Made by a program: the position numbers and the translations under genes. Under the pieces are notes generated by a model. The model did not search any database. It worked only from the letters and a program-made list of their open reading frames with translations, and was not told where the DNA came from. Source: Desulfonatronum sp. (GTDB lineage: Bacteria; Desulfobacterota; Desulfovibrionia; Desulfovibrionales; Desulfonatronaceae). From it: 64,000 nt of DNA. Location of the stretch: contig DSBL01000136.1 in the NCBI GenBank assembly GCA_011049455.1, positions 2,789 through 66,788 of the forward strand, given 5' to 3'. Below, piece after piece: positions 1 through 64,000 of this stretch (within the stretch, counting starts at the first letter, position 1; each line of letters begins with the position of its first letter).

Positions 1-410
1 GCCAGTTCAAGAATTCCTGCTTGGCCCGAAATCAAAAAAAACATTTCACAATGATCACACGCAAATGTTGGACTGGATTGCACACATAGACCGAAACAAC
101 CCATGCCAACACGACAAAATTATCCGGTATACCGCCTTGACGACCAATACCACCATAACATACCGTTCCATCGAAGCGAAATTGATTCGCCACACACTTG
201 GCAATCCAGGGAATGCTCTTGATCATGACCACCAGACTGTATGATCGTTTTATTCCCTTTTTTGATAACACATGGCGTTTACAAGATTATTTATATCGTA
301 TTAATTTTATGTGGTAAAATAAAATTAAACCCCAGTGCGCCCAAAACTAAGCGGACCAAGCCCATGCTGGTCCGTTTTTTTCTGCTTCGTAACACGTATC
401 CGCCATCCAT

Positions 411-1289
411 ATGAACATCCAACGTACAGCATACGCCTATGGCATGGCCACTGTTCTGCTCTGGTCCACAGTGGCCTCGGCTTTCAAAATTTCTCTGCGC
501 CATGTGGATTATTTCCAGTTGCTGTGCGTCTCCACCCTGGTTTCCGCCCTGACCCTGCTGCTGGCCCTGGCGACTCAGGGAAAATTGAAAACCCTTCGAG
601 ACCTGTCCCGAAAAGATTTGCAGCGCTCGGCCTTGCTGGGTCTGCTCAATCCCCTGCTCTATTACTTGATCCTGTTCAAGGCCTATGACCTGCTACCGGC
701 CCAGGAAGCGCAACCTTTGAACTACACCTGGGCCATCACCCTGGCCCTGCTTTCCATTCCTTTCCTGGGCCAGCGTATTACGGGCCGTGATTTCCTGGCC
801 ATGGGAGTCAGCTACCTGGGGGTGCTGACCATCTGCACCCGAGGCGACGTCCTGGGACTGTCTTTTGCCGATCCTTTGGGGGCTGGTCTGGCCCTGGGCA
901 GCACCGTGATCTGGGCCATATACTGGATTTTCAACACCCGGGACACAATGGACCCGGTGCTGCGGCTGTTCTTGAATTTTGCCTTCGGCTGCATCTACAT
1001 ACTGCCCGTGACTTGGTTGTTCTCCGACCCCCTGACCGTGAATCTGCCCGGACTGCTGAGTTCGGCCTACGTGGGCGTATTTGAAATGGGAGTCACCTTC
1101 ATCCTCTGGCTCAAGGCCCTCAAGCTCTCCCAAACCACGGCACAGGTGGCCAACTTGATCTATTTTTCGCCCTGTTTATCCCTGCTCTTCATCCGCGTGT
1201 TTGTTGGCGAAACCATCCTGCCCTCCACCATTACGGGCCTGGTTTTGATCATCCTGGGCAACGTGATCCAAAAAAAAATAAAAACATGA
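411..1289 (+). CDS. DMT/EamA family transporter
   Basis: 292-aa ORF, about 10 hydrophobic segments in two EamA-like halves (LLWSTVASAFK...; GVFEMGVTFILWLKAL); stop overlaps nth start (ATGA 1286-1289). Confidence 0.85.
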   Translation: MNIQRTAYAYGMATVLLWSTVASAFKISLRHVDYFQLLCVSTLVSALTLLLALATQGKLKTLRDLSRKDLQRSALLGLLNPLLYYLILFKAYDLLPAQEAQPLNYTWAITLALLSIPFLGQRITGRDFLAMGVSYLGVLTICTRGDVLGLSFADPLGAGLALGSTVIWAIYWIFNTRDTMDPVLRLFLNFAFGCIYILPVTWLFSDPLTVNLPGLLSSAYVGVFEMGVTFILWLKALKLSQTTAQVANLIYFSPCLSLLFIRVFVGETILPSTITGLVLIILGNVIQKKIKT

Positions 1290-1924
1290 CCAATAACCAA
1301 CGATCCGCGCAAATTTTCAACAAATTGCACGATCTATTTCCCTTGCCAGTCACGATGCTGGCCTGGAAGAATCCCTGGGAGCTGCTGGTGGCCACAGTGC
1401 TGGCGGCCCAATGTACGGACGCCAGGGTGAACATGGTCACCCCGAAATTCTTCCAACGCTGGCCCGGTCCTGGGGAGCTGAGCCGGGCCTTGGTTTCAGA
1501 CGTCGAGCAGATGGTTCATTCCACAGGCTTTTTCCGACAAAAAGCCAAAAACCTGGTGGCTGCCGCCAAGATCATCATGCGGGAACACTGCGGGCAGGTA
1601 CCCGACTCCATGGCCGAACTGCTCACCCTGCCCGGAGTGGCCCGTAAAACCGCGAATATAGTGCTCTCAAACGCCCTGGGCAAACACGAGGGCATTGCCG
1701 TGGACACCCATGTCCGGAGACTGTCCTTCCGACTGGGTCTGACAACTTCAACAAATCCGGCTGTCATTGAAAGAGACTTGATGTTGCTCTTCCCCAGGCA
1801 ACAGTGGGGAGACATCAACCATCTCCTGGTGCTCTTCGGCCGGGACACCTGCACGGCACGCAAGCCGCGCTGCCAAGATTGCGTGCTGGAGGGCCTTTGC
1901 CCAAAAAAGGGACTCGGAACATGA
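1286..1924 (+). CDS. nth: Endonuclease III
   Basis: LLVATVLAAQCTDARVN, HhH motif LPGVARKTAN, AVDTHV, C-terminal 4Fe-4S motif CTARKPRCQDCVLEGLC. Confidence 0.97.
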   Translation: MTNNQRSAQIFNKLHDLFPLPVTMLAWKNPWELLVATVLAAQCTDARVNMVTPKFFQRWPGPGELSRALVSDVEQMVHSTGFFRQKAKNLVAAAKIIMREHCGQVPDSMAELLTLPGVARKTANIVLSNALGKHEGIAVDTHVRRLSFRLGLTTSTNPAVIERDLMLLFPRQQWGDINHLLVLFGRDTCTARKPRCQDCVLEGLCPKKGLGT

Positions 1925-1994
1925 AAACAATGATTTTCCCCGAGCACCTTTTGTTGCCGATGGCTCTTTCCACCCGGTTGCCGCGCTGCCTTGA

Positions 1995-3188
<1,194 letters not shown>

Positions 3189-3194
3189 ACCAAA

Positions 3195-4286
3195 TTACTG
3201 GATGCCGAGTTTTTCCGAACCGGTTTCGGCCCGCAGTTTTGGCAGGCACTGCGGGTAGCGGTCCTGGATGAAGGCCAGCAGCTTCTCGCGTACATCACAG
3301 CGCAATTCCCAGGCTGCGCCAGCGTCTTCGGCGCTCATCAAGGCTCGCAATTCCAAGGTCCGATCCGTGGCATTGGTCACCTGCAAGCCCCAGGCCCTCT
3401 TGTCCCACAACGGATTGTTTTGAAGGATGCGATGCAGTTCGGCGCGGACCTGATCCACTGGAATGGTATAGTCCGTATATAAGAACACCGTGCCTAGAAT
3501 GTCCGCAGATACCCTGGTCCAGTTCTGGAACGGCTTCTCCATGAAATAGGTGATGGGCACGATCAACCGCCGTAAGTCCCAGATCCGTAGCACCACGTAG
3601 GTCAAGGTGATCTCTTCGATCCTGCCCCATTCATTTTCCACAATCACCACGTCGTCCAAACGAATGGGCTGGGTCAGGGCCACCTGAATCCCGGCGATCA
3701 GGGTGGCGATGCTGCGCTGGGCCGCGAAGCCGGCAATGATGCTGATCACCCCGGCCGATGCCAGCAGGCTGACGCCGATCTGGCGCACATTGTCCAGAGT
3801 CATGAGCATGGAGGACACCGCAATAATGGCGATCAGAAAAATCAGCACCCGCCGCAGGATCCCCAGCTGGGTGTGAATCTTGCGCGCCTTGAGGTTGTCC
3901 CGCACTTCCAGCTGAAAACGCCGCAGCAGCATATCCTGAAAAACAGCCGTCAGCCGAATCAAGGACCAGGCCACGGCCAGGATGAACAACATGCTCAACA
4001 CATGGCGCGAGGTTGCCAGCACTTCCGGCGGAAGGATCAAAGTCGGTGCGGCGATCATCAGCACCAGCAAAGGAAAAAGCAATCGGGATGGTGCGCTAAG
4101 ATGCCTGGGAATCAGGGCCAGGGAACTTTCCGTCTTTATGGCGGCAATCCGGCGCAAGATATAAAAAAGAATGCCATGCAGCAGCAATCCCAGAAAAAGC
4201 GCTCCAGCAATAATGGCCCCGGCCACGATCAAGACGCGCCAATCAATGTCCATCACACTGGTGAAAACAACAAGGGAATCATGCAT
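3195..4286 (-). CDS. mscS: Small-conductance mechanosensitive channel (MscS family)
   Basis: SLLASAGVISIIAGFAAQ, IRLDDVVIVENEWGRIEEITLTYVV, WDLRRLIVP. The 5' part of the ORF-track entry (to 4601) overlaps the next gene; start likely 4286 or 4253. Confidence 0.9.
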   Translation of the reverse strand: MHDSLVVFTSVMDIDWRVLIVAGAIIAGALFLGLLLHGILFYILRRIAAIKTESSLALIPRHLSAPSRLLFPLLVLMIAAPTLILPPEVLATSRHVLSMLFILAVAWSLIRLTAVFQDMLLRRFQLEVRDNLKARKIHTQLGILRRVLIFLIAIIAVSSMLMTLDNVRQIGVSLLASAGVISIIAGFAAQRSIATLIAGIQVALTQPIRLDDVVIVENEWGRIEEITLTYVVLRIWDLRRLIVPITYFMEKPFQNWTRVSADILGTVFLYTDYTIPVDQVRAELHRILQNNPLWDKRAWGLQVTNATDRTLELRALMSAEDAGAAWELRCDVREKLLAFIQDRYPQCLPKLRAETGSEKLGIQ

Positions 4287-4303
4287 CCGTTGCAACCTCG
4301 AGA

Positions 4304-4945
4304 TTATCCAGCCTGGGCGTCGTAACTCCGCATTTTTTTGGCCAGCTCCTTCCAGTTGCACTGCTGCAAAACCCGCACCTGGCGATGGATATGACGCTCC
4401 TTGATGGCGACTTCCTTGTCCCGTTCGTCGGTGAGCCCATAAAAAGGCAAGGTCACCCAGAAGGCCGCGTTCATGTATTCCTCCAGAGGAGTGAGCACGT
4501 CTTCCCTCCGGGAATAAAAGGGGTCTTCGTTTTCCGCGCAGGGCGTGTCGAAAACGTTGAATTGGCGACAGGCCATGGGCCGCATGGGATGAATCACGCA
4601 AACGTCATGCACCAGAAAAGGACAGGACGCCCCTTCCTGAAAACCATCCAATTGCTCGGCCAAAAGCCGACGCTCCTCTCCTGTAACCTGTTCCGTGCAA
4701 TACCAGGCCATCCCGGCCATTTCCAAAGGATAGATCGGCACCGCGGCATGGATTCGACAACAATTCGCACAGCCCTTTTTACAGGCCAGAACGCGTCCCC
4801 TGGCCCGGCCTTGCTGCTCCAGGGCTTGCTCCACTCCTTGGTCCACCACGGAATAGGCGTCCAAAAGCTGTTTCAACCAAGCGTGTTCGGCTTCCGCGTC
4901 AGGGAATGCCAGACGTTTTTGGGGATAGACATGCAAGATTTCCAT
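4304..4945 (-). CDS. YkgJ family cysteine-cluster (Zn/Fe-chelating) protein
   Basis: CKKGCANCC ... CPFL...C.IH.MRP.ACR pattern. Confidence 0.85.
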   Translation of the reverse strand: MEILHVYPQKRLAFPDAEAEHAWLKQLLDAYSVVDQGVEQALEQQGRARGRVLACKKGCANCCRIHAAVPIYPLEMAGMAWYCTEQVTGEERRLLAEQLDGFQEGASCPFLVHDVCVIHPMRPMACRQFNVFDTPCAENEDPFYSRREDVLTPLEEYMNAAFWVTLPFYGLTDERDKEVAIKERHIHRQVRVLQQCNWKELAKKMRSYDAQAG

Positions 4946-5078
4946 TCATTCCTCCGGTAAGTCCAATGCGTTCCAACGTTCACGGCGTCTTGACCCCCGT
5001 GCCTGGAACGCTTTTAGCAACCCGGGGAACCCAGGACAAGCCTATTGCCGGAAGTCCGAAAGAGAGACTGTTGAATCG

Positions 5079-5111
5079 CCTTGAATTTCAAGGACCGGAG
5101 GGGTATATAAT
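5079..5111 (+). promoter_or_regulatory. Candidate sigma70 promoter with palindrome over the -35
   Basis: TTGAAT (5081-86)-17 nt-TATATA/TATAAT (5104-5111); CCTTGAA-T-TTCAAGG palindrome at 5079-5093. Confidence 0.4.
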
Positions 5112-5175
5112 CAACTGAACATTCGGCCGCTTGCCGTAAAAACATGCACCTTTCCCCCATCCCAGGGTTTATGAA

Positions 5176-7056
5176 GTGATCAAACGCTTTGCTGTTTCCA
5201 TTGTTGTCGTCTTTTTGATCCTGTCCGGGGCGATCTTCGGATTGGCCTTCAAGGCCAACAAGGAACTGGAACGGATTGTCTCCGGACAATTCAATGAACA
5301 GCAACTCGTTCTGGCCCGAAAAATCGCCGACGACATTGAGGTCAATTTTCAGATTCTCGGCGCAGCCCTGCGTAATGTCAGTCAGGAATGCAGTCGGGCC
5401 AGGGCCGATGGTCGCGATGAAACCGTCAACTTCCCGACCCAGTTCGACTTTCTCCAGGATTGGGGAATACTGGGCCTCGGCATGGCCCATCCGCAGCGTC
5501 CGGAATCAACAATTTTCTTGAACAACGACTGGAGCAGCCTGGAGCAGCTGGACATCCAGCTTTCGGATTTTGTTCCCTTGAGCGCCTCCCATGAGCATCC
5601 GGAAAAAACCGTACTCTTAAGCCGCACCCTACAGCCGAGAAACGGTCCTTTTGCCAACCGCTGGGTGATGGTCATGGCCACACCTGGTTTCTGTCCGACC
5701 GACACCACCATGACCAATCATGAAGATCCCCTTTTTGTTTTCATCCTGGACGCCCAGAGCATTGCCCGGCGGTTTGCCCAGGGAGTCCGATCCGGCCAGA
5801 CCGGCTATCCCTGGGTCATTGATCACAAAGGCTATTTCATGTTTCATGTGGAAGAGGAATTCATCGGACAAAACTCCTTGACCGTCCGGCAATTGCGCAA
5901 CCCTCTCCTGTCATACCAACGCATCAACGATCTGGTCGTCAATCGCCTGCTCAAGGGCCATGAGGGCATGGACTGGTATATATCCGGCTGGCACTGGAAC
6001 ACCATTGGAGAAATAAAAAAGCTGCTGGCCTTCAGTCCCATTCACCTCTCACTTGACTCGAACGAACATCTCTGGTCCGTGGGCCTGGCCGCGCCGGACA
6101 CAGAGGTCTACGGCTTGATCAGACCCATGGTCCTTCGCCAATGGCTGATCGTGGGCTTGTTTTTCGTACTGGTGATGACCAGTTTTGCCGCCTTTCTGTA
6201 CATCGCCTTGCGCTGGTCCGAGGCGTTGCAGCGCGAAGTCGACAAAAAAACGGAACATCTGACCCGTTCGGAAAACGAACTGCGCAAGGAACGCGACAAG
6301 GTCAAAGAAAGCATGGACCAGCTTATCTTGACCCAGGAAAAGCTCGTGCTTTCCGAAAGGTTTGCGGCCATCGGCGAAGCCGCTGCCCATCTTTCCCACG
6401 AAATCAAAAACCCGTTGATGCTCATCGGCGGCTTTGCCCAGCAAATCCTGCGGACCTTGCCCGAGGGGGACCAACGATGCGAGAAGCTGCGCATCATCAC
6501 CGAAGAGGCCAAACGCCTGGAGGCCATGCTCATGGAAGTCCGCGATTTTACCCGGCCCCTGAAGCCAAAAAAATCCATCGCGAATCTCAATGATACGATC
6601 CGGGAAGTCACGGCTTTGCTGCAGGAGAGCATCCAGTCCCAACACATCCGACTCAGTCTCCAACTAGCCGCCGACCTGCCGTCATGCTCCTTCGATGCGG
6701 ACCAGATCAAGCAAGTGCTTCTGAACCTGACCAAAAACGCGCTTGAAGCCATGCCCAAGGGCGGGGAATTGACCATTTCCTCCCAAGTGCACAACAACCA
6801 TGCCCATATCTCGGTGGCCGACACCGGGGAGGGCATTTCCCCAGACAAGATAAAAAGACTGTTTCATCCATTCTTCACCACCAAGCAAAAGGGTACCGGT
6901 TTGGGTCTGGCCGTAAGCTACAAGATCATCCAGGATCATGACGGGGATATTACCGTGCAAAGCCGCAAGGGCAAAGGCAGCAGATTCCTCATTTCCTTGC
7001 CCATGGATGCAAAACCAACATCGAACGCCGCGGAGACAACGGGAAAAGGGGGATAA
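5176..7056 (+). CDS. Sensor histidine kinase with periplasmic Cache-like domain
   Basis: GTG start; two TM segments; H-box SHEIKNPL, N-box NLTKNALEAM, DTGEGI, FFTTK, GTGLGL. No adjacent response regulator. Confidence 0.92.
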   Translation: MIKRFAVSIVVVFLILSGAIFGLAFKANKELERIVSGQFNEQQLVLARKIADDIEVNFQILGAALRNVSQECSRARADGRDETVNFPTQFDFLQDWGILGLGMAHPQRPESTIFLNNDWSSLEQLDIQLSDFVPLSASHEHPEKTVLLSRTLQPRNGPFANRWVMVMATPGFCPTDTTMTNHEDPLFVFILDAQSIARRFAQGVRSGQTGYPWVIDHKGYFMFHVEEEFIGQNSLTVRQLRNPLLSYQRINDLVVNRLLKGHEGMDWYISGWHWNTIGEIKKLLAFSPIHLSLDSNEHLWSVGLAAPDTEVYGLIRPMVLRQWLIVGLFFVLVMTSFAAFLYIALRWSEALQREVDKKTEHLTRSENELRKERDKVKESMDQLILTQEKLVLSERFAAIGEAAAHLSHEIKNPLMLIGGFAQQILRTLPEGDQRCEKLRIITEEAKRLEAMLMEVRDFTRPLKPKKSIANLNDTIREVTALLQESIQSQHIRLSLQLAADLPSCSFDADQIKQVLLNLTKNALEAMPKGGELTISSQVHNNHAHISVADTGEGISPDKIKRLFHPFFTTKQKGTGLGLAVSYKIIQDHDGDITVQSRKGKGSRFLISLPMDAKPTSNAAETTGKGG

Positions 7057-7057
7057 T

Positions 7058-7411
7058 ATGGATCGACTGATGGTTCTCAGAATTCAGGGCGCATTTGAAC
7101 TGACCGCGTTGATTTTCTTTTTTTCCGGATATTTCGGCGGATCCTCCTGGTTGATGATCCTTGGCGGGATCATGCTGGTGGCGGACAACCTGATGACCAT
7201 CCTCCTGGGCCTGGCCACTCCACTGCTCCCCCTGGGCGTGTCCGCCCTGCTGGCCCTGGTGATCGTCCCCTGGTATGCCGGAGTTTTTCTGGGCTGTTCC
7301 ATTTTTACTCTGCTTGGAGTTCCAAACTCCGCTCGCAAACTGTGGAATCCGGAACGGGTTCTGGCCGACGCCCAGCGGGTTGATGCAGAACGCCAAGCAA
7401 AACAGCAATAG
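7058..7411 (+). CDS. Small hypothetical membrane protein (117 aa)
   Basis: ATG 1 nt after the kinase stop with GGGGG SD-like motif; about 4 hydrophobic segments. Confidence 0.7.
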   Translation: MDRLMVLRIQGAFELTALIFFFSGYFGGSSWLMILGGIMLVADNLMTILLGLATPLLPLGVSALLALVIVPWYAGVFLGCSIFTLLGVPNSARKLWNPERVLADAQRVDAERQAKQQ

Positions 7412-7522
7412 CATATCTGCCACCACCCGCACAGCAACAATCTCTCTTAACAGCATCAAATATTCAAAACAGCCATCCATTCGCCCCTGCTGGACATAGA
7501 TTGTTTTCCAGGAGATAAAAAC

Positions 7523-8704
7523 ATGATTCTCGTCCCTCAAGGATTCCTCTTCGCGGTGGCCAAAGCTGGCTTCAAATACGCCAAACGCAACGACTTGACC
7601 GTGATTCTCAGCGAAACTCCCTGCTCCTGGGCCGCAACATTGACCCGCAACCTATTTCAGGCCGCACCGGTGCTGGTAATCAAGGAACGCTTGGCAACAG
7701 ACAATCCCTGCTGCGGCGTGGTCGTTAATGCCGGACAAGCCAATGCCTGCACAGGGGATCAGGGTTTGACCGACTGCCGAGAGTCTTTGAACATCACGGC
7801 CCGGATGCTGGGGGTGAAAACAAGAGAACTATTGCCGGCATCCACCGGGGTCATCGGTGACCGGATCAAGCTGGAACGCTGGACAAAGGCCCTGCCCGGC
7901 CTGCGGGACAGCCTGGGCAAGGCCACGGCCCTGGACGCGGCGCAAGCGATCATGACCACGGACAAATTCCCCAAGCTGGCGTGGCGCAAAGTGCACCTGC
8001 GTCAAGGCGAAGTCCGGGTGATGGGCATGGCCAAAGGCGCGGGCATGATCTGTCCGAACATGGCCACCATGCTCGGATTCATCATTTGCGACGCAAGCGT
8101 GGATCAGAGATGGTGGCGGAAAACCTTGAAGACTTGCGTAAACAACAGTTTCAACCGAATCACCGTGGACGGAGACACCAGCACCAATGACTGCGTACTG
8201 GCCCTGGCCAACGGCCGATCCGTCGCTGTTGTTGAAAAAGGGGAGCTGAACATGGTGGCCAAAGCCCTGGCTCAAGTTTGCAAGGAGTTGGCCGGGCTTA
8301 TCGTGCAGGATGCCGAGGGCGGGACCAAGGTGATTCATATCCGGGTCAGCGGGGCCAAAAGTACCAGACAGGCCGCACTGGCAGCTCGGGCAGTGGGCCA
8401 CTCTCCCCTGGTGAAAACGGCCATGTACGGCCAGGATCCCAATTGGGGCCGGATTGTAGCCGCGTTGGGCCGCAGCGGCGCGGCATTCGACCCGAATCAG
8501 GTCAGCGTTGCCTTGGCTGGACAAACGATTTTTCATCGTGGCGCCCCGGCGTCCCTGGATTATGACGATATTCTAGCCGCGTCTCTCCAAAAACAGGATC
8601 TGCACATGGACATCTCCCTGGGACAGGGGCCAGGGGAGTATACCCTGCTCGCCTCGGACCTGACCGAAGAGTATATTCGGATCAATGCTCGATACAGGAC
8701 ATGA
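7523..8704 (+). CDS. argJ: Bifunctional ornithine acetyltransferase/N-acetylglutamate synthase
   Basis: NAGQANACTG, MAKGAGMICPNMATML, autocleavage site DGDTSTND, G.DPNWGRI, DLTEEYIRINA.Y. Confidence 0.97.
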   Translation: MILVPQGFLFAVAKAGFKYAKRNDLTVILSETPCSWAATLTRNLFQAAPVLVIKERLATDNPCCGVVVNAGQANACTGDQGLTDCRESLNITARMLGVKTRELLPASTGVIGDRIKLERWTKALPGLRDSLGKATALDAAQAIMTTDKFPKLAWRKVHLRQGEVRVMGMAKGAGMICPNMATMLGFIICDASVDQRWWRKTLKTCVNNSFNRITVDGDTSTNDCVLALANGRSVAVVEKGELNMVAKALAQVCKELAGLIVQDAEGGTKVIHIRVSGAKSTRQAALAARAVGHSPLVKTAMYGQDPNWGRIVAALGRSGAAFDPNQVSVALAGQTIFHRGAPASLDYDDILAASLQKQDLHMDISLGQGPGEYTLLASDLTEEYIRINARYRT

Positions 8705-8782
8705 TCGAGTGACAAGTACAAAGCGGACGACCCAGAATTGCAAGGAAAGTGCAATCGTGGACCATATCTCACGCACAGGCCA

Positions 8783-9592
8783 TCAATTGTCTCGTAATCC
8801 TTGCCCTCCACCTTTTGCCCTGTATGCCCCCCAGAGCAGGATAATGCCCAAAACCGCCAAAGGCAGGGAAAGCGCTTGCCCCATGGTCATCCAGCCAAAG
8901 GCTATGAACCCGAGATGAGCATCCGGTTGTCGGAAAAACTCAACCATGAAGCGGAAAAAGCCATAGCCCAGGACAAACAGACCCGAGACAGCCATGGTCG
9001 GCCTAGGTTTTGCTGAAAAGATCCAAACCAGGAGAAAAAGGGTCAGCCCCTCAAAAAATGCCTGATAAAGCTGGGAAGGGTGCCGGGGCACAAACCCTCC
9101 GGACGGGTCGGCAAAGATCATGGCCCAAGGCACGTCCGTGGCCCGCCCCCAAAGTTCGCCGTTGATGAAATTGCCGATCCTGCCCGCGCCCAGGCCGATG
9201 GGTGCCAGGGGGGCCAAAAAATCACTGACCTGGAAAAAGCTGCGCCCGGTACGCCGGCCAAAAAACCACACTGCCACAAGGACGCCCAGAAAACCGCCAT
9301 GAAAGGACATACCCCCCTTCCAGATCTTTACTATTTCCAAGGGCTGAGCCAGAAATGTCGAGAAATCATAGAACAGCACATATCCCAGGCGTGCGCCGAG
9401 AAGAAGTCCCAACGCGCAATAGGTGATCAGATCCGGCATTTCATGGGGATGCCAGCCCGAATCTGTTCGCCTGGCCCGTAAATATCCTAGAAACCAAGCC
9501 GCCATGAATCCAATCAGATACATCAAACCGTACCAGCGGATTTGCAGGGGGCCAACGGCAAACGCCACGGGATCAAAGTGCGGATGATACAC
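8783..9592 (-). CDS. lgt: Prolipoprotein diacylglyceryl transferase
   Basis: [54 protein letters not shown]. Confidence 0.97.
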
Positions 9593-9768
9593 GGCTTCGC
9601 GCCTTTGCAGAAAATGGGATCATTGGTTTGTCACTTAGCGGTTTGACCTTGGAAAATGCAGCATGAAACGACAAAAAACCAAGACCGGACGTTTTTGTTC
9701 GCAACCCCCAGGCGCAAAAATATGCACCCCCTGGAAGCCTCAACCTTGAACCATCAACCGGAGTCCTT

Positions 9769-10254
9769 ATGCAGGAAGTATGCGCCACACACACATCCCT
9801 GACCATGGCCGTACAAATGCTGCCCTCGGATGCCAATCCCTACGGCAGCATTCATGGGGGAATTATCATGAAACATATTGATACGGCCGCGGGCATTGTC
9901 GCCATTCGCCACGTTCGAGGCAATGCCGTAACCGCATCCATTGATCGCCTCGACTTCCATTACCCGGCATATGTGGGAGATCTGCTCATGCTCAAGGCCG
10001 GGATCAACCTGGTCGGAAGAACATCCATGGAGGTTGGGGTCCGGGTTGAGGCAGAAAATCTCCTGACAGGAAAAATCCGGCATACGGCATCGGCCTATCT
10101 GACCTTTGTGGCTCTGGATAAAAACGGCCGGCCAGCCCCGGCAAAACCGTATCTTCCTGCAACAATTGATGAAATCCGCCGTCATGACGAAGCCCAAATC
10201 CGCCGCAGGATGCGACTTGCGGAAAAAAGCCGGGAACGTCAAGGAGCGCTTTAA
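9769..10254 (+). CDS. Acyl-CoA thioesterase (hotdog fold)
   Basis: DANPYGSIHGG, VTASID...F..P, VGRTSMEVGV, AYLTFVALD..GRP. Confidence 0.9.
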   Translation: MQEVCATHTSLTMAVQMLPSDANPYGSIHGGIIMKHIDTAAGIVAIRHVRGNAVTASIDRLDFHYPAYVGDLLMLKAGINLVGRTSMEVGVRVEAENLLTGKIRHTASAYLTFVALDKNGRPAPAKPYLPATIDEIRRHDEAQIRRRMRLAEKSRERQGAL

Positions 10255-10269
10255 AACCGCGACGCACTC

Positions 10270-11037
10270 CTACTCCAGCGCGGGCTGCATCATATCCGGC
10301 TTCAGCCATTCATCTTCCTGGCCAAGCCCCAAAGGCAGGGACATTTCCGGCATGGGAACGGTAACGGCATGAATCTGCAGCTGAAAAAAAATGTCGCCGG
10401 GCAAAATTTCCCGTGTTGATTCCAGAATCAACATCTGGCCCGTGGCATCGCTGACCTGCGTGATCAACCCCGAACCCACCACCTGCATCATGCCCTGCTC
10501 GAGTCCACTGGATTGTTGCACAATGAGTACGGGAATAGGGATCGGCGAGAATGCCGGCGCCAACAAGGCCACATACGCCCTGGAACGCATTCCGCCCATG
10601 GTTTGATTGTCCTGTAGCGACTGAATGATCCCGGCGAAGCGATGTTCCGGAATAAACGTGGCTGTCATCTGCGCTGTCTGCGAGACCCTTCCGGTAATTT
10701 GATCCTGCCAGGGGTCGCACAGCAATGGGTGGACCTCTTGATGATCCGATGCCACGGATCGGCTTTCCAGTACGGGCCGAATCAAGGGAGCGCTGTCCAC
10801 AAACAGATGCAATAAATCCTCGCTTCCCTGAGACCAAATCTGGTCGTGCAACTGCTTGCAAAGCGCATCATAGTCACTGATTTGTTCCGGATTCATGGAA
10901 ACTGTCAACGTGGTTTCCTGAATCAGGGTCTGTGACGGATAATCCCCGAACAACGCTTCCTGATTCAGTGAAACATTGCCTTGAGGTGCGCAGGCTGCGA
11001 GCAGAAACAACACAAGGGCCAATCGGCAATACTTCAT
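10270..11037 (-). CDS. Hypothetical lipoprotein
   Basis: ATG 11037 behind GGAGG; lipobox LLAAC after MKYCRLALVLF. Confidence 0.7.
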   Translation of the reverse strand: MKYCRLALVLFLLAACAPQGNVSLNQEALFGDYPSQTLIQETTLTVSMNPEQISDYDALCKQLHDQIWSQGSEDLLHLFVDSAPLIRPVLESRSVASDHQEVHPLLCDPWQDQITGRVSQTAQMTATFIPEHRFAGIIQSLQDNQTMGGMRSRAYVALLAPAFSPIPIPVLIVQQSSGLEQGMMQVVGSGLITQVSDATGQMLILESTREILPGDIFFQLQIHAVTVPMPEMSLPLGLGQEDEWLKPDMMQPALE

Positions 11038-11270
11038 GATCCACCTCCCGCACGAAATGTGCATTTCGGAAGTTCGAGTGCAACGCGTGACCGCCTCGAC
11101 GATTCAGCTGGTGCATTCGATTCGGAACCAGTGATTGAACGAATGTAAGGCAATCCATCATTGCCTGTTTTGTCAAATGTGTCTCTTTGCTGTAGGTATT
11201 CCACCATGTGATCGGTTTCAGGGGAGATGCTGATCATATCCCCGACGTACATTGAACCAGGAACTGCGCA

Positions 11271-11882
11271 ATGACAAGCCAAAAAACAAACCAGAACGGG
11301 CTTCAAATCACCCTTTCCCTGGAAAAAACCATCTATACCCGGGCTCAGATGGAATCCGTGGCCATGCCTCAGGTGGCGCTGGCCGGACGGTCCAACGTGG
11401 GCAAGTCCTCGCTGATCAACTGCCTGGGAAACAGAAAAAACCTCGCCAAGACCAGCTCCACCCCGGGCAAGACCCGTAGCGTGAATTACTACCTTGTGCG
11501 TCCGGGTGATTTCTACTTGGTGGACCTGCCAGGCTACGGGTATGCCAGACGATCCAAGTCCGAACGTCAAGCATGGGGCAAATTAATGGACCATTTTTTC
11601 AGACAAAATACGCATCTGGTCGGATTGCTGTTAATCCTGGACGCCAGGCTCCCTCCACAAATCCCGGACATGGATCTGACGGCCTTGGCCCAAGGCCTCA
11701 ACTTGCCGATACTTCCAGTGCTTACCAAGACGGATAAATGCACGCAACGCCAATGCATTGCAACCCGAAAAAACTGGCAGGATGTACTTGGTCCGGATGT
11801 CGACCTTTTGTTCTTCTCCTCAAAAACCCGCCAAGGGCGCGAACAGTTGTGGTCGCGGATTCAAGTGTTAATGCATGGCTGA
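11271..11882 (+). CDS. engB: Ribosome biogenesis GTPase YihA/YsxC
   Basis: GRSNVGKSSLIN (G1), TPGKT, DLPGYG (G3), TKTD (G4). Confidence 0.95.
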   Translation: MTSQKTNQNGLQITLSLEKTIYTRAQMESVAMPQVALAGRSNVGKSSLINCLGNRKNLAKTSSTPGKTRSVNYYLVRPGDFYLVDLPGYGYARRSKSERQAWGKLMDHFFRQNTHLVGLLLILDARLPPQIPDMDLTALAQGLNLPILPVLTKTDKCTQRQCIATRKNWQDVLGPDVDLLFFSSKTRQGREQLWSRIQVLMHG

Positions 11883-12084
11883 CATCCGCCGGGTGTTTGT
11901 CGTGCCGCGGCCTTGCATCTGGGAACTTCATCCTTGACCATCTTGTGAGATCTTCAAAAGGGCTTCCCGTCGCCCTCCAAGCGCAACCCCTCCACATCGG
12001 ATCCAACATTAATTTCGAACAATTTTTTAGAATTGTTGATGACAAACACATTGTCAGCAAGGCTGGCGATCGACCGAAATGCGC

Positions 12085-13689
12085 TCAAAGCAACCATTCA
12101 ATGGGCAACAAGGAGATGAACCTGACCCCGGTGCGCTTCCAAAACCCCACACCAGGTTCTGAATCATGACGTATTGTTCCATCTTTGTCCTGTTCAAGCC
12201 AATACAGTCGTCCGTCCTCGGCCAAACGGACTTCATAGGCGCTAAACGGCACAAGGGCATCAAAGGTGCCTTTAATTTTCGCGGCCAATGCCGGACTCTC
12301 GATGACAAAACCGAGCTCGGTATTCAAGTTTGTTGACCGTGGATCGAAATTGAAAGATCCGACAAAGACTAACGTCTTATCAACGGAAAAAGTCTTGGCA
12401 TGGAGGCTTGATCCGGAAGTCACGAACAAACCGACGCCCTTACGCTGTCGCGTGTTCGGAGCGATTCTCCGTAATTCGTACAAGGTGACCCCGGCTGCGA
12501 GCAAATCTTTACGCCACTTGGCATATCCGGCATGCACAGGCGCTACATCCGTTGCTTCAAGGGAATTTGTCAGCACCCTGATGTTCACACCTTGCCTGGC
12601 CAAGGCGGAAAACGCCGAAACTCCCGCGGCAGTTGGCACGAAATAGGGCGAGACCAATTCCATATCCATTGTCGGAACGCCGATGATCTCTCGAAGTTGC
12701 TCAGGCAACATGGCCTCAGGCTCGGCCCTGCCCAGTCCTTTGGCCGGATCATCGCTGACCATGCGAATTTCGGTCCATTCCATGGCAAGATTTCCGATCA
12801 ATAAGTTCGCTATGAAGGGGGTGTCGCGCAATGCATCAATATAAGCCTGGGCCGCTACGCTTTGCTCGGCACTTCTCGCGGTTTCGGCGAGCTGATCCAG
12901 CGTGGATGAGGGAATGGACTTTAAAATCAGTTCACCGGGATAAGACGATTCACTGGCCCAATAACGGTCAAAATCGGCGGTCACCTCATCGACCACTGGA
13001 CCGACGGCCAAAATGTCCAGGTCGGCAAAAAGCATGCCCTCAGCGGCGCCGAAGTACTCGTCCCCGATGTTCCGGCCACCGACAATGGTGACTTGGTTGT
13101 CCACGGTAAACGACTTGTTGTGCATTCGCCGGTTGCACCGCGAAAAATCAAAAAAATAATCTTTAAGACGTAACTTGCGGCTTACAAATGGATTGAACAA
13201 CCGCACCTCGATGTTCGGATGAGCATTCAGCGCGGCGAGGACCATGTCCAGTCCCGGGGTATTGTTGTCGTCAAGCAGCAATCTCACCCTCACCCCGCGA
13301 TCAGCGGACTTATGCAAGGCCTCGAAAAGCAAGGTTCCAGTGAGGTCTCCATGCCAGATGTAATACTGAGCATCCAGCGTCTTTTCGGCCACCCCGGCCA
13401 AAAGCATCCGGGCGGCAAAAGCATCCATGGCATTGGACAATGGAATAAAACCGTTTTTGCCAGGATGCTCTTCCATACCTCGGGAAACGGCCTGTCCCAA
13501 GCGAGTCGCCCTGGATTCGTCAAGAGACAGACCGGTTGAAACAGCTCTATTCTCCAGTTCGGGCAAAGAGGCGCAGCCTGCGATGAGACATGCAATCAAT
13601 GAAAAAATTATACGCAACCAATAAGAAAGCCTTTCTTTTCGGGAAACCATGCTGTAATGGCATCGATTCACTTTTTCTTGATGGTTCAT
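12085..13689 (-). CDS. Phospholipase D family protein, cardiolipin synthase C (YmdC/ClsC)-like
   Basis: Two HKD motifs (RMHNKSFTVD, LHAKTFSVD), GGRNIGDEYF, GSFNFDPRS..LNTE. Confidence 0.9.
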   Translation of the reverse strand: MNHQEKVNRCHYSMVSRKERLSYWLRIIFSLIACLIAGCASLPELENRAVSTGLSLDESRATRLGQAVSRGMEEHPGKNGFIPLSNAMDAFAARMLLAGVAEKTLDAQYYIWHGDLTGTLLFEALHKSADRGVRVRLLLDDNNTPGLDMVLAALNAHPNIEVRLFNPFVSRKLRLKDYFFDFSRCNRRMHNKSFTVDNQVTIVGGRNIGDEYFGAAEGMLFADLDILAVGPVVDEVTADFDRYWASESSYPGELILKSIPSSTLDQLAETARSAEQSVAAQAYIDALRDTPFIANLLIGNLAMEWTEIRMVSDDPAKGLGRAEPEAMLPEQLREIIGVPTMDMELVSPYFVPTAAGVSAFSALARQGVNIRVLTNSLEATDVAPVHAGYAKWRKDLLAAGVTLYELRRIAPNTRQRKGVGLFVTSGSSLHAKTFSVDKTLVFVGSFNFDPRSTNLNTELGFVIESPALAAKIKGTFDALVPFSAYEVRLAEDGRLYWLEQDKDGTIRHDSEPGVGFWKRTGVRFISLLPIEWLL

Positions 13690-13771
13690 GTCCGTCTTTG
13701 CCTTGTTTGTTCAAGTCTGCTAAATATAAACAAAAAGCAGTAACAATAAGAATATATTGAGAGAATATGAG

Positions 13772-15124
13772 ATGCGTAAGGGAAGTGTATGCAATATTGG
13801 TTTGTTTTGTCTTCTGGCCTGTATGGCCGGGTGTTCCTTAATCACTTCACAGCCTGTTGAACCGTACCCTCCGGTTCCACCCTTGACTTATGCACCTCGT
13901 CCTGCGGCCCACGTCATCCCAGGTGTGGAAGTGCTGCTGGATAAAACCTGGATGATCTCCCGCAGCGGAGAGCAGGAAAGGCACCGCATGATTTCGTTTT
14001 TTGATTTACTGATCAAAGGACGCACCGTGGGCCTGCTGACCAATCCCACGGGCGTGAACACCGCACTGCATTCCACCATAGACCTTTTACACGAACACCC
14101 CGAAGTCCGGTTGGGCGCGCTGTTTGCTCCAGAGCATGGCATCCGCGGTGATTTGTCGGCTGGAGACGAGGTGACAGACGGCATTGAACCCAAAACCGGA
14201 GTGCAGATCTTCAGCATCTATCGCCGCAAACCCACGTCGGAAATGCTCGCCGGATTGGACGCCGTGCTCTACGACATTCAGGACATCGGTGCGAGCTCCT
14301 ACACCTACATCTATGCCATGGCCCAAATGATGGCCGCTTGCGCAAAGTCCGGCGTGCCCTTCATCGTCCTGGACAGACCCAATCCCGTGGGAGCAGACTA
14401 CATTGACGGCCCGGTCCTGGATACGAGCAGATTTTTCAGCGGCATAGGCCAGTACGACATTGCCTATATGTACGGCATGACCCCTGGAGAGCTGGCCCTG
14501 CTGATCAACCGGGAATTTTTGGATAAACCCTGCAAACTGTCCATTGTCCCCATGGCCAACTATTCGCGTCGAATGCGCCACCACGATACGGGACTGTCCT
14601 GGGTACCCACTTCCACCCATATTCCCCAGGCCAGCACGGCCCTGCACTACAGCCTGACCGGAGTCATCGGGGAAATCGGCGGCGTGAGCACCGGCGTAGG
14701 TTACACCCTGCCCTTTGAGTGCCTTACCGCGCCCTGGATCGACCGGGACAAACTGGTCGATGCCATCAATGCCAGGAATATCCCCGGCCTGCGCGCCCGC
14801 CCCATTTCCTACCAGCCCAGCTACGCCGCCTATGCCGGACAAACCGTGCACGGCGCACACTTGATGATCACGGATCAACGGGTCATCCGGCCGCTCAGCG
14901 CGCAAATCACTCTTATGGAAATTTTGCAGACCCTGTATCCGGAACGCAACCTTTTCACCCGGCCGGGCGCGGAGGAGAGCCTCTTCGACAAGGCCTTGGG
15001 CACGAATCTCATCCGGCTGATGATCGCCCAAGGCGCGAGTGCGGAAGCGATCCTGGAATCCCTCCGGCCTCGACAGGAAGCCTTTCGCCAGATGCGTGAC
15101 AAGTATTTGATTTATGATCAATGA
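13772..15124 (+). CDS. Exo-beta-N-acetylmuramidase NamZ (DUF1343/YbbC) family lipoprotein
   Basis: GLLTNPTG, LFAPEHGIRG, DIQDIG...YTY, VLDRPNP, YGMT.GE, W...SP-like TSTHIP; N-terminal lipobox MAGC. Confidence 0.88.
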   Translation: MRKGSVCNIGLFCLLACMAGCSLITSQPVEPYPPVPPLTYAPRPAAHVIPGVEVLLDKTWMISRSGEQERHRMISFFDLLIKGRTVGLLTNPTGVNTALHSTIDLLHEHPEVRLGALFAPEHGIRGDLSAGDEVTDGIEPKTGVQIFSIYRRKPTSEMLAGLDAVLYDIQDIGASSYTYIYAMAQMMAACAKSGVPFIVLDRPNPVGADYIDGPVLDTSRFFSGIGQYDIAYMYGMTPGELALLINREFLDKPCKLSIVPMANYSRRMRHHDTGLSWVPTSTHIPQASTALHYSLTGVIGEIGGVSTGVGYTLPFECLTAPWIDRDKLVDAINARNIPGLRARPISYQPSYAAYAGQTVHGAHLMITDQRVIRPLSAQITLMEILQTLYPERNLFTRPGAEESLFDKALGTNLIRLMIAQGASAEAILESLRPRQEAFRQMRDKYLIYDQ

Positions 15125-15312
15125 TCTCGAGACAATATCCCTTCTTAGCGTGTTCTCTTGAAGACTGCGTTTTGCGATGGCCTTCTCGCATTCCTGAAGT
15201 ATTTTGAACGTATTCACATCGACCATTGTCGAGTCGATCAAACCTGGCCAATATGATCGCTACAAGCCCATGACTTCTCTTTGGGGCTATTGTATGAATG
15301 AACAAGAAAGGT

Positions 15313-15984
15313 CTACCTGGAAGCAACTGCCACAGAGACCGTAATCCCCCCAACTGTGGCCCAGACTCGGGCTCCGCCTTCCGTCCCACTAAGATCAAGC
15401 AGGGCTTCAGCAATGCCGGCGTTGTTTGTTGTGGCCGTACTGCCGCATACAGTGCCTTCACATGCAAACGTGCCGTTGTTCGTGCTGAAATTCACGGTCA
15501 CTCCGGGTGCCGGATTGCCCCGGTTATCCGTAACAATGGCCCGGATTCGCCATCCCGTGTGTACTCCTGTTGTCCCGGTCCAGCTGAACGCCTCCAATCG
15601 GATATTGCCGATAACCACGCCCTCACCCACGGTGATGGTCACCGTGGCACGAGCCCCGCTCCCGAAGGAGGCTTCAACAATGTCCACGCCTTCACGATTG
15701 CCGGCCCGATAGATGGCCTTGGCTTCGCCATTGCCATCCAGCCGGTCATTGATCACACTTAGCTCCGCACCTGACTCGTTAACACGCAATGAGAAACTGA
15801 CCTTTTCGCCGAGTGTATCCCCGGTAACGCTGCCTTCAGACTTGGCTGTGATCGTGCTTCTTTCGCCAACATTGACCTGGGCAGGATCTGCGCTCAGCGA
15901 AACAGCAGTGACCGTGCTTCCCCCACCGCAGGAAGCCAAAAAAAAGAGTCCGAAAAGCATGACATAGGAAATGCGTTTATTCAT
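15313..15984 (-). CDS. Ig-like (Big_1/invasin-type) domain lipoprotein
   Basis: Lipobox LASC; two beta-rich repeats, second with AIVTDNRGNPAPGVTVNFS...ATTNNAGIAEA. Confidence 0.75.
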   Translation of the reverse strand: MNKRISYVMLFGLFFLASCGGGSTVTAVSLSADPAQVNVGERSTITAKSEGSVTGDTLGEKVSFSLRVNESGAELSVINDRLDGNGEAKAIYRAGNREGVDIVEASFGSGARATVTITVGEGVVIGNIRLEAFSWTGTTGVHTGWRIRAIVTDNRGNPAPGVTVNFSTNNGTFACEGTVCGSTATTNNAGIAEALLDLSGTEGGARVWATVGGITVSVAVASR

Positions 15985-16397
15985 GAGATTACTCCTTTCC
16001 TGTCGATATCGAGTTCCAAGGTCGAGTGGATGCTCCATGCGCTCCTTTACTATAATGAGTTCTGTTAAGTCTAGGCTATTCCCGCGTGAGAGTGCAAGGG
16101 GAATTTGTCGTGGTCATATGGATGAGAAATCTTATGCCTCTGCAAACACATACAGGGATGTCATTGTTCTTAACTTATTGAAAAAATAATTTTTTCATTC
16201 AATAAAAAATGCGCATGGTCAAGGGCGCATTGTATCCGCAAACCATTTCTCGCTGCATAATCACCGGCTGGAGGTTGTCATCAACCCGAGAAGCATTATT
16301 GTTACCTAACGCCGCATGGCGACACATGATCACTGTCCGATCTTTGGCCTTATGCAGCCATACCGGACGAAACGCGATCGTTGTCCCTGGAGTACCC

Positions 16398-17468
16398 ATG
16401 AAAACATGCATCATTCTCTTCGCATTGATCACATTCGCAACAGGACATTTTCCGGCCAACGCCAAGGAGAATCCCATGCCCACGCAACCCACCGCCCTGG
16501 CCACCTTAGCCGGCGGCTGCTTCTGGTGTCTGGAAGCGGACCTCAAAAAACTGGACGGGGTGCTGGAGGCCGTGTCCGGATACACCGGCGGGGATGTGGA
16601 CGATCCCGGCTATGCACAGGTCACCAGCGGCCGGACCGGCCATTTCGAGGCCGTACAGGTCCGCTTTGACCCGCAAATCCTTACCTATGAACAATTGCTG
16701 GACGAATTCTGGCAATCCATCGACCCCACGGACCCCGGCGGCCAGTTCGCTGACCGGGGTTCGCAGTATCGCACGGCCATCTTTTTTCACAATGACCATC
16801 AACGCCTGGCGGCCGAAGCGTCCAAACAGCGGCTGGAAGCCTCGGGCAAATTTTCGCGGCCCGTGGCCACCCTGATCCAGCCCGCAACGACCTTCTACCC
16901 GGCGGAAGAATACCATCAGGACTACGCCCGGACCAATCCTGGCCACTACCAGCGCTACCGGGTGCTCTCCGGCCGCCAGCCTTTTCTGGACAAACACTGG
17001 AGCGAACCAGCCCCGGATGTTGCGAGCAGCCCTCGTCCGTCAAACGCCGAACGCAAGGCACAGCTCAGCCCGATGCAGTATCAGGTGACGCAAGAAGACG
17101 GCACCGAGCCCCCGTTCAACAATGCCTACTGGGACAACAAGCAGGAGGGCATCTACGTGGACGTGGTGTCCGGAGAGCCCTTGTTCAGTTCCCTGGACAA
17201 GTTCGATTCAGGGACCGGCTGGCCCAGCTTCACCAGGCCGCTGCAAGCCGGGAACATCGTCGAACGCACGGACCGCAAATTGTTCATGCAGCGCACCGAG
17301 GTCCGCAGCAAGCAGGCAGACTCTCACCTGGGCCACGTCTTTGACGACGGGCCGCCGCCCACCGGCCTGCGTTACTGCATCAATTCCGCGGCCCTGCGCT
17401 TCATTCCCAAGGTGGATCTGGAACGCGAGGGATACGGTGAGTACGTGCAGCTTTTTGAAAAGCAATAA
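16398..17468 (+). CDS. msrAB: Bifunctional peptide-methionine sulfoxide reductase MsrA/MsrB
   Basis: Msr[27 protein letters not shown]; Msr[34 protein letters not shown]. Start at ATG 16398 gives a signal-peptide-like N-terminus. Confidence 0.95.
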
Positions 17469-17511
17469 TTTTCGGGTACTACTCACTACTTTTGCATGAC
17501 GGATGCGAAGT

Positions 17512-17682
17512 GTTCCGGCTTGTCTCGATTTTTCGACATCGCCTGTCTGACTGAGCCAAGATTCGTTCATCGAACCATTGCCGGACGACTGAAGCGCCAA
17601 TCGTTGTTCATTCGAGCCATGGTTCGATGTTACGAAGCCGACGAGGAAGTTGCGAGGTCGAAAAATCGAGACAAGCTGGAAC
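17512..17682. repeat. 171-bp intergenic element with 31-bp terminal inverted repeats (MITE-like or structured RNA)
   Basis: 17512-17542 vs 17652-17682 match 29/31 as reverse complements; inner perfect 11-bp IR 17568-17578/17619-17629. Confidence 0.75.
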
Positions 17683-17686
17683 CCGG

Positions 17687-18232
17687 CTAACCAATTATAA
17701 TTTTTGAACTATTCAGCATTTTGTCCTGGTTGCCGGGTTTTGGGCTTGCCGAGTTCCCCATGCTCTCCGGCATGGGCGCGGCCACCACTTCCCCCCGCAC
17801 CCGCACCTCGCCCAGGGCCGATATCTCCACTTCCACCACCAGCTTGCGGCGCTTGCGCTGCGTGACCTTGGCGCGCAATTCCAACTCCACGCCCAAAGGC
17901 GTGGGCCGCAAAAAGTCCACATGCAGCGAAGCGGTCACAAAACGGCCCAGGGGAATGCCGCTTTCTTGCTCCTGGCTCTGCCGCTCGTCCTGGGCGGCGT
18001 GGGCCGCGGCCGTGGCCACGCCGTGACAATCCACCAGGGAGGCCAACAGTCCACCGTAGACAAAACCGGGCAAGGCAATATGTTCATCCCGCGGCGTGAA
18101 ACGGGCCACGCCTTCGGCCCCAGTCCACAACGTTTGGATATGCAGACCGCATGGATTGTTCCGGCCGCAGCCGTAACAATGGCTCAGCTCCTCGGCATAC
18201 TGGTGCTGGACAGGCATATCAGTCATTATCAT
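17687..18232 (-). CDS. PaaI/thioesterase superfamily protein
   Basis: [35 protein letters not shown]. Start 18232 or 18226. Confidence 0.85.
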
Positions 18233-19871
18233 CCCTCAGCTTCTTGAAATGGTTGATTAGTCCGTTGGTGGACGAGTCATGGCCGGACACCGTCTCCTGG
18301 CCGGACAATTCCGGCAGGATCGTGTTCGCCAGCTGTTTGCCCAGTTCCACGCCCCACTGATCAAAGGAATTGATTCTCCAGATAGTCCCCTGCACGAAAA
18401 TCTTATGCTCGTACAAGGCGATCAGACTGCCCAGCACCCGCGGCGTGAGGAGCGGAAAAAGCAGAGAATTGCTCGGCCTGTTGCCGGGAAACACCTTGTG
18501 CGGCAGGATTTGCGCGATCCGTTCCAAACTTACGCCCGCGGCCTCCAGCTCCTGCCTTGCCTCATCCTCGGTCTTGCCCCGCATCAGAGCCTCGGTCTGG
18601 GCGAAAAAATTGGACAAAAGCATGGCATGATGCTCGCCCAGCGGATTATGACTGCGGGCCGGAGCCAGAAAATCCGCCGGAATGAGCTTGGTCCCCTGAT
18701 GGATCAATTGGTAAAAGGCGTGCTGGCCGTTGGTGCCGGGTTCTCCCCAGAGCACCGGTCCGGTGGAATAGTCCACTGTTTGTCCGTCGCGGTCCACCCG
18801 TTTGCCGTTGCTCTCCATGTCGCCTTGCTGAAAATAGGCCGGAAAGCGATGCAGATACTGATCATACGGCAAAATGACGTGGCTCTGGGCCCCGAGAAAA
18901 TTGTTGTACCAGATGCCCAGCATGGCCAAAATCACCGGCGCGTTGCTTTCCAAGGGACTGGTCCGGAAGTGCTCGTCCATGGCGAACGCCCCGTCCAGCA
19001 ACTCCTCGAACCGGTCCATGCCGATGAATATGGCGATGGACAGGCCAATGGCCGACCACAAGGAATACCGACCGCCCACCCAGTCCCAGAACGCGAACAT
19101 GTTCTGAGGATCAATGCCAAAGGCTCTCACCTTTTCCGTGTTCGTGGACAGGGCCGCGAAATGCTTGGCCACGGCCGCCGGGTCGCCCAAGGCCTCCAGC
19201 AGCCAGGACTTGGCGGAATGGGCGTTGGCCAGGGTTTCCTGGGTGGTGAAGGTCTTGGAGGCCACCAGGAACAAGGTTGTTTCCGGATCGCAGCGACGCA
19301 GGGTTTCCGTGATGTGCGTGCCGTCCACGTTGGACACGAAGTGCATCCGCAAGTCCGGGTGCCCATAGGGCTTGAGCGCCTCAGTGACCATCAAGGGACC
19401 CAGGTCCGACCCGCCAATGCCGATGTTCACCACGTCCCGCACCCGTCGCCCCGTAAACCCCCGCCACGTCCCCCCACGCACCGCTTCGCTGAACACACGC
19501 ATCTGCTTCAGCACGCGGCGCACGTCCGGCATCACGTCCCGGCCGTCCACCAGAACCGGCCGTTCGGACCTGTTGCGTAAAGCCACGTGTAGCACGGCCC
19601 TGTCCTCGGTGAAATTGATCTTCTCCCCGTTGAACATCTTGTCCCGCCAGGCCTCCACCTCGAAGTCCCGGGCCAAGTTCAGCAAGAGGTCCATGGTTTC
19701 GCGGGTGATGATGTTCTTGGAGTAATCCATCAGGATCTCCTCCACCACCAGGGAAAAGGATCGGAACCGCTCGGGATCAGCGGCGAACAAATCGCGCATC
19801 CTCCGCCTGCCCATGTCCGCGGCATGGACGGCCAGCGCTTTCCAGGGTGATGACGCGGTCAATGTGCTCAT
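18219..19871 (-). CDS. pgi: Glucose-6-phosphate isomerase
   Basis: [61 protein letters not shown]. Start ATG 19871 behind GGAGG. Confidence 0.98.
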
Positions 19872-19955
19872 GATACCTCCATCGCATTGTTCAAACATGA
19901 TCCGGATGGTCCAGTAAATCGCACAAAACCGGAAAAATCGCAAAACACGGTTCTG

Positions 19956-19988
19956 AGCTTGGTGCAAAAAATTCTTTTGCACCAAGCT
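19956..19988. promoter_or_regulatory. Perfect 14-bp-arm palindrome upstream of pgi
   Basis: AGCTTGGTGCAAAA-AATTC-TTTTGCACCAAGCT; no flanking U-tract. Confidence 0.5.
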
Positions 19989-20116
19989 TGTTGAAAGTTG
20001 ATGGTTTATAGTTGATTCAAAACAATGCGGTAAGAATTGTGATTATGTCTCGGCAAGATGGTTTTGGAATTTTTGCAGTGAGATCGGTTCCGGGCTTGGA
20101 AAAAACGAAACCCTGG

Positions 20117-22459
20117 CTATGCGGGCCAGAATATGGGCAGCAGCCAGACGCAGACCAGCATGGAAATGATCGTCAACGGCACACCCAGTTTCATGTAGTC
20201 CACAAAGCGGTAACCGCCGGGGCTCATCACCAGCAGATGAGCCGGATGCGACAGGGGACTGGCAAAGCTGGACGAGGCGGCAATGGCCACGGTCATCATC
20301 AGCAAATGCGGCGAGATGGTCATGCTGTGGGCCGTAGTCAGAGCCACCGGCGCCATGAGCACGACCAGAGCCGCGGTGGGAATCACCTGTGTACCAAGAA
20401 CAGTGATCAAAAATAACGCCGCCACCACCCACCGCGGTCCAAAATCGCCGACCACGGCGATCAAGCCCTCGGCGCCCAACTGGGCCGCGCCAGTATGCTC
20501 CACGGCCACGCCCAAGGGAAGCATGCAGGCGATCAAAAAGATGACCTTCCACTCAATGGCCCGGTAGGCCTCGTCCATGCTCAGGCAGCGGCACAAAATC
20601 ATCAGTGAGGCCCCGGTCACAGCGGCAATGGCAATGGGCAGCAAGCCGAGAATCGCACTGAGAATCGTGGCCGCCATGACGATCGCGGCCACGGGCGCAC
20701 GCTCCAAACGCGGCGCCTGGGCCGCGGCCCGGTCCAGCACCAGAAAATCAGGATTACGGGCCACGGCCTCCAATTGGCTTCGCGGTCCGTACACCAGCAA
20801 CGCATCCCCGAATTTAAGCGGCGTTTCCTGCAGCCCAACGCGCAAGGCTCGTCCCTTGCGCCAGATGGCCAGCACGCTGACCCCGTAATGTTCCCGGAAC
20901 AGAAGTTCGGCCAGGGTGCGTCCGGCCAGGGTTGTTCTGGGCGAAAGCAAAACCTCGGTCACGCCCACTTGCTGGGATTCCAGGTCTGCCAGCAGGCTGG
21001 GGTCATGCTCGGCTATTTCCAACTGCTCCAGCCCCTTCATGATTTCCAGATCACGGGCCGAACCTTGCAGCAAAAGCAGATCCCCGGCCAGAATCCTTTC
21101 CTGTGGCGCGGGCATGCATATCATGCCCGCGTCCCGTTGAATGCCGACCACGGTCAAGCCGAATGCATTCCCCAGGCGGCTTTCCACCAGATCATGGTCC
21201 GTCAACACCGATCCCGCTGGAACACGCACGGCCAGAAGGCGGGTGTCGTCCTCGGCCAGAACGTGCTCCGCCGCGGCCTGCAGATTCCGAAGATCAGCGA
21301 CAAAACCCGCCTGGACCAACTTGTCCAGCGCTTGCTGTTCGCCTTGCAGAACCAGACGGTCGCCAGCGGAAAAAAAATGTCGCAAAGGATCCTTGATCGC
21401 CGTACCGTCTGCTTTGTACAAAGCGAGAATCTGCACCTGATGCTCCCTGCGCATATTGCATTGGCTCAAGGTCTGCCCCACCAAGGGAGACTTTTCGCTG
21501 ATCCGCGCCTCGGCCACGATCATTCGCTCACAGAGCATGGTGTCCAGACGCTGCAGCGGTTCAATCTGCAGGTGCCGGCTGCCGTGAAACCGTTGCAATT
21601 GATCCGGGCGCCCGTGAACCACCAGCACGTCCCCAGCCTGCAAGACATCGTGCGGTCTTGGGGACAACATGAGCACCCCCTTGCGCTGCAAGGCCACCAC
21701 GGTCAAGAACAAGGCTGACCCGAGGCGGCTTTCCATCAAGGTGCATCCGTCCAAGAAAGAGTTGTCAGGAATGCGGATGGTAAAAATATGTGCTTCCAGT
21801 TGATAAGATGTACCTGGAGAATTGGAGTCAGCAACGGAATTTGAAGCACGCCGCGGCAGCAGATGCCGGCCGATGAGCACGACAAAAATGGTGCCGGTGA
21901 AGACAATGGCCGCGGTAATCGGGGTGAAGTCGAACAGGGCAAAGGCCTCCAACCCGGCATTACGCAAGGCGTCCGTGGCCAGGATATTCGGCGGGGTGGA
22001 TATCCCGGTGAAGGGTCCGCCCAGCAGACAGCCCAAGGCCAGAGGCATGAGCAACCTGGACGGCGGCCGGCCGCTGCGACGAGCCAGTTCCATGGTCGCG
22101 GGCAGAAGAATCGCGGCCACGGTCGTGGTATTGATCAACGCGGAAAGAATACTCGCGGCAAGCATCAGCACTGCGATCAGCACGGCCTCGCTGCCTCTGG
22201 CGAAGCGCTGCAAAGGCTGCCCCAATTGGTGGGCGATGCCTGTCCGGGTCAGGCCCGCGGAAAGGATGAACATGGCCCAGACCGTGACCACGGCCGGGCT
22301 GCTGAATCCGGCCAACGCCTCCTGCGGGGAGACCAGACCGGTCAAGGCCAGTGCGGACAGCACAAGCAGACCGACCAGATCAACACGCAGCCAGCCTCCG
22401 ATGAACACCGCCAAGGCGGCCAGGGTAATGCCCAAAAGAATACCCAGTTGCACTGTCAC
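20117..22459 (-). CDS. SLC13/DASS-type permease with four TrkA-C domains
   Basis: GFSSPAVVTV, SALINTT, ISTPPNIL N-half; PLSHPAHLLVM.PGGY.F.DY.KLG C-half; four TrkA-C-like repeats centrally. Start likely GTG 22459 (ORF track extends to 22543). Confidence 0.88.
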   Translation of the reverse strand: MTVQLGILLGITLAALAVFIGGWLRVDLVGLLVLSALALTGLVSPQEALAGFSSPAVVTVWAMFILSAGLTRTGIAHQLGQPLQRFARGSEAVLIAVLMLAASILSALINTTTVAAILLPATMELARRSGRPPSRLLMPLALGCLLGGPFTGISTPPNILATDALRNAGLEAFALFDFTPITAAIVFTGTIFVVLIGRHLLPRRASNSVADSNSPGTSYQLEAHIFTIRIPDNSFLDGCTLMESRLGSALFLTVVALQRKGVLMLSPRPHDVLQAGDVLVVHGRPDQLQRFHGSRHLQIEPLQRLDTMLCERMIVAEARISEKSPLVGQTLSQCNMRREHQVQILALYKADGTAIKDPLRHFFSAGDRLVLQGEQQALDKLVQAGFVADLRNLQAAAEHVLAEDDTRLLAVRVPAGSVLTDHDLVESRLGNAFGLTVVGIQRDAGMICMPAPQERILAGDLLLLQGSARDLEIMKGLEQLEIAEHDPSLLADLESQQVGVTEVLLSPRTTLAGRTLAELLFREHYGVSVLAIWRKGRALRVGLQETPLKFGDALLVYGPRSQLEAVARNPDFLVLDRAAAQAPRLERAPVAAIVMAATILSAILGLLPIAIAAVTGASLMILCRCLSMDEAYRAIEWKVIFLIACMLPLGVAVEHTGAAQLGAEGLIAVVGDFGPRWVVAALFLITVLGTQVIPTAALVVLMAPVALTTAHSMTISPHLLMMTVAIAASSSFASPLSHPAHLLVMSPGGYRFVDYMKLGVPLTIISMLVCVWLLPIFWPA

Positions 22460-22556
22460 GACACAATCCTGTTGAACCTGTTTTCCAGGAGTCGACAAAA
22501 ACCTGCCGGCTCTCAAAAAATGCCAGCTCTCATCAGGCAACACCCAGCGGGACCAG

Positions 22557-22670
22557 TCACGAAACCAGCCCGGACAGCTTTTCTTGCTCCTTGTACTTGA
22601 ATTTTTGAACGGTCTCAGGGAAAAACGTTCTCAACAGCATCATAAGCTTTTTACGACGTGTTTTTCCCAT
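22557..22670 (-). CDS. Candidate 37-aa basic small protein
   Basis: MGKTRRKKLMMLLRTFFPETVQKFKYKEQEKLSGLVS; GAGGAG/GGAG motifs upstream; lies in operon position. Below the ORF-track cutoff. Confidence 0.3.
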   Translation of the reverse strand: MGKTRRKKLMMLLRTFFPETVQKFKYKEQEKLSGLVS

Positions 22671-22685
22671 TGCTCCAACAACTCC

Positions 22686-23360
22686 TCAATCCAGTCTGGA
22701 ATCGAGGTTAAGAGGGAAGCGCAACGTGAGAATACCGGTTGCATTGCTGCTGGCAATCACGACCTGCAGCCTGTCGGACAAAAGCAACAGCAATGGAAGA
22801 TCCAGATTAACGTTCTCCTGGTTGAGACCTTCCGCGGCCGTGAACACAACCAGGACGTTCTCTGCTTCCGGGGAAAAGCCGAGATGGATCTGCTTGCCGA
22901 CGGCCCCGCCGTTGAGCAATATTTCCAGGCAGACGTAGAGAATATGCAAAAATTCAAAAGGATGCGTTCGCATCAAAATATGTTCCGGACATTTGTGAAC
23001 CTCGAGACTCATCTCCTTGAGCCGCACCAACCGACCAGCTATATGCGCCAGCAGGGACAGAAAGTCCCCGACATCCACGTTATCCAGGGCCCTGTCCGCG
23101 GTGTGGACGAAGGTGTTGAACCGGCGCACAATAGTATCCGTGAGCACGACCTGCCGGGAGATGTCCCCAACCCCTGTCCGCAGCCTTGAAGCCGGCAGAA
23201 CGCCGCCTCTCTCGGTCATGGCCAGGAGGTCGCCCAAAAGCCCGTTCTGCTCGTTGATGATTGCCAAATGGTTTTTGATCTCGTGGGAAATGCTCGCTGA
23301 AATCTTGGCGAAAAAAGCCAGCTCACCAGCGTGCAGCGTTTTCCATTGCCCGGGGTTCAT
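22686..23360 (-). CDS. HisKA-containing pseudokinase / putative histidine phosphotransferase
   Basis: H-box ISHEIKNHLAII intact; N, G1 and G2 boxes of the HATPase domain not recognisable. ATG 23360 behind GAGGG. Confidence 0.7.
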   Translation of the reverse strand: MNPGQWKTLHAGELAFFAKISASISHEIKNHLAIINEQNGLLGDLLAMTERGGVLPASRLRTGVGDISRQVVLTDTIVRRFNTFVHTADRALDNVDVGDFLSLLAHIAGRLVRLKEMSLEVHKCPEHILMRTHPFEFLHILYVCLEILLNGGAVGKQIHLGFSPEAENVLVVFTAAEGLNQENVNLDLPLLLLLSDRLQVVIASSNATGILTLRFPLNLDSRLD

Positions 23361-23429
23361 CGGTCCCTCGCTGTTTTTCAAAAAACGTATCCAATCATGG
23401 ATGGCTTGTGTTCATGCATGCGTCATGGC

Positions 23430-23795
23430 TCACGTCCGGCCCGGCAACATGGCCTGAATACTGTGGATCAAGGTTTCGATCTTCAGGGGTTTAAGCAGAT
23501 ACATGGCCCCTGAATTGACCCCGGCCTGAAAATCCCGTTCCGAAGTATGACCGGTCAGAAAGATGCACTTCATGTCCGGGAACCTGTTCTTCAGTTGCTC
23601 CCAAAGCTCCAGCCCACTCAAATGGGGCATCTTCACATCCAGCACGACCAGATCGTACTGCTTCTGTTCCGCGGCCTTCAAAGCCTGTTCTCCACTGGTC
23701 ACGAAGTCCGCGGCAATCCCCCGGATGTCCAGCCGTTCGGCAAGAGCGGAAACCAGCTCTTCCTCGTCGTCAACCAATAAGATCCGCACCTGCAT
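23430..23795 (-). CDS. Single-domain response regulator
   Basis: LLVDDEE, VLDVKMP, FLTGH, LLKP. Confidence 0.93.
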   Translation of the reverse strand: MQVRILLVDDEEELVSALAERLDIRGIAADFVTSGEQALKAAEQKQYDLVVLDVKMPHLSGLELWEQLKNRFPDMKCIFLTGHTSERDFQAGVNSGAMYLLKPLKIETLIHSIQAMLPGRT

Positions 23796-25533
23796 CTTCC
23801 TCCCTTGTTTCCTGGTTCACCGGCAAACTCACGGTGAATGTCGTACCCTGCCCCAGTTCGCTGACCACATGTATCTCGCCGCCCAGTTTCTTCACTAGGC
23901 CGTAGGTGATGGACAATCCCAGACCCGTGCCCTGCTTGGACTTGGTGGAAAAGAACGGCTCAAAAATACGTTTCATATTATCCGGGGAAATCCCGCAACC
24001 GTTGTCCGCAATATGAATTTTCACCCCCGGCTCGGCCGCCTCCAGCCATATCTCGATCCGACCTCCATCCTGTACCGCGGCAAAAGCATTGTTGATGATG
24101 TTCAAAAATACCTGCTGCAGCTGGCCGCGATCCGTGACGATCTCCGGAATCTGCCCTGTAATGTCCAAAGACACCTGAATATTGCGATACTGGGCCTCCT
24201 TGTCCAGAAAACCGAGCACATCACGGAGGGTCTGGGTTACGTCGACCTGTTCCAGCTGCACATCCACGTGTCGGGCAAAACCGAGCAGGCGATGGGTAAT
24301 GGTGCTGCACCTATCCACTGAAGAAAGGATGGAATCCACCAGGGACAACAATTTCGCATCCCGGACGTATTTTTCCGAAAAAGAAAACAGATCCTTTATC
24401 AACCCTGCCTTTTCATTGATCACGGCCAAGGGATTGTTGATCTCGTGGGCCACGCCCGCGGCGAGCCTGCCGATGGAGGCCATCTTGTTGGTGTGTTCCA
24501 TTTTGTGCAGGGCGATGGAACGTCTGATGTCCGCATCATAAATCCTACGCACCAGAAATGTAGACGAGTACAAGATCACCCCAAAAATGCAGGTCACACT
24601 GACAACCAGAAAACCAGTCAATTCCAGGCGAAACTTCCACCAGTTCTTCATCATCTCCTGCTGCTGCTTGACCACCATGAACACAAAAGGACTGTTGCTG
24701 ATGTGCACATACCCGAGAAAAGCATTTTTTTGCTGTGCATCCTTGACGTCGAGAACAACTGGATTTTCCGAATAAGAAGGTACGGGATACGGTAGTTGAT
24801 GCAGAACATTTCCATGGAACTGACTTGGCGTCTGCAGCACTCCTTTCCGGTTGACGACAAACGCATCAGTGGTGGGCCGCACGTTCAGGGAGTGAATCAA
24901 TCTGTTGAATTGCTCCGTATCGATGGTCGCGCGAAGGATAAATAATTTGCCCTCCGCACATACCTCTTTCACGGCAATCACGAAATGGGGCACATCCCTG
25001 AACCCCAGAAAAACATCGCTGATGAAGATCCTGTGATCAAGCACTTCTTCAAACCAATCCTGCTCGGAGTAATTCAGGCCTGTGAAATCGAACGGTCCCA
25101 CATAGGCCCGCTGCACCCCGTGCTCATCGATCAGACCGATATCCACAAACCCGCCGAAGGCTTCGTTCATGCTGTGAAACAAACTTCGAAGATGATTCTC
25201 GTCGGCCAACGTATCAAAGGAGCCGCTGTTGGCGATAAATTCCAGCACGGCCACCCGTTGCTGCAGAAACTTGGAGATGCTCAGGCTGGTATTGGAGAGC
25301 AGGCTGGTCATGGGATGGATGAATTCCGCCTGCATGGCCCTGCGGTTGAGATTGTAATCCATGGCCGTGATGATCACCAAGGGAATGACGGAAACGCTGG
25401 TCACCACCAGGACAACAAGCTTCCAGATCCGACGGTAGTTGAACAGCCCCTCCTCTTCGCCCGTGGCTTGAGTCGCATCCCAGAACACGGGCTTGAAAAG
25501 CTTCTGCAAAGACACGAAAAGGCTATCGCCCAT
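23770..25533 (-). CDS. Sensor histidine kinase with Cache-like domain
   Basis: Two TMs; AHEINNPL, QVFLNIINNA, DNGCGI, FFSTK, GTGLGL. Confidence 0.93.
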   Translation of the reverse strand: MGDSLFVSLQKLFKPVFWDATQATGEEEGLFNYRRIWKLVVLVVTSVSVIPLVIITAMDYNLNRRAMQAEFIHPMTSLLSNTSLSISKFLQQRVAVLEFIANSGSFDTLADENHLRSLFHSMNEAFGGFVDIGLIDEHGVQRAYVGPFDFTGLNYSEQDWFEEVLDHRIFISDVFLGFRDVPHFVIAVKEVCAEGKLFILRATIDTEQFNRLIHSLNVRPTTDAFVVNRKGVLQTPSQFHGNVLHQLPYPVPSYSENPVVLDVKDAQQKNAFLGYVHISNSPFVFMVVKQQQEMMKNWWKFRLELTGFLVVSVTCIFGVILYSSTFLVRRIYDADIRRSIALHKMEHTNKMASIGRLAAGVAHEINNPLAVINEKAGLIKDLFSFSEKYVRDAKLLSLVDSILSSVDRCSTITHRLLGFARHVDVQLEQVDVTQTLRDVLGFLDKEAQYRNIQVSLDITGQIPEIVTDRGQLQQVFLNIINNAFAAVQDGGRIEIWLEAAEPGVKIHIADNGCGISPDNMKRIFEPFFSTKSKQGTGLGLSITYGLVKKLGGEIHVVSELGQGTTFTVSLPVNQETREEDAGADLIG

Positions 25534-25539
25534 CGCTAT

Positions 25540-26742
25540 TCACTCCGAAGCATCCTTCCTGGCTTGCTGCAAAAGCTGTGTCAGCACATCGATATCCACG
25601 GGTTTTTGCAAATAGGCAAAGGCGCCCCGCTCGAGGCATCGGCGCTCGTCATCCTTGGATCCGTGTCCAGTAAGGATGATCACCCGCACATGCGGATGCC
25701 TGGCCTTGACCCTGCGAAGCACTTCCAGGCCGTCGATGCCCGGCATTTTCAGGTCGAGAACCATCACGTCCGGTTCGTCCTCTTCCACAAAAGCCAGGGC
25801 CTGTTCACCGTCATAGACCACCGCTGAACCGATTTCACGCATCAACAATCGCTCGGACAAGGTATGCACGAACTCGCGCTCATCATCCACCAAAAGCAAT
25901 TTTCTCGAAGCCTCGGGCTCATGCTTACGATACATGCTCTTTTGATAAAAATCCGGACCATGCTGGACATGAACTTCGCGCACTCCGGGAACAGCTGCCA
26001 CGATATCACGCAGTTCAGCCTCCATTTTGGCAAGCATGATCACGCTGCGGACAATGGTCAGGACAACAAGACCCGCGTCAGCTTCAACCAGGACCGCATG
26101 GCCTTCCTCGGCAAGCGCCTGCTCCACCTGTGCCGCCAGGCGAAAATCCTCTACTGCCTTGCGGGAATCCGGCGTGGGCCGCAGAATATCCTTTGTGACC
26201 TGGGAAAGAATGCTCTTCACCGCGTCTTCAACCTTTTTTCTGTCCATGGGGATCACCAAATCGTAAAGATCATGATCCCACGGCTCCCGTTGCAAAACCT
26301 CTTCAGTCCAGGCCGTTGCAACCGCGTCTTCGCTCAATACTTGCTCCTTGGCCGTGTCTGCGGGGATATTCAATTCTGTCGCTGCATTGCGCACACGGAA
26401 AGAAAACTCTGCGATCAAAAGCACATGCAGAGCATGGCTGATGGAACGGGGGATGAGATGAACAAAACTGCCGGAAAAGATCATGTCCTCACGCAATGAA
26501 TCGGCCAACACGGTCTTGACCGCGGCCAGATTTCGCTTTCTTTCCAAGGCCAGGAATCCTCTCGGGCCGTCCATGGGCATCAATGTCCGAATAAGCGCTG
26601 AAGTCCGGCAACCGAGACGCTGGGCGGTCATATCCAGCAGTACATGGTCATCCGTAACAGGTAATCCAGTCTTGAGCGATAAAGCGCGAACAACCTCCTT
26701 ATGCCGACAAAACGATCCATGAAAAATGCTGATGATGGACAT
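25540..26742 (-). CDS. Response regulator with N-terminal cytidylate-kinase-like and BON-like domains
   Basis: N-term MSIISIFHGSFCRHKEV (CMK-like, degenerate P-loop), WT..V...EPWD..LYDLVIP, BON-like ...VAAVPGVREV, C-term REC (LLVDDE, VLDLKMP, ILTGHG, QKP). Start ATG 26742. Confidence 0.8.
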   Translation of the reverse strand: MSIISIFHGSFCRHKEVVRALSLKTGLPVTDDHVLLDMTAQRLGCRTSALIRTLMPMDGPRGFLALERKRNLAAVKTVLADSLREDMIFSGSFVHLIPRSISHALHVLLIAEFSFRVRNAATELNIPADTAKEQVLSEDAVATAWTEEVLQREPWDHDLYDLVIPMDRKKVEDAVKSILSQVTKDILRPTPDSRKAVEDFRLAAQVEQALAEEGHAVLVEADAGLVVLTIVRSVIMLAKMEAELRDIVAAVPGVREVHVQHGPDFYQKSMYRKHEPEASRKLLLVDDEREFVHTLSERLLMREIGSAVVYDGEQALAFVEEDEPDVMVLDLKMPGIDGLEVLRRVKARHPHVRVIILTGHGSKDDERRCLERGAFAYLQKPVDIDVLTQLLQQARKDASE

Positions 26743-26771
26743 GGCGTTGAGTTCCCCTGAATGGATGAAGC

Positions 26772-29390
26772 TTACACCGAACTTAAAGGCGTTTCCATCA
26801 TGCCGATAATGTCGCGGCAAAGTTTGTCCCGATAATAGCAAACCTTGTCCGGATTACGCATGATCATGTCCAATTGTCTGGTATGTATGGTTAAATATCC
26901 CAAAATTTTCAGACGCTGCAGCAAAGAGTCCTGGTCAAGGCCGCCAACCCTGGCGAACAAGGCGTCCTCATGCGTTTCCACGCTGAAACCGTGCTCCTCC
27001 AGCAACCCGCCGATGAATTTGGTGCGCATGGTTCTGCGACGGATATCCGCGGCCCCCCCCTTGAAGGAAAAACGGGCGTAGTTTTCATACGCCAAGTCGC
27101 CCACCAAGGTTTCCACCGTCGAGAAATGAAATCCCATGCGCGAGGTCAGATTGCAGAAGTATTTGGAAATCATGAAATAATTGCGCTGGGCGTAAGCCGA
27201 AGGGCCAGCCGTGGACAGGTTGGGATTGGAAGCCGCCTCCAGCATCACGGACATGAAGCCTTTTCCGTCCATGGGCGGCGGACCTTCCCAGTGCAGGGCA
27301 GTGATCCCGGCCCAAAGGGCCTGCATGGGCAGGGACTGGATGTTGGTGATGTGCACGAACGGGCCGTCCACGGGCTCTCGAAATCCGTCCTCCAAGTCCA
27401 AGACCCACCATTGCATGGGCACGTCCACCACCAGACGCTTGCTGGCCCGGCGCGCCAAGGCGGTTTTCTGGCCAAAGGAAAACATCTCCCGCACGCTCAT
27501 CTCATGGCAGAAGCGGGTTATGTCGTGCAGGGTACGGCAGTTCCTGACTTTGAAATCAGGAGAATCCGGATCAGTCAAATACAGGGGCGTGACGTATTCC
27601 ATGACCTCCTGAAGTGTTTCATGCACCGGAGTTCCATCCATCAGACCCCGCCTAGGGACTTGGTCCGCCAGAACATGTTCCGCCCGGCCGGAATAGACCG
27701 TGCGCATGTCCGCATCAACAGTGATCACTTTCCCGGCAGAAAGTTTTTTCATGGCATCAGGAACATTGAACAAAGCCGGCACACCGAATTCCCTGGCCAC
27801 ATTGGCCAGATGTCCGGTAATGCCGCCAACTTCGGTAATCACTGCCGCGGTCCGGGGCAACAGCGTAGCCCATCGCGGCAAGGCCTGCATGGCTACAAGC
27901 ACGGCCCCCTGAGGAAAACGCAACATATCTTCATTGTTACGCACCAAAAATACTTCTCCGGCAGCAACTCCTGGGCTGGCCGTGTCCCCGTCGCGCAACA
28001 AGAACGCATCCTCGCCTTTTATGTCCGCCGTTACAAAGCATTGCTTGCGCAAAGAAGGCGCCATCTGCTGAAGCGGCCTGCATTGCACGATCAGCAAGCG
28101 ACCATTCTGGTCCAGCACCCATTCCACATCCACGGGCGTCTGAAAACCCTTTTCCAGCATCAAAGCGGTCTTGGCCACCTCGGAAACCATGTCGTCATCC
28201 AGACTAGGCAACCCGCCTTCACCAGAATGCAACGCCTTTCGCACCACCCCTTCTTCTGCCAGGCAGACGAATTTCTCATTTTTTTGGCGTATTTCCCGCC
28301 GCAAAATAGTGCTGGGATCTTTTCGGGAAACCACCCACAAATCCGGGGAAATGCTTCCGTCCACCACGGCCTTGGGCAAACCGGGCATTGCATTGATAAA
28401 CAAGGCATCAACGCGGATGTCCGTTGGATCGCGGGAATAGACAACACCTCCGGCTACGGCGTCGATCATGGCCATGCAACCCACGCACATCGGCACATCC
28501 TCGTCACGCATGCCCCGGTTCAGGCGATAGGAAATGGCCGTAACCGAGTACTTGCTGGCCAGAATCTCCTTATAGACGGTCAGCAAGTTTTCCGGGCTGA
28601 CGTTCAATTCGGAGCGATATTGTCCGGCAAAGGATGATCCGGCCGCATCCTCACCCACGGCACTGGAGCGGACGGATACACGCACGCCCTTTCCGATTCG
28701 TGCTTCCAGTGCACCATACCCATTGCGAATTGCCTGTTCCAAATCCTCTGGAACTTGGGCATTGATGATTAAGAGTTGAATTTCCGAACTGACGCGGTAC
28801 AGGGTGGAGGCATCCTCCACCTCTGTGGCCTGCAAACGGCGATCAATCTCGACCTGCAGTTTGTTGGCAACCATGAAACGATCATACCCGGCCGTGGTCA
28901 CGACAAACCCCGAGGGAATGCGCAGTTCGGGAAATAAATGCAAGATTTCCCCGAGGTTGGCCATTTTTCCGCCTACGGCGTCAGCCATTTCCTTGTCTAC
29001 GCTTTCCAGGGGCAGCACCATGTCCTTGACGACCACAGCCTGTCGATGCTCCAAAATCCTACGGATATGGGTGCGAATGGATGTAAAGACGGTTTCCAGG
29101 TCCGCGTATCCACCATCCGCAAGTTCCCGGAGATGCTTGACCATGGAGTAAACGTCCACGGTAACCGCGGTGCAACGCGAACGAACAAAGACCATGCCGA
29201 AACTGTGCATGCCGGTCAGGGCCGTTTCCATTTCGCTCATCACGCGCAAGGCCTGATTGTTGGATTCCAGCAACAGCTTGAAGGAATTATATTTGGTTTT
29301 GAAAAGCTCGCGAACCAGTTCTGAGGTTTCCTCTTCCCCAGGAGACTTCCTGGAAAAAAAACATTTGAGGCGAAGCAGCAATGAGCGCAT
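26772..29390 (-). CDS. PEP-synthase-like protein (ATP-grasp + phospho-His swivel domain, no PEP/pyruvate barrel)
   Basis: VGGKMANLGE, VRSSAVGED...SFAGQY, DVEW...IVQCRPL; His domain GGITGHLANVAREFGVP; about 290-aa C-terminus unlike the PEP-binding barrel. Confidence 0.85.
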   Translation of the reverse strand: MRSLLLRLKCFFSRKSPGEEETSELVRELFKTKYNSFKLLLESNNQALRVMSEMETALTGMHSFGMVFVRSRCTAVTVDVYSMVKHLRELADGGYADLETVFTSIRTHIRRILEHRQAVVVKDMVLPLESVDKEMADAVGGKMANLGEILHLFPELRIPSGFVVTTAGYDRFMVANKLQVEIDRRLQATEVEDASTLYRVSSEIQLLIINAQVPEDLEQAIRNGYGALEARIGKGVRVSVRSSAVGEDAAGSSFAGQYRSELNVSPENLLTVYKEILASKYSVTAISYRLNRGMRDEDVPMCVGCMAMIDAVAGGVVYSRDPTDIRVDALFINAMPGLPKAVVDGSISPDLWVVSRKDPSTILRREIRQKNEKFVCLAEEGVVRKALHSGEGGLPSLDDDMVSEVAKTALMLEKGFQTPVDVEWVLDQNGRLLIVQCRPLQQMAPSLRKQCFVTADIKGEDAFLLRDGDTASPGVAAGEVFLVRNNEDMLRFPQGAVLVAMQALPRWATLLPRTAAVITEVGGITGHLANVAREFGVPALFNVPDAMKKLSAGKVITVDADMRTVYSGRAEHVLADQVPRRGLMDGTPVHETLQEVMEYVTPLYLTDPDSPDFKVRNCRTLHDITRFCHEMSVREMFSFGQKTALARRASKRLVVDVPMQWWVLDLEDGFREPVDGPFVHITNIQSLPMQALWAGITALHWEGPPPMDGKGFMSVMLEAASNPNLSTAGPSAYAQRNYFMISKYFCNLTSRMGFHFSTVETLVGDLAYENYARFSFKGGAADIRRRTMRTKFIGGLLEEHGFSVETHEDALFARVGGLDQDSLLQRLKILGYLTIHTRQLDMIMRNPDKVCYYRDKLCRDIIGMMETPLSSV

Positions 29391-29480
29391 GGGGTGCGGC
29401 AGAATTCACGGTTCAATGGTTCGCGATTTTACAGTGGGCGCAACGTATGACGCCCAGCACAGATCGGCAATATATTCCAG

Positions 29481-29513
29481 AAAAGAAACAAAGGGCGGGA
29501 TTGCATCCCGCCC
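29481..29513 (-). terminator. Intrinsic terminator after the TauE operon
   Basis: GGGCGGGAT-GCA-ATCCCGCCC followed by TTTGTTTCTTTT on the minus strand. Confidence 0.75.
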
Positions 29514-29590
29514 AGGTGCGGCTTTGAAAAGATTCACGATCCAGGGATGTCGGCCGTGAAGCGTGAACCTCTAAACCCGAATCAGAGGTA

Positions 29591-30319
29591 TTACGCTTCC
29601 TTTTTCTTGCCGGCCGTCATCTTCAGGCCAAGGCCTTCAAAAAAGAACAGAATGGCCATACCCCACCACAGAGTATAAATAATATAAAAAATCAGGCTGA
29701 AGGTCAGGATTCCAGCCTTTGAACCGGCACTTTCCGCAACTATGCCGTAAAAATTATAGCCCACTTCCACGGACTTGGAAAGGACTTCCCCCAGGTGCTT
29801 GGCATCGGCGAAACGTTCCTGGGCGTTCAACTCTTTTTCCAACCCCTTGATCAAATTATTCCAGACGTACAACAACTCCCGGGCCTGCGGTTCGCCATGT
29901 CCGTATCTGGACCCGACTTTTGCCCCATCATTGTGGAACATGTCCCTGGAATCGATGATCGCAGCCTGCAGGACCGCACCAAGGTCACCCTCGACATGCA
30001 CAGTTGAACCATCCAGGCTGGCGCCGGCACCGGCTGCCTGAAGCATGGTCTGAGCCATGGCGCCCCAGCGTTCATTATTCAGTTCCAAACTGGCCTTAAA
30101 GGTTTTCCCGACAAAGACCTGGTTCTTTTCTTCCATCACTTCCATGAAATACGAAGATCCCTTGGCAATGGAGTTGAACAGGTTGTCCGCGGCCTGAAAG
30201 GCGTTCAGGCCTTTGCCGTCCGCGTCCTTCCCGAACAACGGTGACCACATCAAAAACAGGATCACGAAAAAGGTGAGTATCAGCCCCACTCCGTAGCTTA
30301 ATTCTTTCTTATCGATCAT
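29591..30319 (-). CDS. Hypothetical membrane protein, TauE partner
   Basis: 242 aa, one N- and one C-terminal TM around a soluble domain; starts 2 nt after the TauE stop with GAGGA SD. Confidence 0.8.
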   Translation of the reverse strand: MIDKKELSYGVGLILTFFVILFLMWSPLFGKDADGKGLNAFQAADNLFNSIAKGSSYFMEVMEEKNQVFVGKTFKASLELNNERWGAMAQTMLQAAGAGASLDGSTVHVEGDLGAVLQAAIIDSRDMFHNDGAKVGSRYGHGEPQARELLYVWNNLIKGLEKELNAQERFADAKHLGEVLSKSVEVGYNFYGIVAESAGSKAGILTFSLIFYIIYTLWWGMAILFFFEGLGLKMTAGKKKEA

Positions 30320-30321
30320 AA

Positions 30322-31602
30322 TTATTCCTCCCCCTTCAAGGCCTTCATGTTCGTAAAGAACATGTAAAAAACCCAGGCGGCGAACATGCCAACGATGATG
30401 AAGAACAATATGTTGCCCGTGGTGCTCAGGATCTTGCCCATCTCTTGGGAAATATTCAGGTACCCCATTTCACCCATTTTCTCCGGCAACACGAACAAGC
30501 GGTTGATGAACCCGCCCAGGATGGTCGTGGCATAGAAGCCTCGGATGTAGATGCCCTTGACCACCTTGGTGGTCATGGCCCCGATCTGGATCCCGATCAA
30601 CGAGCCCAGCAGCATGCCCATGGCCAGGGTATAGAATATGAACCCGTAGATGGCGTACTGGGTGATGGAGGCATAGCCGGCGGTGAAGATAATCTGCAGA
30701 ATGTCCGTGCCGATGGTGGTAAAAGAGGACACGCCCATCAGGTAGACGAACATGGGGAAGGTCAAAAACCCGCCGCCCACGCCCATGATGGCCGAAACAA
30801 ACCCAACCACGGCGCCGCAAGCAGCCACGAACCAACCCGAGAGCTGCTTCCCGCCCGGGACAAGGTCCTGATCAAAGGTGATCATGGGCGGAACCTTCAG
30901 AGCCTGGATTTTCGAGGCCAGACCGGGACCGGAAGGCTCGGCGCCGTGGGCCCCGTGTCCGCCGCTGCCGCCGTGCACATCCACCACGTCCACCTTGCGC
31001 GCCCGAAGAAAATCCAGCATGGCGTAGGAGCCCAGAAAACCGAGCAGGACCACGAACATCACGCTGATGAAGGTGTCGCTGAGAATGGGATTGATTTCAT
31101 ACAAGGTCCTGTTGATCACGCCGCCCCCGGTGACGCCCACACCCGCGCCCACGAGAAAGGCGATGGCCAGGGCCACGGACACGTTCCCCAGCTTTTTGTG
31201 GATCACCGTGCCCATGATCGCCTTGGCGAAAATATGAAACAGATCCGTTCCCACGGCCAGAATGCCCTTGATGCCCGCACTCATCAAGGCCGGAGTAATA
31301 ATGAAGCCGCCGCCCGCGCCGATGCAGCCGGTAATCAGCCCGGCAAACAGCCCGATGATAATGGATATGTAGAAGATAAACGGTGAATAGAAGCTGGGCA
31401 TATAGGAATATTTGCCGCCCAACAGCTCAGGCAGATCGGCGTGGGACAGACCCACGCCGATGGCGCAGGGAATGAGCAGCAGGGTCAGGATGAACATCCG
31501 TTTTCTGCTCCTCAAGATGTTCATGGACGTCTCGTAGTCCCACCTGGCGTACTGGGCTGCGCCGAGCTTCATCATGTCCGCCATGTTTCTGAAAAATCGC
31601 AT
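30322..31602 (-). CDS. Sulfite exporter TauE/SafE family protein
   Basis: GLITGCIGAGGGFIITPALM, AVGTDLFH, SAIMGVGGGFLTFPMF, IGTDILQI. Start ATG 31602 behind GGAGG. Confidence 0.88.
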   Translation of the reverse strand: MRFFRNMADMMKLGAAQYARWDYETSMNILRSRKRMFILTLLLIPCAIGVGLSHADLPELLGGKYSYMPSFYSPFIFYISIIIGLFAGLITGCIGAGGGFIITPALMSAGIKGILAVGTDLFHIFAKAIMGTVIHKKLGNVSVALAIAFLVGAGVGVTGGGVINRTLYEINPILSDTFISVMFVVLLGFLGSYAMLDFLRARKVDVVDVHGGSGGHGAHGAEPSGPGLASKIQALKVPPMITFDQDLVPGGKQLSGWFVAACGAVVGFVSAIMGVGGGFLTFPMFVYLMGVSSFTTIGTDILQIIFTAGYASITQYAIYGFIFYTLAMGMLLGSLIGIQIGAMTTKVVKGIYIRGFYATTILGGFINRLFVLPEKMGEMGYLNISQEMGKILSTTGNILFFIIVGMFAAWVFYMFFTNMKALKGEE

Positions 31603-31679
31603 TGTTGCATTCCTCCAGGATAAAATAATGTTCATTGGGGATTCTGAAATCCTTGAGCACGTCATGCGTTCGGCTATGC

Positions 31680-32057
31680 TTATCCGGCCTCACCTCCTTT
31701 GCTCCTTTGAATCGCCTCGGAAACCTTGTCCAGCAGCTCGTCAATAGGGCAGGGCTTTAACATATAGTCGTAAGCCCCCAGTTGCATGCCTTTGTCCGCC
31801 GTCTCCAGCGTAGCGTGGCCCGTGAGCATGATCACCGGAACGCCGGAATTGATTTTTTTCAGTTCCTGCAGCGTGGCCACGCCATCCATGCCGGGCATGC
31901 TCACGTCCAGGATTACGGCGTCATAGGCTCGTCCGCGCATGGCCTCTAGCGCCTTTGCGCCGGAATCCACGCCATCCACGACAATACCGCGCATTCGCAA
32001 TCTCGTAATTATGGTGTCCAAAAAGACCTTCTCGTCATCAATGATCAGTATGTGCAT
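31680..32057 (-). CDS. Single-domain response regulator
   Basis: LIIDDE, ILDVSMP, MLTGH, YMLKP. Confidence 0.93.
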   Translation of the reverse strand: MHILIIDDEKVFLDTIITRLRMRGIVVDGVDSGAKALEAMRGRAYDAVILDVSMPGMDGVATLQELKKINSGVPVIMLTGHATLETADKGMQLGAYDYMLKPCPIDELLDKVSEAIQRSKGGEAG

Positions 32058-32086
32058 GGACGCCCTCCCGGATTCTGTCTCGCCTG

Positions 32087-32689
32087 TCAGCGAAGCATCC
32101 TGCGACAGGATTCAAGGATGTCGGAATAACAGGATTCAACAGGATAGAGGTGAAAGATTTTGAAGCGGACAATGCCGATGACCATGGAAAAGATAATGAT
32201 CCCCATGCGGAATGGTTTACAGATTCTGACTGTTCCATCCGACTGCCCCTTTTCAATGCCCTCGATGAGCAAATCGAGAAAACAATTATATATTTCCTCA
32301 ATACTTTGTCGGCATTCAGGATTGATGCTCGCAAGCTGGTATGGATAATTCCGGAAAAGCAGCAAGAATTCGTATTCCATTGTTTCCGAGAGCATGAGGA
32401 ACAGTTCCACCGTGCGCTCAACGAGCATCAATCCGGTGCCGTTTCGCTGAATCTTTGAGGAAACCTCATGGAGAATATCATCTTTCACCTTGCGCAACAG
32501 TTGCACAAGGATTTCCTCCTTGGTCTTGAAATGATGGAATATGGTCCCTTCCGCGGCACCGCTGAGCCTGGAAAGGTCTACAATGGACGTGTCTTTGAAT
32601 CCGCGCTCGGCAAACAGCTTGGTGGCCGCATTGAGAATATCTGTGCGATAGGACAAGGATTTCTCCTTTGGTTGAAATGCGGTAGACAA
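32087..32689 (-). CDS. TetR/AcrR family transcriptional regulator
   Basis: ILNAATKLFAERGF..TS...L...SGAAEGTIFHHFKTKEEIL; TTG start. Confidence 0.92.
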   Translation of the reverse strand: MSTAFQPKEKSLSYRTDILNAATKLFAERGFKDTSIVDLSRLSGAAEGTIFHHFKTKEEILVQLLRKVKDDILHEVSSKIQRNGTGLMLVERTVELFLMLSETMEYEFLLLFRNYPYQLASINPECRQSIEEIYNCFLDLLIEGIEKGQSDGTVRICKPFRMGIIIFSMVIGIVRFKIFHLYPVESCYSDILESCRRMLR

Positions 32690-32776
32690 GTCCCGAGTGA
32701 GTACTCGGTTTGTTTTTTGGGGCGCTATAAGGTTTGGAAATAAATGTCAAGGGGGAAATGGTCAGATTTTAATAAT

Positions 32777-32807
32777 AAAAAAAGCCGACAAGACATGCTC
32801 GTCGGCT
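32777..32807 (-). terminator. Intrinsic terminator after the hybrid kinase
   Basis: AGCCGAC-11 nt-GTCGGCT followed by T7 on the minus strand. Confidence 0.7.
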
Positions 32808-32841
32808 GATATTTGGTGCCAGACCACCTGGCAAACTGACG

Positions 32842-34071
32842 TCATTGCCGGCGGGAAAGGACCTGATCCATGATTTCCTGCAGCTTTCGGGTTTCCACGG
32901 GTTTGGATACATGAGCGTTCATGCCCGCGGCCATACATCGTTGACTGTCTGCGGGCATGACCATGGCGGTCAAGGCAATGATTGGAATGTCCGGATCCAC
33001 GTGAGAAATTTGGCCGGAGCGAATGGCCTGAGCGGCTTCCAAGCCGTCCATCTCCGGCATGGATATATCCATGAGCACAAGATCAAAGGAGTCGCGGGAA
33101 AGTGCCTCCAAAGCCAGTCTCCCATTTTCCACCGCCTTGATAAAATGTCCTTCCTTCTTCAACAATTCCACCGTGGTGAATTGATTCACCGGCTCATCCT
33201 CGGCCAGCAGTATCCTGAGAGTCCTGCCGGCCACGGTCTCGGCGCTGTGCGCATGGGACTTTGCCGCCATTTCCATGGGCAGACTGACGTAAAACGTACT
33301 GCCCAAATACAATTCGCTGTCCACCCAGATTCGTCCGCCCAGCCTGGATACCAACTTCTCGGCCAACGCCAGTCCCATGCCGATGCCGCTGTATTTTGCG
33401 GAATCATGAACAGTGGTGAATTTTTGAAAAATCCGCTGCTGTTCCTCCTTTGGCACACCGATTCCCGTATCCGTGACGCAAAGACACAACGTAAAGGCAT
33501 TATCCTGGAAATCCAGCGGGTACAGCCGAAGCAACACGTCACCATGGTCGGTGAACTTGACGGCATTGTCCACCAGCGCAGAAATAATCTGAAATATCCA
33601 CCGGGGAACACCGCGAACCAGTTCCGGAAGGTCGGGATCAACATGGACAAAAAGATACAGCCCTTTTTCCTGGGCTTTCAAGCGAAATTGCACAAAAGCG
33701 GGCTCAAAGGTATCCCGAAATGAAAACACTTCGGGAATCCGCGATGCTGCATCGTCATGCATCTCTGAGAAATCGAGAATCTCGTCGACAAGCCTGATCA
33801 GTTGAGAAGTGGATTCCCTGATCATGGAAAAATAATTGGCCTGGGTTTCATCCAGGCCCGTTTCCCAAAGCAGTTCTCCAATGCCCATGATAGCGTTCAA
33901 TGGAGTCCGCAACTCATGGCTGATTCGAGACAAAAAATCATCCTTGATCTTGGAAACCTGAGCTGCCTCCGCCCTGGCGCGGTTCAATTCACTGCCCAGT
34001 CTGTGTATCTCCTCAACAGCCTGCTCGATGGTCCTCCTTGAATTTCCAAGCAAATTTTTATTATTCTCCAC
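32842..34071 (-). CDS. Soluble hybrid histidine kinase/response regulator
   Basis: GTG start behind GAGG; SHELRTPLN, LVDNAVKFT, DTGIG, GIGMGL, REC (LLAEDE, LMDISMP, ALTA, SKP); only a short helical N-terminus. Confidence 0.92.
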   Translation of the reverse strand: MENNKNLLGNSRRTIEQAVEEIHRLGSELNRARAEAAQVSKIKDDFLSRISHELRTPLNAIMGIGELLWETGLDETQANYFSMIRESTSQLIRLVDEILDFSEMHDDAASRIPEVFSFRDTFEPAFVQFRLKAQEKGLYLFVHVDPDLPELVRGVPRWIFQIISALVDNAVKFTDHGDVLLRLYPLDFQDNAFTLCLCVTDTGIGVPKEEQQRIFQKFTTVHDSAKYSGIGMGLALAEKLVSRLGGRIWVDSELYLGSTFYVSLPMEMAAKSHAHSAETVAGRTLRILLAEDEPVNQFTTVELLKKEGHFIKAVENGRLALEALSRDSFDLVLMDISMPEMDGLEAAQAIRSGQISHVDPDIPIIALTAMVMPADSQRCMAAGMNAHVSKPVETRKLQEIMDQVLSRRQ

Positions 34072-34084
34072 GGATTACCTCGAT

Positions 34085-34255
34085 TTATGCTTTGATGAAG
34101 AATGACGCGATCATACCATGCTCTATGCCAATCCCCTCTTTACGTGACGTTGAAAATCCTTCCTGCATTTTCGCCGTTTCATTCATTAATCTTGGTGCGT
34201 TGTTCAAAACTTCCTCAAAACTATCCCGCATCAATGACAGCAAAACTCCCTTCAT
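34085..34255 (-). CDS. Candidate 56-aa ORF overlapping the MCP stop (possible remnant of a C-terminal MCP domain)
   Basis: ATGA overlap with the MCP stop; [16 protein letters not shown]...FFIKA. Confidence 0.35.
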
Positions 34256-35829
34256 CCGCCCATGGAAACGCCGAACTCAGTCGCATCTTTAGCCGCGCCG
34301 TTGTAATCCTGCGCCGCGGACAGCAATTCCTGAGCCAATCTGGCCAGATCTCTGGTGGCAGCGGCTGTCTGGTCCGCTCCTTCGTCAGCACCCCGGGCAA
34401 TACACGCAATGCCTTCGATGCTTCGGTTGATTTCTTCGGCAGCAGCTGATTGCTGCTCGGCAGCGGTAGCGATCTGAGTGACCTGGGAAACCACTTCTTC
34501 CACCCGGCTCATGATCAGTCTCAGCACCTCGCCGGCCCTGTTGGAATGTCCGGTGCTCTCCTTAACCAAGCGTTCGGTCTGTTCCATGGATGCCACGGCG
34601 TCAGCGGAGCGCCCCTGTATGGTCGCCACCGCTTCTTCCACTTCCTTGGTCGCGCTCATGGTTTTTTCCGCGAGCTTGCGAACCTCGTCCGCCACCACGG
34701 CAAAGCCTCGACCGGCCTCTCCGGCCCGAGCCGCTTCAATGGCTGCGTTCAGGGCCAACAAATTCGTCTGGTCAGCTATTTCGTTAATTACATTGATGAT
34801 TTTTCCAATGGATGCGGCTCGAATATTCAGTTGCGTCAACACCTCAGCCAATTGCCGGGCTGAATCAGCCACGCCGTTGATTCCAAAAATGGCTTTTTCC
34901 ACCATGTCCATTCCTTCCCGGGCCGATTCCCTCGCTTCATGCGCTGCTTGGGACGCCCTCGAGGAATTCCTGGCCACTTCTAAAACCGTGGCTGCCATTT
35001 CTTCCATGGCCGTGGCCACGGAATCGGTTTGCTCCTTTTGCAGCTTCGCGCCTTTGGCCTGCTCCTCGGCGGAGGCCGATAGCTCTTCCGAGGCTGAAGC
35101 CATTCGTTGAGACAATTCATTGATCTTTTCGCCCAGCGACAACCGCTTTTCATTCTCTTGATCAAATTGCGCTTGGCGGCTGGCAATGGCTTCCTGATCA
35201 CAACACACCAGTATTGCGCCGCTATGCTCTCCCTGCTCTTCTCTGATCGGTGTCAAAATGATACGAGTACGCAACGCCCTGCCGTTCTTTCGGTCCAAAA
35301 TCTCTTCCCTATCCATGGACTGTTTTTGTTTCAATGCTTCTTCCAGCCAGGAGAAGTCTGTCCGTCCCCCAAAAACCTCGCCCAGGCGCTTGCCCAACAC
35401 TTGCCTGCTCTCTTTGCCCAGAAATGCGCACATGCTTTTATTGACGAATGACACACGTCCCCTGGCGTCGCAAAACAGGATGGACATGTTCAAATCCGCC
35501 AATCCATTGCGCAGGAAAACCACGTCCTGGTGTTTGCGACGAATCACTCTTCCCAAATCGCCGACGATTTTCCCCACCTCTCCGGCCTGCTTTAGGGCAT
35601 CGAAATTCAAGGGTTTTCCAGAGGCAATATCCTGAACCGCTTGAATCACAACGGCAGAGGGTTTGGACAAACGCGCAACGGCAGCCGCCACCAGGACGAA
35701 CAACGCTATGGCCCCAATGCCCAAGACCCACCAGGATCTGTAGAAATGGGCCGCAACGAATAGGCCAAGGGTAAAGACTGCCAATCCCCAGGAAACAGTC
35801 TTCGCTTTGACAGTCGCTCGCTCCATCAA
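34252..35829 (-). CDS. Methyl-accepting chemotaxis protein with PAS domain
   Basis: Two adjacent TMs, PAS-like segment ([14 protein letters not shown]), signalling hairpin [38 protein letters not shown]. Confidence 0.95.
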
Positions 35830-35963
35830 GCCCTTCTCCCAGCTTCAGGTCTGTTCAACATTTTGTGAAAGCACTCTGAATGCTCATATCATCATTGCCT
35901 TATATGACAAATCCTTGCAAAGTCCAATGCGCAATCAGAATCCACTCCATGTGGAAATGTTCG

Positions 35964-36644
35964 TCAGCTCTTGTCCCAAAAACGCTCAACCACTCTTCGC
36001 CGGAGTTCAAGCTCCTGTGCAACATTCGTTGGCACCAAAAAACGCAAGGACCGTTTCCGCACCCAGTATGAACGAATCAAAGTGGAACTGATCTCCAAAA
36101 AAGGCGGACGGATCATCAGCAGTCGCCCGTTCACCGGCAGATGCCATATGTGCACTTCCGTTGTTGTTGCAGGCAGGATTTCCGGCCCGAGAGCACCGGG
36201 CCAGTATTGATGCACCAGGGAATGGACTTCCTCGAAAGCCATGCCTTGCCGTGCTACGGCGACCAGATCGGCCATGCGCGTCAGATCTAGGCCGTGTTTC
36301 CATGTCGACAAGTCGAACAGTTCAGGGACGCCTAAAAGGAAAAAAAGGCGGCTTCCGGGCAATTCCCGCTGATAAGCCGACAATGTGTCCCAAGTATAGG
36401 AAAGCCCTCCTCTACGTGCTTCCATGAGATTCACATCAAGACCAGACAAATTCACCGCGGACAAGCGCAGCAAGCGGTAACGTAGTCCAAATGGCAGCAG
36501 ATTGGTGCCGGGCTTGTGCGGTGGGACAGCCGCCGGCACCAGATCAACCCGGTCCAGATGCAGTAATTCCCGAGCCTCCAGCGCCAATCGCAAGTGGCCG
36601 ATATGCACCGGATTGAAGCTTCCACCCAAGATGCCGATGCGCAT
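35964..36644 (-). CDS. nadD: Nicotinate-nucleotide adenylyltransferase
   Basis: GILGGSFNPVHIGHL, PPHK, SYTWDTL, ISSTLIR. Confidence 0.93.
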   Translation of the reverse strand: MRIGILGGSFNPVHIGHLRLALEARELLHLDRVDLVPAAVPPHKPGTNLLPFGLRYRLLRLSAVNLSGLDVNLMEARRGGLSYTWDTLSAYQRELPGSRLFFLLGVPELFDLSTWKHGLDLTRMADLVAVARQGMAFEEVHSLVHQYWPGALGPEILPATTTEVHIWHLPVNGRLLMIRPPFLEISSTLIRSYWVRKRSLRFLVPTNVAQELELRRRVVERFWDKS

Positions 36645-36716
36645 ATTCCTTCACTTCGCTTGAAAAAATTCAGACCGCTGTGTTTCACCTATTGCGCGGC
36701 GTTTTGGGCAGCGACA

Positions 36717-37979
36717 TCACTCTCTGATCTGTCCCCGGCCCAGAGCGATGAACTTGGATCCGGTCAGTTCCCGCACTCCCATAGGGCCGTAGGCATGCAG
36801 CTTGGAGGTGCTGATTCCAATCTCCGCGCCGAGTCCGAGCTGTCCTCCGTCATTGAACCGGGTGGAAGCGTTCACCAGAACCAGTGAGGCGTCGGCCTCC
36901 CGCAGAAAACGCATGGCCCGGTCATGGTCTCTGGTTACAATGGCCTCGGTGTGATTGGAACCGAATTTGGCGATATGCTCCAGAGCCTGGTCAAGGTCAC
37001 TGACCGCTCGCACTGCGAGGATCAAATCCAAAAATTCATAGCCCCAATCTTCCTTTCGGGCCGGTTGGGCAGATGCACCCAGTAAGGGCAGGCTGTCCGG
37101 ACAGGCCCGAAAACTCACCCCTGCCGATCCAAGCCGCGCCGCCATCAAAGGCAAAAATGCCTGGGCTTCGGATTTGTGCACCAACAGACACTCCAGGGCG
37201 TTGCACACGCCGCAACGCTGTACCTTGGCATTGAAAACGATCTCCAAAGCCGTGTCCAAATCCGCGCCCTTATCCACGTACACGTGACAGACGCCCTTAT
37301 AATGCTTGAGCACGGGCATGGTCGCCTGTTCCGTGACCGCCCGGATCAGTCCTTCCCCGCCTCGGGGAATGACCACGTCTATACAATCGTCCAACTTGAG
37401 CAAATGGGCCACGGCCTCTCGATCCCGAACTGGAACGAGTTGAACGGCTTCACCCGGTAATCCTGCTGTTTCCAGGGCCGAGGTAATAACCGCGGCCAGG
37501 GCCTGGTTGGAGTGGAAAGCCTCGGAACCACCGCGCAAAATCACGGCATTGCCGGCCTTGAGCGCCAAAATCGCGGCCTCAATGGTCACATTGGGCCGAG
37601 ATTCATAGATCATGGCCACCACGCCCAGAGGAATACGCATCCTGCCCACCTGCAAACCGTTGGGTCGCTGCCACATGGTCTCAATGGCACCCACGGGATC
37701 GTCCAAACCCTCCACCTCCAAACAGGCTTGGACCATGCCCTCCACAGTCGCGTCCGTGATGCGCAACCGCTCAACTCTGGCCGCGTCCAAGCCAGCGGCA
37801 AGGGCCGCGTCCAAATCTTTCTGATTGGCTTGCATCACGATTTCAGTCTGGGTATGGAGTTCACTGGCCAAAGCCCGAAGGGCTTCATCCTTCTGCTGCC
37901 CTCCGGCCTTGGCCAACAACCGGGCGGCTTGCTTGGCCCGTCTGGCCAATTGCACCATTTGTTCTTGCAAATCCAGCAT
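36717..37979 (-). CDS. proA: Glutamate-5-semialdehyde dehydrogenase
   Basis: [47 protein letters not shown]...[18 protein letters not shown]. Start ATG 37979 behind AGGAG. Confidence 0.97.
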
Positions 37980-38134
37980 GTGTGCTCCTTTCCTGTTGTT
38001 CACTGTGCCTGTTCAGGGGATCTGATGACCATCGGGAAATAGCATTTTAACATTTATAAACAAAACAGGGCATTGCGATCATGCAGCCCTGTTTTGCAAG
38101 TCTTCTTTACAAAACGTCAACCAGGGAGTCGCCC

Positions 38135-38571
38135 ATGCAGGACCGCGTCCGCAACCTGATTCAGTCACAGGACATTTGCGTCCTGGCCACCTCACGAGAC
38201 GACATGCCCCACACGCCTCATTGATGGCCTATGCTGTTTCGGAAGACTGTACGTTCTTTTTCATGGCCACCTACCGCAACACCACCAAGTTCGCAAACAT
38301 CCAGGCCAATCCCAACGTCTGTCTGCTTCTAGACGACCGGAACAAGCATTCAGTCCGGGACAGAGAGGCGACCTTGGCATTGACCATGCGGGGCCGGGCT
38401 GCCATCGTGCAAGACCAGCCCGAAAGAAAGGTTGTCGCTGCTCTTCTTCACGAAAAATTGCCGCATTTCCGGAAGTTTCTGGCCGGTATCGAGATCGAAT
38501 TCATCAAAATCCACGTTGCCGATTATCTCCTCATGCAAGGCCCCACGACAACCATTGATGAGGAGCATTGA
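38135..38571 (+). pseudogene. Pyridoxamine 5'-phosphate oxidase-like (FMN split-barrel) gene, frameshifted
   Basis: ATG 38135 behind GGGAG reads MQDRVRNLIQSQDICVLATSRDDMPH then stops at 38222-24; the family continuation (HASLMAY...TTKFANIQANPNVCLLLDDR) is in the -1 frame. Confidence 0.7.
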
Positions 38572-38597
38572 ACATTGCCGCACATTCCCATGTTTCG

Positions 38598-39581
38598 TCA
38601 TCCACCATGATGGCGGACATGCCAATCCCAGGCCGTTTTGACGATGTTTTCCAGATCCGGCAGTTCCGGACGCCAGCCCAGGACTTGCCGGGCCTTGTCC
38701 GCCACAGCCACCAAAACCGGCGGATCGCCTGCCCGACGCGAAGCGTCGGATCTGGGCACCTTGGCGCCGCCAACCCGTTCCACGGCGTCCACCACTTGCG
38801 CGACAGTCTGTCCCGTTCCAGTACCAAGGTTGAATACATCGCTGCGATCCTCGGCTAAAAGAAACTGCAAGGCGTTCACATGGGCTTTGGCCAAATCGGC
38901 CACATGGATGTAATCGCGAATGGCCGTGCCGTCAGACGTGGCATAATCCCGGCCAAAAACGAACAACGGACCGCGCAGCCCCAGTGCTGCCAGAATAGCC
39001 AAAGGAATCAGATGGGTTTCTGGTTGATGGTCTTCGCCCACCTCTCCTTCCGGATCCGCACCCGCGGCATTGAAATACCGCAAGGCCACATGGCGAATGC
39101 CGTAGGCCGAGTCGAAATCCGCGAGCATCCGCTCAATCATTAACTTGCTCCAGCCATAAGGATTGACCGGATGCTGATCATGAGTCTCGGGAATGGGGAT
39201 TTCTTGGGGTTCCCCGTACGTGGCGCAGGTGCTGGAAAACACGATGTGCCGACAACCGTGTCGCCGCATGGCCTCCAAAATGGACAAGGAACCGGCCACG
39301 TTGTTGCGGTAGTATTTCTGTGGATCAATCACGGATTCACCGACATAGGCATACGCCGCGAAATGAATCACGGCTTGAGGTTTGTATTGCAAAAAAACCT
39401 GATCCAATGTCAGCGCGTCAAGAATATCTCCCCGTACCAGATCCCCCCAGCGCACGGCCCATTCGTGGCCGTAAACCATGTTGTCTAAACTTACCGGCCT
39501 ATATCCGGCCTGAACCAAGGCCTTGCAAGTCTGGCTGCCGATGTATCCGGCGCCGCCCGTCACTAACACGACATGTTCCAT
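38598..39581 (-). CDS. galE: UDP-glucose 4-epimerase
   Basis: VTGGAGYIGS, HFAAYAYVGES, YGWSK (YxxxK), LRYFNAAGA, RDYIHV.DLA.AH. Confidence 0.95.
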   Translation of the reverse strand: MEHVVLVTGGAGYIGSQTCKALVQAGYRPVSLDNMVYGHEWAVRWGDLVRGDILDALTLDQVFLQYKPQAVIHFAAYAYVGESVIDPQKYYRNNVAGSLSILEAMRRHGCRHIVFSSTCATYGEPQEIPIPETHDQHPVNPYGWSKLMIERMLADFDSAYGIRHVALRYFNAAGADPEGEVGEDHQPETHLIPLAILAALGLRGPLFVFGRDYATSDGTAIRDYIHVADLAKAHVNALQFLLAEDRSDVFNLGTGTGQTVAQVVDAVERVGGAKVPRSDASRRAGDPPVLVAVADKARQVLGWRPELPDLENIVKTAWDWHVRHHGG

Positions 39582-39765
39582 TCAGTGGTCCTCCAAGACA
39601 TTGTCTTCATAAATCATGCCCATTTTCTCTTGAAAGAGCAATTTTTAATCATACAATTGACACGTTTCAGGCCAGCAGCCTTCCAAACATCGTTGTGGCT
39701 GTCATTGCCAGGGCATATGCCAATTGGCTATCATATTTTTTGGCATGTCTGCCATGGAAACCTTT

Positions 39766-41052
39766 ATGGACATCAATTCTCTCTGGCCCCTGCTCAAAAT
39801 CAGCCTGGTCTTTGCAGCCATTCTCCTGGGAATCCGCTGGAAAGCGGGCATCGGCGCTTCCATTCTCCTGGGCAGCCTGCTCTTGGCTCTGCTGTTTCGG
39901 ATCGACCCGGGGGAATGGTTTGCCATCGGCATCCGGGGCATACTTCAGGAAAAGGTGCTTTTGCTGGCCGCTATTGTGCTGTTGATCCTCTACCTGAGCG
40001 ATATGCTCGAGCGAAGCGGTCAGGGGAGGCGGCTGATGCAGCATGTCTCCAGGGTGTTGGTTTGGCCGAGACTGCGTTTAATTTTCTTTCCGGCCTTGAT
40101 CGGTCTGTTGCCCATGCCCGGCGGCGCGGTCTTTTCGGCACCGATGATCAAGGAGATCGGCACCCCTTTGAACGTGCCGCCCCGAACATTGGTCCTGTTG
40201 AACTACTGGTTCCGGCACGTCTGGGAATTGTGTTGGCCGCTTTACCCGGGCATCATTCTGGCCGCCTACATCGCGGACCTTTCCCTGTTCCGTCTGCTTT
40301 CCTTCACATGGCCAAGCTTGGCTTTGACCATCGGACTGGGATGGCTCTTTTATCTCAGGCCAAAAGTCCTGCCTCTGGAAGCAAATTTGGACGTCATTGT
40401 CGAGACGTCATCCGGAAGTCGCCTGGCCATGCTTATCGAAGCCCTGCCACTTTTGATCGCCGTGATCGGAGCTCTTTTCCTGGAAGGTCTGTTGGTCCTG
40501 CTGAAGTTGAATATCCCCGTGGAATGGGGGTTTGTCGCCGCCCTGATCGTGTCCATAGGGTGTACGGCCCTTCAAAACCGACTCGGCGCATCCCGTCTTT
40601 GGCCCATATTCAAAAACCCCCACGCCCTGCACATGCTGTTTCTGGTGGCCTCCATTTTCATGTTCAAGGCAATCTTGGAAGAAGGCGGGGTGGTCCGTGA
40701 TCTTGCAGGCAGCGTGACCACTCCTGCGGCGCTTTTCTGGATCAGTCTGATCCTGCCCTTTATTGTCGGAATAATCTCCGGCTTGACTGTAGCCTTTGTA
40801 GGCGGGACCCTGCCACTGATTCTTGGATTAGCCGCGCAATTAAACATTGACCAGACAATGAGCTATATTGTCCTGACCCTGTTTTCAGGCTATATTGGCG
40901 TGCTGGTTTCGCCGTTGCATGTTTGCCTGATTCTGTCCTGCGGATACTTTCATACCAGTCTGGAAGGCGTCCTAAAAAAGCTGCTTATGCCCTGCGCTCT
41001 CATGCTGCTGGCCGCGATGGGGTACGCCCTGCTTCTGATCCGGGGGGCGTAA
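39766..41052 (+). CDS. DUF401 family membrane protein (IT-superfamily-like)
   Basis: IGLLPMPGGAVFSAPM, NYWFRHVWE..WPLYPG, SPLHVCL; many TMs. Alternative starts 39754/39745. Confidence 0.75.
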   Translation: MDINSLWPLLKISLVFAAILLGIRWKAGIGASILLGSLLLALLFRIDPGEWFAIGIRGILQEKVLLLAAIVLLILYLSDMLERSGQGRRLMQHVSRVLVWPRLRLIFFPALIGLLPMPGGAVFSAPMIKEIGTPLNVPPRTLVLLNYWFRHVWELCWPLYPGIILAAYIADLSLFRLLSFTWPSLALTIGLGWLFYLRPKVLPLEANLDVIVETSSGSRLAMLIEALPLLIAVIGALFLEGLLVLLKLNIPVEWGFVAALIVSIGCTALQNRLGASRLWPIFKNPHALHMLFLVASIFMFKAILEEGGVVRDLAGSVTTPAALFWISLILPFIVGIISGLTVAFVGGTLPLILGLAAQLNIDQTMSYIVLTLFSGYIGVLVSPLHVCLILSCGYFHTSLEGVLKKLLMPCALMLLAAMGYALLLIRGA

Positions 41053-41870
41053 TGCTCGTTTCGGTTGTCATTCCGGTACATAACCGTCCCCTTGCCGTGC
41101 GCCGCGCCGTTCATTCGGCCCTGGCCCAATGCCATGCGCAGGTGGAAATCATTGTCGTGGACGATGGATCAACTGATGACACCCTGATGGCGCTCAAAAA
41201 AATGCAGAACAGTCGACTGAACATTATCCGCCAAGAAAACAAGGGCGTTTCCGCCGCCAGAAACCGGGGATTAAGAGAAGCCCAAGGCGAACTGCTGGCC
41301 TTGCTGGACTCGGACGATGCCTGGCTGCCTCAAAAAACAGCTCGCCATACGCATTACCATCGGGAAGGGGGTTGGCGAATCAGTCAGACGGACGAAATAT
41401 GGGTCCGCAACGGACGCAGGGTCAACCCAGGAAAAATACATGCCAAACAGGAAGGACATTTTTTCGCGGCATCATTGCGCACTTGCCTTATCAGTCCTTC
41501 CTGCGTCATCTTTGACCGGGACCTTTGGGAAGAAATCGGACCTTTTGACGAAGAGCTTCCGGCCTGCGAGGATTACGACCTCTGGTTGCGCACGCTGAGC
41601 CGCTACCCGGTGGGTCTTTGTCCACAAAAACTGGTCGTCAAGACAGGCGGACATGCGGATCAGTTGTCACGAAAAATCATTGGACTGGATTTGTATCGCT
41701 TGCATGCGTTGGACAAGTTGCTTCGTTCCGGGAAATTGAATCCGGAACAAAAAGACCTGGCAAGACATGCCATGCAAACCAAAGCCAACCTGTACATCCG
41801 CGGCTGCCTTAAACGCGACAAGCCGGATGAAGCTTTACGGATCAAGGAATGGATTGAGAAGCGTCGCTGA
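41052..41870 (+). CDS. Glycosyltransferase family 2 protein
   Basis: SVVIPVHNR, IIVVDDGSTDDT, NKGVSAARNRG, LLDSDDAW (DxD), EDYDLWLR; TAATG overlap with the upstream gene. Confidence 0.92.
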   Translation: MLVSVVIPVHNRPLAVRRAVHSALAQCHAQVEIIVVDDGSTDDTLMALKKMQNSRLNIIRQENKGVSAARNRGLREAQGELLALLDSDDAWLPQKTARHTHYHREGGWRISQTDEIWVRNGRRVNPGKIHAKQEGHFFAASLRTCLISPSCVIFDRDLWEEIGPFDEELPACEDYDLWLRTLSRYPVGLCPQKLVVKTGGHADQLSRKIIGLDLYRLHALDKLLRSGKLNPEQKDLARHAMQTKANLYIRGCLKRDKPDEALRIKEWIEKRR

Positions 41871-41897
41871 AATCACAGCCAAAACGAAAAAAAAATG

Positions 41898-42266
41898 CTA
41901 TTTTTGGATAACTATTTCCCGTTTGGTCACGGCCTCGGCCTTGATACGGTCCAGCAGCTCAGCAAGGACCGGTTTGACATGTTCGCGAATATCTCCGGCC
42001 ACGATGATGAACAACAGGTCATCCCCAGGCTGGAACCTTCCTGATTTGGCCTCGACCACAATCCGAAAAATGCCGGGCTTGGCAGAGTATTCCCTGACCA
42101 GAGAGGCAATGGCCGCATCATCCGGAGCGACTTCCAGGGCGGTAACGTGTTGCTTGTTGCGTCTGGACCAGCTACGAACAATTCCATTATGCACGAGCAC
42201 CATGCCGACGTTGTCGGCAAAACCAGGCTCATTTTTCAATTCCGCAATACGTTGGCTGATGTCCAT
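41898..42266 (-). CDS. moaE: Molybdopterin synthase catalytic subunit MoaE-like protein
   Basis: GMVLVHNGIVR, G....GD.L..I.VAGDIRE.V; 122 aa. Confidence 0.8.
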   Translation of the reverse strand: MDISQRIAELKNEPGFADNVGMVLVHNGIVRSWSRRNKQHVTALEVAPDDAAIASLVREYSAKPGIFRIVVEAKSGRFQPGDDLLFIIVAGDIREHVKPVLAELLDRIKAEAVTKREIVIQK

Positions 42267-42299
42267 ATGATTTCCTCATCAGTATAAGGTCTGATCGCC

Positions 42300-44921
42300 A
42301 TGACCATGTATCCAATTTCCGGACTTTTGAAAAGCCTGCCTTCGATCAGCAGCCCGCGCATGATCCTCTCCGGGTTCGGCGTGTGGATTGTCTGGGGTGA
42401 GCAGGCCAACAGCACCATCCATCAGACGCTGCTTCGCTTCGGTGGTCAAAAAATTATTGAGCAGCCGCACCAGAGTCTTTGGTACTTTCAAAACACCCAG
42501 GTTTTTCCAGCCTTGGCCAGACTGCAGATTTGGGCGCAAATTCATCCTGAACCTGTAGTTGTCCAGGTTATGCCTGCCAAAATGGTTTTGGGGGAATCGG
42601 TTCAAGAACTCTCCATCTCCCTGCTCACCCCCCTTGACGACCAAAAAATCGAGCCTGGAAATAATTTTGAAGTCTGGATTCATCCGGAATTGACCAAAAA
42701 AGTCACCGCGTTTCCCGGTCTTTCAGTCCAACAACGTCCTCATCCCTTTGGCATGGCTTCAGTAACATGGAATATTTTCCAGGCTGATCCCACATTTTCC
42801 TTGGACGCTGAATTAAGCTGGCTTTTCTTTGTAAAACCCATGAAGGATCCCGGAAATGAAAGTTTCAACCAGCGCTGGAAACAACTCTACCTGAACCTTA
42901 AAACCATTTTGGATCGCCTTGGAATCCGCTACATCTACCAGGAAGGCCTGCTTTTCTTCAAACTTGACGGCCTGTCCATGCTGACCACCTGGTGCCGGGA
43001 AATCCTGAAAACCATTACCCGGGCCAAGTCGGAAAACCAGCAGGCCTATTGGCCCTGCTTGTTCATGGGGATCAGCCAAAAAGGGTTGGCATTCACCGAT
43101 GAACTTCCCAAAAAGGCGCCTTTGGACTGGAATCGCCTAGCCCCGGACATGCCTCATATTCCTTTGAACGCGGCCCTGCTGTTGCGCGACGCATTCGACA
43201 TTGTTTTTCTTGATTCCGCGGGCACGCTTTCTCTGGAATCACCTTGCCAGGTCTCTCTTGCATCGCCGGCGGAGTCGGAAAAATTTGCCCTTACCTTTCC
43301 GGCTTCCGCCGCATTGTCCTCCGGCGGCAAAACAGCGTGCTTTTATTGCGGCCTGAAAAACCATCGGGCCCAGGAGTGCCCGAGCAGGCACCTCTTCAAC
43401 TGGGATCCAGGTATCTGGGACAAGCTCTCGGTGCTGGATTTCAAGGACATGGGTCTGGCTGTCAAAACCCTGGACAAGCGTATGGACGGGATCAGCCTGA
43501 CAACAGTTCCGGATCTTTTGCAGGCTGAAGCCCCGGAAAACATTATCGCCAGGGCGGTTTTCGAAATTAATGCTCCGGTCCAGCACCGCACGCTTCGGCT
43601 TGTCTGGCGCAGCAAGGGCAAGGATTTCCCCGACGGGCTGCGGCAGCTTTCCCCACCCGAGGGGGATTTCACGTGGGCCGCCTTGGAAAATTTGCGCACC
43701 GGCAATGCCACGCATGCCGAACGCATGATGCAACAGGCCGTCCTGCGCACCCCGAAAAATTATCAACCGCATGTTTTGCTGGGCTTTATCGCCCTGGAAG
43801 CCGACAACAGCCGCAAGGCCGAAACCCACTGGAATGACGCTCAGAGACTTTGCTACACCGCCTTGCAGCATGCCTACCTGATATTACTCAAGGGCAGACT
43901 CATGGAAATTCAGGAAGCATTCGACCAGGCCCACGGCCTGTACCGCGAAGCCCAGGGCTCTTCTCCAAAGTGGCTGGAACCTCGCTATCGTCAGGCAGTT
44001 TGCATGGTCAAAAAAGGTTTCCTGGACCAGGCATGGTCAATCTTTTCCGAATTGCTCGCCGAAGATCCGCACATCTTCAATCGGCTGCTCCTTGATCCTG
44101 AATTGCATCGCGGCAGGCCGTCTCTTTTGGCCTTTTTGGCCGGACCATGGAACGCCGCCAGGCAGTCGGCCCAAAAGGAACGAGAAGAAATGGAAAAATT
44201 GACCACCACGCTGAATGTCTGGTTTGATTCAAACGACCCATTTCATCAGAATACCACGGAACGACTCACCCACATCAGAGAAAAGATGCTGGCCGACAAC
44301 TACGTCGCCTTCAGCAAAACCATCCAACTGGTTCGCAGGCTGCAAAAGGAAACGGAACAGAAAATCAAGGACGCCATAGCAAACGTAAAAATTGCCGTCA
44401 GCCATAACATCGAGCAGTTGCGCCTCATTCAGGAGAAAATCACCGGATTCCCCTTTCCGCGGATCATTAGCCGCATAATCGGCGACACAAATAAATGCGC
44501 CCGTCTGCTGCAATCCATCATCAAAATCGACCTCAATGCCGGAGAAAAGTTTAAGCGCGCCAAGAAGGAACTTCAGGAGGCGGAAACCATTCTGCAGCGA
44601 CTGCAAGGCCGGCTGCGCAGCATAAAAATCCTGCGTGACGGATTGCTTTTTTTCTTGTTTCTCGGCAAAAATTTTCTTTGGCTGGCAGTGATCGGACTCA
44701 TCGCCTCAATCGTTGTTGTTCCTATTCTGCTGCACAGCCTGCAAAAGGCCGATATCCCGTGGGCAACGGAATGGATCTCCAACCAGCGTTGGCAGGTTCA
44801 ACGCGTCGTAAGCACGATCATGCTCATCGTCAGCGCCTTTGTCGCCACGATCTGGACAAGTTTGCGCTTTGAAAAACAAAAACAAAAATATTTGACGGGG
44901 ATCAAAAAGAAAAAAAAATAA
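42300..44921 (+). CDS. 873-aa protein with CCHC zinc knuckle, TPR-like repeats and C-terminal membrane anchor
   Basis: CFYCGLKNHRAQEC at 43338-43379; helical TPR-like repeats; two C-terminal TMs and a poly-Lys tail. Confidence 0.75.
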   Translation: MTMYPISGLLKSLPSISSPRMILSGFGVWIVWGEQANSTIHQTLLRFGGQKIIEQPHQSLWYFQNTQVFPALARLQIWAQIHPEPVVVQVMPAKMVLGESVQELSISLLTPLDDQKIEPGNNFEVWIHPELTKKVTAFPGLSVQQRPHPFGMASVTWNIFQADPTFSLDAELSWLFFVKPMKDPGNESFNQRWKQLYLNLKTILDRLGIRYIYQEGLLFFKLDGLSMLTTWCREILKTITRAKSENQQAYWPCLFMGISQKGLAFTDELPKKAPLDWNRLAPDMPHIPLNAALLLRDAFDIVFLDSAGTLSLESPCQVSLASPAESEKFALTFPASAALSSGGKTACFYCGLKNHRAQECPSRHLFNWDPGIWDKLSVLDFKDMGLAVKTLDKRMDGISLTTVPDLLQAEAPENIIARAVFEINAPVQHRTLRLVWRSKGKDFPDGLRQLSPPEGDFTWAALENLRTGNATHAERMMQQAVLRTPKNYQPHVLLGFIALEADNSRKAETHWNDAQRLCYTALQHAYLILLKGRLMEIQEAFDQAHGLYREAQGSSPKWLEPRYRQAVCMVKKGFLDQAWSIFSELLAEDPHIFNRLLLDPELHRGRPSLLAFLAGPWNAARQSAQKEREEMEKLTTTLNVWFDSNDPFHQNTTERLTHIREKMLADNYVAFSKTIQLVRRLQKETEQKIKDAIANVKIAVSHNIEQLRLIQEKITGFPFPRIISRIIGDTNKCARLLQSIIKIDLNAGEKFKRAKKELQEAETILQRLQGRLRSIKILRDGLLFFLFLGKNFLWLAVIGLIASIVVVPILLHSLQKADIPWATEWISNQRWQVQRVVSTIMLIVSAFVATIWTSLRFEKQKQKYLTGIKKKKK

Positions 44922-44950
44922 AAAAACGGAGCCCAAGGGCTCCGTTTTTA
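44921..44950. terminator. Bidirectional intrinsic terminator between the TPR gene and dsrC
   Basis: AAAAAACGGAGCC-CAAG-GGCTCCGTTTTT between convergent genes. Confidence 0.85.
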
Positions 44951-44977
44951 TGAATAATCAAAATCAAAAAAAGCTTC

Positions 44978-45295
44978 TTATACGCAGCCGGTGGGCTTGG
45001 GCAACCCGGCCATCTTGCAGGCTCCCTTGCCGGGTCCGGACGGGAAGAGCTCATAGATGTGCTTCAACTTGAAGCCGGTAACCTTGGACAAAATTCGAAC
45101 CATCGGGGCGATGCCGTTTTTCTTATAGTAATCCTGCAAGAAATCGATGACCTTTGTATGCTCGTCGGTGACTTCCTTAATGCCCTCGCTCTCTTGTACG
45201 AATTCTACCCATTCCGGACACCAATCATCAAAACGCTGCAAGAAACCGTCTTCGTCGATCTCAAAGGTCTTTCCCTTAAATTCAACTGTGGCCAT
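44978..45295 (-). CDS. dsrC: Dissimilatory sulfite reductase sulfur carrier DsrC
   Basis: 105 aa MATVEFKGK...DEDGFL...ELFPSGPGKGACKMAGLPKPTGCV with both C-terminal Cys; GGAGG SD. Confidence 0.97.
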   Translation of the reverse strand: MATVEFKGKTFEIDEDGFLQRFDDWCPEWVEFVQESEGIKEVTDEHTKVIDFLQDYYKKNGIAPMVRILSKVTGFKLKHIYELFPSGPGKGACKMAGLPKPTGCV

Positions 45296-45338
45296 TGGTA
45301 ACCTCCTTAAAACAGATGTTAGAGCCGAAATTAGTGTG

Positions 45339-45367
45339 CAGTTAGCACCGTCCAGAACCCTTGTCAA
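45339..45367 (-). promoter_or_regulatory. Candidate dsrC-proximal sigma70 promoter
   Basis: TTGACA-17 nt-TAACTG with TG extended -10 on the minus strand. Confidence 0.5.
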
Positions 45368-45391
45368 AAAGCCCGGGAGTATATCCCGGGC
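45366..45391 (-). terminator. Intrinsic terminator upstream of dsrC
   Basis: GCCCGGGA-TATAC-TCCCGGGC followed by T5, overlapping the -35 of the proximal promoter. Confidence 0.65.
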
Positions 45392-45488
45392 AGTTTTGCG
45401 TCATAAGCACATTATCAAAAAAAATGAAATAAACGCTTCAAACACCTCGCACGACTTGTTTGTTCGTGAACCATGAACTCTTTTGGTT

Positions 45489-45517
45489 CTTTTAAATGTG
45501 ATAAATTTTCTTGTCAA
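45489..45517 (-). promoter_or_regulatory. Candidate distal sigma70 promoter upstream of dsrC
   Basis: TTGACA-17 nt-TAAAAG on the minus strand. Confidence 0.35.
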
Positions 45518-45580
45518 TGGCCAACATACATTCTTTCTCAAACGAAAGCCGGGCGTCTGGCGTCTTCTTTTTTTAAATTT

Positions 45581-47323
45581 TTAAAGACAGGCAGACGATT
45601 CAAGCAATTCCTGCAAATGGGTTTTGGCGAAATCCAGTTCTGGGTCTAGTTCCAGCGCTGACTGCAAAAGCTCTGCGGCCTCGCCCTTTCGCCCCTGAAA
45701 CTTGGCGCAGAGCCCTTTGTTCGCTAAATCCACGGCTGAACCGCCGTCCAGATCCAAGGCGGCCTGAAAATCCATTTCCGCCAGAACATACTTACCCAGC
45801 TTGAACTTGGCCACGCCCCGAAGATTGAAATATTCCTTCAACTCCGGGCATAAGCAAATGGCCCGGTCCAGATGCGCTATGCTCGACGACCACTCTTGTG
45901 CCTGGCTCAGGGCATAGCCCTGATAAAATGCGGCCAATGCCCGGTCATCATCATGATCAAGGCCTGGCTCGCTCTCGGCCAGCAATTGCAGTGCCTCGTG
46001 GTTCCTCCCCTGGCGAATTGCCAATAATCCCTCAAAAAAAATGGGAAACGACTCCCGTGGATAGATGCTTCGCAAGACTCGCAACCCGGCCTGGGCCTGT
46101 TCGTCGGGACAGTCTTCGGCCAGGATGCGGCCGACAAAAAGCCCCACGGAAGGATAACGAGCACGCTCACGAAACCGAAACCCCGGAACAAAAGAATAAT
46201 GAGCCGGAATGCCCAGATCCGGATGGGTCATATCCGTGGTGAAGACGCGCATACCCGATCTCGAAAGCCTGCTGGTCAACATCAGCAGTTCCTCGTAAAT
46301 GTCACTGCTTTCAATGGAGGGCAATTCCTCGAGGGAAACAACGGGACCTTGTTCCAACCAGTGCAATTGCGAAAGGCTGGTCAGCTTGGGCAGTCCGGAA
46401 GCTTCATAGTTGCTGTCAGTCTCAAAGTCACCGGCCAATTGCGCAACTTCGGTCAAGGCCCGAATCGCTGCCTTGGCCGGAGAGGTGGCTGTTCCGGCGG
46501 TAAAGACGATCTCGCTCATGCGCGGAAATGTTTCCGGATCGTACGCCACGGCGGCTACGGTAGGCACCGGAAACCCCAATGAAAAATCCTTGAGCAGAAC
46601 ACTGACGCCCTGACGTGCAAAGGCCGACCAAAGTTCATCCAAGACCGGATCAACAAGGGTATCGGCGGCAATGGTCGGCCTTACGGCCCGTTGCTCACCC
46701 ACTATGGCGCAAACATGACGTTCCACAAGTTCGCACACACCCTGCAAGACGGATTCCTCGGCCGTGTTTCCCGCTGAAGACCCATTGAATTCATTAATTT
46801 TCTTGAACCAATCCAACGGGGCGAAATATTCGTGACCGGATCGCACTTCAACCACAGGTCCAAATTTCCAGGCAATCAGGTCCATGACTTTTTGCGCATG
46901 ATCCTCGGAAATATCCTCTGCAACCGATTTGGTGATTTCCTCGATGGGCAAAATTGAAGCGGGCCATAGCTTTTCCGCCTGACTCCAAGTGGCAGTTGAA
47001 AAACGCCGTGCATCAGCCCAAAACTCGAAAAAACTGTACCGCTCCACCAGTTCCATCAATGCCGAAGCTTCGGCCTGTGCAGCGGACGCGCCCTTGCCCA
47101 TCTGCTTGCGCGTGGACATGACCGCCTGGGCCCTGTGACCGCAAATGCTCATGAATACGGGAATTCCAAGACGTCCCGTGTCAACGCGTCTGGTCCGGGC
47201 TAAAATGTCCTTTCCATAAAGAGAGAACGCCGAACAGACCCTGGATACGGTCTTTTCCGGAGAGCAGAACTTGTCCAGTTCTCGAGTGTGTCCCTTGGGA
47301 CAGGAGCCTAGCAGCAGGGTCAT
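45581..47323 (-). CDS. YcaO-like protein with C-terminal TPR repeats
   Basis: MGKG.....AEASALMELVER, NGSSAGNT.EE..LQG..ELVER, RALTEVAQ; TPR-like C-terminus (EYFNLRGVAKFKLG...AEMDF..AL.LD). Confidence 0.9.
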   Translation of the reverse strand: MTLLLGSCPKGHTRELDKFCSPEKTVSRVCSAFSLYGKDILARTRRVDTGRLGIPVFMSICGHRAQAVMSTRKQMGKGASAAQAEASALMELVERYSFFEFWADARRFSTATWSQAEKLWPASILPIEEITKSVAEDISEDHAQKVMDLIAWKFGPVVEVRSGHEYFAPLDWFKKINEFNGSSAGNTAEESVLQGVCELVERHVCAIVGEQRAVRPTIAADTLVDPVLDELWSAFARQGVSVLLKDFSLGFPVPTVAAVAYDPETFPRMSEIVFTAGTATSPAKAAIRALTEVAQLAGDFETDSNYEASGLPKLTSLSQLHWLEQGPVVSLEELPSIESSDIYEELLMLTSRLSRSGMRVFTTDMTHPDLGIPAHYSFVPGFRFRERARYPSVGLFVGRILAEDCPDEQAQAGLRVLRSIYPRESFPIFFEGLLAIRQGRNHEALQLLAESEPGLDHDDDRALAAFYQGYALSQAQEWSSSIAHLDRAICLCPELKEYFNLRGVAKFKLGKYVLAEMDFQAALDLDGGSAVDLANKGLCAKFQGRKGEAAELLQSALELDPELDFAKTHLQELLESSACL

Positions 47324-48105
47324 GGGTGTTTCATGCGAAAAACGAAAATTTGTCGTTTTGGAGGCTCTGGCCTTGTTCCTGGCGAGGAACCCTGGAATGA
47401 CGTCCTGTCTTCAGGGCGGGAGACAATGCTGCGGGCAATGTGAAAATATTCCTTGGCCGCGACAAAAAACCGCAGGACCCGTCTGCCGGCGTCTGCTGTG
47501 AGCACGATCTCGCTTGAAGGCTCGGGACTCAAATGTGCCCGGAAAAAATGCAGCAGGGGAGCAAAAAAGGCTTCCTTATAAAGAATCTCGGAGCCTACTA
47601 TATGGGAATATTGACCTTGGTGTTTGCCGTCAAAAAAGTCCATGTACCGTACTTCGACGTTGCGGGCCAAATCGTTCTGCAGGGAGTTGATCCGAGCAAA
47701 CACAAGGGCATCGGGGTTATTGTCAGTGACGACCACGGGAAACCCCCGATGAGCCGCAAACAAGCCGGCCACCCCCAGTCCGGCGCCGATTTCCAGAACC
47801 CTGTCTCCTTCATTTGGCGTTTGGCGTTGCATGTACATGGCCAACGGCAAACAAGCCGGCCAGATTTTCGCCCAAAGCGGGAGCGCATCAGCCCCTTCCA
47901 GCGTCTCCAAGTGCTCAAATTGCTGGTCAATAAATCTTTCCATGTCCGTCAATTGGAGAAAATCCAAAACCACGCTCCCAACCCGAACGGCTGCAAAGTC
48001 AACCTCCTGGCTGGCGCATACCCGGTCAAGCAAATCTTCCAGAGGCATTTCCTGCAAAAGATTTGTCAATTCGCGAAGGGATATGTTCCGTCCGAGTAGC
48101 TTCAT
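47320..48105 (-). CDS. Class I SAM-dependent methyltransferase, METTL20/21-like (protein-lysine MTase family)
   Basis: LPLWAKIWPA, VLEIGAGLG.AG, VVTD, GSEILY; ATGA overlap with ycaO. Confidence 0.82.
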   Translation of the reverse strand: MKLLGRNISLRELTNLLQEMPLEDLLDRVCASQEVDFAAVRVGSVVLDFLQLTDMERFIDQQFEHLETLEGADALPLWAKIWPACLPLAMYMQRQTPNEGDRVLEIGAGLGVAGLFAAHRGFPVVVTDNNPDALVFARINSLQNDLARNVEVRYMDFFDGKHQGQYSHIVGSEILYKEAFFAPLLHFFRAHLSPEPSSEIVLTADAGRRVLRFFVAAKEYFHIARSIVSRPEDRTSFQGSSPGTRPEPPKRQIFVFRMKHP

Positions 48106-48209
48106 TGGAATATATCAGGAAGAACGCAGGATTTGATTTCAGGGCACAAAGACAAACCGGAACTGGTGGAATTCAAAAATTTTACCAGAAAATCCAGAAA
48201 ATGAGAAAA

Positions 48210-48284
<75 letters not shown>

Positions 48285-48304
48285 ATGGGCAGTCAAGAAA
48301 TAAA

Positions 48305-48379
48305 TGGAGGCGGCATCCGGATTTGAACCGGAGAATCGCGGTTTTGCAGACCGCTGCCTTACCACTTGGCTATGCCGCC
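48305..48379 (-). tRNA. tRNA-Cys (GCA)
   Basis: GGCGGCATAGCCAAGTGGTAAGGCAGCGGTCTGCAAAACCGCGATTCTCCGGTTCAAATCCGGATGCCGCCTCCA; U73 discriminator, encoded CCA. Confidence 0.97.
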
Positions 48380-48387
48380 TGATAAAA

Positions 48388-48462
<75 letters not shown>

Positions 48463-48475
48463 CCAAAGAATCGAG

Positions 48476-48504
48476 TATTTAGTCAAGGTGCGGAAACCTG
48501 TCAA
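48476..48504 (-). promoter_or_regulatory. Candidate promoter of the tRNA cluster
   Basis: TTGACA-17 nt-TAAATA, ending 13 nt before the first tRNA. Confidence 0.55.
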
Positions 48505-48804
48505 GGTTGTCCCAAAAATGCGTACCGGGACACGACGCCAGAGAACAGTCGCCAGCACGCTGTCCAACTCGTTGCAGCAGGAGCATGATCGACATCAGAT
48601 CATTCAGGCTTTTGGAATCGAAACATTTCACGCTGGTATTCTTGCACGCGCGGATTCGAACTATTCCCGAACCTCTTTCACGGGTTTGCCTTGATGAATT
48701 CTTGGGGTATACTTTTTTGGACAACAAAATTTTCACGTTTCGCACAGGATTTGCCCTTAGGATGCATCTAACATTCACATCCAAAAAAACAAAAGGAGAA
48801 AACC

Positions 48805-49299
48805 ATGTCCAAGACTTCAGATAATCTGAAACAAGCGTTTTCCGGTGAAGCTCAGGCCAATCGCAAATATCTCGCTTTTGCCAAACAAGCGGAAAAGGAG
48901 GGTTTTCCTCAGGCCGCCAAGCTGTTTCGGGCTGTGGCCGAAGCGGAAACCGTGCATGCCCATGCCCACCTGAAACATATGGGCGGCATCGGAACCACCG
49001 AGGAAAACCTGAAGGCCGCCATGGATGGAGAAATTCATGAATTCACCAAGATGTACCCCCAAATGATTGCTGACGCCAGGGAAGAAGGCCTGCGGGCAGT
49101 TGAACGCGGATTTCATTTTGCCAACGAGGTGGAAAAAATCCACGCCAGCCTGTACGCAAAAGCCTTGGAAAGCCTGGGCAAGGAAGAGAATGCGGACTAT
49201 TATGTCTGTTCGGTATGCGGTTATACTTGCGAATATCAAGCGCCGGATAAGTGTCCGGTCTGCAACGCCGCCCGGAAGGCGTTCTTCATAGTCCACTGA
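48805..49299 (+). CDS. Rubrerythrin family protein
   Basis: AFSGEAQANRKY, EAETVHA..H, EKIHA.LY diiron ligands; C-terminal CSVCGY...CPVC. Confidence 0.93.
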   Translation: MSKTSDNLKQAFSGEAQANRKYLAFAKQAEKEGFPQAAKLFRAVAEAETVHAHAHLKHMGGIGTTEENLKAAMDGEIHEFTKMYPQMIADAREEGLRAVERGFHFANEVEKIHASLYAKALESLGKEENADYYVCSVCGYTCEYQAPDKCPVCNAARKAFFIVH

Positions 49300-49415
49300 G
49301 TTCAATACCGTTTTTATCTGCTGGAATCACTTTTTCCAGCCGACCCGCTATGAGTCAACGTCTTGGTGTCGGCTTACAGCAATTCCGGGCATCTGCCCGC
49401 TCAAAGGAGTCCACC

Positions 49416-49955
49416 ATGCAACGCCTTTTGCCCACGCTCATAATCCTGGTGATCGTCTCCGGGCTGTTTGCCTGCGGTGATCAATCGCAAAACGCAGCAG
49501 TCGGGTCCACCCTTAGGAAACACAAAGACAGGATTGTCCAGCCGGAAGAACTGATCAGCCGTCAGGAGGCCGAATCCCTTATGGGCACGCAATTCAAAGA
49601 ATGCGAGAAAAGCGAACAGGCCGCTGTGGGACAGAAATCGTGCCTGTATGAATCTTATGACGCAAACACGTTTTTTCAGATCGCCCTCATTCAAGATACC
49701 GCGTTCACCGATGAAATGCTGCAATTTCAAGACGCCGCGACCATCTTCACAACGACCAAGAACATGCTCGCAGATACGGCCACCGAAGAAAGCGTGGGCG
49801 ATGAGGGATTTATCGCCACTCCTGGCATCCATGTTCTCAAGGGAAACCATTACCTGACAATTGCGATAGGCAGTATTGACGACGAGGCCAACCGGGCGAT
49901 CCTGCAGGAAGCCGGCAAAACAGCCGTAGAAAATCTGGAGAAGCTTGTGCAGTAA
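49416..49955 (+). CDS. Hypothetical lipoprotein
   Basis: ATG behind AGGAG; lipobox LFAC. Confidence 0.75.
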   Translation: MQRLLPTLIILVIVSGLFACGDQSQNAAVGSTLRKHKDRIVQPEELISRQEAESLMGTQFKECEKSEQAAVGQKSCLYESYDANTFFQIALIQDTAFTDEMLQFQDAATIFTTTKNMLADTATEESVGDEGFIATPGIHVLKGNHYLTIAIGSIDDEANRAILQEAGKTAVENLEKLVQ

Positions 49956-50100
49956 AAACTTTTCCTCTGTGATGCTTTTGACCACGAAGGTCGCTATTTG
50001 TCTGAACAAGGCTGTTGCAGTCAAGGACATCCTGATGATCCTTGGAAGCAAGCATCAAAGGAAAGGTCTGTCAGCGACGGCCCATTCACATTTCATCCGT

Positions 50101-51399
50101 TCAGCCGGAACCCGATTCCGTGGTCTGTTTCAACCTCCGGCCCATGGAGGCGATGATCTTTCGGGCCACGGCCGGGCTTTGCTCCAACAGTCCTTCGAAC
50201 ACCTTGGTGGGAATGTGCAGCAGTTCCACATCCCCTTTGGCCCGGGCCGAGGCCGTGCGCCCTTCGCCCAAAAGATACGCCATTTCCCCGAATATCTGGC
50301 CCTGCTCGATGACCGCGACAATTTCAGGTTCTGTCCGCGTTGACTGACTGGCCAGGATCTCCACCTGGCCTTGATGCAGATAGAAAATCTCTTCGCTCTG
50401 CTCGCCCTGCGTAAAAATCAGCTCTCCATCCTTGAACTGCCGGGCATACTTGAAAAAAATCCGGCGCGATCGTCCGAAAAGGACCTGCTCCAGGCGTTGG
50501 CCGAGCCCTCTTGCTCGACTGGGGGGGGCAATGATCCTGTCCAGGGCGATAATGTCGATCCGTCCGGCCACATGCACAAATTGAGCGAACAGAAAGAATA
50601 CCATGAACACCAGATAGACCCAAAGCAGCAGAAGAACCACCGTTCCAAGAGAGCCGTAGACAATGTGGTAGGAAGCCAAGCCGACGAATCGCACAAAGGC
50701 GGCTTTCAAGCCGAAAATCGCCAGGGTGCAGAGCCCCGCGCCCAGGGCCGCGTGCAATGTCCTGGGCCTGGCCAGAGGCAGAAACCGATAACAGATAAAA
50801 ATCAGGCCAAAGACCAAGGCCACGGGCAGAACCAGGCCGGACAGGGACAACAGCAGGTCATACATCCTTTCCAGCCAAACGACCTGCTCCAACTGCCGAT
50901 GCAAAAAGCGGATCACAATGTTGAAAACTGCGGACAACAAAAGCAGGATCAGCACTCCGGGCACCAAGACCATGGACAGCAGGTTGCTCCAGAAGAAATT
51001 TCTGGTGCGGGAACTGGGAAAGATCACGCCAAATGCGCTTTGCACGGAACTGATGATCAGCCTGCTGGTCCACAGAAAACCGAACAGGCCCAGCCCGCTG
51101 ACTGCGGTCTGGGCCTGAAGGATGCCGATACGGCGAAAAAAATCCTCGTTGAGCTGCTCGTTGAACTGACTCAGGAAGGCAAACAGGTCCGCGGTCAGCT
51201 CCGGATAGTTGATCAGCGACGTGTTCAACAAAGAAACCACAACCAGAATCATCGGCGCAATGGCCAACAGGAAGTAATACGCAGCGGCCGAGGCGTGGCT
51301 GGACAATTCATTCTTGGAAAAAAGCAGGGCCGTACTATATCCGGTTTGCAGAATCCAGTTCAGCCCGTTGCGCAGCAAGCTGGCCACAACATCTCCCAT
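50101..51399 (-). CDS. YihY/BrkB family membrane protein fused to a cNMP-binding domain
   Basis: ASAAAYYFLLAIAP, Y..VYGSLG.V..LLLW.Y, then IFTQGE....IFYL..GQVEI...GQIFGEMAYL....RTASARA. Confidence 0.85.
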   Translation of the reverse strand: MGDVVASLLRNGLNWILQTGYSTALLFSKNELSSHASAAAYYFLLAIAPMILVVVSLLNTSLINYPELTADLFAFLSQFNEQLNEDFFRRIGILQAQTAVSGLGLFGFLWTSRLIISSVQSAFGVIFPSSRTRNFFWSNLLSMVLVPGVLILLLLSAVFNIVIRFLHRQLEQVVWLERMYDLLLSLSGLVLPVALVFGLIFICYRFLPLARPRTLHAALGAGLCTLAIFGLKAAFVRFVGLASYHIVYGSLGTVVLLLLWVYLVFMVFFLFAQFVHVAGRIDIIALDRIIAPPSRARGLGQRLEQVLFGRSRRIFFKYARQFKDGELIFTQGEQSEEIFYLHQGQVEILASQSTRTEPEIVAVIEQGQIFGEMAYLLGEGRTASARAKGDVELLHIPTKVFEGLLEQSPAVARKIIASMGRRLKQTTESGSG

Positions 51400-51685
51400 T
51401 CAATGGCATCGCCGATGTAACCTATCCAGAATAATCAGCATTGAATTCAAGGCATGGCTGGTTCACCTTGCCTTGGCTTTATCGCTTATTTGACCGAGCC
51501 TGCCATCGTTTGCCGAACCATTGCCAGCCGCATAGGGCACATGTTCTTGTTCAGCATGCGCAATGGTTCGGCATTACGAGGACGGCGAGGAAGTTGCGGC
51601 AAAGTCAGCACAAGGCCGACCAGCCATCAGCAGCATGTGCAAAGCCGCCAGTTGCCCGACCCCTGCTCGGCAACAAACTCAAAAA

Positions 51686-52735
51686 CTAGACGGCCTCGGC
51701 CACGCGATCCCCCACCTCGTCCGTACTCATGCCCATCCGGCCGGCGGCCTGGCTGGCCATGGTCGGAAGCACCTTGATCACGGCCTGTTCCACAGCATCC
51801 GCCGCCTTCTGCTCGTCGAGTTGAGCCAGCATCATCTGGACGGCCAAGATCGCGGCCATGGGATTGGCCTTGGCCTGGCCGGCGTATTTCGGAGCCGAAC
51901 CGCCGATGGGTTCGAACATGGACACGCCCCGGGGATTGATGTTCCCGCCCGCGGCAATGCCCAGGCCGCCTTGGGTGATGGCGCCCAGGTCCGTGATGAT
52001 GTCGCCGAACATGTTGTCCGTGACAATCACGTCGAACCATTCCGGATTCTTGACCATCCACATGCAGGTGGCGTCCACGTGGGCGTAGTCCAGTTTCACC
52101 TGGGCAAATTCCTTGCCCAACTCCCGAAACACCCGTTCCCACAGGCCGAACGCGAAGGTCAGCACGTTGGTCTTGCCGCACAAGGTCAGCTGTTTCCTGG
52201 GTCTGGCCGCGGCCAGCTCAAAGGCATAGCGCAGGCACCGCTCCACCCCCATATAGGTGTTCACGGATTCCTGCACCGCGATCTCGTGTTTCGTCCCCTG
52301 CCGCAGGCATCCGCCGCTGCCCGCGTACAGTCCTTCGGTATTCTCCCGGACCACAACGTAATCGATCTGTTCCGGCCCCTTGCCCTTAAGCGGGCATTCC
52401 ACGCCTGGATACAGCTTTACCGGTCGCAGATTGATATACTGATCCAAGGCAAAGCGAATCTTCAACAAAATGCCCTGTTCCAGAACGCCCGGCTTGACGT
52501 CCGGATGACCGATGGCCCCGAGATAGAGAGCATCCAGATTCCGCATCTCGTCCAAAACGGAATCCGGAACAAGCTCCCCGGTCTTCAGGTAACGCTCCCC
52601 GCCCAGGTCGATGTGCTGCCAGTCAATGCTGAAGCCGAATCGTTCGCCGGCCGCGTCCAGGACCTTGCGGCCCTGCATGGTCACTTCCGGGCCGATGCCG
52701 TCCCCCGGGAACCAGCCGATGGTGTACTTGCCCAT
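51686..52735 (-). CDS. leuB: 3-isopropylmalate dehydrogenase
   Basis: [47 protein letters not shown]; located in the leu operon. Confidence 0.9.
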
Positions 52736-52911
52736 GGGTATTTCTCTCCTTGGTTATGAAGAATGATTATTTCAGAAAGGATTGTCCCGCTCACTTATCG
52801 TTGTCGGGTTCCCAATCGGGATCGGTATCGACAGCACATGCGACAAGCATTTTTTTCGGCCCCAAACCTGAGGCCGAAACCCACGCCAACGCAAACTGGA
52901 GGAGGATAGAA

Positions 52912-53421
52912 TCATCGTGCTCGCTGATCCTTCGCCATCCGCTCCCGGACGTATTCCACCAGTCCGCCCTTGCCCAGGATGTCCTGCATGAATTTCGGGA
53001 CCGGGACGCAGATGATCTCTGTCTGCTGCGTCAGGTTGCGAATCACGCCGAGCGTGGCATCCACCTCCAGGCGGTCGCCGTCATGAATTCCCTGGACCGC
53101 GTCCCCGGCCTCCAGCAGGGTCAGGCCCATGTTGAATGCGTTGCGATAAAAGATCCGCGCAAAGCTGTGGGCCACCACCACGGGGATGCCGGCGCCTAAA
53201 ATGGCGATGGGCGCGTGCTCCCGGGAAGAGCCGCACCCGAAATTCGCCCCGGCCACGAGAATATCGCCCTTGTGGACCCGTTTGACCCAGCCCGGCTCCA
53301 GTCCCTCGAAGCAGTTCCGCCCCAACTCCTCGTGGTCCGTGGTCACCAGAAACCGCGCCGGAATGATCGCGTCCGTGTCGATATTAGCCCCCACGACATG
53401 GGCCGTTCCGGAATATTTCAT
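52912..53421 (-). CDS. leuD: 3-isopropylmalate dehydratase small subunit
   Basis: [37 protein letters not shown]. Start ATG 53421 behind AGGAAG. Confidence 0.96.
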
Positions 53422-53588
53422 CGTATTCTTCCTCATATATGTTGAAAAGATTTTATCCGGCAGTTCGTTCAAAACCCCCAAGTGCAAGGAACAAAATAAA
53501 AGGTCAAGGTCAAAGCGTATTCACTCATATGTGAGCGTTTGATTTTTTTTTGCAGAGACTCAGCAATTGGGAATTTTTCAATGAACTG

Positions 53589-54848
53589 CTATATCTTCCC
53601 GGGGTGACAGATATGCCCGGCCACTGCCGTGGCCGCGGCCACGCCGGCCCCGGCCAAATAAACCTCACTGTCCAGGCTGCCCATGCGGCCCTTGAAATTA
53701 CGGTTCGTGGTGGCCAACACCTTTTCCCCGGACGCCAAAATGCCCATGTGTCCGCCCAGACACGGCCCGCAAGTGGGCGGACCGATCACGGCCCCGGCGT
53801 CCATGAAGATTTCCAGCAGGCCTTCGCGCAGGGCCTGTTTGTAGACCCTGGGAGTGGCCGGCAAAATGATCAACCGCAGGCCCTTGGCCGCCTTGCGTCC
53901 CTTGAGGACTTCCGCAGCCCGGCGCAGGTCGCTGATCCGGCCGTTGGTGCAGGAACCGATGACCACCTGATCCACGACCTCGTTCTGCACCGCCTCCACG
54001 GGCTTGACGTTCTCCGGCAGGTGCGGGCAGGCCACCAGGGGCGAAAGACCGCTTACGTCGAATCGCAATTCCCGCTCATACACCGCGCCCGGATCCGGGG
54101 TGATCTCTTGATTATCCGTGCGTCCGGCGGCCCGGGCATAGGCCAGGGTTTTGGCATCAGCGGCAAACAGACCAGCCTTGCCGCCGGCCTCGATAGCCAT
54201 GTTGGCCATGGTCATCCGGCCCTCCACCTCCATGGCCTCGATCACCGTTCCGCCGAATTCCAGGGCCTTGTAGGTGGCCCCGGCCACGCCGATTTTGCCG
54301 ATGACCAGCAGGATCAAATCCTTGGCCTCCAGGTACGCGGGCATGATTCCGGAAAACTCCACGCGGATGGTTGCGGGCACCTTGAACCAGGTTTCACCCA
54401 AAACCATGGCCCCGGCCACGTCCGTGCTGCCCATGCCCGTGGCGAATGCACCCAGCCCGCCGTAGGTGCAGGTGTGGCTGTCCGCGCCCACCACCACGTC
54501 GCCGGGGCCGACCAAGCCCAGTTCGGGCAACAAAGCGTGTTCCACCCCGGACTCGCCGCCGTCGTAGAAGTGGACGATGCCCGCCCGCTTGGCAAAATCG
54601 CGGACCACTTTCACCTGCTGGGCCGAGTCAATGTCCTTGTTCGGCGTGAAATGGTCGCAGACCAGCACGACTTTTTCCGGGTCAAAGACCTTGATCGCGC
54701 CCATGGCCTCGAAGGACTTGATGGCGAAAGGCGCGGTAATGTCGTTGGCCAGAACAAGGGAGACCGGGCATTGCACGATCCGGCCGGCATGCACGTCGCC
54801 CTGGTCATTGCTCCGGGCCAGCAATTTTTCAGCTAAGGTCTGGGGCAT
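53589..54848 (-). CDS. leuC: 3-isopropylmalate dehydratase large subunit
   Basis: CDH, GADSHTCT.G, IGSCTNGR, CGPCLGGH, TTNRNF.GRMG. Confidence 0.96.
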   Translation of the reverse strand: MPQTLAEKLLARSNDQGDVHAGRIVQCPVSLVLANDITAPFAIKSFEAMGAIKVFDPEKVVLVCDHFTPNKDIDSAQQVKVVRDFAKRAGIVHFYDGGESGVEHALLPELGLVGPGDVVVGADSHTCTYGGLGAFATGMGSTDVAGAMVLGETWFKVPATIRVEFSGIMPAYLEAKDLILLVIGKIGVAGATYKALEFGGTVIEAMEVEGRMTMANMAIEAGGKAGLFAADAKTLAYARAAGRTDNQEITPDPGAVYERELRFDVSGLSPLVACPHLPENVKPVEAVQNEVVDQVVIGSCTNGRISDLRRAAEVLKGRKAAKGLRLIILPATPRVYKQALREGLLEIFMDAGAVIGPPTCGPCLGGHMGILASGEKVLATTNRNFKGRMGSLDSEVYLAGAGVAAATAVAGHICHPGKI

Positions 54849-56365
54849 GTTTTCTCTTCCTCCTTTTTGGCCAGCCGGTTCAAGGCGTTCAGATAGGCCT
54901 TGGCGCTGGCCACGATGATATCCGGATCAGCGCCCCGGCCCACGGCCGAGGCCCCGTTCTCCTCGATGCGCACGGTGACCTCGCCCTGGGCGTCCGTGCC
55001 TCCGGTCACCGCGTTCACGGAATACTGCTGAAGACTGGGCTTGCGGTTGCAGACCTTGGCAATGGTGTGGAACACCGCGTCCACCGGGCCCACGCCGAAA
55101 TCCGCCAGCTGTTTTTCCTGGCCGTTCACCTCCAGCTTCATGGCCGCTGTGGGGATGGCCATGTTCCCGGAGAGCACGCTCAAATAAAGAAGTCGATACT
55201 TGTCCGGGATGCGATAGATTTCCTCCAGCACCAACGCTTCCAGATCCTCGGTGAGCACTTGCTCCTTCTTGTCCGCCAATCGTTTCAAGGCCTGAAACAC
55301 CAATTCCAGCTGAGCCTCGTCCAGCCGATACCCCAGTTCATCCAGCCGAGTCTTCAGGGCGTGCCGGCCGGAATGCTTGCCCAAAACCATTTCCGTGCCC
55401 GAGCGGCCGATGCTTTCCGGGGTCATGATCTCGTAGGTGGAGCGGTGCTTGAGCATCCCGTCCTGATGAATGCCGGACTCGTGGGCAAAGGCGTTGGCCC
55501 CGACCACGGCCTTGTTCGCCGGAATGGGCCGGCCAATGATCATGGACAGCAGGCGGCACGAGGGAAAAAGCTGTTCGGTTTTGATGGATGTGGCCAGGCC
55601 GTAGACGTCACGGCGTACGTTCAGGGCCATGACCACTTCTTCCAGGGCCGCGTTGCCTGCCCGCTCACCGATGCCGCTCAAGGTCACCTCGGCCTGGCGC
55701 GCTCCGGCGTAGAGCGCTGCCAGTGTGTTGGCCACGCCCAGCCCCAGATCATTGTGGCAGTGCACGCTGAAAACGGCTTTGTCCGCGTTGTGAACATGAT
55801 TCAGGAGATAACGAATCAGCTCGCCGAACTCCCCGGGCTGGGCATAGCCCACGGTGTCCGGGATGTTCACCGTGGTTGCGCCCGCGGCAATGACCCGCTC
55901 CAGGACCCGGGCCAGGAACGCGGGCTCGGAGCGGGAGGCGTCCTCGGCTGAAAATTCCACGTTGGAGGTGTGTTTGGCCGCATGGCGCACCGCTGCTTCG
56001 GCCATTTCCAGGACCTGTTCCGGGGATTTGCGCAGCTTGAATTCCATGTGCAGCGGTGATGTGGCCAGAAAAGTGTGAATACGCGGATTGACGCCGTCCT
56101 TGATGGAATCCCAGGCCCGATCAATGTCCGCGGTCGTGGCCCGACACAATCCCGCCACCTGGCAATTCTGCACGGTATTGCTGATGGCCTGTACGGACTC
56201 GAAATCTCCATGACTGGCTGCTGGAAAACCGGCTTCAATGACATCCACGCCAAGATTTTCCAGCTGGCGGGCCAGCCGGATCTTTTCCTGCATGTTCATT
56301 GTCGCTCCGGGGGACTGTTCCCCGTCGCGCAGCGTGGTATCGAAAAAAATAACGCGCTCGCTCAT
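54833..56365 (-). CDS. leuA: 2-isopropylmalate synthase
   Basis: FDTTLRDGEQSPG, IEAGFP, HCHNDLGL, GIGERAGN, HESGIHQDG, LGKHSGRH, C-terminal regulatory domain. Start ATG 56365 behind GGAG. Confidence 0.97.
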   Translation of the reverse strand: MSERVIFFDTTLRDGEQSPGATMNMQEKIRLARQLENLGVDVIEAGFPAASHGDFESVQAISNTVQNCQVAGLCRATTADIDRAWDSIKDGVNPRIHTFLATSPLHMEFKLRKSPEQVLEMAEAAVRHAAKHTSNVEFSAEDASRSEPAFLARVLERVIAAGATTVNIPDTVGYAQPGEFGELIRYLLNHVHNADKAVFSVHCHNDLGLGVANTLAALYAGARQAEVTLSGIGERAGNAALEEVVMALNVRRDVYGLATSIKTEQLFPSCRLLSMIIGRPIPANKAVVGANAFAHESGIHQDGMLKHRSTYEIMTPESIGRSGTEMVLGKHSGRHALKTRLDELGYRLDEAQLELVFQALKRLADKKEQVLTEDLEALVLEEIYRIPDKYRLLYLSVLSGNMAIPTAAMKLEVNGQEKQLADFGVGPVDAVFHTIAKVCNRKPSLQQYSVNAVTGGTDAQGEVTVRIEENGASAVGRGADPDIIVASAKAYLNALNRLAKKEEEKTCPRP

Positions 56366-56528
56366 AATGGTCTCCATAATCAAAATACAAAAGGGTTGCG
56401 AAGTCCTCACAACATGCTACGCAAGGACTCCAGGGCTGTGATCACGTTTGCGCGAAGCGTCGGCCGCTTCGAGTGTTCACGAAGCAAAAAAAGAAAGCAA
56501 GAAAAAAATATGAGGGGTGGGGGGCTGG

Positions 56529-57290
56529 TTACGGGAGTTCTTGTGGGGACTCCCGTAGCAAACGGCTCTTTCGGTAAGGAAGAATGAGGAAAGAAAGCAC
56601 CAAGCCTGAAATCAAGTAGGTGAGAAAAAACAAAAACCCCAAGACTTTGGGCTCGGAGGCGATAAACACGAAAATAAGCAGAGCAGTGACCGTTGTCCGG
56701 AAGGGATGTGTCTTGATCAGGTCGAATTCCTTCAAGGACGGATAGCGCACCCTGCTGACCATCAAAAAGGACAAGAAATAAACCAGAACCAGGGTCAGAG
56801 GACTGATCTTCTGCGCCATATACTCCGGCGCCACGGAACTGAACAGCATCAGCGTGGCCAAGATGCAAGCCGAGGCCGGAATGGGCAGCCCGATAAAATA
56901 CTTGGAAGAAATCTTGCCTGTCTGAACGTTGAAACGGGCCAAACGCAGGGCCCCGCAGGCAACAAGAAGAAAAGAGGCCAACAGGCCCAGGCGGCCGAAG
57001 GCATGCAGCTGCCACATGTACACCATGATCGCGGGAGTGACGCCGAAGGCCACCAAATCCGCCAGGGAATCCAATTGCACACCGAACTCGCTGCTGGAGC
57101 GCGTCAGGCGGGCGATCATCCCGTCCAGCCCGTCCAGAACGCAGCTCACGAGGATGGCCAAGGCGCAATACTCGAACCGCCCCTCCACGGCCCAGATAAT
57201 TCCCAGAAATCCGGAAAACAGGCTGGCCGTGGTGAACAGATTGGGCAGCAGATATACGCCCTTGCAAATGGGTTGATTATGGCGGTTCAC
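56529..57290 (-). CDS. pssA: CDP-diacylglycerol--serine O-phosphatidyltransferase
   Basis: LPNLFT, DGLDGMIAR...S.FG.QLDSLADLVAFGV.P, LRLARFNV, F.GLPIP. Confidence 0.93.
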   Translation of the reverse strand: MNRHNQPICKGVYLLPNLFTTASLFSGFLGIIWAVEGRFEYCALAILVSCVLDGLDGMIARLTRSSSEFGVQLDSLADLVAFGVTPAIMVYMWQLHAFGRLGLLASFLLVACGALRLARFNVQTGKISSKYFIGLPIPASACILATLMLFSSVAPEYMAQKISPLTLVLVYFLSFLMVSRVRYPSLKEFDLIKTHPFRTTVTALLIFVFIASEPKVLGFLFFLTYLISGLVLSFLILPYRKSRLLRESPQELP

Positions 57291-57299
57291 GTTTTTTAT

Positions 57300-57953
57300 T
57301 CAGTGTTTGGCATCGTTCAATTTGGCCATGACCGTGAAGCCGGCGCATGTCCGTTGATGCATCGTCACGCACAATTCATAGGCATCCGGAAGGTAAAGGT
57401 CAACCCTGGAGCCGAATTTGATCAGACCGATGCGCTGACCGCGGACCACCTTGTCGCCTTGCTCCGTCCAGCAGACAATGCGTCGGGCGATCAACCCGGC
57501 GATTTGGACCACGGTCCAGGAATAGCCCTCCGGCTCGACGATCTCGAATTGATTGCGTTCGTTTTCCTCGGACGCCTTGTCCAACGAGGCGTTCAGGAAT
57601 TTCCCCGGAAAATAGCTGATCGTCTCCACTTTGCCGGTCACAGGAGTACGGTTCACGTGCACGTTAAATACATTCATGAAGATGGACACCTTTTGCCGCA
57701 TCTCCCCACTAGCGGGATCCTTGGCCTGGCCGACGAAAACGATCTTTCCGTCCGCCGGGGCCACTGCCAAGCCCGCGCCTTGGGGCGTGACCCGTTCCGG
57801 GTCGCGAAAAAAATTCATGGTCAGAGCGGTCAGGACCAGAGCGACCAGGGTTAAAAAGACCCAGCCCAGCAAGGCGAGAACCAATGTCACGAAAACACCA
57901 AGGCCGATGTATGGCAGACCTTCTTTGCAAATGCCGGACGAGGCTGGACGCAT
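57300..57953 (-). CDS. psd: Phosphatidylserine decarboxylase proenzyme
   Basis: FFRDPER, APADGK, IFMNVFNVHVNR.P, QIAGLIARRI, GLIKFGSRVD (GS cleavage site). Confidence 0.95.
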   Translation of the reverse strand: MRPASSGICKEGLPYIGLGVFVTLVLALLGWVFLTLVALVLTALTMNFFRDPERVTPQGAGLAVAPADGKIVFVGQAKDPASGEMRQKVSIFMNVFNVHVNRTPVTGKVETISYFPGKFLNASLDKASEENERNQFEIVEPEGYSWTVVQIAGLIARRIVCWTEQGDKVVRGQRIGLIKFGSRVDLYLPDAYELCVTMHQRTCAGFTVMAKLNDAKH

Positions 57954-57998
57954 TATATAACTCCTTTCTGTTATTATATTTTTTCTATATTATCGCAT

Positions 57999-59699
57999 TC
58001 ACGTTTGGGTGAAGGTTTCCGTAAAACACTTTTCCGCTTCTGCGCTGCCAATCAAAATCAATTCATCCCGTTCATTGATGACGGCGTCCGGCAGAGGATT
58101 GATCATCAGGCGTCCCTGGGAATTGATGGCGATCACACTGCATCCGGTCTCCCGGCGGATCTGACTCTCTTGAAGCGTTTTTTTAGCCAGCCCCTTGGGT
58201 GCCTGCACCTTGAAAATATTCAACCCTTCGGAAACCATCAGTGTGTTATCCTGCAACAAAAAGTTCATGATGCTGGTCACGCCCAGGGATGTATAGGACA
58301 TCACCAAGTCGGCGCCGGCGCGGTGCAACGTGGAAATATTGCGGTCCAGGGTGGCCCTGGTGATGATCTGTATGTCCGGCCTGAGTCGGCGGCAATAGAT
58401 GGTCAAATAAATGTTCAAATCGTCGTCGTGGGTGGTCACGATCACCGAAGGCGCATCCTCGATGCCGGCCTTGCGCAGGGTATCCAAGTCCGCGGCGCTG
58501 CCCAAAACAAAGGCATCATCGTCTTCGCGCACGAAACGTGCGTTTTTTTCAACAATACGATAGGAGACCGCCCGTTCCTTCAAAGCGGCGGCGGCGGCCC
58601 GCCCCACCCTGCCGCCCCCGAGAATCAATACCGGGGAGTCGCTGACGTCATATCTGCCGAACTTTTCATCATAGACCGCCAACTGCTGATCTGTTCCAGC
58701 CAGCACGAGTACTGTTGAGAGATCAATAAGCGTATCCGGGGTGGGCACCTCGAAATGTCCCCTTTCCCAAACTCCGACCACGGTCACCCCGGTCAGTTCC
58801 CGAAGACGGCTTTCCAAAAGCGTCTTGCCCACCAACTGCGTGCGCATAGCCGGCACTTCCGCGATGAACAGCTGGTCAAAACGGCCGATGACATTGGCGC
58901 GCATGCTCACTCCGAGCACCCGGCGGGCCAGGGATTGACCAAGCAACTTGGTGAACTGAAAAGTTTTGGTGCTTCCGGCCAAATTCAAGATATCCACGGA
59001 CTCCTCTTCCGAGGCATTGGTGACAATAGGCGTATTTTCGCACAACTCGCGCAGGGTGAAGACCACGTTGGTGTTGATCTTGTCGTCGGCGTTGTTGACC
59101 ACCAGGAGCACGGCGTTGTGAGCCTGCACCCGGCGGTAGGTTTGGGTGTCGTCCAGATCTCCTTGGACAACGTGGTAACCTCTTTCATGCAGGGCAGCAG
59201 CAACTGGCTGATCCGACACAACAAGAACATACTGCCGGTTATATTGCTTCAGCTTGTCCACCAGACTCAAAGAAATGGGGTCGACGCCGGTGATGACGAT
59301 ATGATCTGCCGTATCTTCCGGCAGGGATCGGACGGTTCGCGATTTCGCCTGGGCTTCCAGCCAGGGGGCGTAAAAAAATTGGATAAAGGTGAACGGAAGC
59401 ATGACCAGGAGGAAAACGACACCTGAAAGCAAAACAAAAAGGGAAAAAGTACGGCCCAAATCGCTGGTAAAGGTGATGTCTCCGAACCCCAGGGTGGACA
59501 TGACTGTCAATGTCCAATAAATACCTGTAATCCAAGAAAAATTTCTGCCTTCATGATAGAGCATGATCACATGAAAAAAAATACTGTAAACCGTGATCAA
59601 GACGCACAGGACAATCAGAAACTTGACCAGAATTCTGCTGTCCGGCTTGGAAGCACGCTCCTGCAAGAGCGCAACGAGTTGGGATGGAAGATATTTCAT
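57999..59699 (-). CDS. Potassium channel protein with tandem RCK (TrkA-N/TrkA-C) domains
   Basis: Pore YWTLTVMSTLGFGDI; two RCK modules (GGGRVG; GVTVVGVWERG; GCSVIAI). Confidence 0.9.
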   Translation of the reverse strand: MKYLPSQLVALLQERASKPDSRILVKFLIVLCVLITVYSIFFHVIMLYHEGRNFSWITGIYWTLTVMSTLGFGDITFTSDLGRTFSLFVLLSGVVFLLVMLPFTFIQFFYAPWLEAQAKSRTVRSLPEDTADHIVITGVDPISLSLVDKLKQYNRQYVLVVSDQPVAAALHERGYHVVQGDLDDTQTYRRVQAHNAVLLVVNNADDKINTNVVFTLRELCENTPIVTNASEEESVDILNLAGSTKTFQFTKLLGQSLARRVLGVSMRANVIGRFDQLFIAEVPAMRTQLVGKTLLESRLRELTGVTVVGVWERGHFEVPTPDTLIDLSTVLVLAGTDQQLAVYDEKFGRYDVSDSPVLILGGGRVGRAAAAALKERAVSYRIVEKNARFVREDDDAFVLGSAADLDTLRKAGIEDAPSVIVTTHDDDLNIYLTIYCRRLRPDIQIITRATLDRNISTLHRAGADLVMSYTSLGVTSIMNFLLQDNTLMVSEGLNIFKVQAPKGLAKKTLQESQIRRETGCSVIAINSQGRLMINPLPDAVINERDELILIGSAEAEKCFTETFTQT

Positions 59700-59759
59700 C
59701 AGGTCACATTCAACACTGAAATCAGGCGTCGATTATTTTCCAAAAACAAAGGAGCCTCA

Positions 59760-60182
59760 TTACATCACGAAAAATCGCAGCACGTTTAGGCCTGTCCAAA
59801 TCTGTATCACGGCAAAAATTACAAGAATGAAGTTATTCAAGCCATGAAGGATGGCGAGCCGTTTGCTTCTGCCCTTGTTTCTGTCCAATATCAATCCACT
59901 GATCAAACCGAACAGCATCAGCGGGATCATGCCCAGGGCGATCCAGTAATGCATTCGCGTGAAACCGGTCCCTCCCCAGTAATAAAAAGTGACCCCGGCT
60001 CCGCCGATCAAACCCGCCATCAGAGCAATCAAGGAGATCAAGCCCAGAAAGACATGCCGCTTCCATCGGAAAAACGCCCGTCCCCCCACAAAGGTCGCCC
60101 TCAATCGGGGCCATCCCAAAAAAAAGACATGAAGAGCCAAAACCGTGACCAAAAACTGGAAAATCGGGTGAATATAAAACAT
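59760..60182 (-). CDS. DUF4079-like small membrane protein
   Basis: Four TMs with His residues (IHP, RHV..G, MHY, LHG..N); possible heme-binding pattern. Confidence 0.65.
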   Translation of the reverse strand: MFYIHPIFQFLVTVLALHVFFLGWPRLRATFVGGRAFFRWKRHVFLGLISLIALMAGLIGGAGVTFYYWGGTGFTRMHYWIALGMIPLMLFGLISGLILDRNKGRSKRLAILHGLNNFILVIFAVIQIWTGLNVLRFFVM

Positions 60183-60412
60183 ACCAGCACATCCTCATGA
60201 TGATTTGAATGAATCAAAAAGTCCGTTGCTTGAGCAAAAATTCCGTCATGAAACTGTCAGGCGGACATTGTGAAGAAGTGTCAAGGAGCAACATCCTTGT
60301 CAAGCTCCCGATTCGAACATATCCTCAGCGGTTGTGACCTTCTTTGCCTTTCATGGAAAATTATCATAGAAAAAATTTTTTATCCGCATCGATTCAAGAA
60401 AATGAGGAACAT

Positions 60413-61606
60413 ATGATCGGCATATCCAAACTTTACTGCGGCACCATTGAACCCTCAGACGCCCTTCGCTACGGTCGCCATTCCGGCAAGCTGCCCTCCC
60501 ATCTGCTTCAGTTTTCCGCGGACAAGAAGCCCGTGGTGGTCTGGAACATGACTCGGCGTTGCAACTTGAAGTGCGTGCACTGCTACGCCCAGGCCGTTGA
60601 TCCTGACGGCGCGGACGAGATCTCCACGGTCCAGGGCAAGGCCATCATCGACGACCTGGCCGCCTTTGGTTCTCCCGTGATGCTGTTTTCCGGAGGCGAA
60701 CCCTTGGTGCGCAAGGATCTGGTGGAGCTTGCCCATTATGCAATCTCCAAAGGCATGCGCGCGGTCATCTCCACCAACGGCACCCTGATCACCCCGCAAA
60801 AAGCCAAAGAACTGAAGGAAGTCGGGCTGTCCTACGTGGGCATTTCCCTGGACGGCGGCGAGGCGGTGCACGACCTTTTCCGGGGCGTGCCCGGCGCCTT
60901 CAAAAAGGCCCTGGAGGGCATTGCCAACTGCCAAGCCGAGGGTCTCAAGGTGGGTCTGCGATTCACCATCAACAAACGCAACATGGAAGAAATCCCTGTT
61001 CTTTTCGGCTTGGTCCGGGACCTGGAAATCCCCAGGATCTGCTTTTACCATCTGGTTTACTCCGGCCGGGGCTCGGAGCTGATCAACGAAGACCTGAACC
61101 ATGACCAGACACGGACCGTGGTCCATCAGATCATGGACAGCACCAAAGTCTTGTTCGATGCCGGCCTGCCCAAGGAAGTGTTGACCGTGGACAACCATGC
61201 CGACGGCCCCCTGGTCTACCTGCGCCTGCTTGCGGAGGATCCCAAGCGGGCCGAGGAGGTTCGGGAACTGCTGTCTTTCAACGAAGGCAACAATTCCGGC
61301 CGGGGCATCGGCTGCATTTCCTGGGACGGACAGGTCCACGCGGACCAGTTCTGGCGCAACCATACCTTCGGCAATGTCCTGGAACGTCCGTTTTCCGAGA
61401 TCTGGACCGATCCGAACATCGAACTTTTGGCAAAACTGAAGAACAAGAAAGACCATGTCACGGGTCGGTGCGCCACATGCCGCTTCCTGAACATCTGCGG
61501 CGGCAATTTTCGAGCCAGGGCCGAGGCTTTTTACGGCGATATCTGGGCCCCGGATCCGGCCTGCTATCTCACGGACGAGGAAATATCCGGACCGGCCGTT
61601 GCGTGA
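60413..61606 (+). CDS. ahbC: 12,18-didecarboxysiroheme deacetylase (radical SAM, NirJ1-type)
   Basis: MIGISKLYCG, WNMTRRCNLKCVHCY, SPASM Cys cluster; first gene of the ahb operon. ATG 60413 behind GAGGA. Confidence 0.92.
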   Translation: MIGISKLYCGTIEPSDALRYGRHSGKLPSHLLQFSADKKPVVVWNMTRRCNLKCVHCYAQAVDPDGADEISTVQGKAIIDDLAAFGSPVMLFSGGEPLVRKDLVELAHYAISKGMRAVISTNGTLITPQKAKELKEVGLSYVGISLDGGEAVHDLFRGVPGAFKKALEGIANCQAEGLKVGLRFTINKRNMEEIPVLFGLVRDLEIPRICFYHLVYSGRGSELINEDLNHDQTRTVVHQIMDSTKVLFDAGLPKEVLTVDNHADGPLVYLRLLAEDPKRAEEVRELLSFNEGNNSGRGIGCISWDGQVHADQFWRNHTFGNVLERPFSEIWTDPNIELLAKLKNKKDHVTGRCATCRFLNICGGNFRARAEAFYGDIWAPDPACYLTDEEISGPAVA

Positions 61607-61726
61607 TCAGAAAACGACCTTTTTTGAATTCGACAACAAAAACAAGAAATTGTTGATTACGTTTGAAACGCACTATAAAGTTCACTTAAAAACTTTCTCT
61701 CAACTGCAACTTTTCCAGGAAGCTCT

Positions 61727-62698
61727 ATGACCTTTTTTCGCGGGCGTCGGTTGCGCCGCACTCCCACCATACGGGGCCTGGTCCAAGAAACCAGGTTGAA
61801 TCGGCAGGACCTGATCCAGCCTTATTTTGTCATGGAAACGGACGATCCTTATTTCATCAAACCCATCAGCGCCATGCCCGGTCAGAACCAATTCGGCTTG
61901 GCCAAGCTGGTGGAACGGGTGGGCCGGGCCATGGACCAGGGACTGTTTGCCTGCATCCTCTTCGGTATTCCCAAAACCAAAGACTCCTCAGGTTCCCAGG
62001 CCTGGGCCGAAAGCGGAATCACCCAGCGAGCCGTGGCCGCCCTGAAGCGTTCCTATCCGGACTTGTGCGTCATTACCGACGTCTGCCTCTGCGAGTACAC
62101 CTCCCACGGTCATTGCGGATTGGTGTCCGGCCAGGAAGTGCTCAATGATCCGACCCTGGAGCTTTTGGCCAAGACCGCCCTTTCCCATGCCCGTGCCGGA
62201 GCGGACATGGTCGCGCCATCGGACATGATGGACGGCCGGGTGGGCGCCGTTCGAGCAGCCTTGGACAGCGGGGGGTTCATGGATCTGCCGATCTTGAGCT
62301 ACGCCGTCAAATACGCTTCCGGTTTCTACGGCCCTTTTCGAGAGGCCGCGGAAAGTCCGCCTCAGTTCGGGGACCGCAAAACCTATCAGATGGACCCGGC
62401 CAACCGTCTCGAAGCCTTTCGCGAGGTCCGGGCCGATGTGGAGGAAGGCGCAGACCTGCTGATGGTCAAACCGGCTTTGCCCTACCTGGACATCCTGCGG
62501 GATTTGCGGGAAGCAACGGACCTGCCCCTGGCCGCCTACCAAGTCAGCGGCGAGTATGCCATGATCAAGGCCGCAGCACAAAACGGCTGGATCGACGAAC
62601 AAACCGTGGTTCTGGAAACCCTGACCGGCATCAAGCGTGCCGGCGCGGATCTGATATTGACCTATTTCGCCGAACAAGTCCTGGGGTGGATGCAATGA
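61727..62698 (+). CDS. hemB: Porphobilinogen synthase
   Basis: [45 protein letters not shown]. Confidence 0.97.
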
Positions 62699-63846
62699 AG
62701 CACCCGGACGCATCCCCACGCAAGCCCCAGGGACATTCTTCCGGTCACCCAGAGAACCATCCCATTGGTCACCAGGGCGGCCCGAAAACCCTGCAAGACG
62801 GCGCGCCTGTCTGCCGGCTGATCGCCTGGGAAGTGACCCGCTCCTGCAACCTGGCCTGCAAGCACTGCCGGGCCGAGGCGCATATGGAACCATATCCGGG
62901 GGAATTTTCCACCGAGGAAGCCAAGGCGCTGATCGACACCTTCCCCGAGGTGGGCGACCCGATCATCATCTTCACTGGCGGCGAACCGCTGCTCAGGCCG
63001 GATATTTTCGAACTGGTGCGCTACGCCGATGCCAAGTGCCTGCGATGCGTCATGGCCCCCAACGGAACCCTGGTCACCGCGGACACGGCCCAACAGATGA
63101 AGGATTCGGGCATCCAGAGGGTGAGCATCTCCATTGACGGCCCGAATGCGTCCAGCCACGACGCGTTCCGTGGTGTAAAAGGCGCCTTTGCCGCGTCCAT
63201 GCGCGGCATCGAACATCTGAAAACCGCAGGGCTGCCTTTTCAGATTAACACCACGGTGACCCGGGGCAATCTCGGACAGTTCAAGGACATCTTCCGGCTG
63301 GCCGAATCCCTAGGAGCCGCGGCCTGGCATATCTTCCTGCTGGTGCCCACGGGCCGGGGCGCGAACCTGGGCCGGGAAATCATCACGGCCCAGGAGTACG
63401 AAGACGTACTCAATTGGTTCTACGATTTTCGCAAAACCACATCCATGCAGCTCAAGGCCACCTGCGCGCCCCATTACCACCGCATCCTGCGGCAGCGGGC
63501 CAAGGAGGAAGGCCTTCCTGTAACCTTTGACACCTTCGGACTGGACGCGGTCACTCGGGGATGTCTGGGCGGAACAGGCTTCTGTTTCATCTCCCATACC
63601 GGCCAAGTTCAGCCCTGCGGCTACCTGGAGCTGGATTGCGGCCAGGTCCGGCAAACGCCGTTTCCGGAAATCTGGAAAACCGCGCCGCAGTTTTTGCAGC
63701 TCCGGGATCAAAAACAGTATCAGGGAAAATGCGGGATCTGCGAGTTTCACCGGGTCTGCGCAGGATGCCGGGCCCGGGCCATGACCATGAACGGACACTA
63801 CCTGGCCGAGGAACCCCTGTGCTCGTACCAGCCCGGAAAAGCATGA
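62695..63846 (+). CDS. ahbD: Heme b synthase (radical SAM, NirJ2-type)
   Basis: [57 protein letters not shown]; ATGA overlap with hemB (alternative start 62686). Confidence 0.92.
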
Positions 63847-63858
63847 TCAGCCCTGGCC

Positions 63859-64000
63859 ATGGACACCATTGACAAACAAATCCTGGACCTGATCCAGACC
63901 GGTTTTCCTTTGGATCCAAGGCCCTACGCCCGCATCGGCGAGCAGTTCGGGCTGACTGAGGCCGAAACCCTGGCTCGGGTCCGCGCGCTCAAAAACAAGG
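63859..64000 (+). CDS. ahbA: Siroheme decarboxylase subunit (Lrp/AsnC-like), 5' partial
   Basis: MDTIDKQILDLIQTGFPLDPRPYARIGEQFGLTEAETLARVRALKNK, runs off the window end. Confidence 0.85.
   Translation, partial: MDTIDKQILDLIQTGFPLDPRPYARIGEQFGLTEAETLARVRALKNK

Follow-up and report, generated by a model that had tools for sequence, protein, structure and literature searches.

A PpsA-like protein of Desulfonatronum sp. that carries a predicted alpha+beta domain in place of the PEP/pyruvate-binding barrel

In the window, a stretch of 64,000 nucleotides of Desulfonatronum sp. DNA, one gene on the minus strand (26772..29390, the whole open reading frame including the stop codon) is labelled "PEP synthase" in databases. 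The question that it raises is whether its 872-residue product, a PpsA-like protein that we name PPSL, makes PEP or transfers phosphate to something else. The frame is the longest at the locus, and the M1 start is common to homologues. The protein is laid out in four parts, namely N-terminal helices, a PPDK_N ATP-grasp domain, a swivel domain and a C-terminal domain of 298 residues, and this anatomy, which an earlier sequence-only reading of the region had described, was borne out by Pfam, PDB alignments and AlphaFold2. The PpsA structures 2ols, 9dae and 8a8e aligned to PPSL only within residues about 120 to 577, and residues 1-125 and 575-872 had no Pfam match even at E ≤ 5. The domains of classical histidine kinases (HisKA/DHp and HATPase_c) gave no Pfam match in PPSL at E ≤ 1. 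The extra 125-residue helical N-terminus (29016..29390, minus strand) proved to be real in the model, in that AlphaFold2 on the N-terminal 135 residues produced three long helices (residues 19-59, 66-90 and 96-114; pLDDT 91.5). This family-specific domain had no Foldseek match in the PDB at E ≤ 1e-3 and is the least conserved part of the protein, with 6% of its columns at least 80% conserved.

The ATP-grasp nucleotide-binding domain (residues 137-444; 28059..28982, minus strand) was assigned by Pfam PF01326 with an E-value of 1e-85 and aligns with PpsA 2ols and 9dae, and the PEP-utilizers swivel (mobile) domain (residues 492-561; 27708..27917, minus strand) was assigned by PF00391 with an E-value of 8e-18. 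Residues K142, R241, S242, S243, E247, D248, G256, Q257, D421, E423, Q436 and R438 of the former agree with the alignments to PpsA as well as with the consensus of the family. H527 (codon 27810-27812, minus strand), which closes the GGITGH motif at residues 522-527, aligns to the catalytic-His motif GGRTCH of 2ols. The ATP-grasp motifs and the swivel motif are thus intact, as the sequence-only reading had claimed. Among the 151 family members used for residue counts, 141 retain the swivel His, and about 93% of the family, the window's protein included, keep all of the ATP-grasp catalytic residues together with the swivel His. The two modules of PPSL look catalytically competent. The proposal that the Thr of the motif is a regulatory site fared less well: T525 (codon 27816-27818, minus strand) is indeed present in PPSL, but the position is Thr in only 70 of the 151 members and Ala in 58, and the PSRP/DUF299 regulator is absent from the Desulfonatronum sp. 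genome, which argues that a "regulatory Thr" is not a feature of the family.

The C-terminal domain (residues 575-872; 26775..27668, minus strand), in which NCRTLHDITRFCHE begins at residue 617, is where PPSL departs from PEP synthase. The suggestion that about 290 residues replace the PEP/pyruvate barrel is consistent with all of the searches. PF02896, the PEP/pyruvate-binding TIM barrel (PEP-utilizers_C), gave no match in PPSL at E ≤ 5, no NCBIfam model matched the domain, and no PDB chain matched the C-terminal part at E ≤ 10, whether the query was the single sequence or a profile of 95 sequences; in the PDB profile search, nothing was matched past position 592. Instead of a standard PEP-binding barrel, AlphaFold2 on residues 575-872 (pLDDT 91, pTM 0.81) predicted an alpha+beta fold with the order HH-EEE-HH-EEEE-H-EE-HHH, which differs from that of a (beta/alpha)8 barrel. 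A divergent TIM barrel was thereby ruled out, by Pfam at E ≤ 5, by the PDB profile search and by the modelled secondary structure. Foldseek, a check that had been proposed along with the sequence-only reading, found nothing similar to the domain in the PDB or BFVD at E ≤ 1e-3, the best TM-score being at most 0.23. The top matches (RecJ/DHHA1, arginine kinase, I-CreI, DesKC and ACT) were set aside as noise at that level, including the likeness to DesKC (E 0.17, TM 0.16).

The domain is nonetheless under constraint comparable to that of the ATP-grasp domain, with 18% versus 17% of columns at least 80% conserved. Residues conserved in at least 95% of members include C618, H622, D623, R626, H629, H755, G778, G779, R789, D809 and D841, and K777 of a strand-KGG-helix motif is mostly kept in the family and is Arg in kinase-dead paralogues. 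The window's PPSL holds all residues of the motifs C-x3-H-D-x2-R-x2-H, R-x-G-x-H, F-K-G-G-A-A-D-x2-R-R-x2-R and R-Q-x-D. These analyses confirmed that the C-terminal domain is conserved and, as modelled, of a fold other than the PEP/pyruvate barrel, without a known match.

The window's gene, which the sequence-only reading had treated as a single paralogue, turned out to be one of seven copies of the same architecture in the Desulfonatronum sp. genome and a member of a very large family. A search of a large protein collection with the C-terminal domain gave 3,791 matches, which form 1,188 clusters at 50% identity; PPSL of the window is 63% identical to P0018. Genome contigs were scanned with a 15-sequence alignment. 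Of 301 genomes sampled from the phylum, 119 have the C-terminal domain, in one to nine copies each, and dsrA is present in 113 of these 119 (odds ratio 59, with kinship ignored). The family, as judged from sequence, is derived from PpsA and largely limited to dsrA-carrying genomes. Within it, a sub-clade is kinase-dead, in that the ATP-grasp domain is dead and His527 is replaced by Arg, while the C-terminal domain is fully intact; this implies that the C-terminal domain can be selected without phosphotransfer in cis. The reverse case also occurs, in a paralogue of this genome whose kinase half is live and whose C-terminal domain has degenerated; it sits after three tandem REC genes. Longer and shorter members added no informative Pfam domain by fusion: a 1,833-residue open frame in genome G041 had no domain upstream of its PPSL part, and for a paralogue of this genome with about 200 extra C-terminal residues the 3keto-disac_hyd match was weak. 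A literature search by family name returned nothing on PPSL, and searches under DVU0144, DVU0152 and DVU0145-0150 returned no PPSL-type gene, only papers on TauE-cluster context.

The neighbours of the gene in the window include a lone receiver, a sensor kinase and a TauE permease. On the upstream side, all on the minus strand, are REC1, a single-domain response-regulator receiver (31680..32057; Pfam E 7e-31) whose synteny is retained in L001, a 447-residue TauE/SafE (TSUP) family permease (30322..31665; Pfam E 1e-32) and TM242, a 242-residue membrane protein (29591..30319) that is hydrophobic near residues 5-31 and 204-228 and has no Pfam family. In this orthologue group, the C-terminal tails of the TauE proteins read ...GEE or ...REED and those of TM242 ...KKKEV or ...KKKEA, so that neither partner ends in Gly-Gly-His. 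The 200-nt gap between TM242 and PPSL contains a hairpin, GGGCGGGATGCAATCCCGCCC, that resembles a terminator and precedes a T-run (29483..29513, minus strand; a consensus match only), and sigma-54 promoter matches upstream of the window's operon were no commoner than chance. Downstream by 30 nt, and at the same position in L001, lies the gene for a protein with a Cytidylate_kin2-like domain and a receiver (25540..26742, minus strand; Pfam), of which the kinase-like P-loop is degenerate in sequence. It is followed on the same strand by a dCache_1/HisKA/HATPase_c sensor histidine kinase (23770..25533; Pfam), of a type that PPSL genes also adjoin at L136, by the single-domain receiver REC2 (23430..23795; Pfam E 4e-26), by a 231-residue histidine-kinase-like protein (22686..23381) with no Pfam family and, by BLAST, a weak likeness to the neighbouring kinase, and by a CitMHS/DASS-type anion transporter with TrkA_C domains (20117..22543; Pfam), which ends the co-directional cluster.

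Across the family the same associations recur, which gave strong statistical support to the suggested tie with neighbouring REC and HisKA proteins. At 54 orthologue loci, TauE is found in 49, upstream on the same strand, REC in 52, and TM242 in 40 at a median distance of 402 nt, making it a conserved immediate upstream partner. In the distant paralogue classes, 29 of 54 PPSL genes (54%; expected 0.6%) are accompanied by a lone REC gene at 250 nt or less and 44 of 54 (expected 3.3%) at 3 kb or less, an enrichment with p of about 1e-49, and 37 of 54 have a histidine kinase at up to 3 kb; in 61% of distant paralogues there is no TauE gene within 4 kb. Such a neighbourhood fits a signalling component and a co-regulated target enzyme alike, and it cannot tell one from the other.

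The only genetics at hand ties the PPSL family to nitrate resistance in Desulfovibrio, a property that bears on oil-field souring control. A paralogue in the Desulfonatronum sp. genome, on contig C52, lies in the gene order Phosphonate-bd (PtxB-like), HK, REC, PPSL, DSP phosphatase, as seen for DVU0249 to DVU0245, and by gene order and published annotation, rather than by sequence comparison, it matches DVU0246. The published annotation of DVU0246/Dde_0604 likewise has PPDK_N and the mobile domain and no barrel, and its neighbours are of the same kind as those of PPSL, namely TauE, HK and a lone REC (Korte et al. 2014, PMC4001038). The gene in the window is of a different paralogue class: its order is TauE, TM242, PPSL, Cytidylate_kin2-REC, HK, with no DSP phosphatase, and the C52 order was not found there. 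In the Desulfovibrio "nitrate cluster", mutants of the PPSL-type DVU0246, the receiver and TauE have a common phenotype, and a mutant of the adjacent Cys-phosphatase has the opposite phenotype (PMC4001038). Because the first three mutants are alike and the phosphatase mutant is opposite, the net effect of PPSL on the permease pathway would be positive.

The reading that we prefer, with somewhat more confidence than doubt, is that PPSL is a phospho-histidine enzyme that is driven by ATP, serves an acceptor other than pyruvate and works in receiver circuits controlling anion uptake. The intact motifs suggest that the ATP-grasp domain phosphorylates the swivel His527 from ATP, and by analogy with PpsA this step would pass through a pyrophosphoryl-His intermediate with release of AMP and Pi. 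Homology and the position of the domains suggest that the swivel then carries the phosphoryl group to the C-terminal domain that stands in the barrel's place. There, a strictly conserved and strongly basic site (C618, H622, D623, R626, H629 and H755, the phosphate-loop-like motif K777-G778-G779, and R785, R786, R789, D809 and D841) may bind an acceptor other than pyruvate. Since the genome neighbourhoods show this context, PPSL is probably not a metabolic housekeeping enzyme but part of two-component circuits in which lone receivers, sensor kinases and sigma-54 activators govern modules with TauE-type anion permeases. For the acceptor, a protein partner in the circuit, either a receiver or another protein residue, is the leading candidate though not a majority one; a small anionic molecule or nucleotide is slightly less probable, and anything else would take what remains.

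One could envision other scenarios. One is that PPSL is a non-canonical histidine kinase, in which His527~P is passed directly to the Asp of Cytidylate_kin2-REC, REC1 or REC2 and the C-terminal domain only docks or dimerises. The closeness of lone receivers, which are often translationally coupled to the PPSL gene, is what one would expect from this scenario, as is the retention of the acceptor Asp, Thr and Lys in the receivers that adjoin PPSL; the paralogue that follows three tandem REC genes with an intact kinase half and a degenerate C-terminal domain is also in its favour. Ordinary histidine kinases, however, are already encoded in the same operons, no PPSL-REC fusion was found among the proteins examined, and we know of no precedent for transfer from a swivel His to an Asp. 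A docking domain, moreover, has no need of some 20 near-invariant Cys, His, Asp, Arg and Lys residues, and these persist even in the kinase-dead paralogues; such strict, enzyme-like conservation argues against a mere REC-docking role. We consider this scenario unlikely, if deserving of attention.

Another scenario is that PPSL is a small-molecule dikinase, of which the C-terminal domain phosphorylates an anionic metabolite, a nucleotide or an oxyanion imported by TauE, so that a phospho-metabolite or messenger would result and the receivers would regulate only the enzyme or its expression. To our knowledge, all characterised relatives with ATP-grasp and swivel modules act on small molecules or glycans. 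The Arg/His-rich C-terminal site with its KGG phosphate-loop-like motif would suit such an acceptor, the many paralogues with an identical site and differing partners resemble messenger synthases, and the pairing of the nitrate-cluster gene with a DSP-type phosphatase of opposite phenotype recalls that of glucan water dikinase with SEX4. Against it, no neighbouring enzyme points to a candidate substrate, TauE is missing within 4 kb of the majority of distant paralogues as described above, and phosphorylated sulfur oxyanions would be chemically unstable. We regard this scenario, too, as improbable.

That PPSL is a scaffold or pseudoenzyme that binds receivers or permeases without catalysis might be proposed from the existence of the kinase-dead sub-clade, but it is very improbable for the window's protein, which, like about 93% of the family, keeps the ATP-grasp catalytic residues and the swivel His. 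That it is simply a PEP synthase (pyruvate, water dikinase) whose PEP-binding domain has diverged strongly, as database names such as "pyruvate, water dikinase" and its best NCBIfam matches, which are PpsA models, would have it, is hardly credible: these models match PPSL only over model positions 4-468 of 798 and score under their cut-offs (328.5 versus 598 bits for NF005057; 324 versus 739.75 bits for TIGR01418), PF02896 is unmatched at E ≤ 5 and the predicted fold is not a barrel, a canonical three-domain PpsA of 1,207 residues with PEP-utilizers_C is encoded elsewhere in the genome, and seven copies per genome are atypical for a gluconeogenic enzyme. The view that PPSL is not a PEP synthase, already taken from the sequence, is supported by the replaced barrel and the separate canonical enzyme, and thousands of "pyruvate, water dikinase" entries of sulfate reducers are almost certainly mis-annotated.

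The family is abundant, and it goes with dsrA-carrying organisms and with permeases that are suspected to carry sulfate, thiosulfate or sulfite. Identification of the acceptor would establish a phosphotransfer reaction and a protein fold that are both new, and it could account for the way in which sulfate reducers link the uptake of anions to energy state or environmental signals. A more speculative extension, possible but doubtful, is that sulfate reducers have in PPSL a new class of signalling enzymes, driven by ATP and working through a swivel histidine, which would either feed phosphoryl groups and ATP/AMP status into receiver circuits in parallel to histidine kinases or, like the PTS, gate or energise binding-protein-dependent TSUP anion permeases, with the C-terminal domain as the transfer station either way.

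Among known systems, PpsA (pyruvate, water dikinase, EC 2.7.9.2; TIGR01418/NF005057) shares with PPSL the ATP-grasp-swivel order and the T-x-H motif. PPSL differs in having the 298-residue alpha+beta domain in place of the PEP-utilizers_C TIM barrel and an extra three-helix N-domain, and, unlike PpsA, it is multi-copy and set among signalling genes. PTS Enzyme I (EI) belongs to the same superfamily and also transfers phosphate through a swivel His, and EI structures align with the PPSL swivel domain; in the nitrogen PTS (PtsP/EI-Ntr to NPr to PtsN), the phosphorylation state feeds a relay onto sensor kinases and ion transporters. EI, however, is driven by PEP through its TIM barrel and passes phosphate to HPr or NPr, whereas PPSL has an ATP-grasp donor module and no barrel, and no HPr-like partner of PPSL was seen. 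The Enzyme I model TIGR01417 scored 16.8 bits against a cut-off of 341.7 and matched the swivel domain only; PPSL lacks both the PEP-utilisers_N HPr-binding subdomain and the PEP-utilizers_C barrel of that family.

The plant alpha-glucan, water dikinase likewise combines ATP-grasp and a His dikinase with an acceptor domain for something other than pyruvate, and it is opposed by the dual-specificity phosphatases SEX4/LSF2, to which the DSP-type phosphatase beside the nitrate-cluster class of paralogues may be compared; the window's PPSL has no phosphatase neighbour. The domain order of the plant enzyme is another one, its acceptor modules bind carbohydrate, and it has no homology to the C-terminal domain of PPSL. 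Rifampicin phosphotransferase (RPH), PigC/RedH and phenylphosphate synthase have ATP-grasp and swivel modules as in PPSL and act on non-pyruvate acceptors, with an acceptor domain unlike that of PPSL and scores far under the cut-offs; the rifamycin phosphotransferase model NF041857 gave 204.8 versus 999 bits, with matches confined to the ATP-grasp domain and one further short stretch. The comparison with rifampicin phosphotransferase made in the sequence-only reading therefore holds for the shared modules and is otherwise loose, since RPH and PigC have the swivel at the C-terminus, with the acceptor domain placed ahead of it and after the ATP-grasp domain, whereas PPSL retains the PpsA order.

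The PPSL gene of the window (26772-29390, minus strand) is the longest frame at that position and encodes a PpsA-like protein of 872 residues. Pfam recognizes PPDK_N at residues 137-444 (E 1e-85), the PEP-utilizers mobile domain at residues 492-561 (E 8e-18) and no further domain, and even at E≤5 it assigned no family to the C-terminal 298 residues or to the N-terminal 125 residues. The match to the NCBIfam PpsA models is confined to the first ~468 of ~790 positions and reaches 328 bits against cut-offs of 598 and 740; PPSL also scores far under the cut-offs of the rifamycin phosphotransferase, PigC and EI models. Solved PpsA structures align solely with residues from about 120 to 577, and a profile of 95 family sequences detected no PDB chain matching the C-terminal part at E≤10. 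The sequence-only reading had described the ATP-grasp motifs and the swivel-domain GGITGH as intact, and this was confirmed: K142, R241, S242, S243, E247, D248, G256, Q257, D421, E423, Q436 and R438 agree with both the family consensus and PpsA, and GGITGH occupies residues 522-527, with H527 as the catalytic His and T525 as the Thr. That reading had also pointed to this Thr as the one that serves as the regulatory phosphosite in PPDK/PpsA. The residue is indeed present in PPSL, but only 70 of 151 family sequences retain it (58 have Ala) and the genome carrying the window has no PSRP/DUF299 regulator; regulatory Thr phosphorylation is therefore not a trait of the family. H527 is retained in 141 of the 151.

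We modelled residues 575-872 (the C-domain) with AlphaFold2, using a 95-sequence alignment (pLDDT 91, pTM 0.81). The predicted chain runs through two N-terminal helices, a three-stranded unit, two helices and a four-stranded antiparallel sheet, followed by a helix, a hairpin and three helices, an order that is not that of a (beta/alpha)8 barrel. A Foldseek search with the C-domain against 350,542 PDB chains and BFVD returned nothing at E≤1e-3, and the top TM-scores were 0.23 or less. Because the model is not a barrel and no fold matched it, the earlier proposal that the PEP-binding barrel has been replaced holds up. The extra helical N-terminus that had been noted is likewise borne out in the model of residues 1-135, which consists of three long helices (pLDDT 91.5) with merely generic helical-bundle similarities.

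Conservation was determined from a 151-sequence alignment that included distant paralogues. Columns conserved at 80% or more make up 6% of the N-terminal domain, 17% of the ATP-grasp domain, 23% of the swivel domain and 18% of the C-terminal domain, so that a domain with no matching known fold is conserved in the manner of an enzyme. Within it, P602, L603, F613, C618, H622, D623, R626, H629, F637, G695, G753, H755, G778, G779, A781, R789, L797, D809, G831 and D841 are present in at least 95% of sequences. The FKGGAAD segment sits at a strand-to-helix junction. The KxGG of amino-acid kinases is a phosphate-binding strand-loop-helix motif, and FKGGAAD resembles motifs of this kind by analogy; we do not claim homology.

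In one clade of about ten sequences the ATP-grasp domain is destroyed (K142A, SS to GR, Q257P, D421 and E423 lost) and H527 has mostly become Arg, yet every C-domain motif residue is retained. These proteins (L099:4963-7650; P0146, P0184, P0189, P0204, P0212, P0160 and P0144) are candidate pseudo-kinase subunits. The own-genome paralogue at C30:27068-29629 is the reverse case, with ATP-grasp and His intact and almost all conserved C-domain motif residues lost. The two halves can therefore decay independently, which would fit hetero-oligomers of paralogues or a C-domain role that does without phosphotransfer in cis. Immediately upstream of this C30 paralogue are three single-domain receiver genes in tandem (C30:25812-29629; L090:14260-18077).

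The C-domain matched 3,791 proteins in a large protein collection, nearly all of which measure about 870 residues, carry PPDK_N and the mobile domain, and are annotated as "pyruvate, water dikinase" or "PEP/pyruvate-binding domain-containing protein". An exhaustive HMMER search gave 1,188 clusters at 50% identity, nearly always with the PPSL architecture. Hosts among named genomes are Desulfonatronovibrio, Syntrophobacterales, Desulfobaccales, Desulfobacterales, Desulfomonile, Desulfarculus and Desulfatiglans, alongside a few bins from Nitrospirota or Elusimicrobiota. Of 301 genomes sampled evenly across the phylum, 119 contain the C-domain, at one to at least seven copies per genome, and 157 contain dsrA; the two coincide in 113 (odds ratio 59, Fisher p 1e-37, kinship ignored), and this multi-copy family is thus tied to dsrA genomes. 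The 2.87-Mb genome of the window has seven PPSL paralogues, each with PPDK_N and mobile domain; those outside the window share its architecture and lie at C44:3154-5778 (+), C30:27068-29629 (+), C30:20457-23090 (−), C51:15139-18321 (+), C2:6676-9267 (−) and C52:9922-12444 (−). Most of these six adjoin lone receivers, histidine kinases or sigma-54 activators. The C51 protein (L089:8932-12114) bears about 200 extra C-terminal residues with a weak 3keto-disac_hyd match (E 3e-4). A separate 1,207-aa protein on C48 (L094:3847-7470) combines PPDK_N, mobile domain and PEP-utilizers_C in the canonical manner and is likely the true PpsA, so the housekeeping function is encoded elsewhere. A related genome, G041, has nine PPSL copies. 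A tandem array of three follows a TauE gene and an Alph_Pro_TM (PF09608) gene (L139:5942-15981), and its middle member has a degenerate ATP-grasp domain.

In the window, PPSL lies among minus-strand genes, with TetR (32087-32689), the single-domain receiver REC1 (31680-32057), TauE (30322-31665) and the 242-aa membrane protein TM242 (29591-30319) upstream and, beyond PPSL, a Cytidylate_kin2-REC protein (25540-26742), a dCache histidine kinase (23770-25533), the single-domain receiver REC2 (23430-23795), a 231-aa kinase-like protein (22686-23381) and a CitMHS/TrkA_C transporter (20117-22543). The sole sizeable gap, of about 200 nt, separates TM242 from PPSL. Because a strong terminator-like hairpin lies there on the minus strand, between the permease genes and PPSL (29483-29513; 9-bp stem, 7 G-C pairs, then a T-run), PPSL may be the first gene of a transcription unit that includes the signalling genes. 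Locus L001 has this gene order too, and the C-terminal domain of its PPSL is 63% identical to that of the window's protein. A single hydrophobic segment sits at either end of TM242, and its tail is Lys-rich and conserved (...KKKEA/V); by the positive-inside rule its middle part of ~170 aa is probably periplasmic, and TM242 may assist the TauE permease from outside the cytoplasm. Other paralogue classes have a PtxB-like protein, DUF4881 or Alph_Pro_TM in its position. The P-loop region of Cytidylate_kin2-REC reads ISIFHGSFCRHKE, not a Gly-rich Walker A motif, and a role as nucleotide-binding sensor is more likely for this protein than one as kinase. The 231-aa protein has no Pfam family; it shows an H-box-like SHEIKNHL and weak similarity to the adjoining histidine kinase, and could be a phosphotransfer protein. 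Both types recur near PPSL family members at L001 and L008.

Among 54 orthologue loci flanked on either side by 5 kb or more, TauE is found in 49 (upstream, same strand), TM242 in 40 (immediately upstream, median 402 nt), a receiver in 52 and Usp in 28. The permease partners of this orthologue group do not end in Gly-Gly-His: TauE tails read ...GEE or ...REED, and TM242 tails ...KKKEV or ...KKKEA. Other PPSL loci carry a block of Usp, a DVU0150-family gene, TauE, DUF4881 and a 261-aa protein, then a histidine kinase, a sigma-54 regulator, a receiver and PPSL. For distant paralogues (54 PPSL genes at 40 loci from about 36 genomes), a single-domain receiver gene lies within 250 nt of 29 and within 3 kb of 44; for random 2.6-kb intervals of the window's own genome the two rates are 0.6% and 3.3% (binomial p 2e-49 and 2e-55). 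A histidine kinase lies within 3 kb of 37, and TauE within 4 kb of 21. Two arrangements recur: a PPSL, kinase, receiver, PPSL operon, and a sigma-54 activator with PPSL behind it, oriented divergently from a TauE operon. The family is thus statistically coupled to lone receivers, kinases and TauE modules, and these counts make the lone receiver its most constant partner; TauE accompanies particular paralogue classes, that of the window's gene among them.

We propose that, as in PpsA, ATP would be used to phosphorylate H527 while AMP and Pi are released, and that the swivel domain would carry the phosphoryl group to the C-domain, located where the pyruvate site would be. PPSL would be a component of the signalling circuit, not merely its target, and its effect on the permease pathway would be positive. 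The acceptor may be a protein or a small anionic ligand: the many paralogues, each with its own receiver, speak for a protein, and the identical, strongly basic site in all paralogues, together with all characterised relatives, for a small ligand. The earlier suggestion of a non-canonical histidine kinase is possible, but it leaves unexplained both the active-site-like conservation of the C-domain and the ordinary kinases in the same operons.

No biochemical study of the family turned up in literature searches, and the C-domain is covered by no Pfam or NCBIfam model and matched by no PDB entry. Swivel-His dikinases whose acceptor domain has been swapped are an already known kind of enzyme; PPSL is new in its acceptor domain, its N-domain and its placement within receiver circuits. 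A link to published genetics runs through the nitrate cluster that Korte et al. 2014 (PMC4001038) described in D. vulgaris Hildenborough and D. alaskensis G20; it comprises DVU0251 (TauE), DVU0250 (hypothetical), DVU0249 (PtxB-like binding protein), DVU0248 (histidine kinase), DVU0247 (receiver), DVU0246 (PPDK_N and mobile domain) and DVU0245 (dual-specificity phosphatase). The C52 locus (L093:7811-15110) matches the gene order from DVU0249 to DVU0245 exactly, with Phosphonate-bd, a histidine kinase (sCache/HAMP/PAS), a receiver, an 840-aa PPSL with intact C-domain motifs and a DSPc phosphatase with the Cys motif HCRHGIGRT; it is the own-genome counterpart, and by this synteny the DVU0246 type is a PPSL family member. 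Mutants of DVU0251, DVU0249, DVU0247 and DVU0246 gained nitrate resistance and the DVU0245 mutant was nitrate-sensitive; G20 mutants grew slightly more poorly on thiosulfate, and a leaky thiosulfate transporter was suspected (PMC4001038). For this paralogue class, which is other than that of the window's gene, the phenotypes fit a kinase-versus-phosphatase switch, and the phosphatase partner hints at an O-phosphorylated acceptor. A second likeness is to the DVU0151 regulon, in which syntrophic growth induces DVU0150-DVU0146, an operon that contains TauE and is divergent from DVU0151 (PMC4641369, PMC4265775): at L135 and four further loci, PPSL stands behind a sigma-54 activator in an arrangement that is likewise divergent from TauE.
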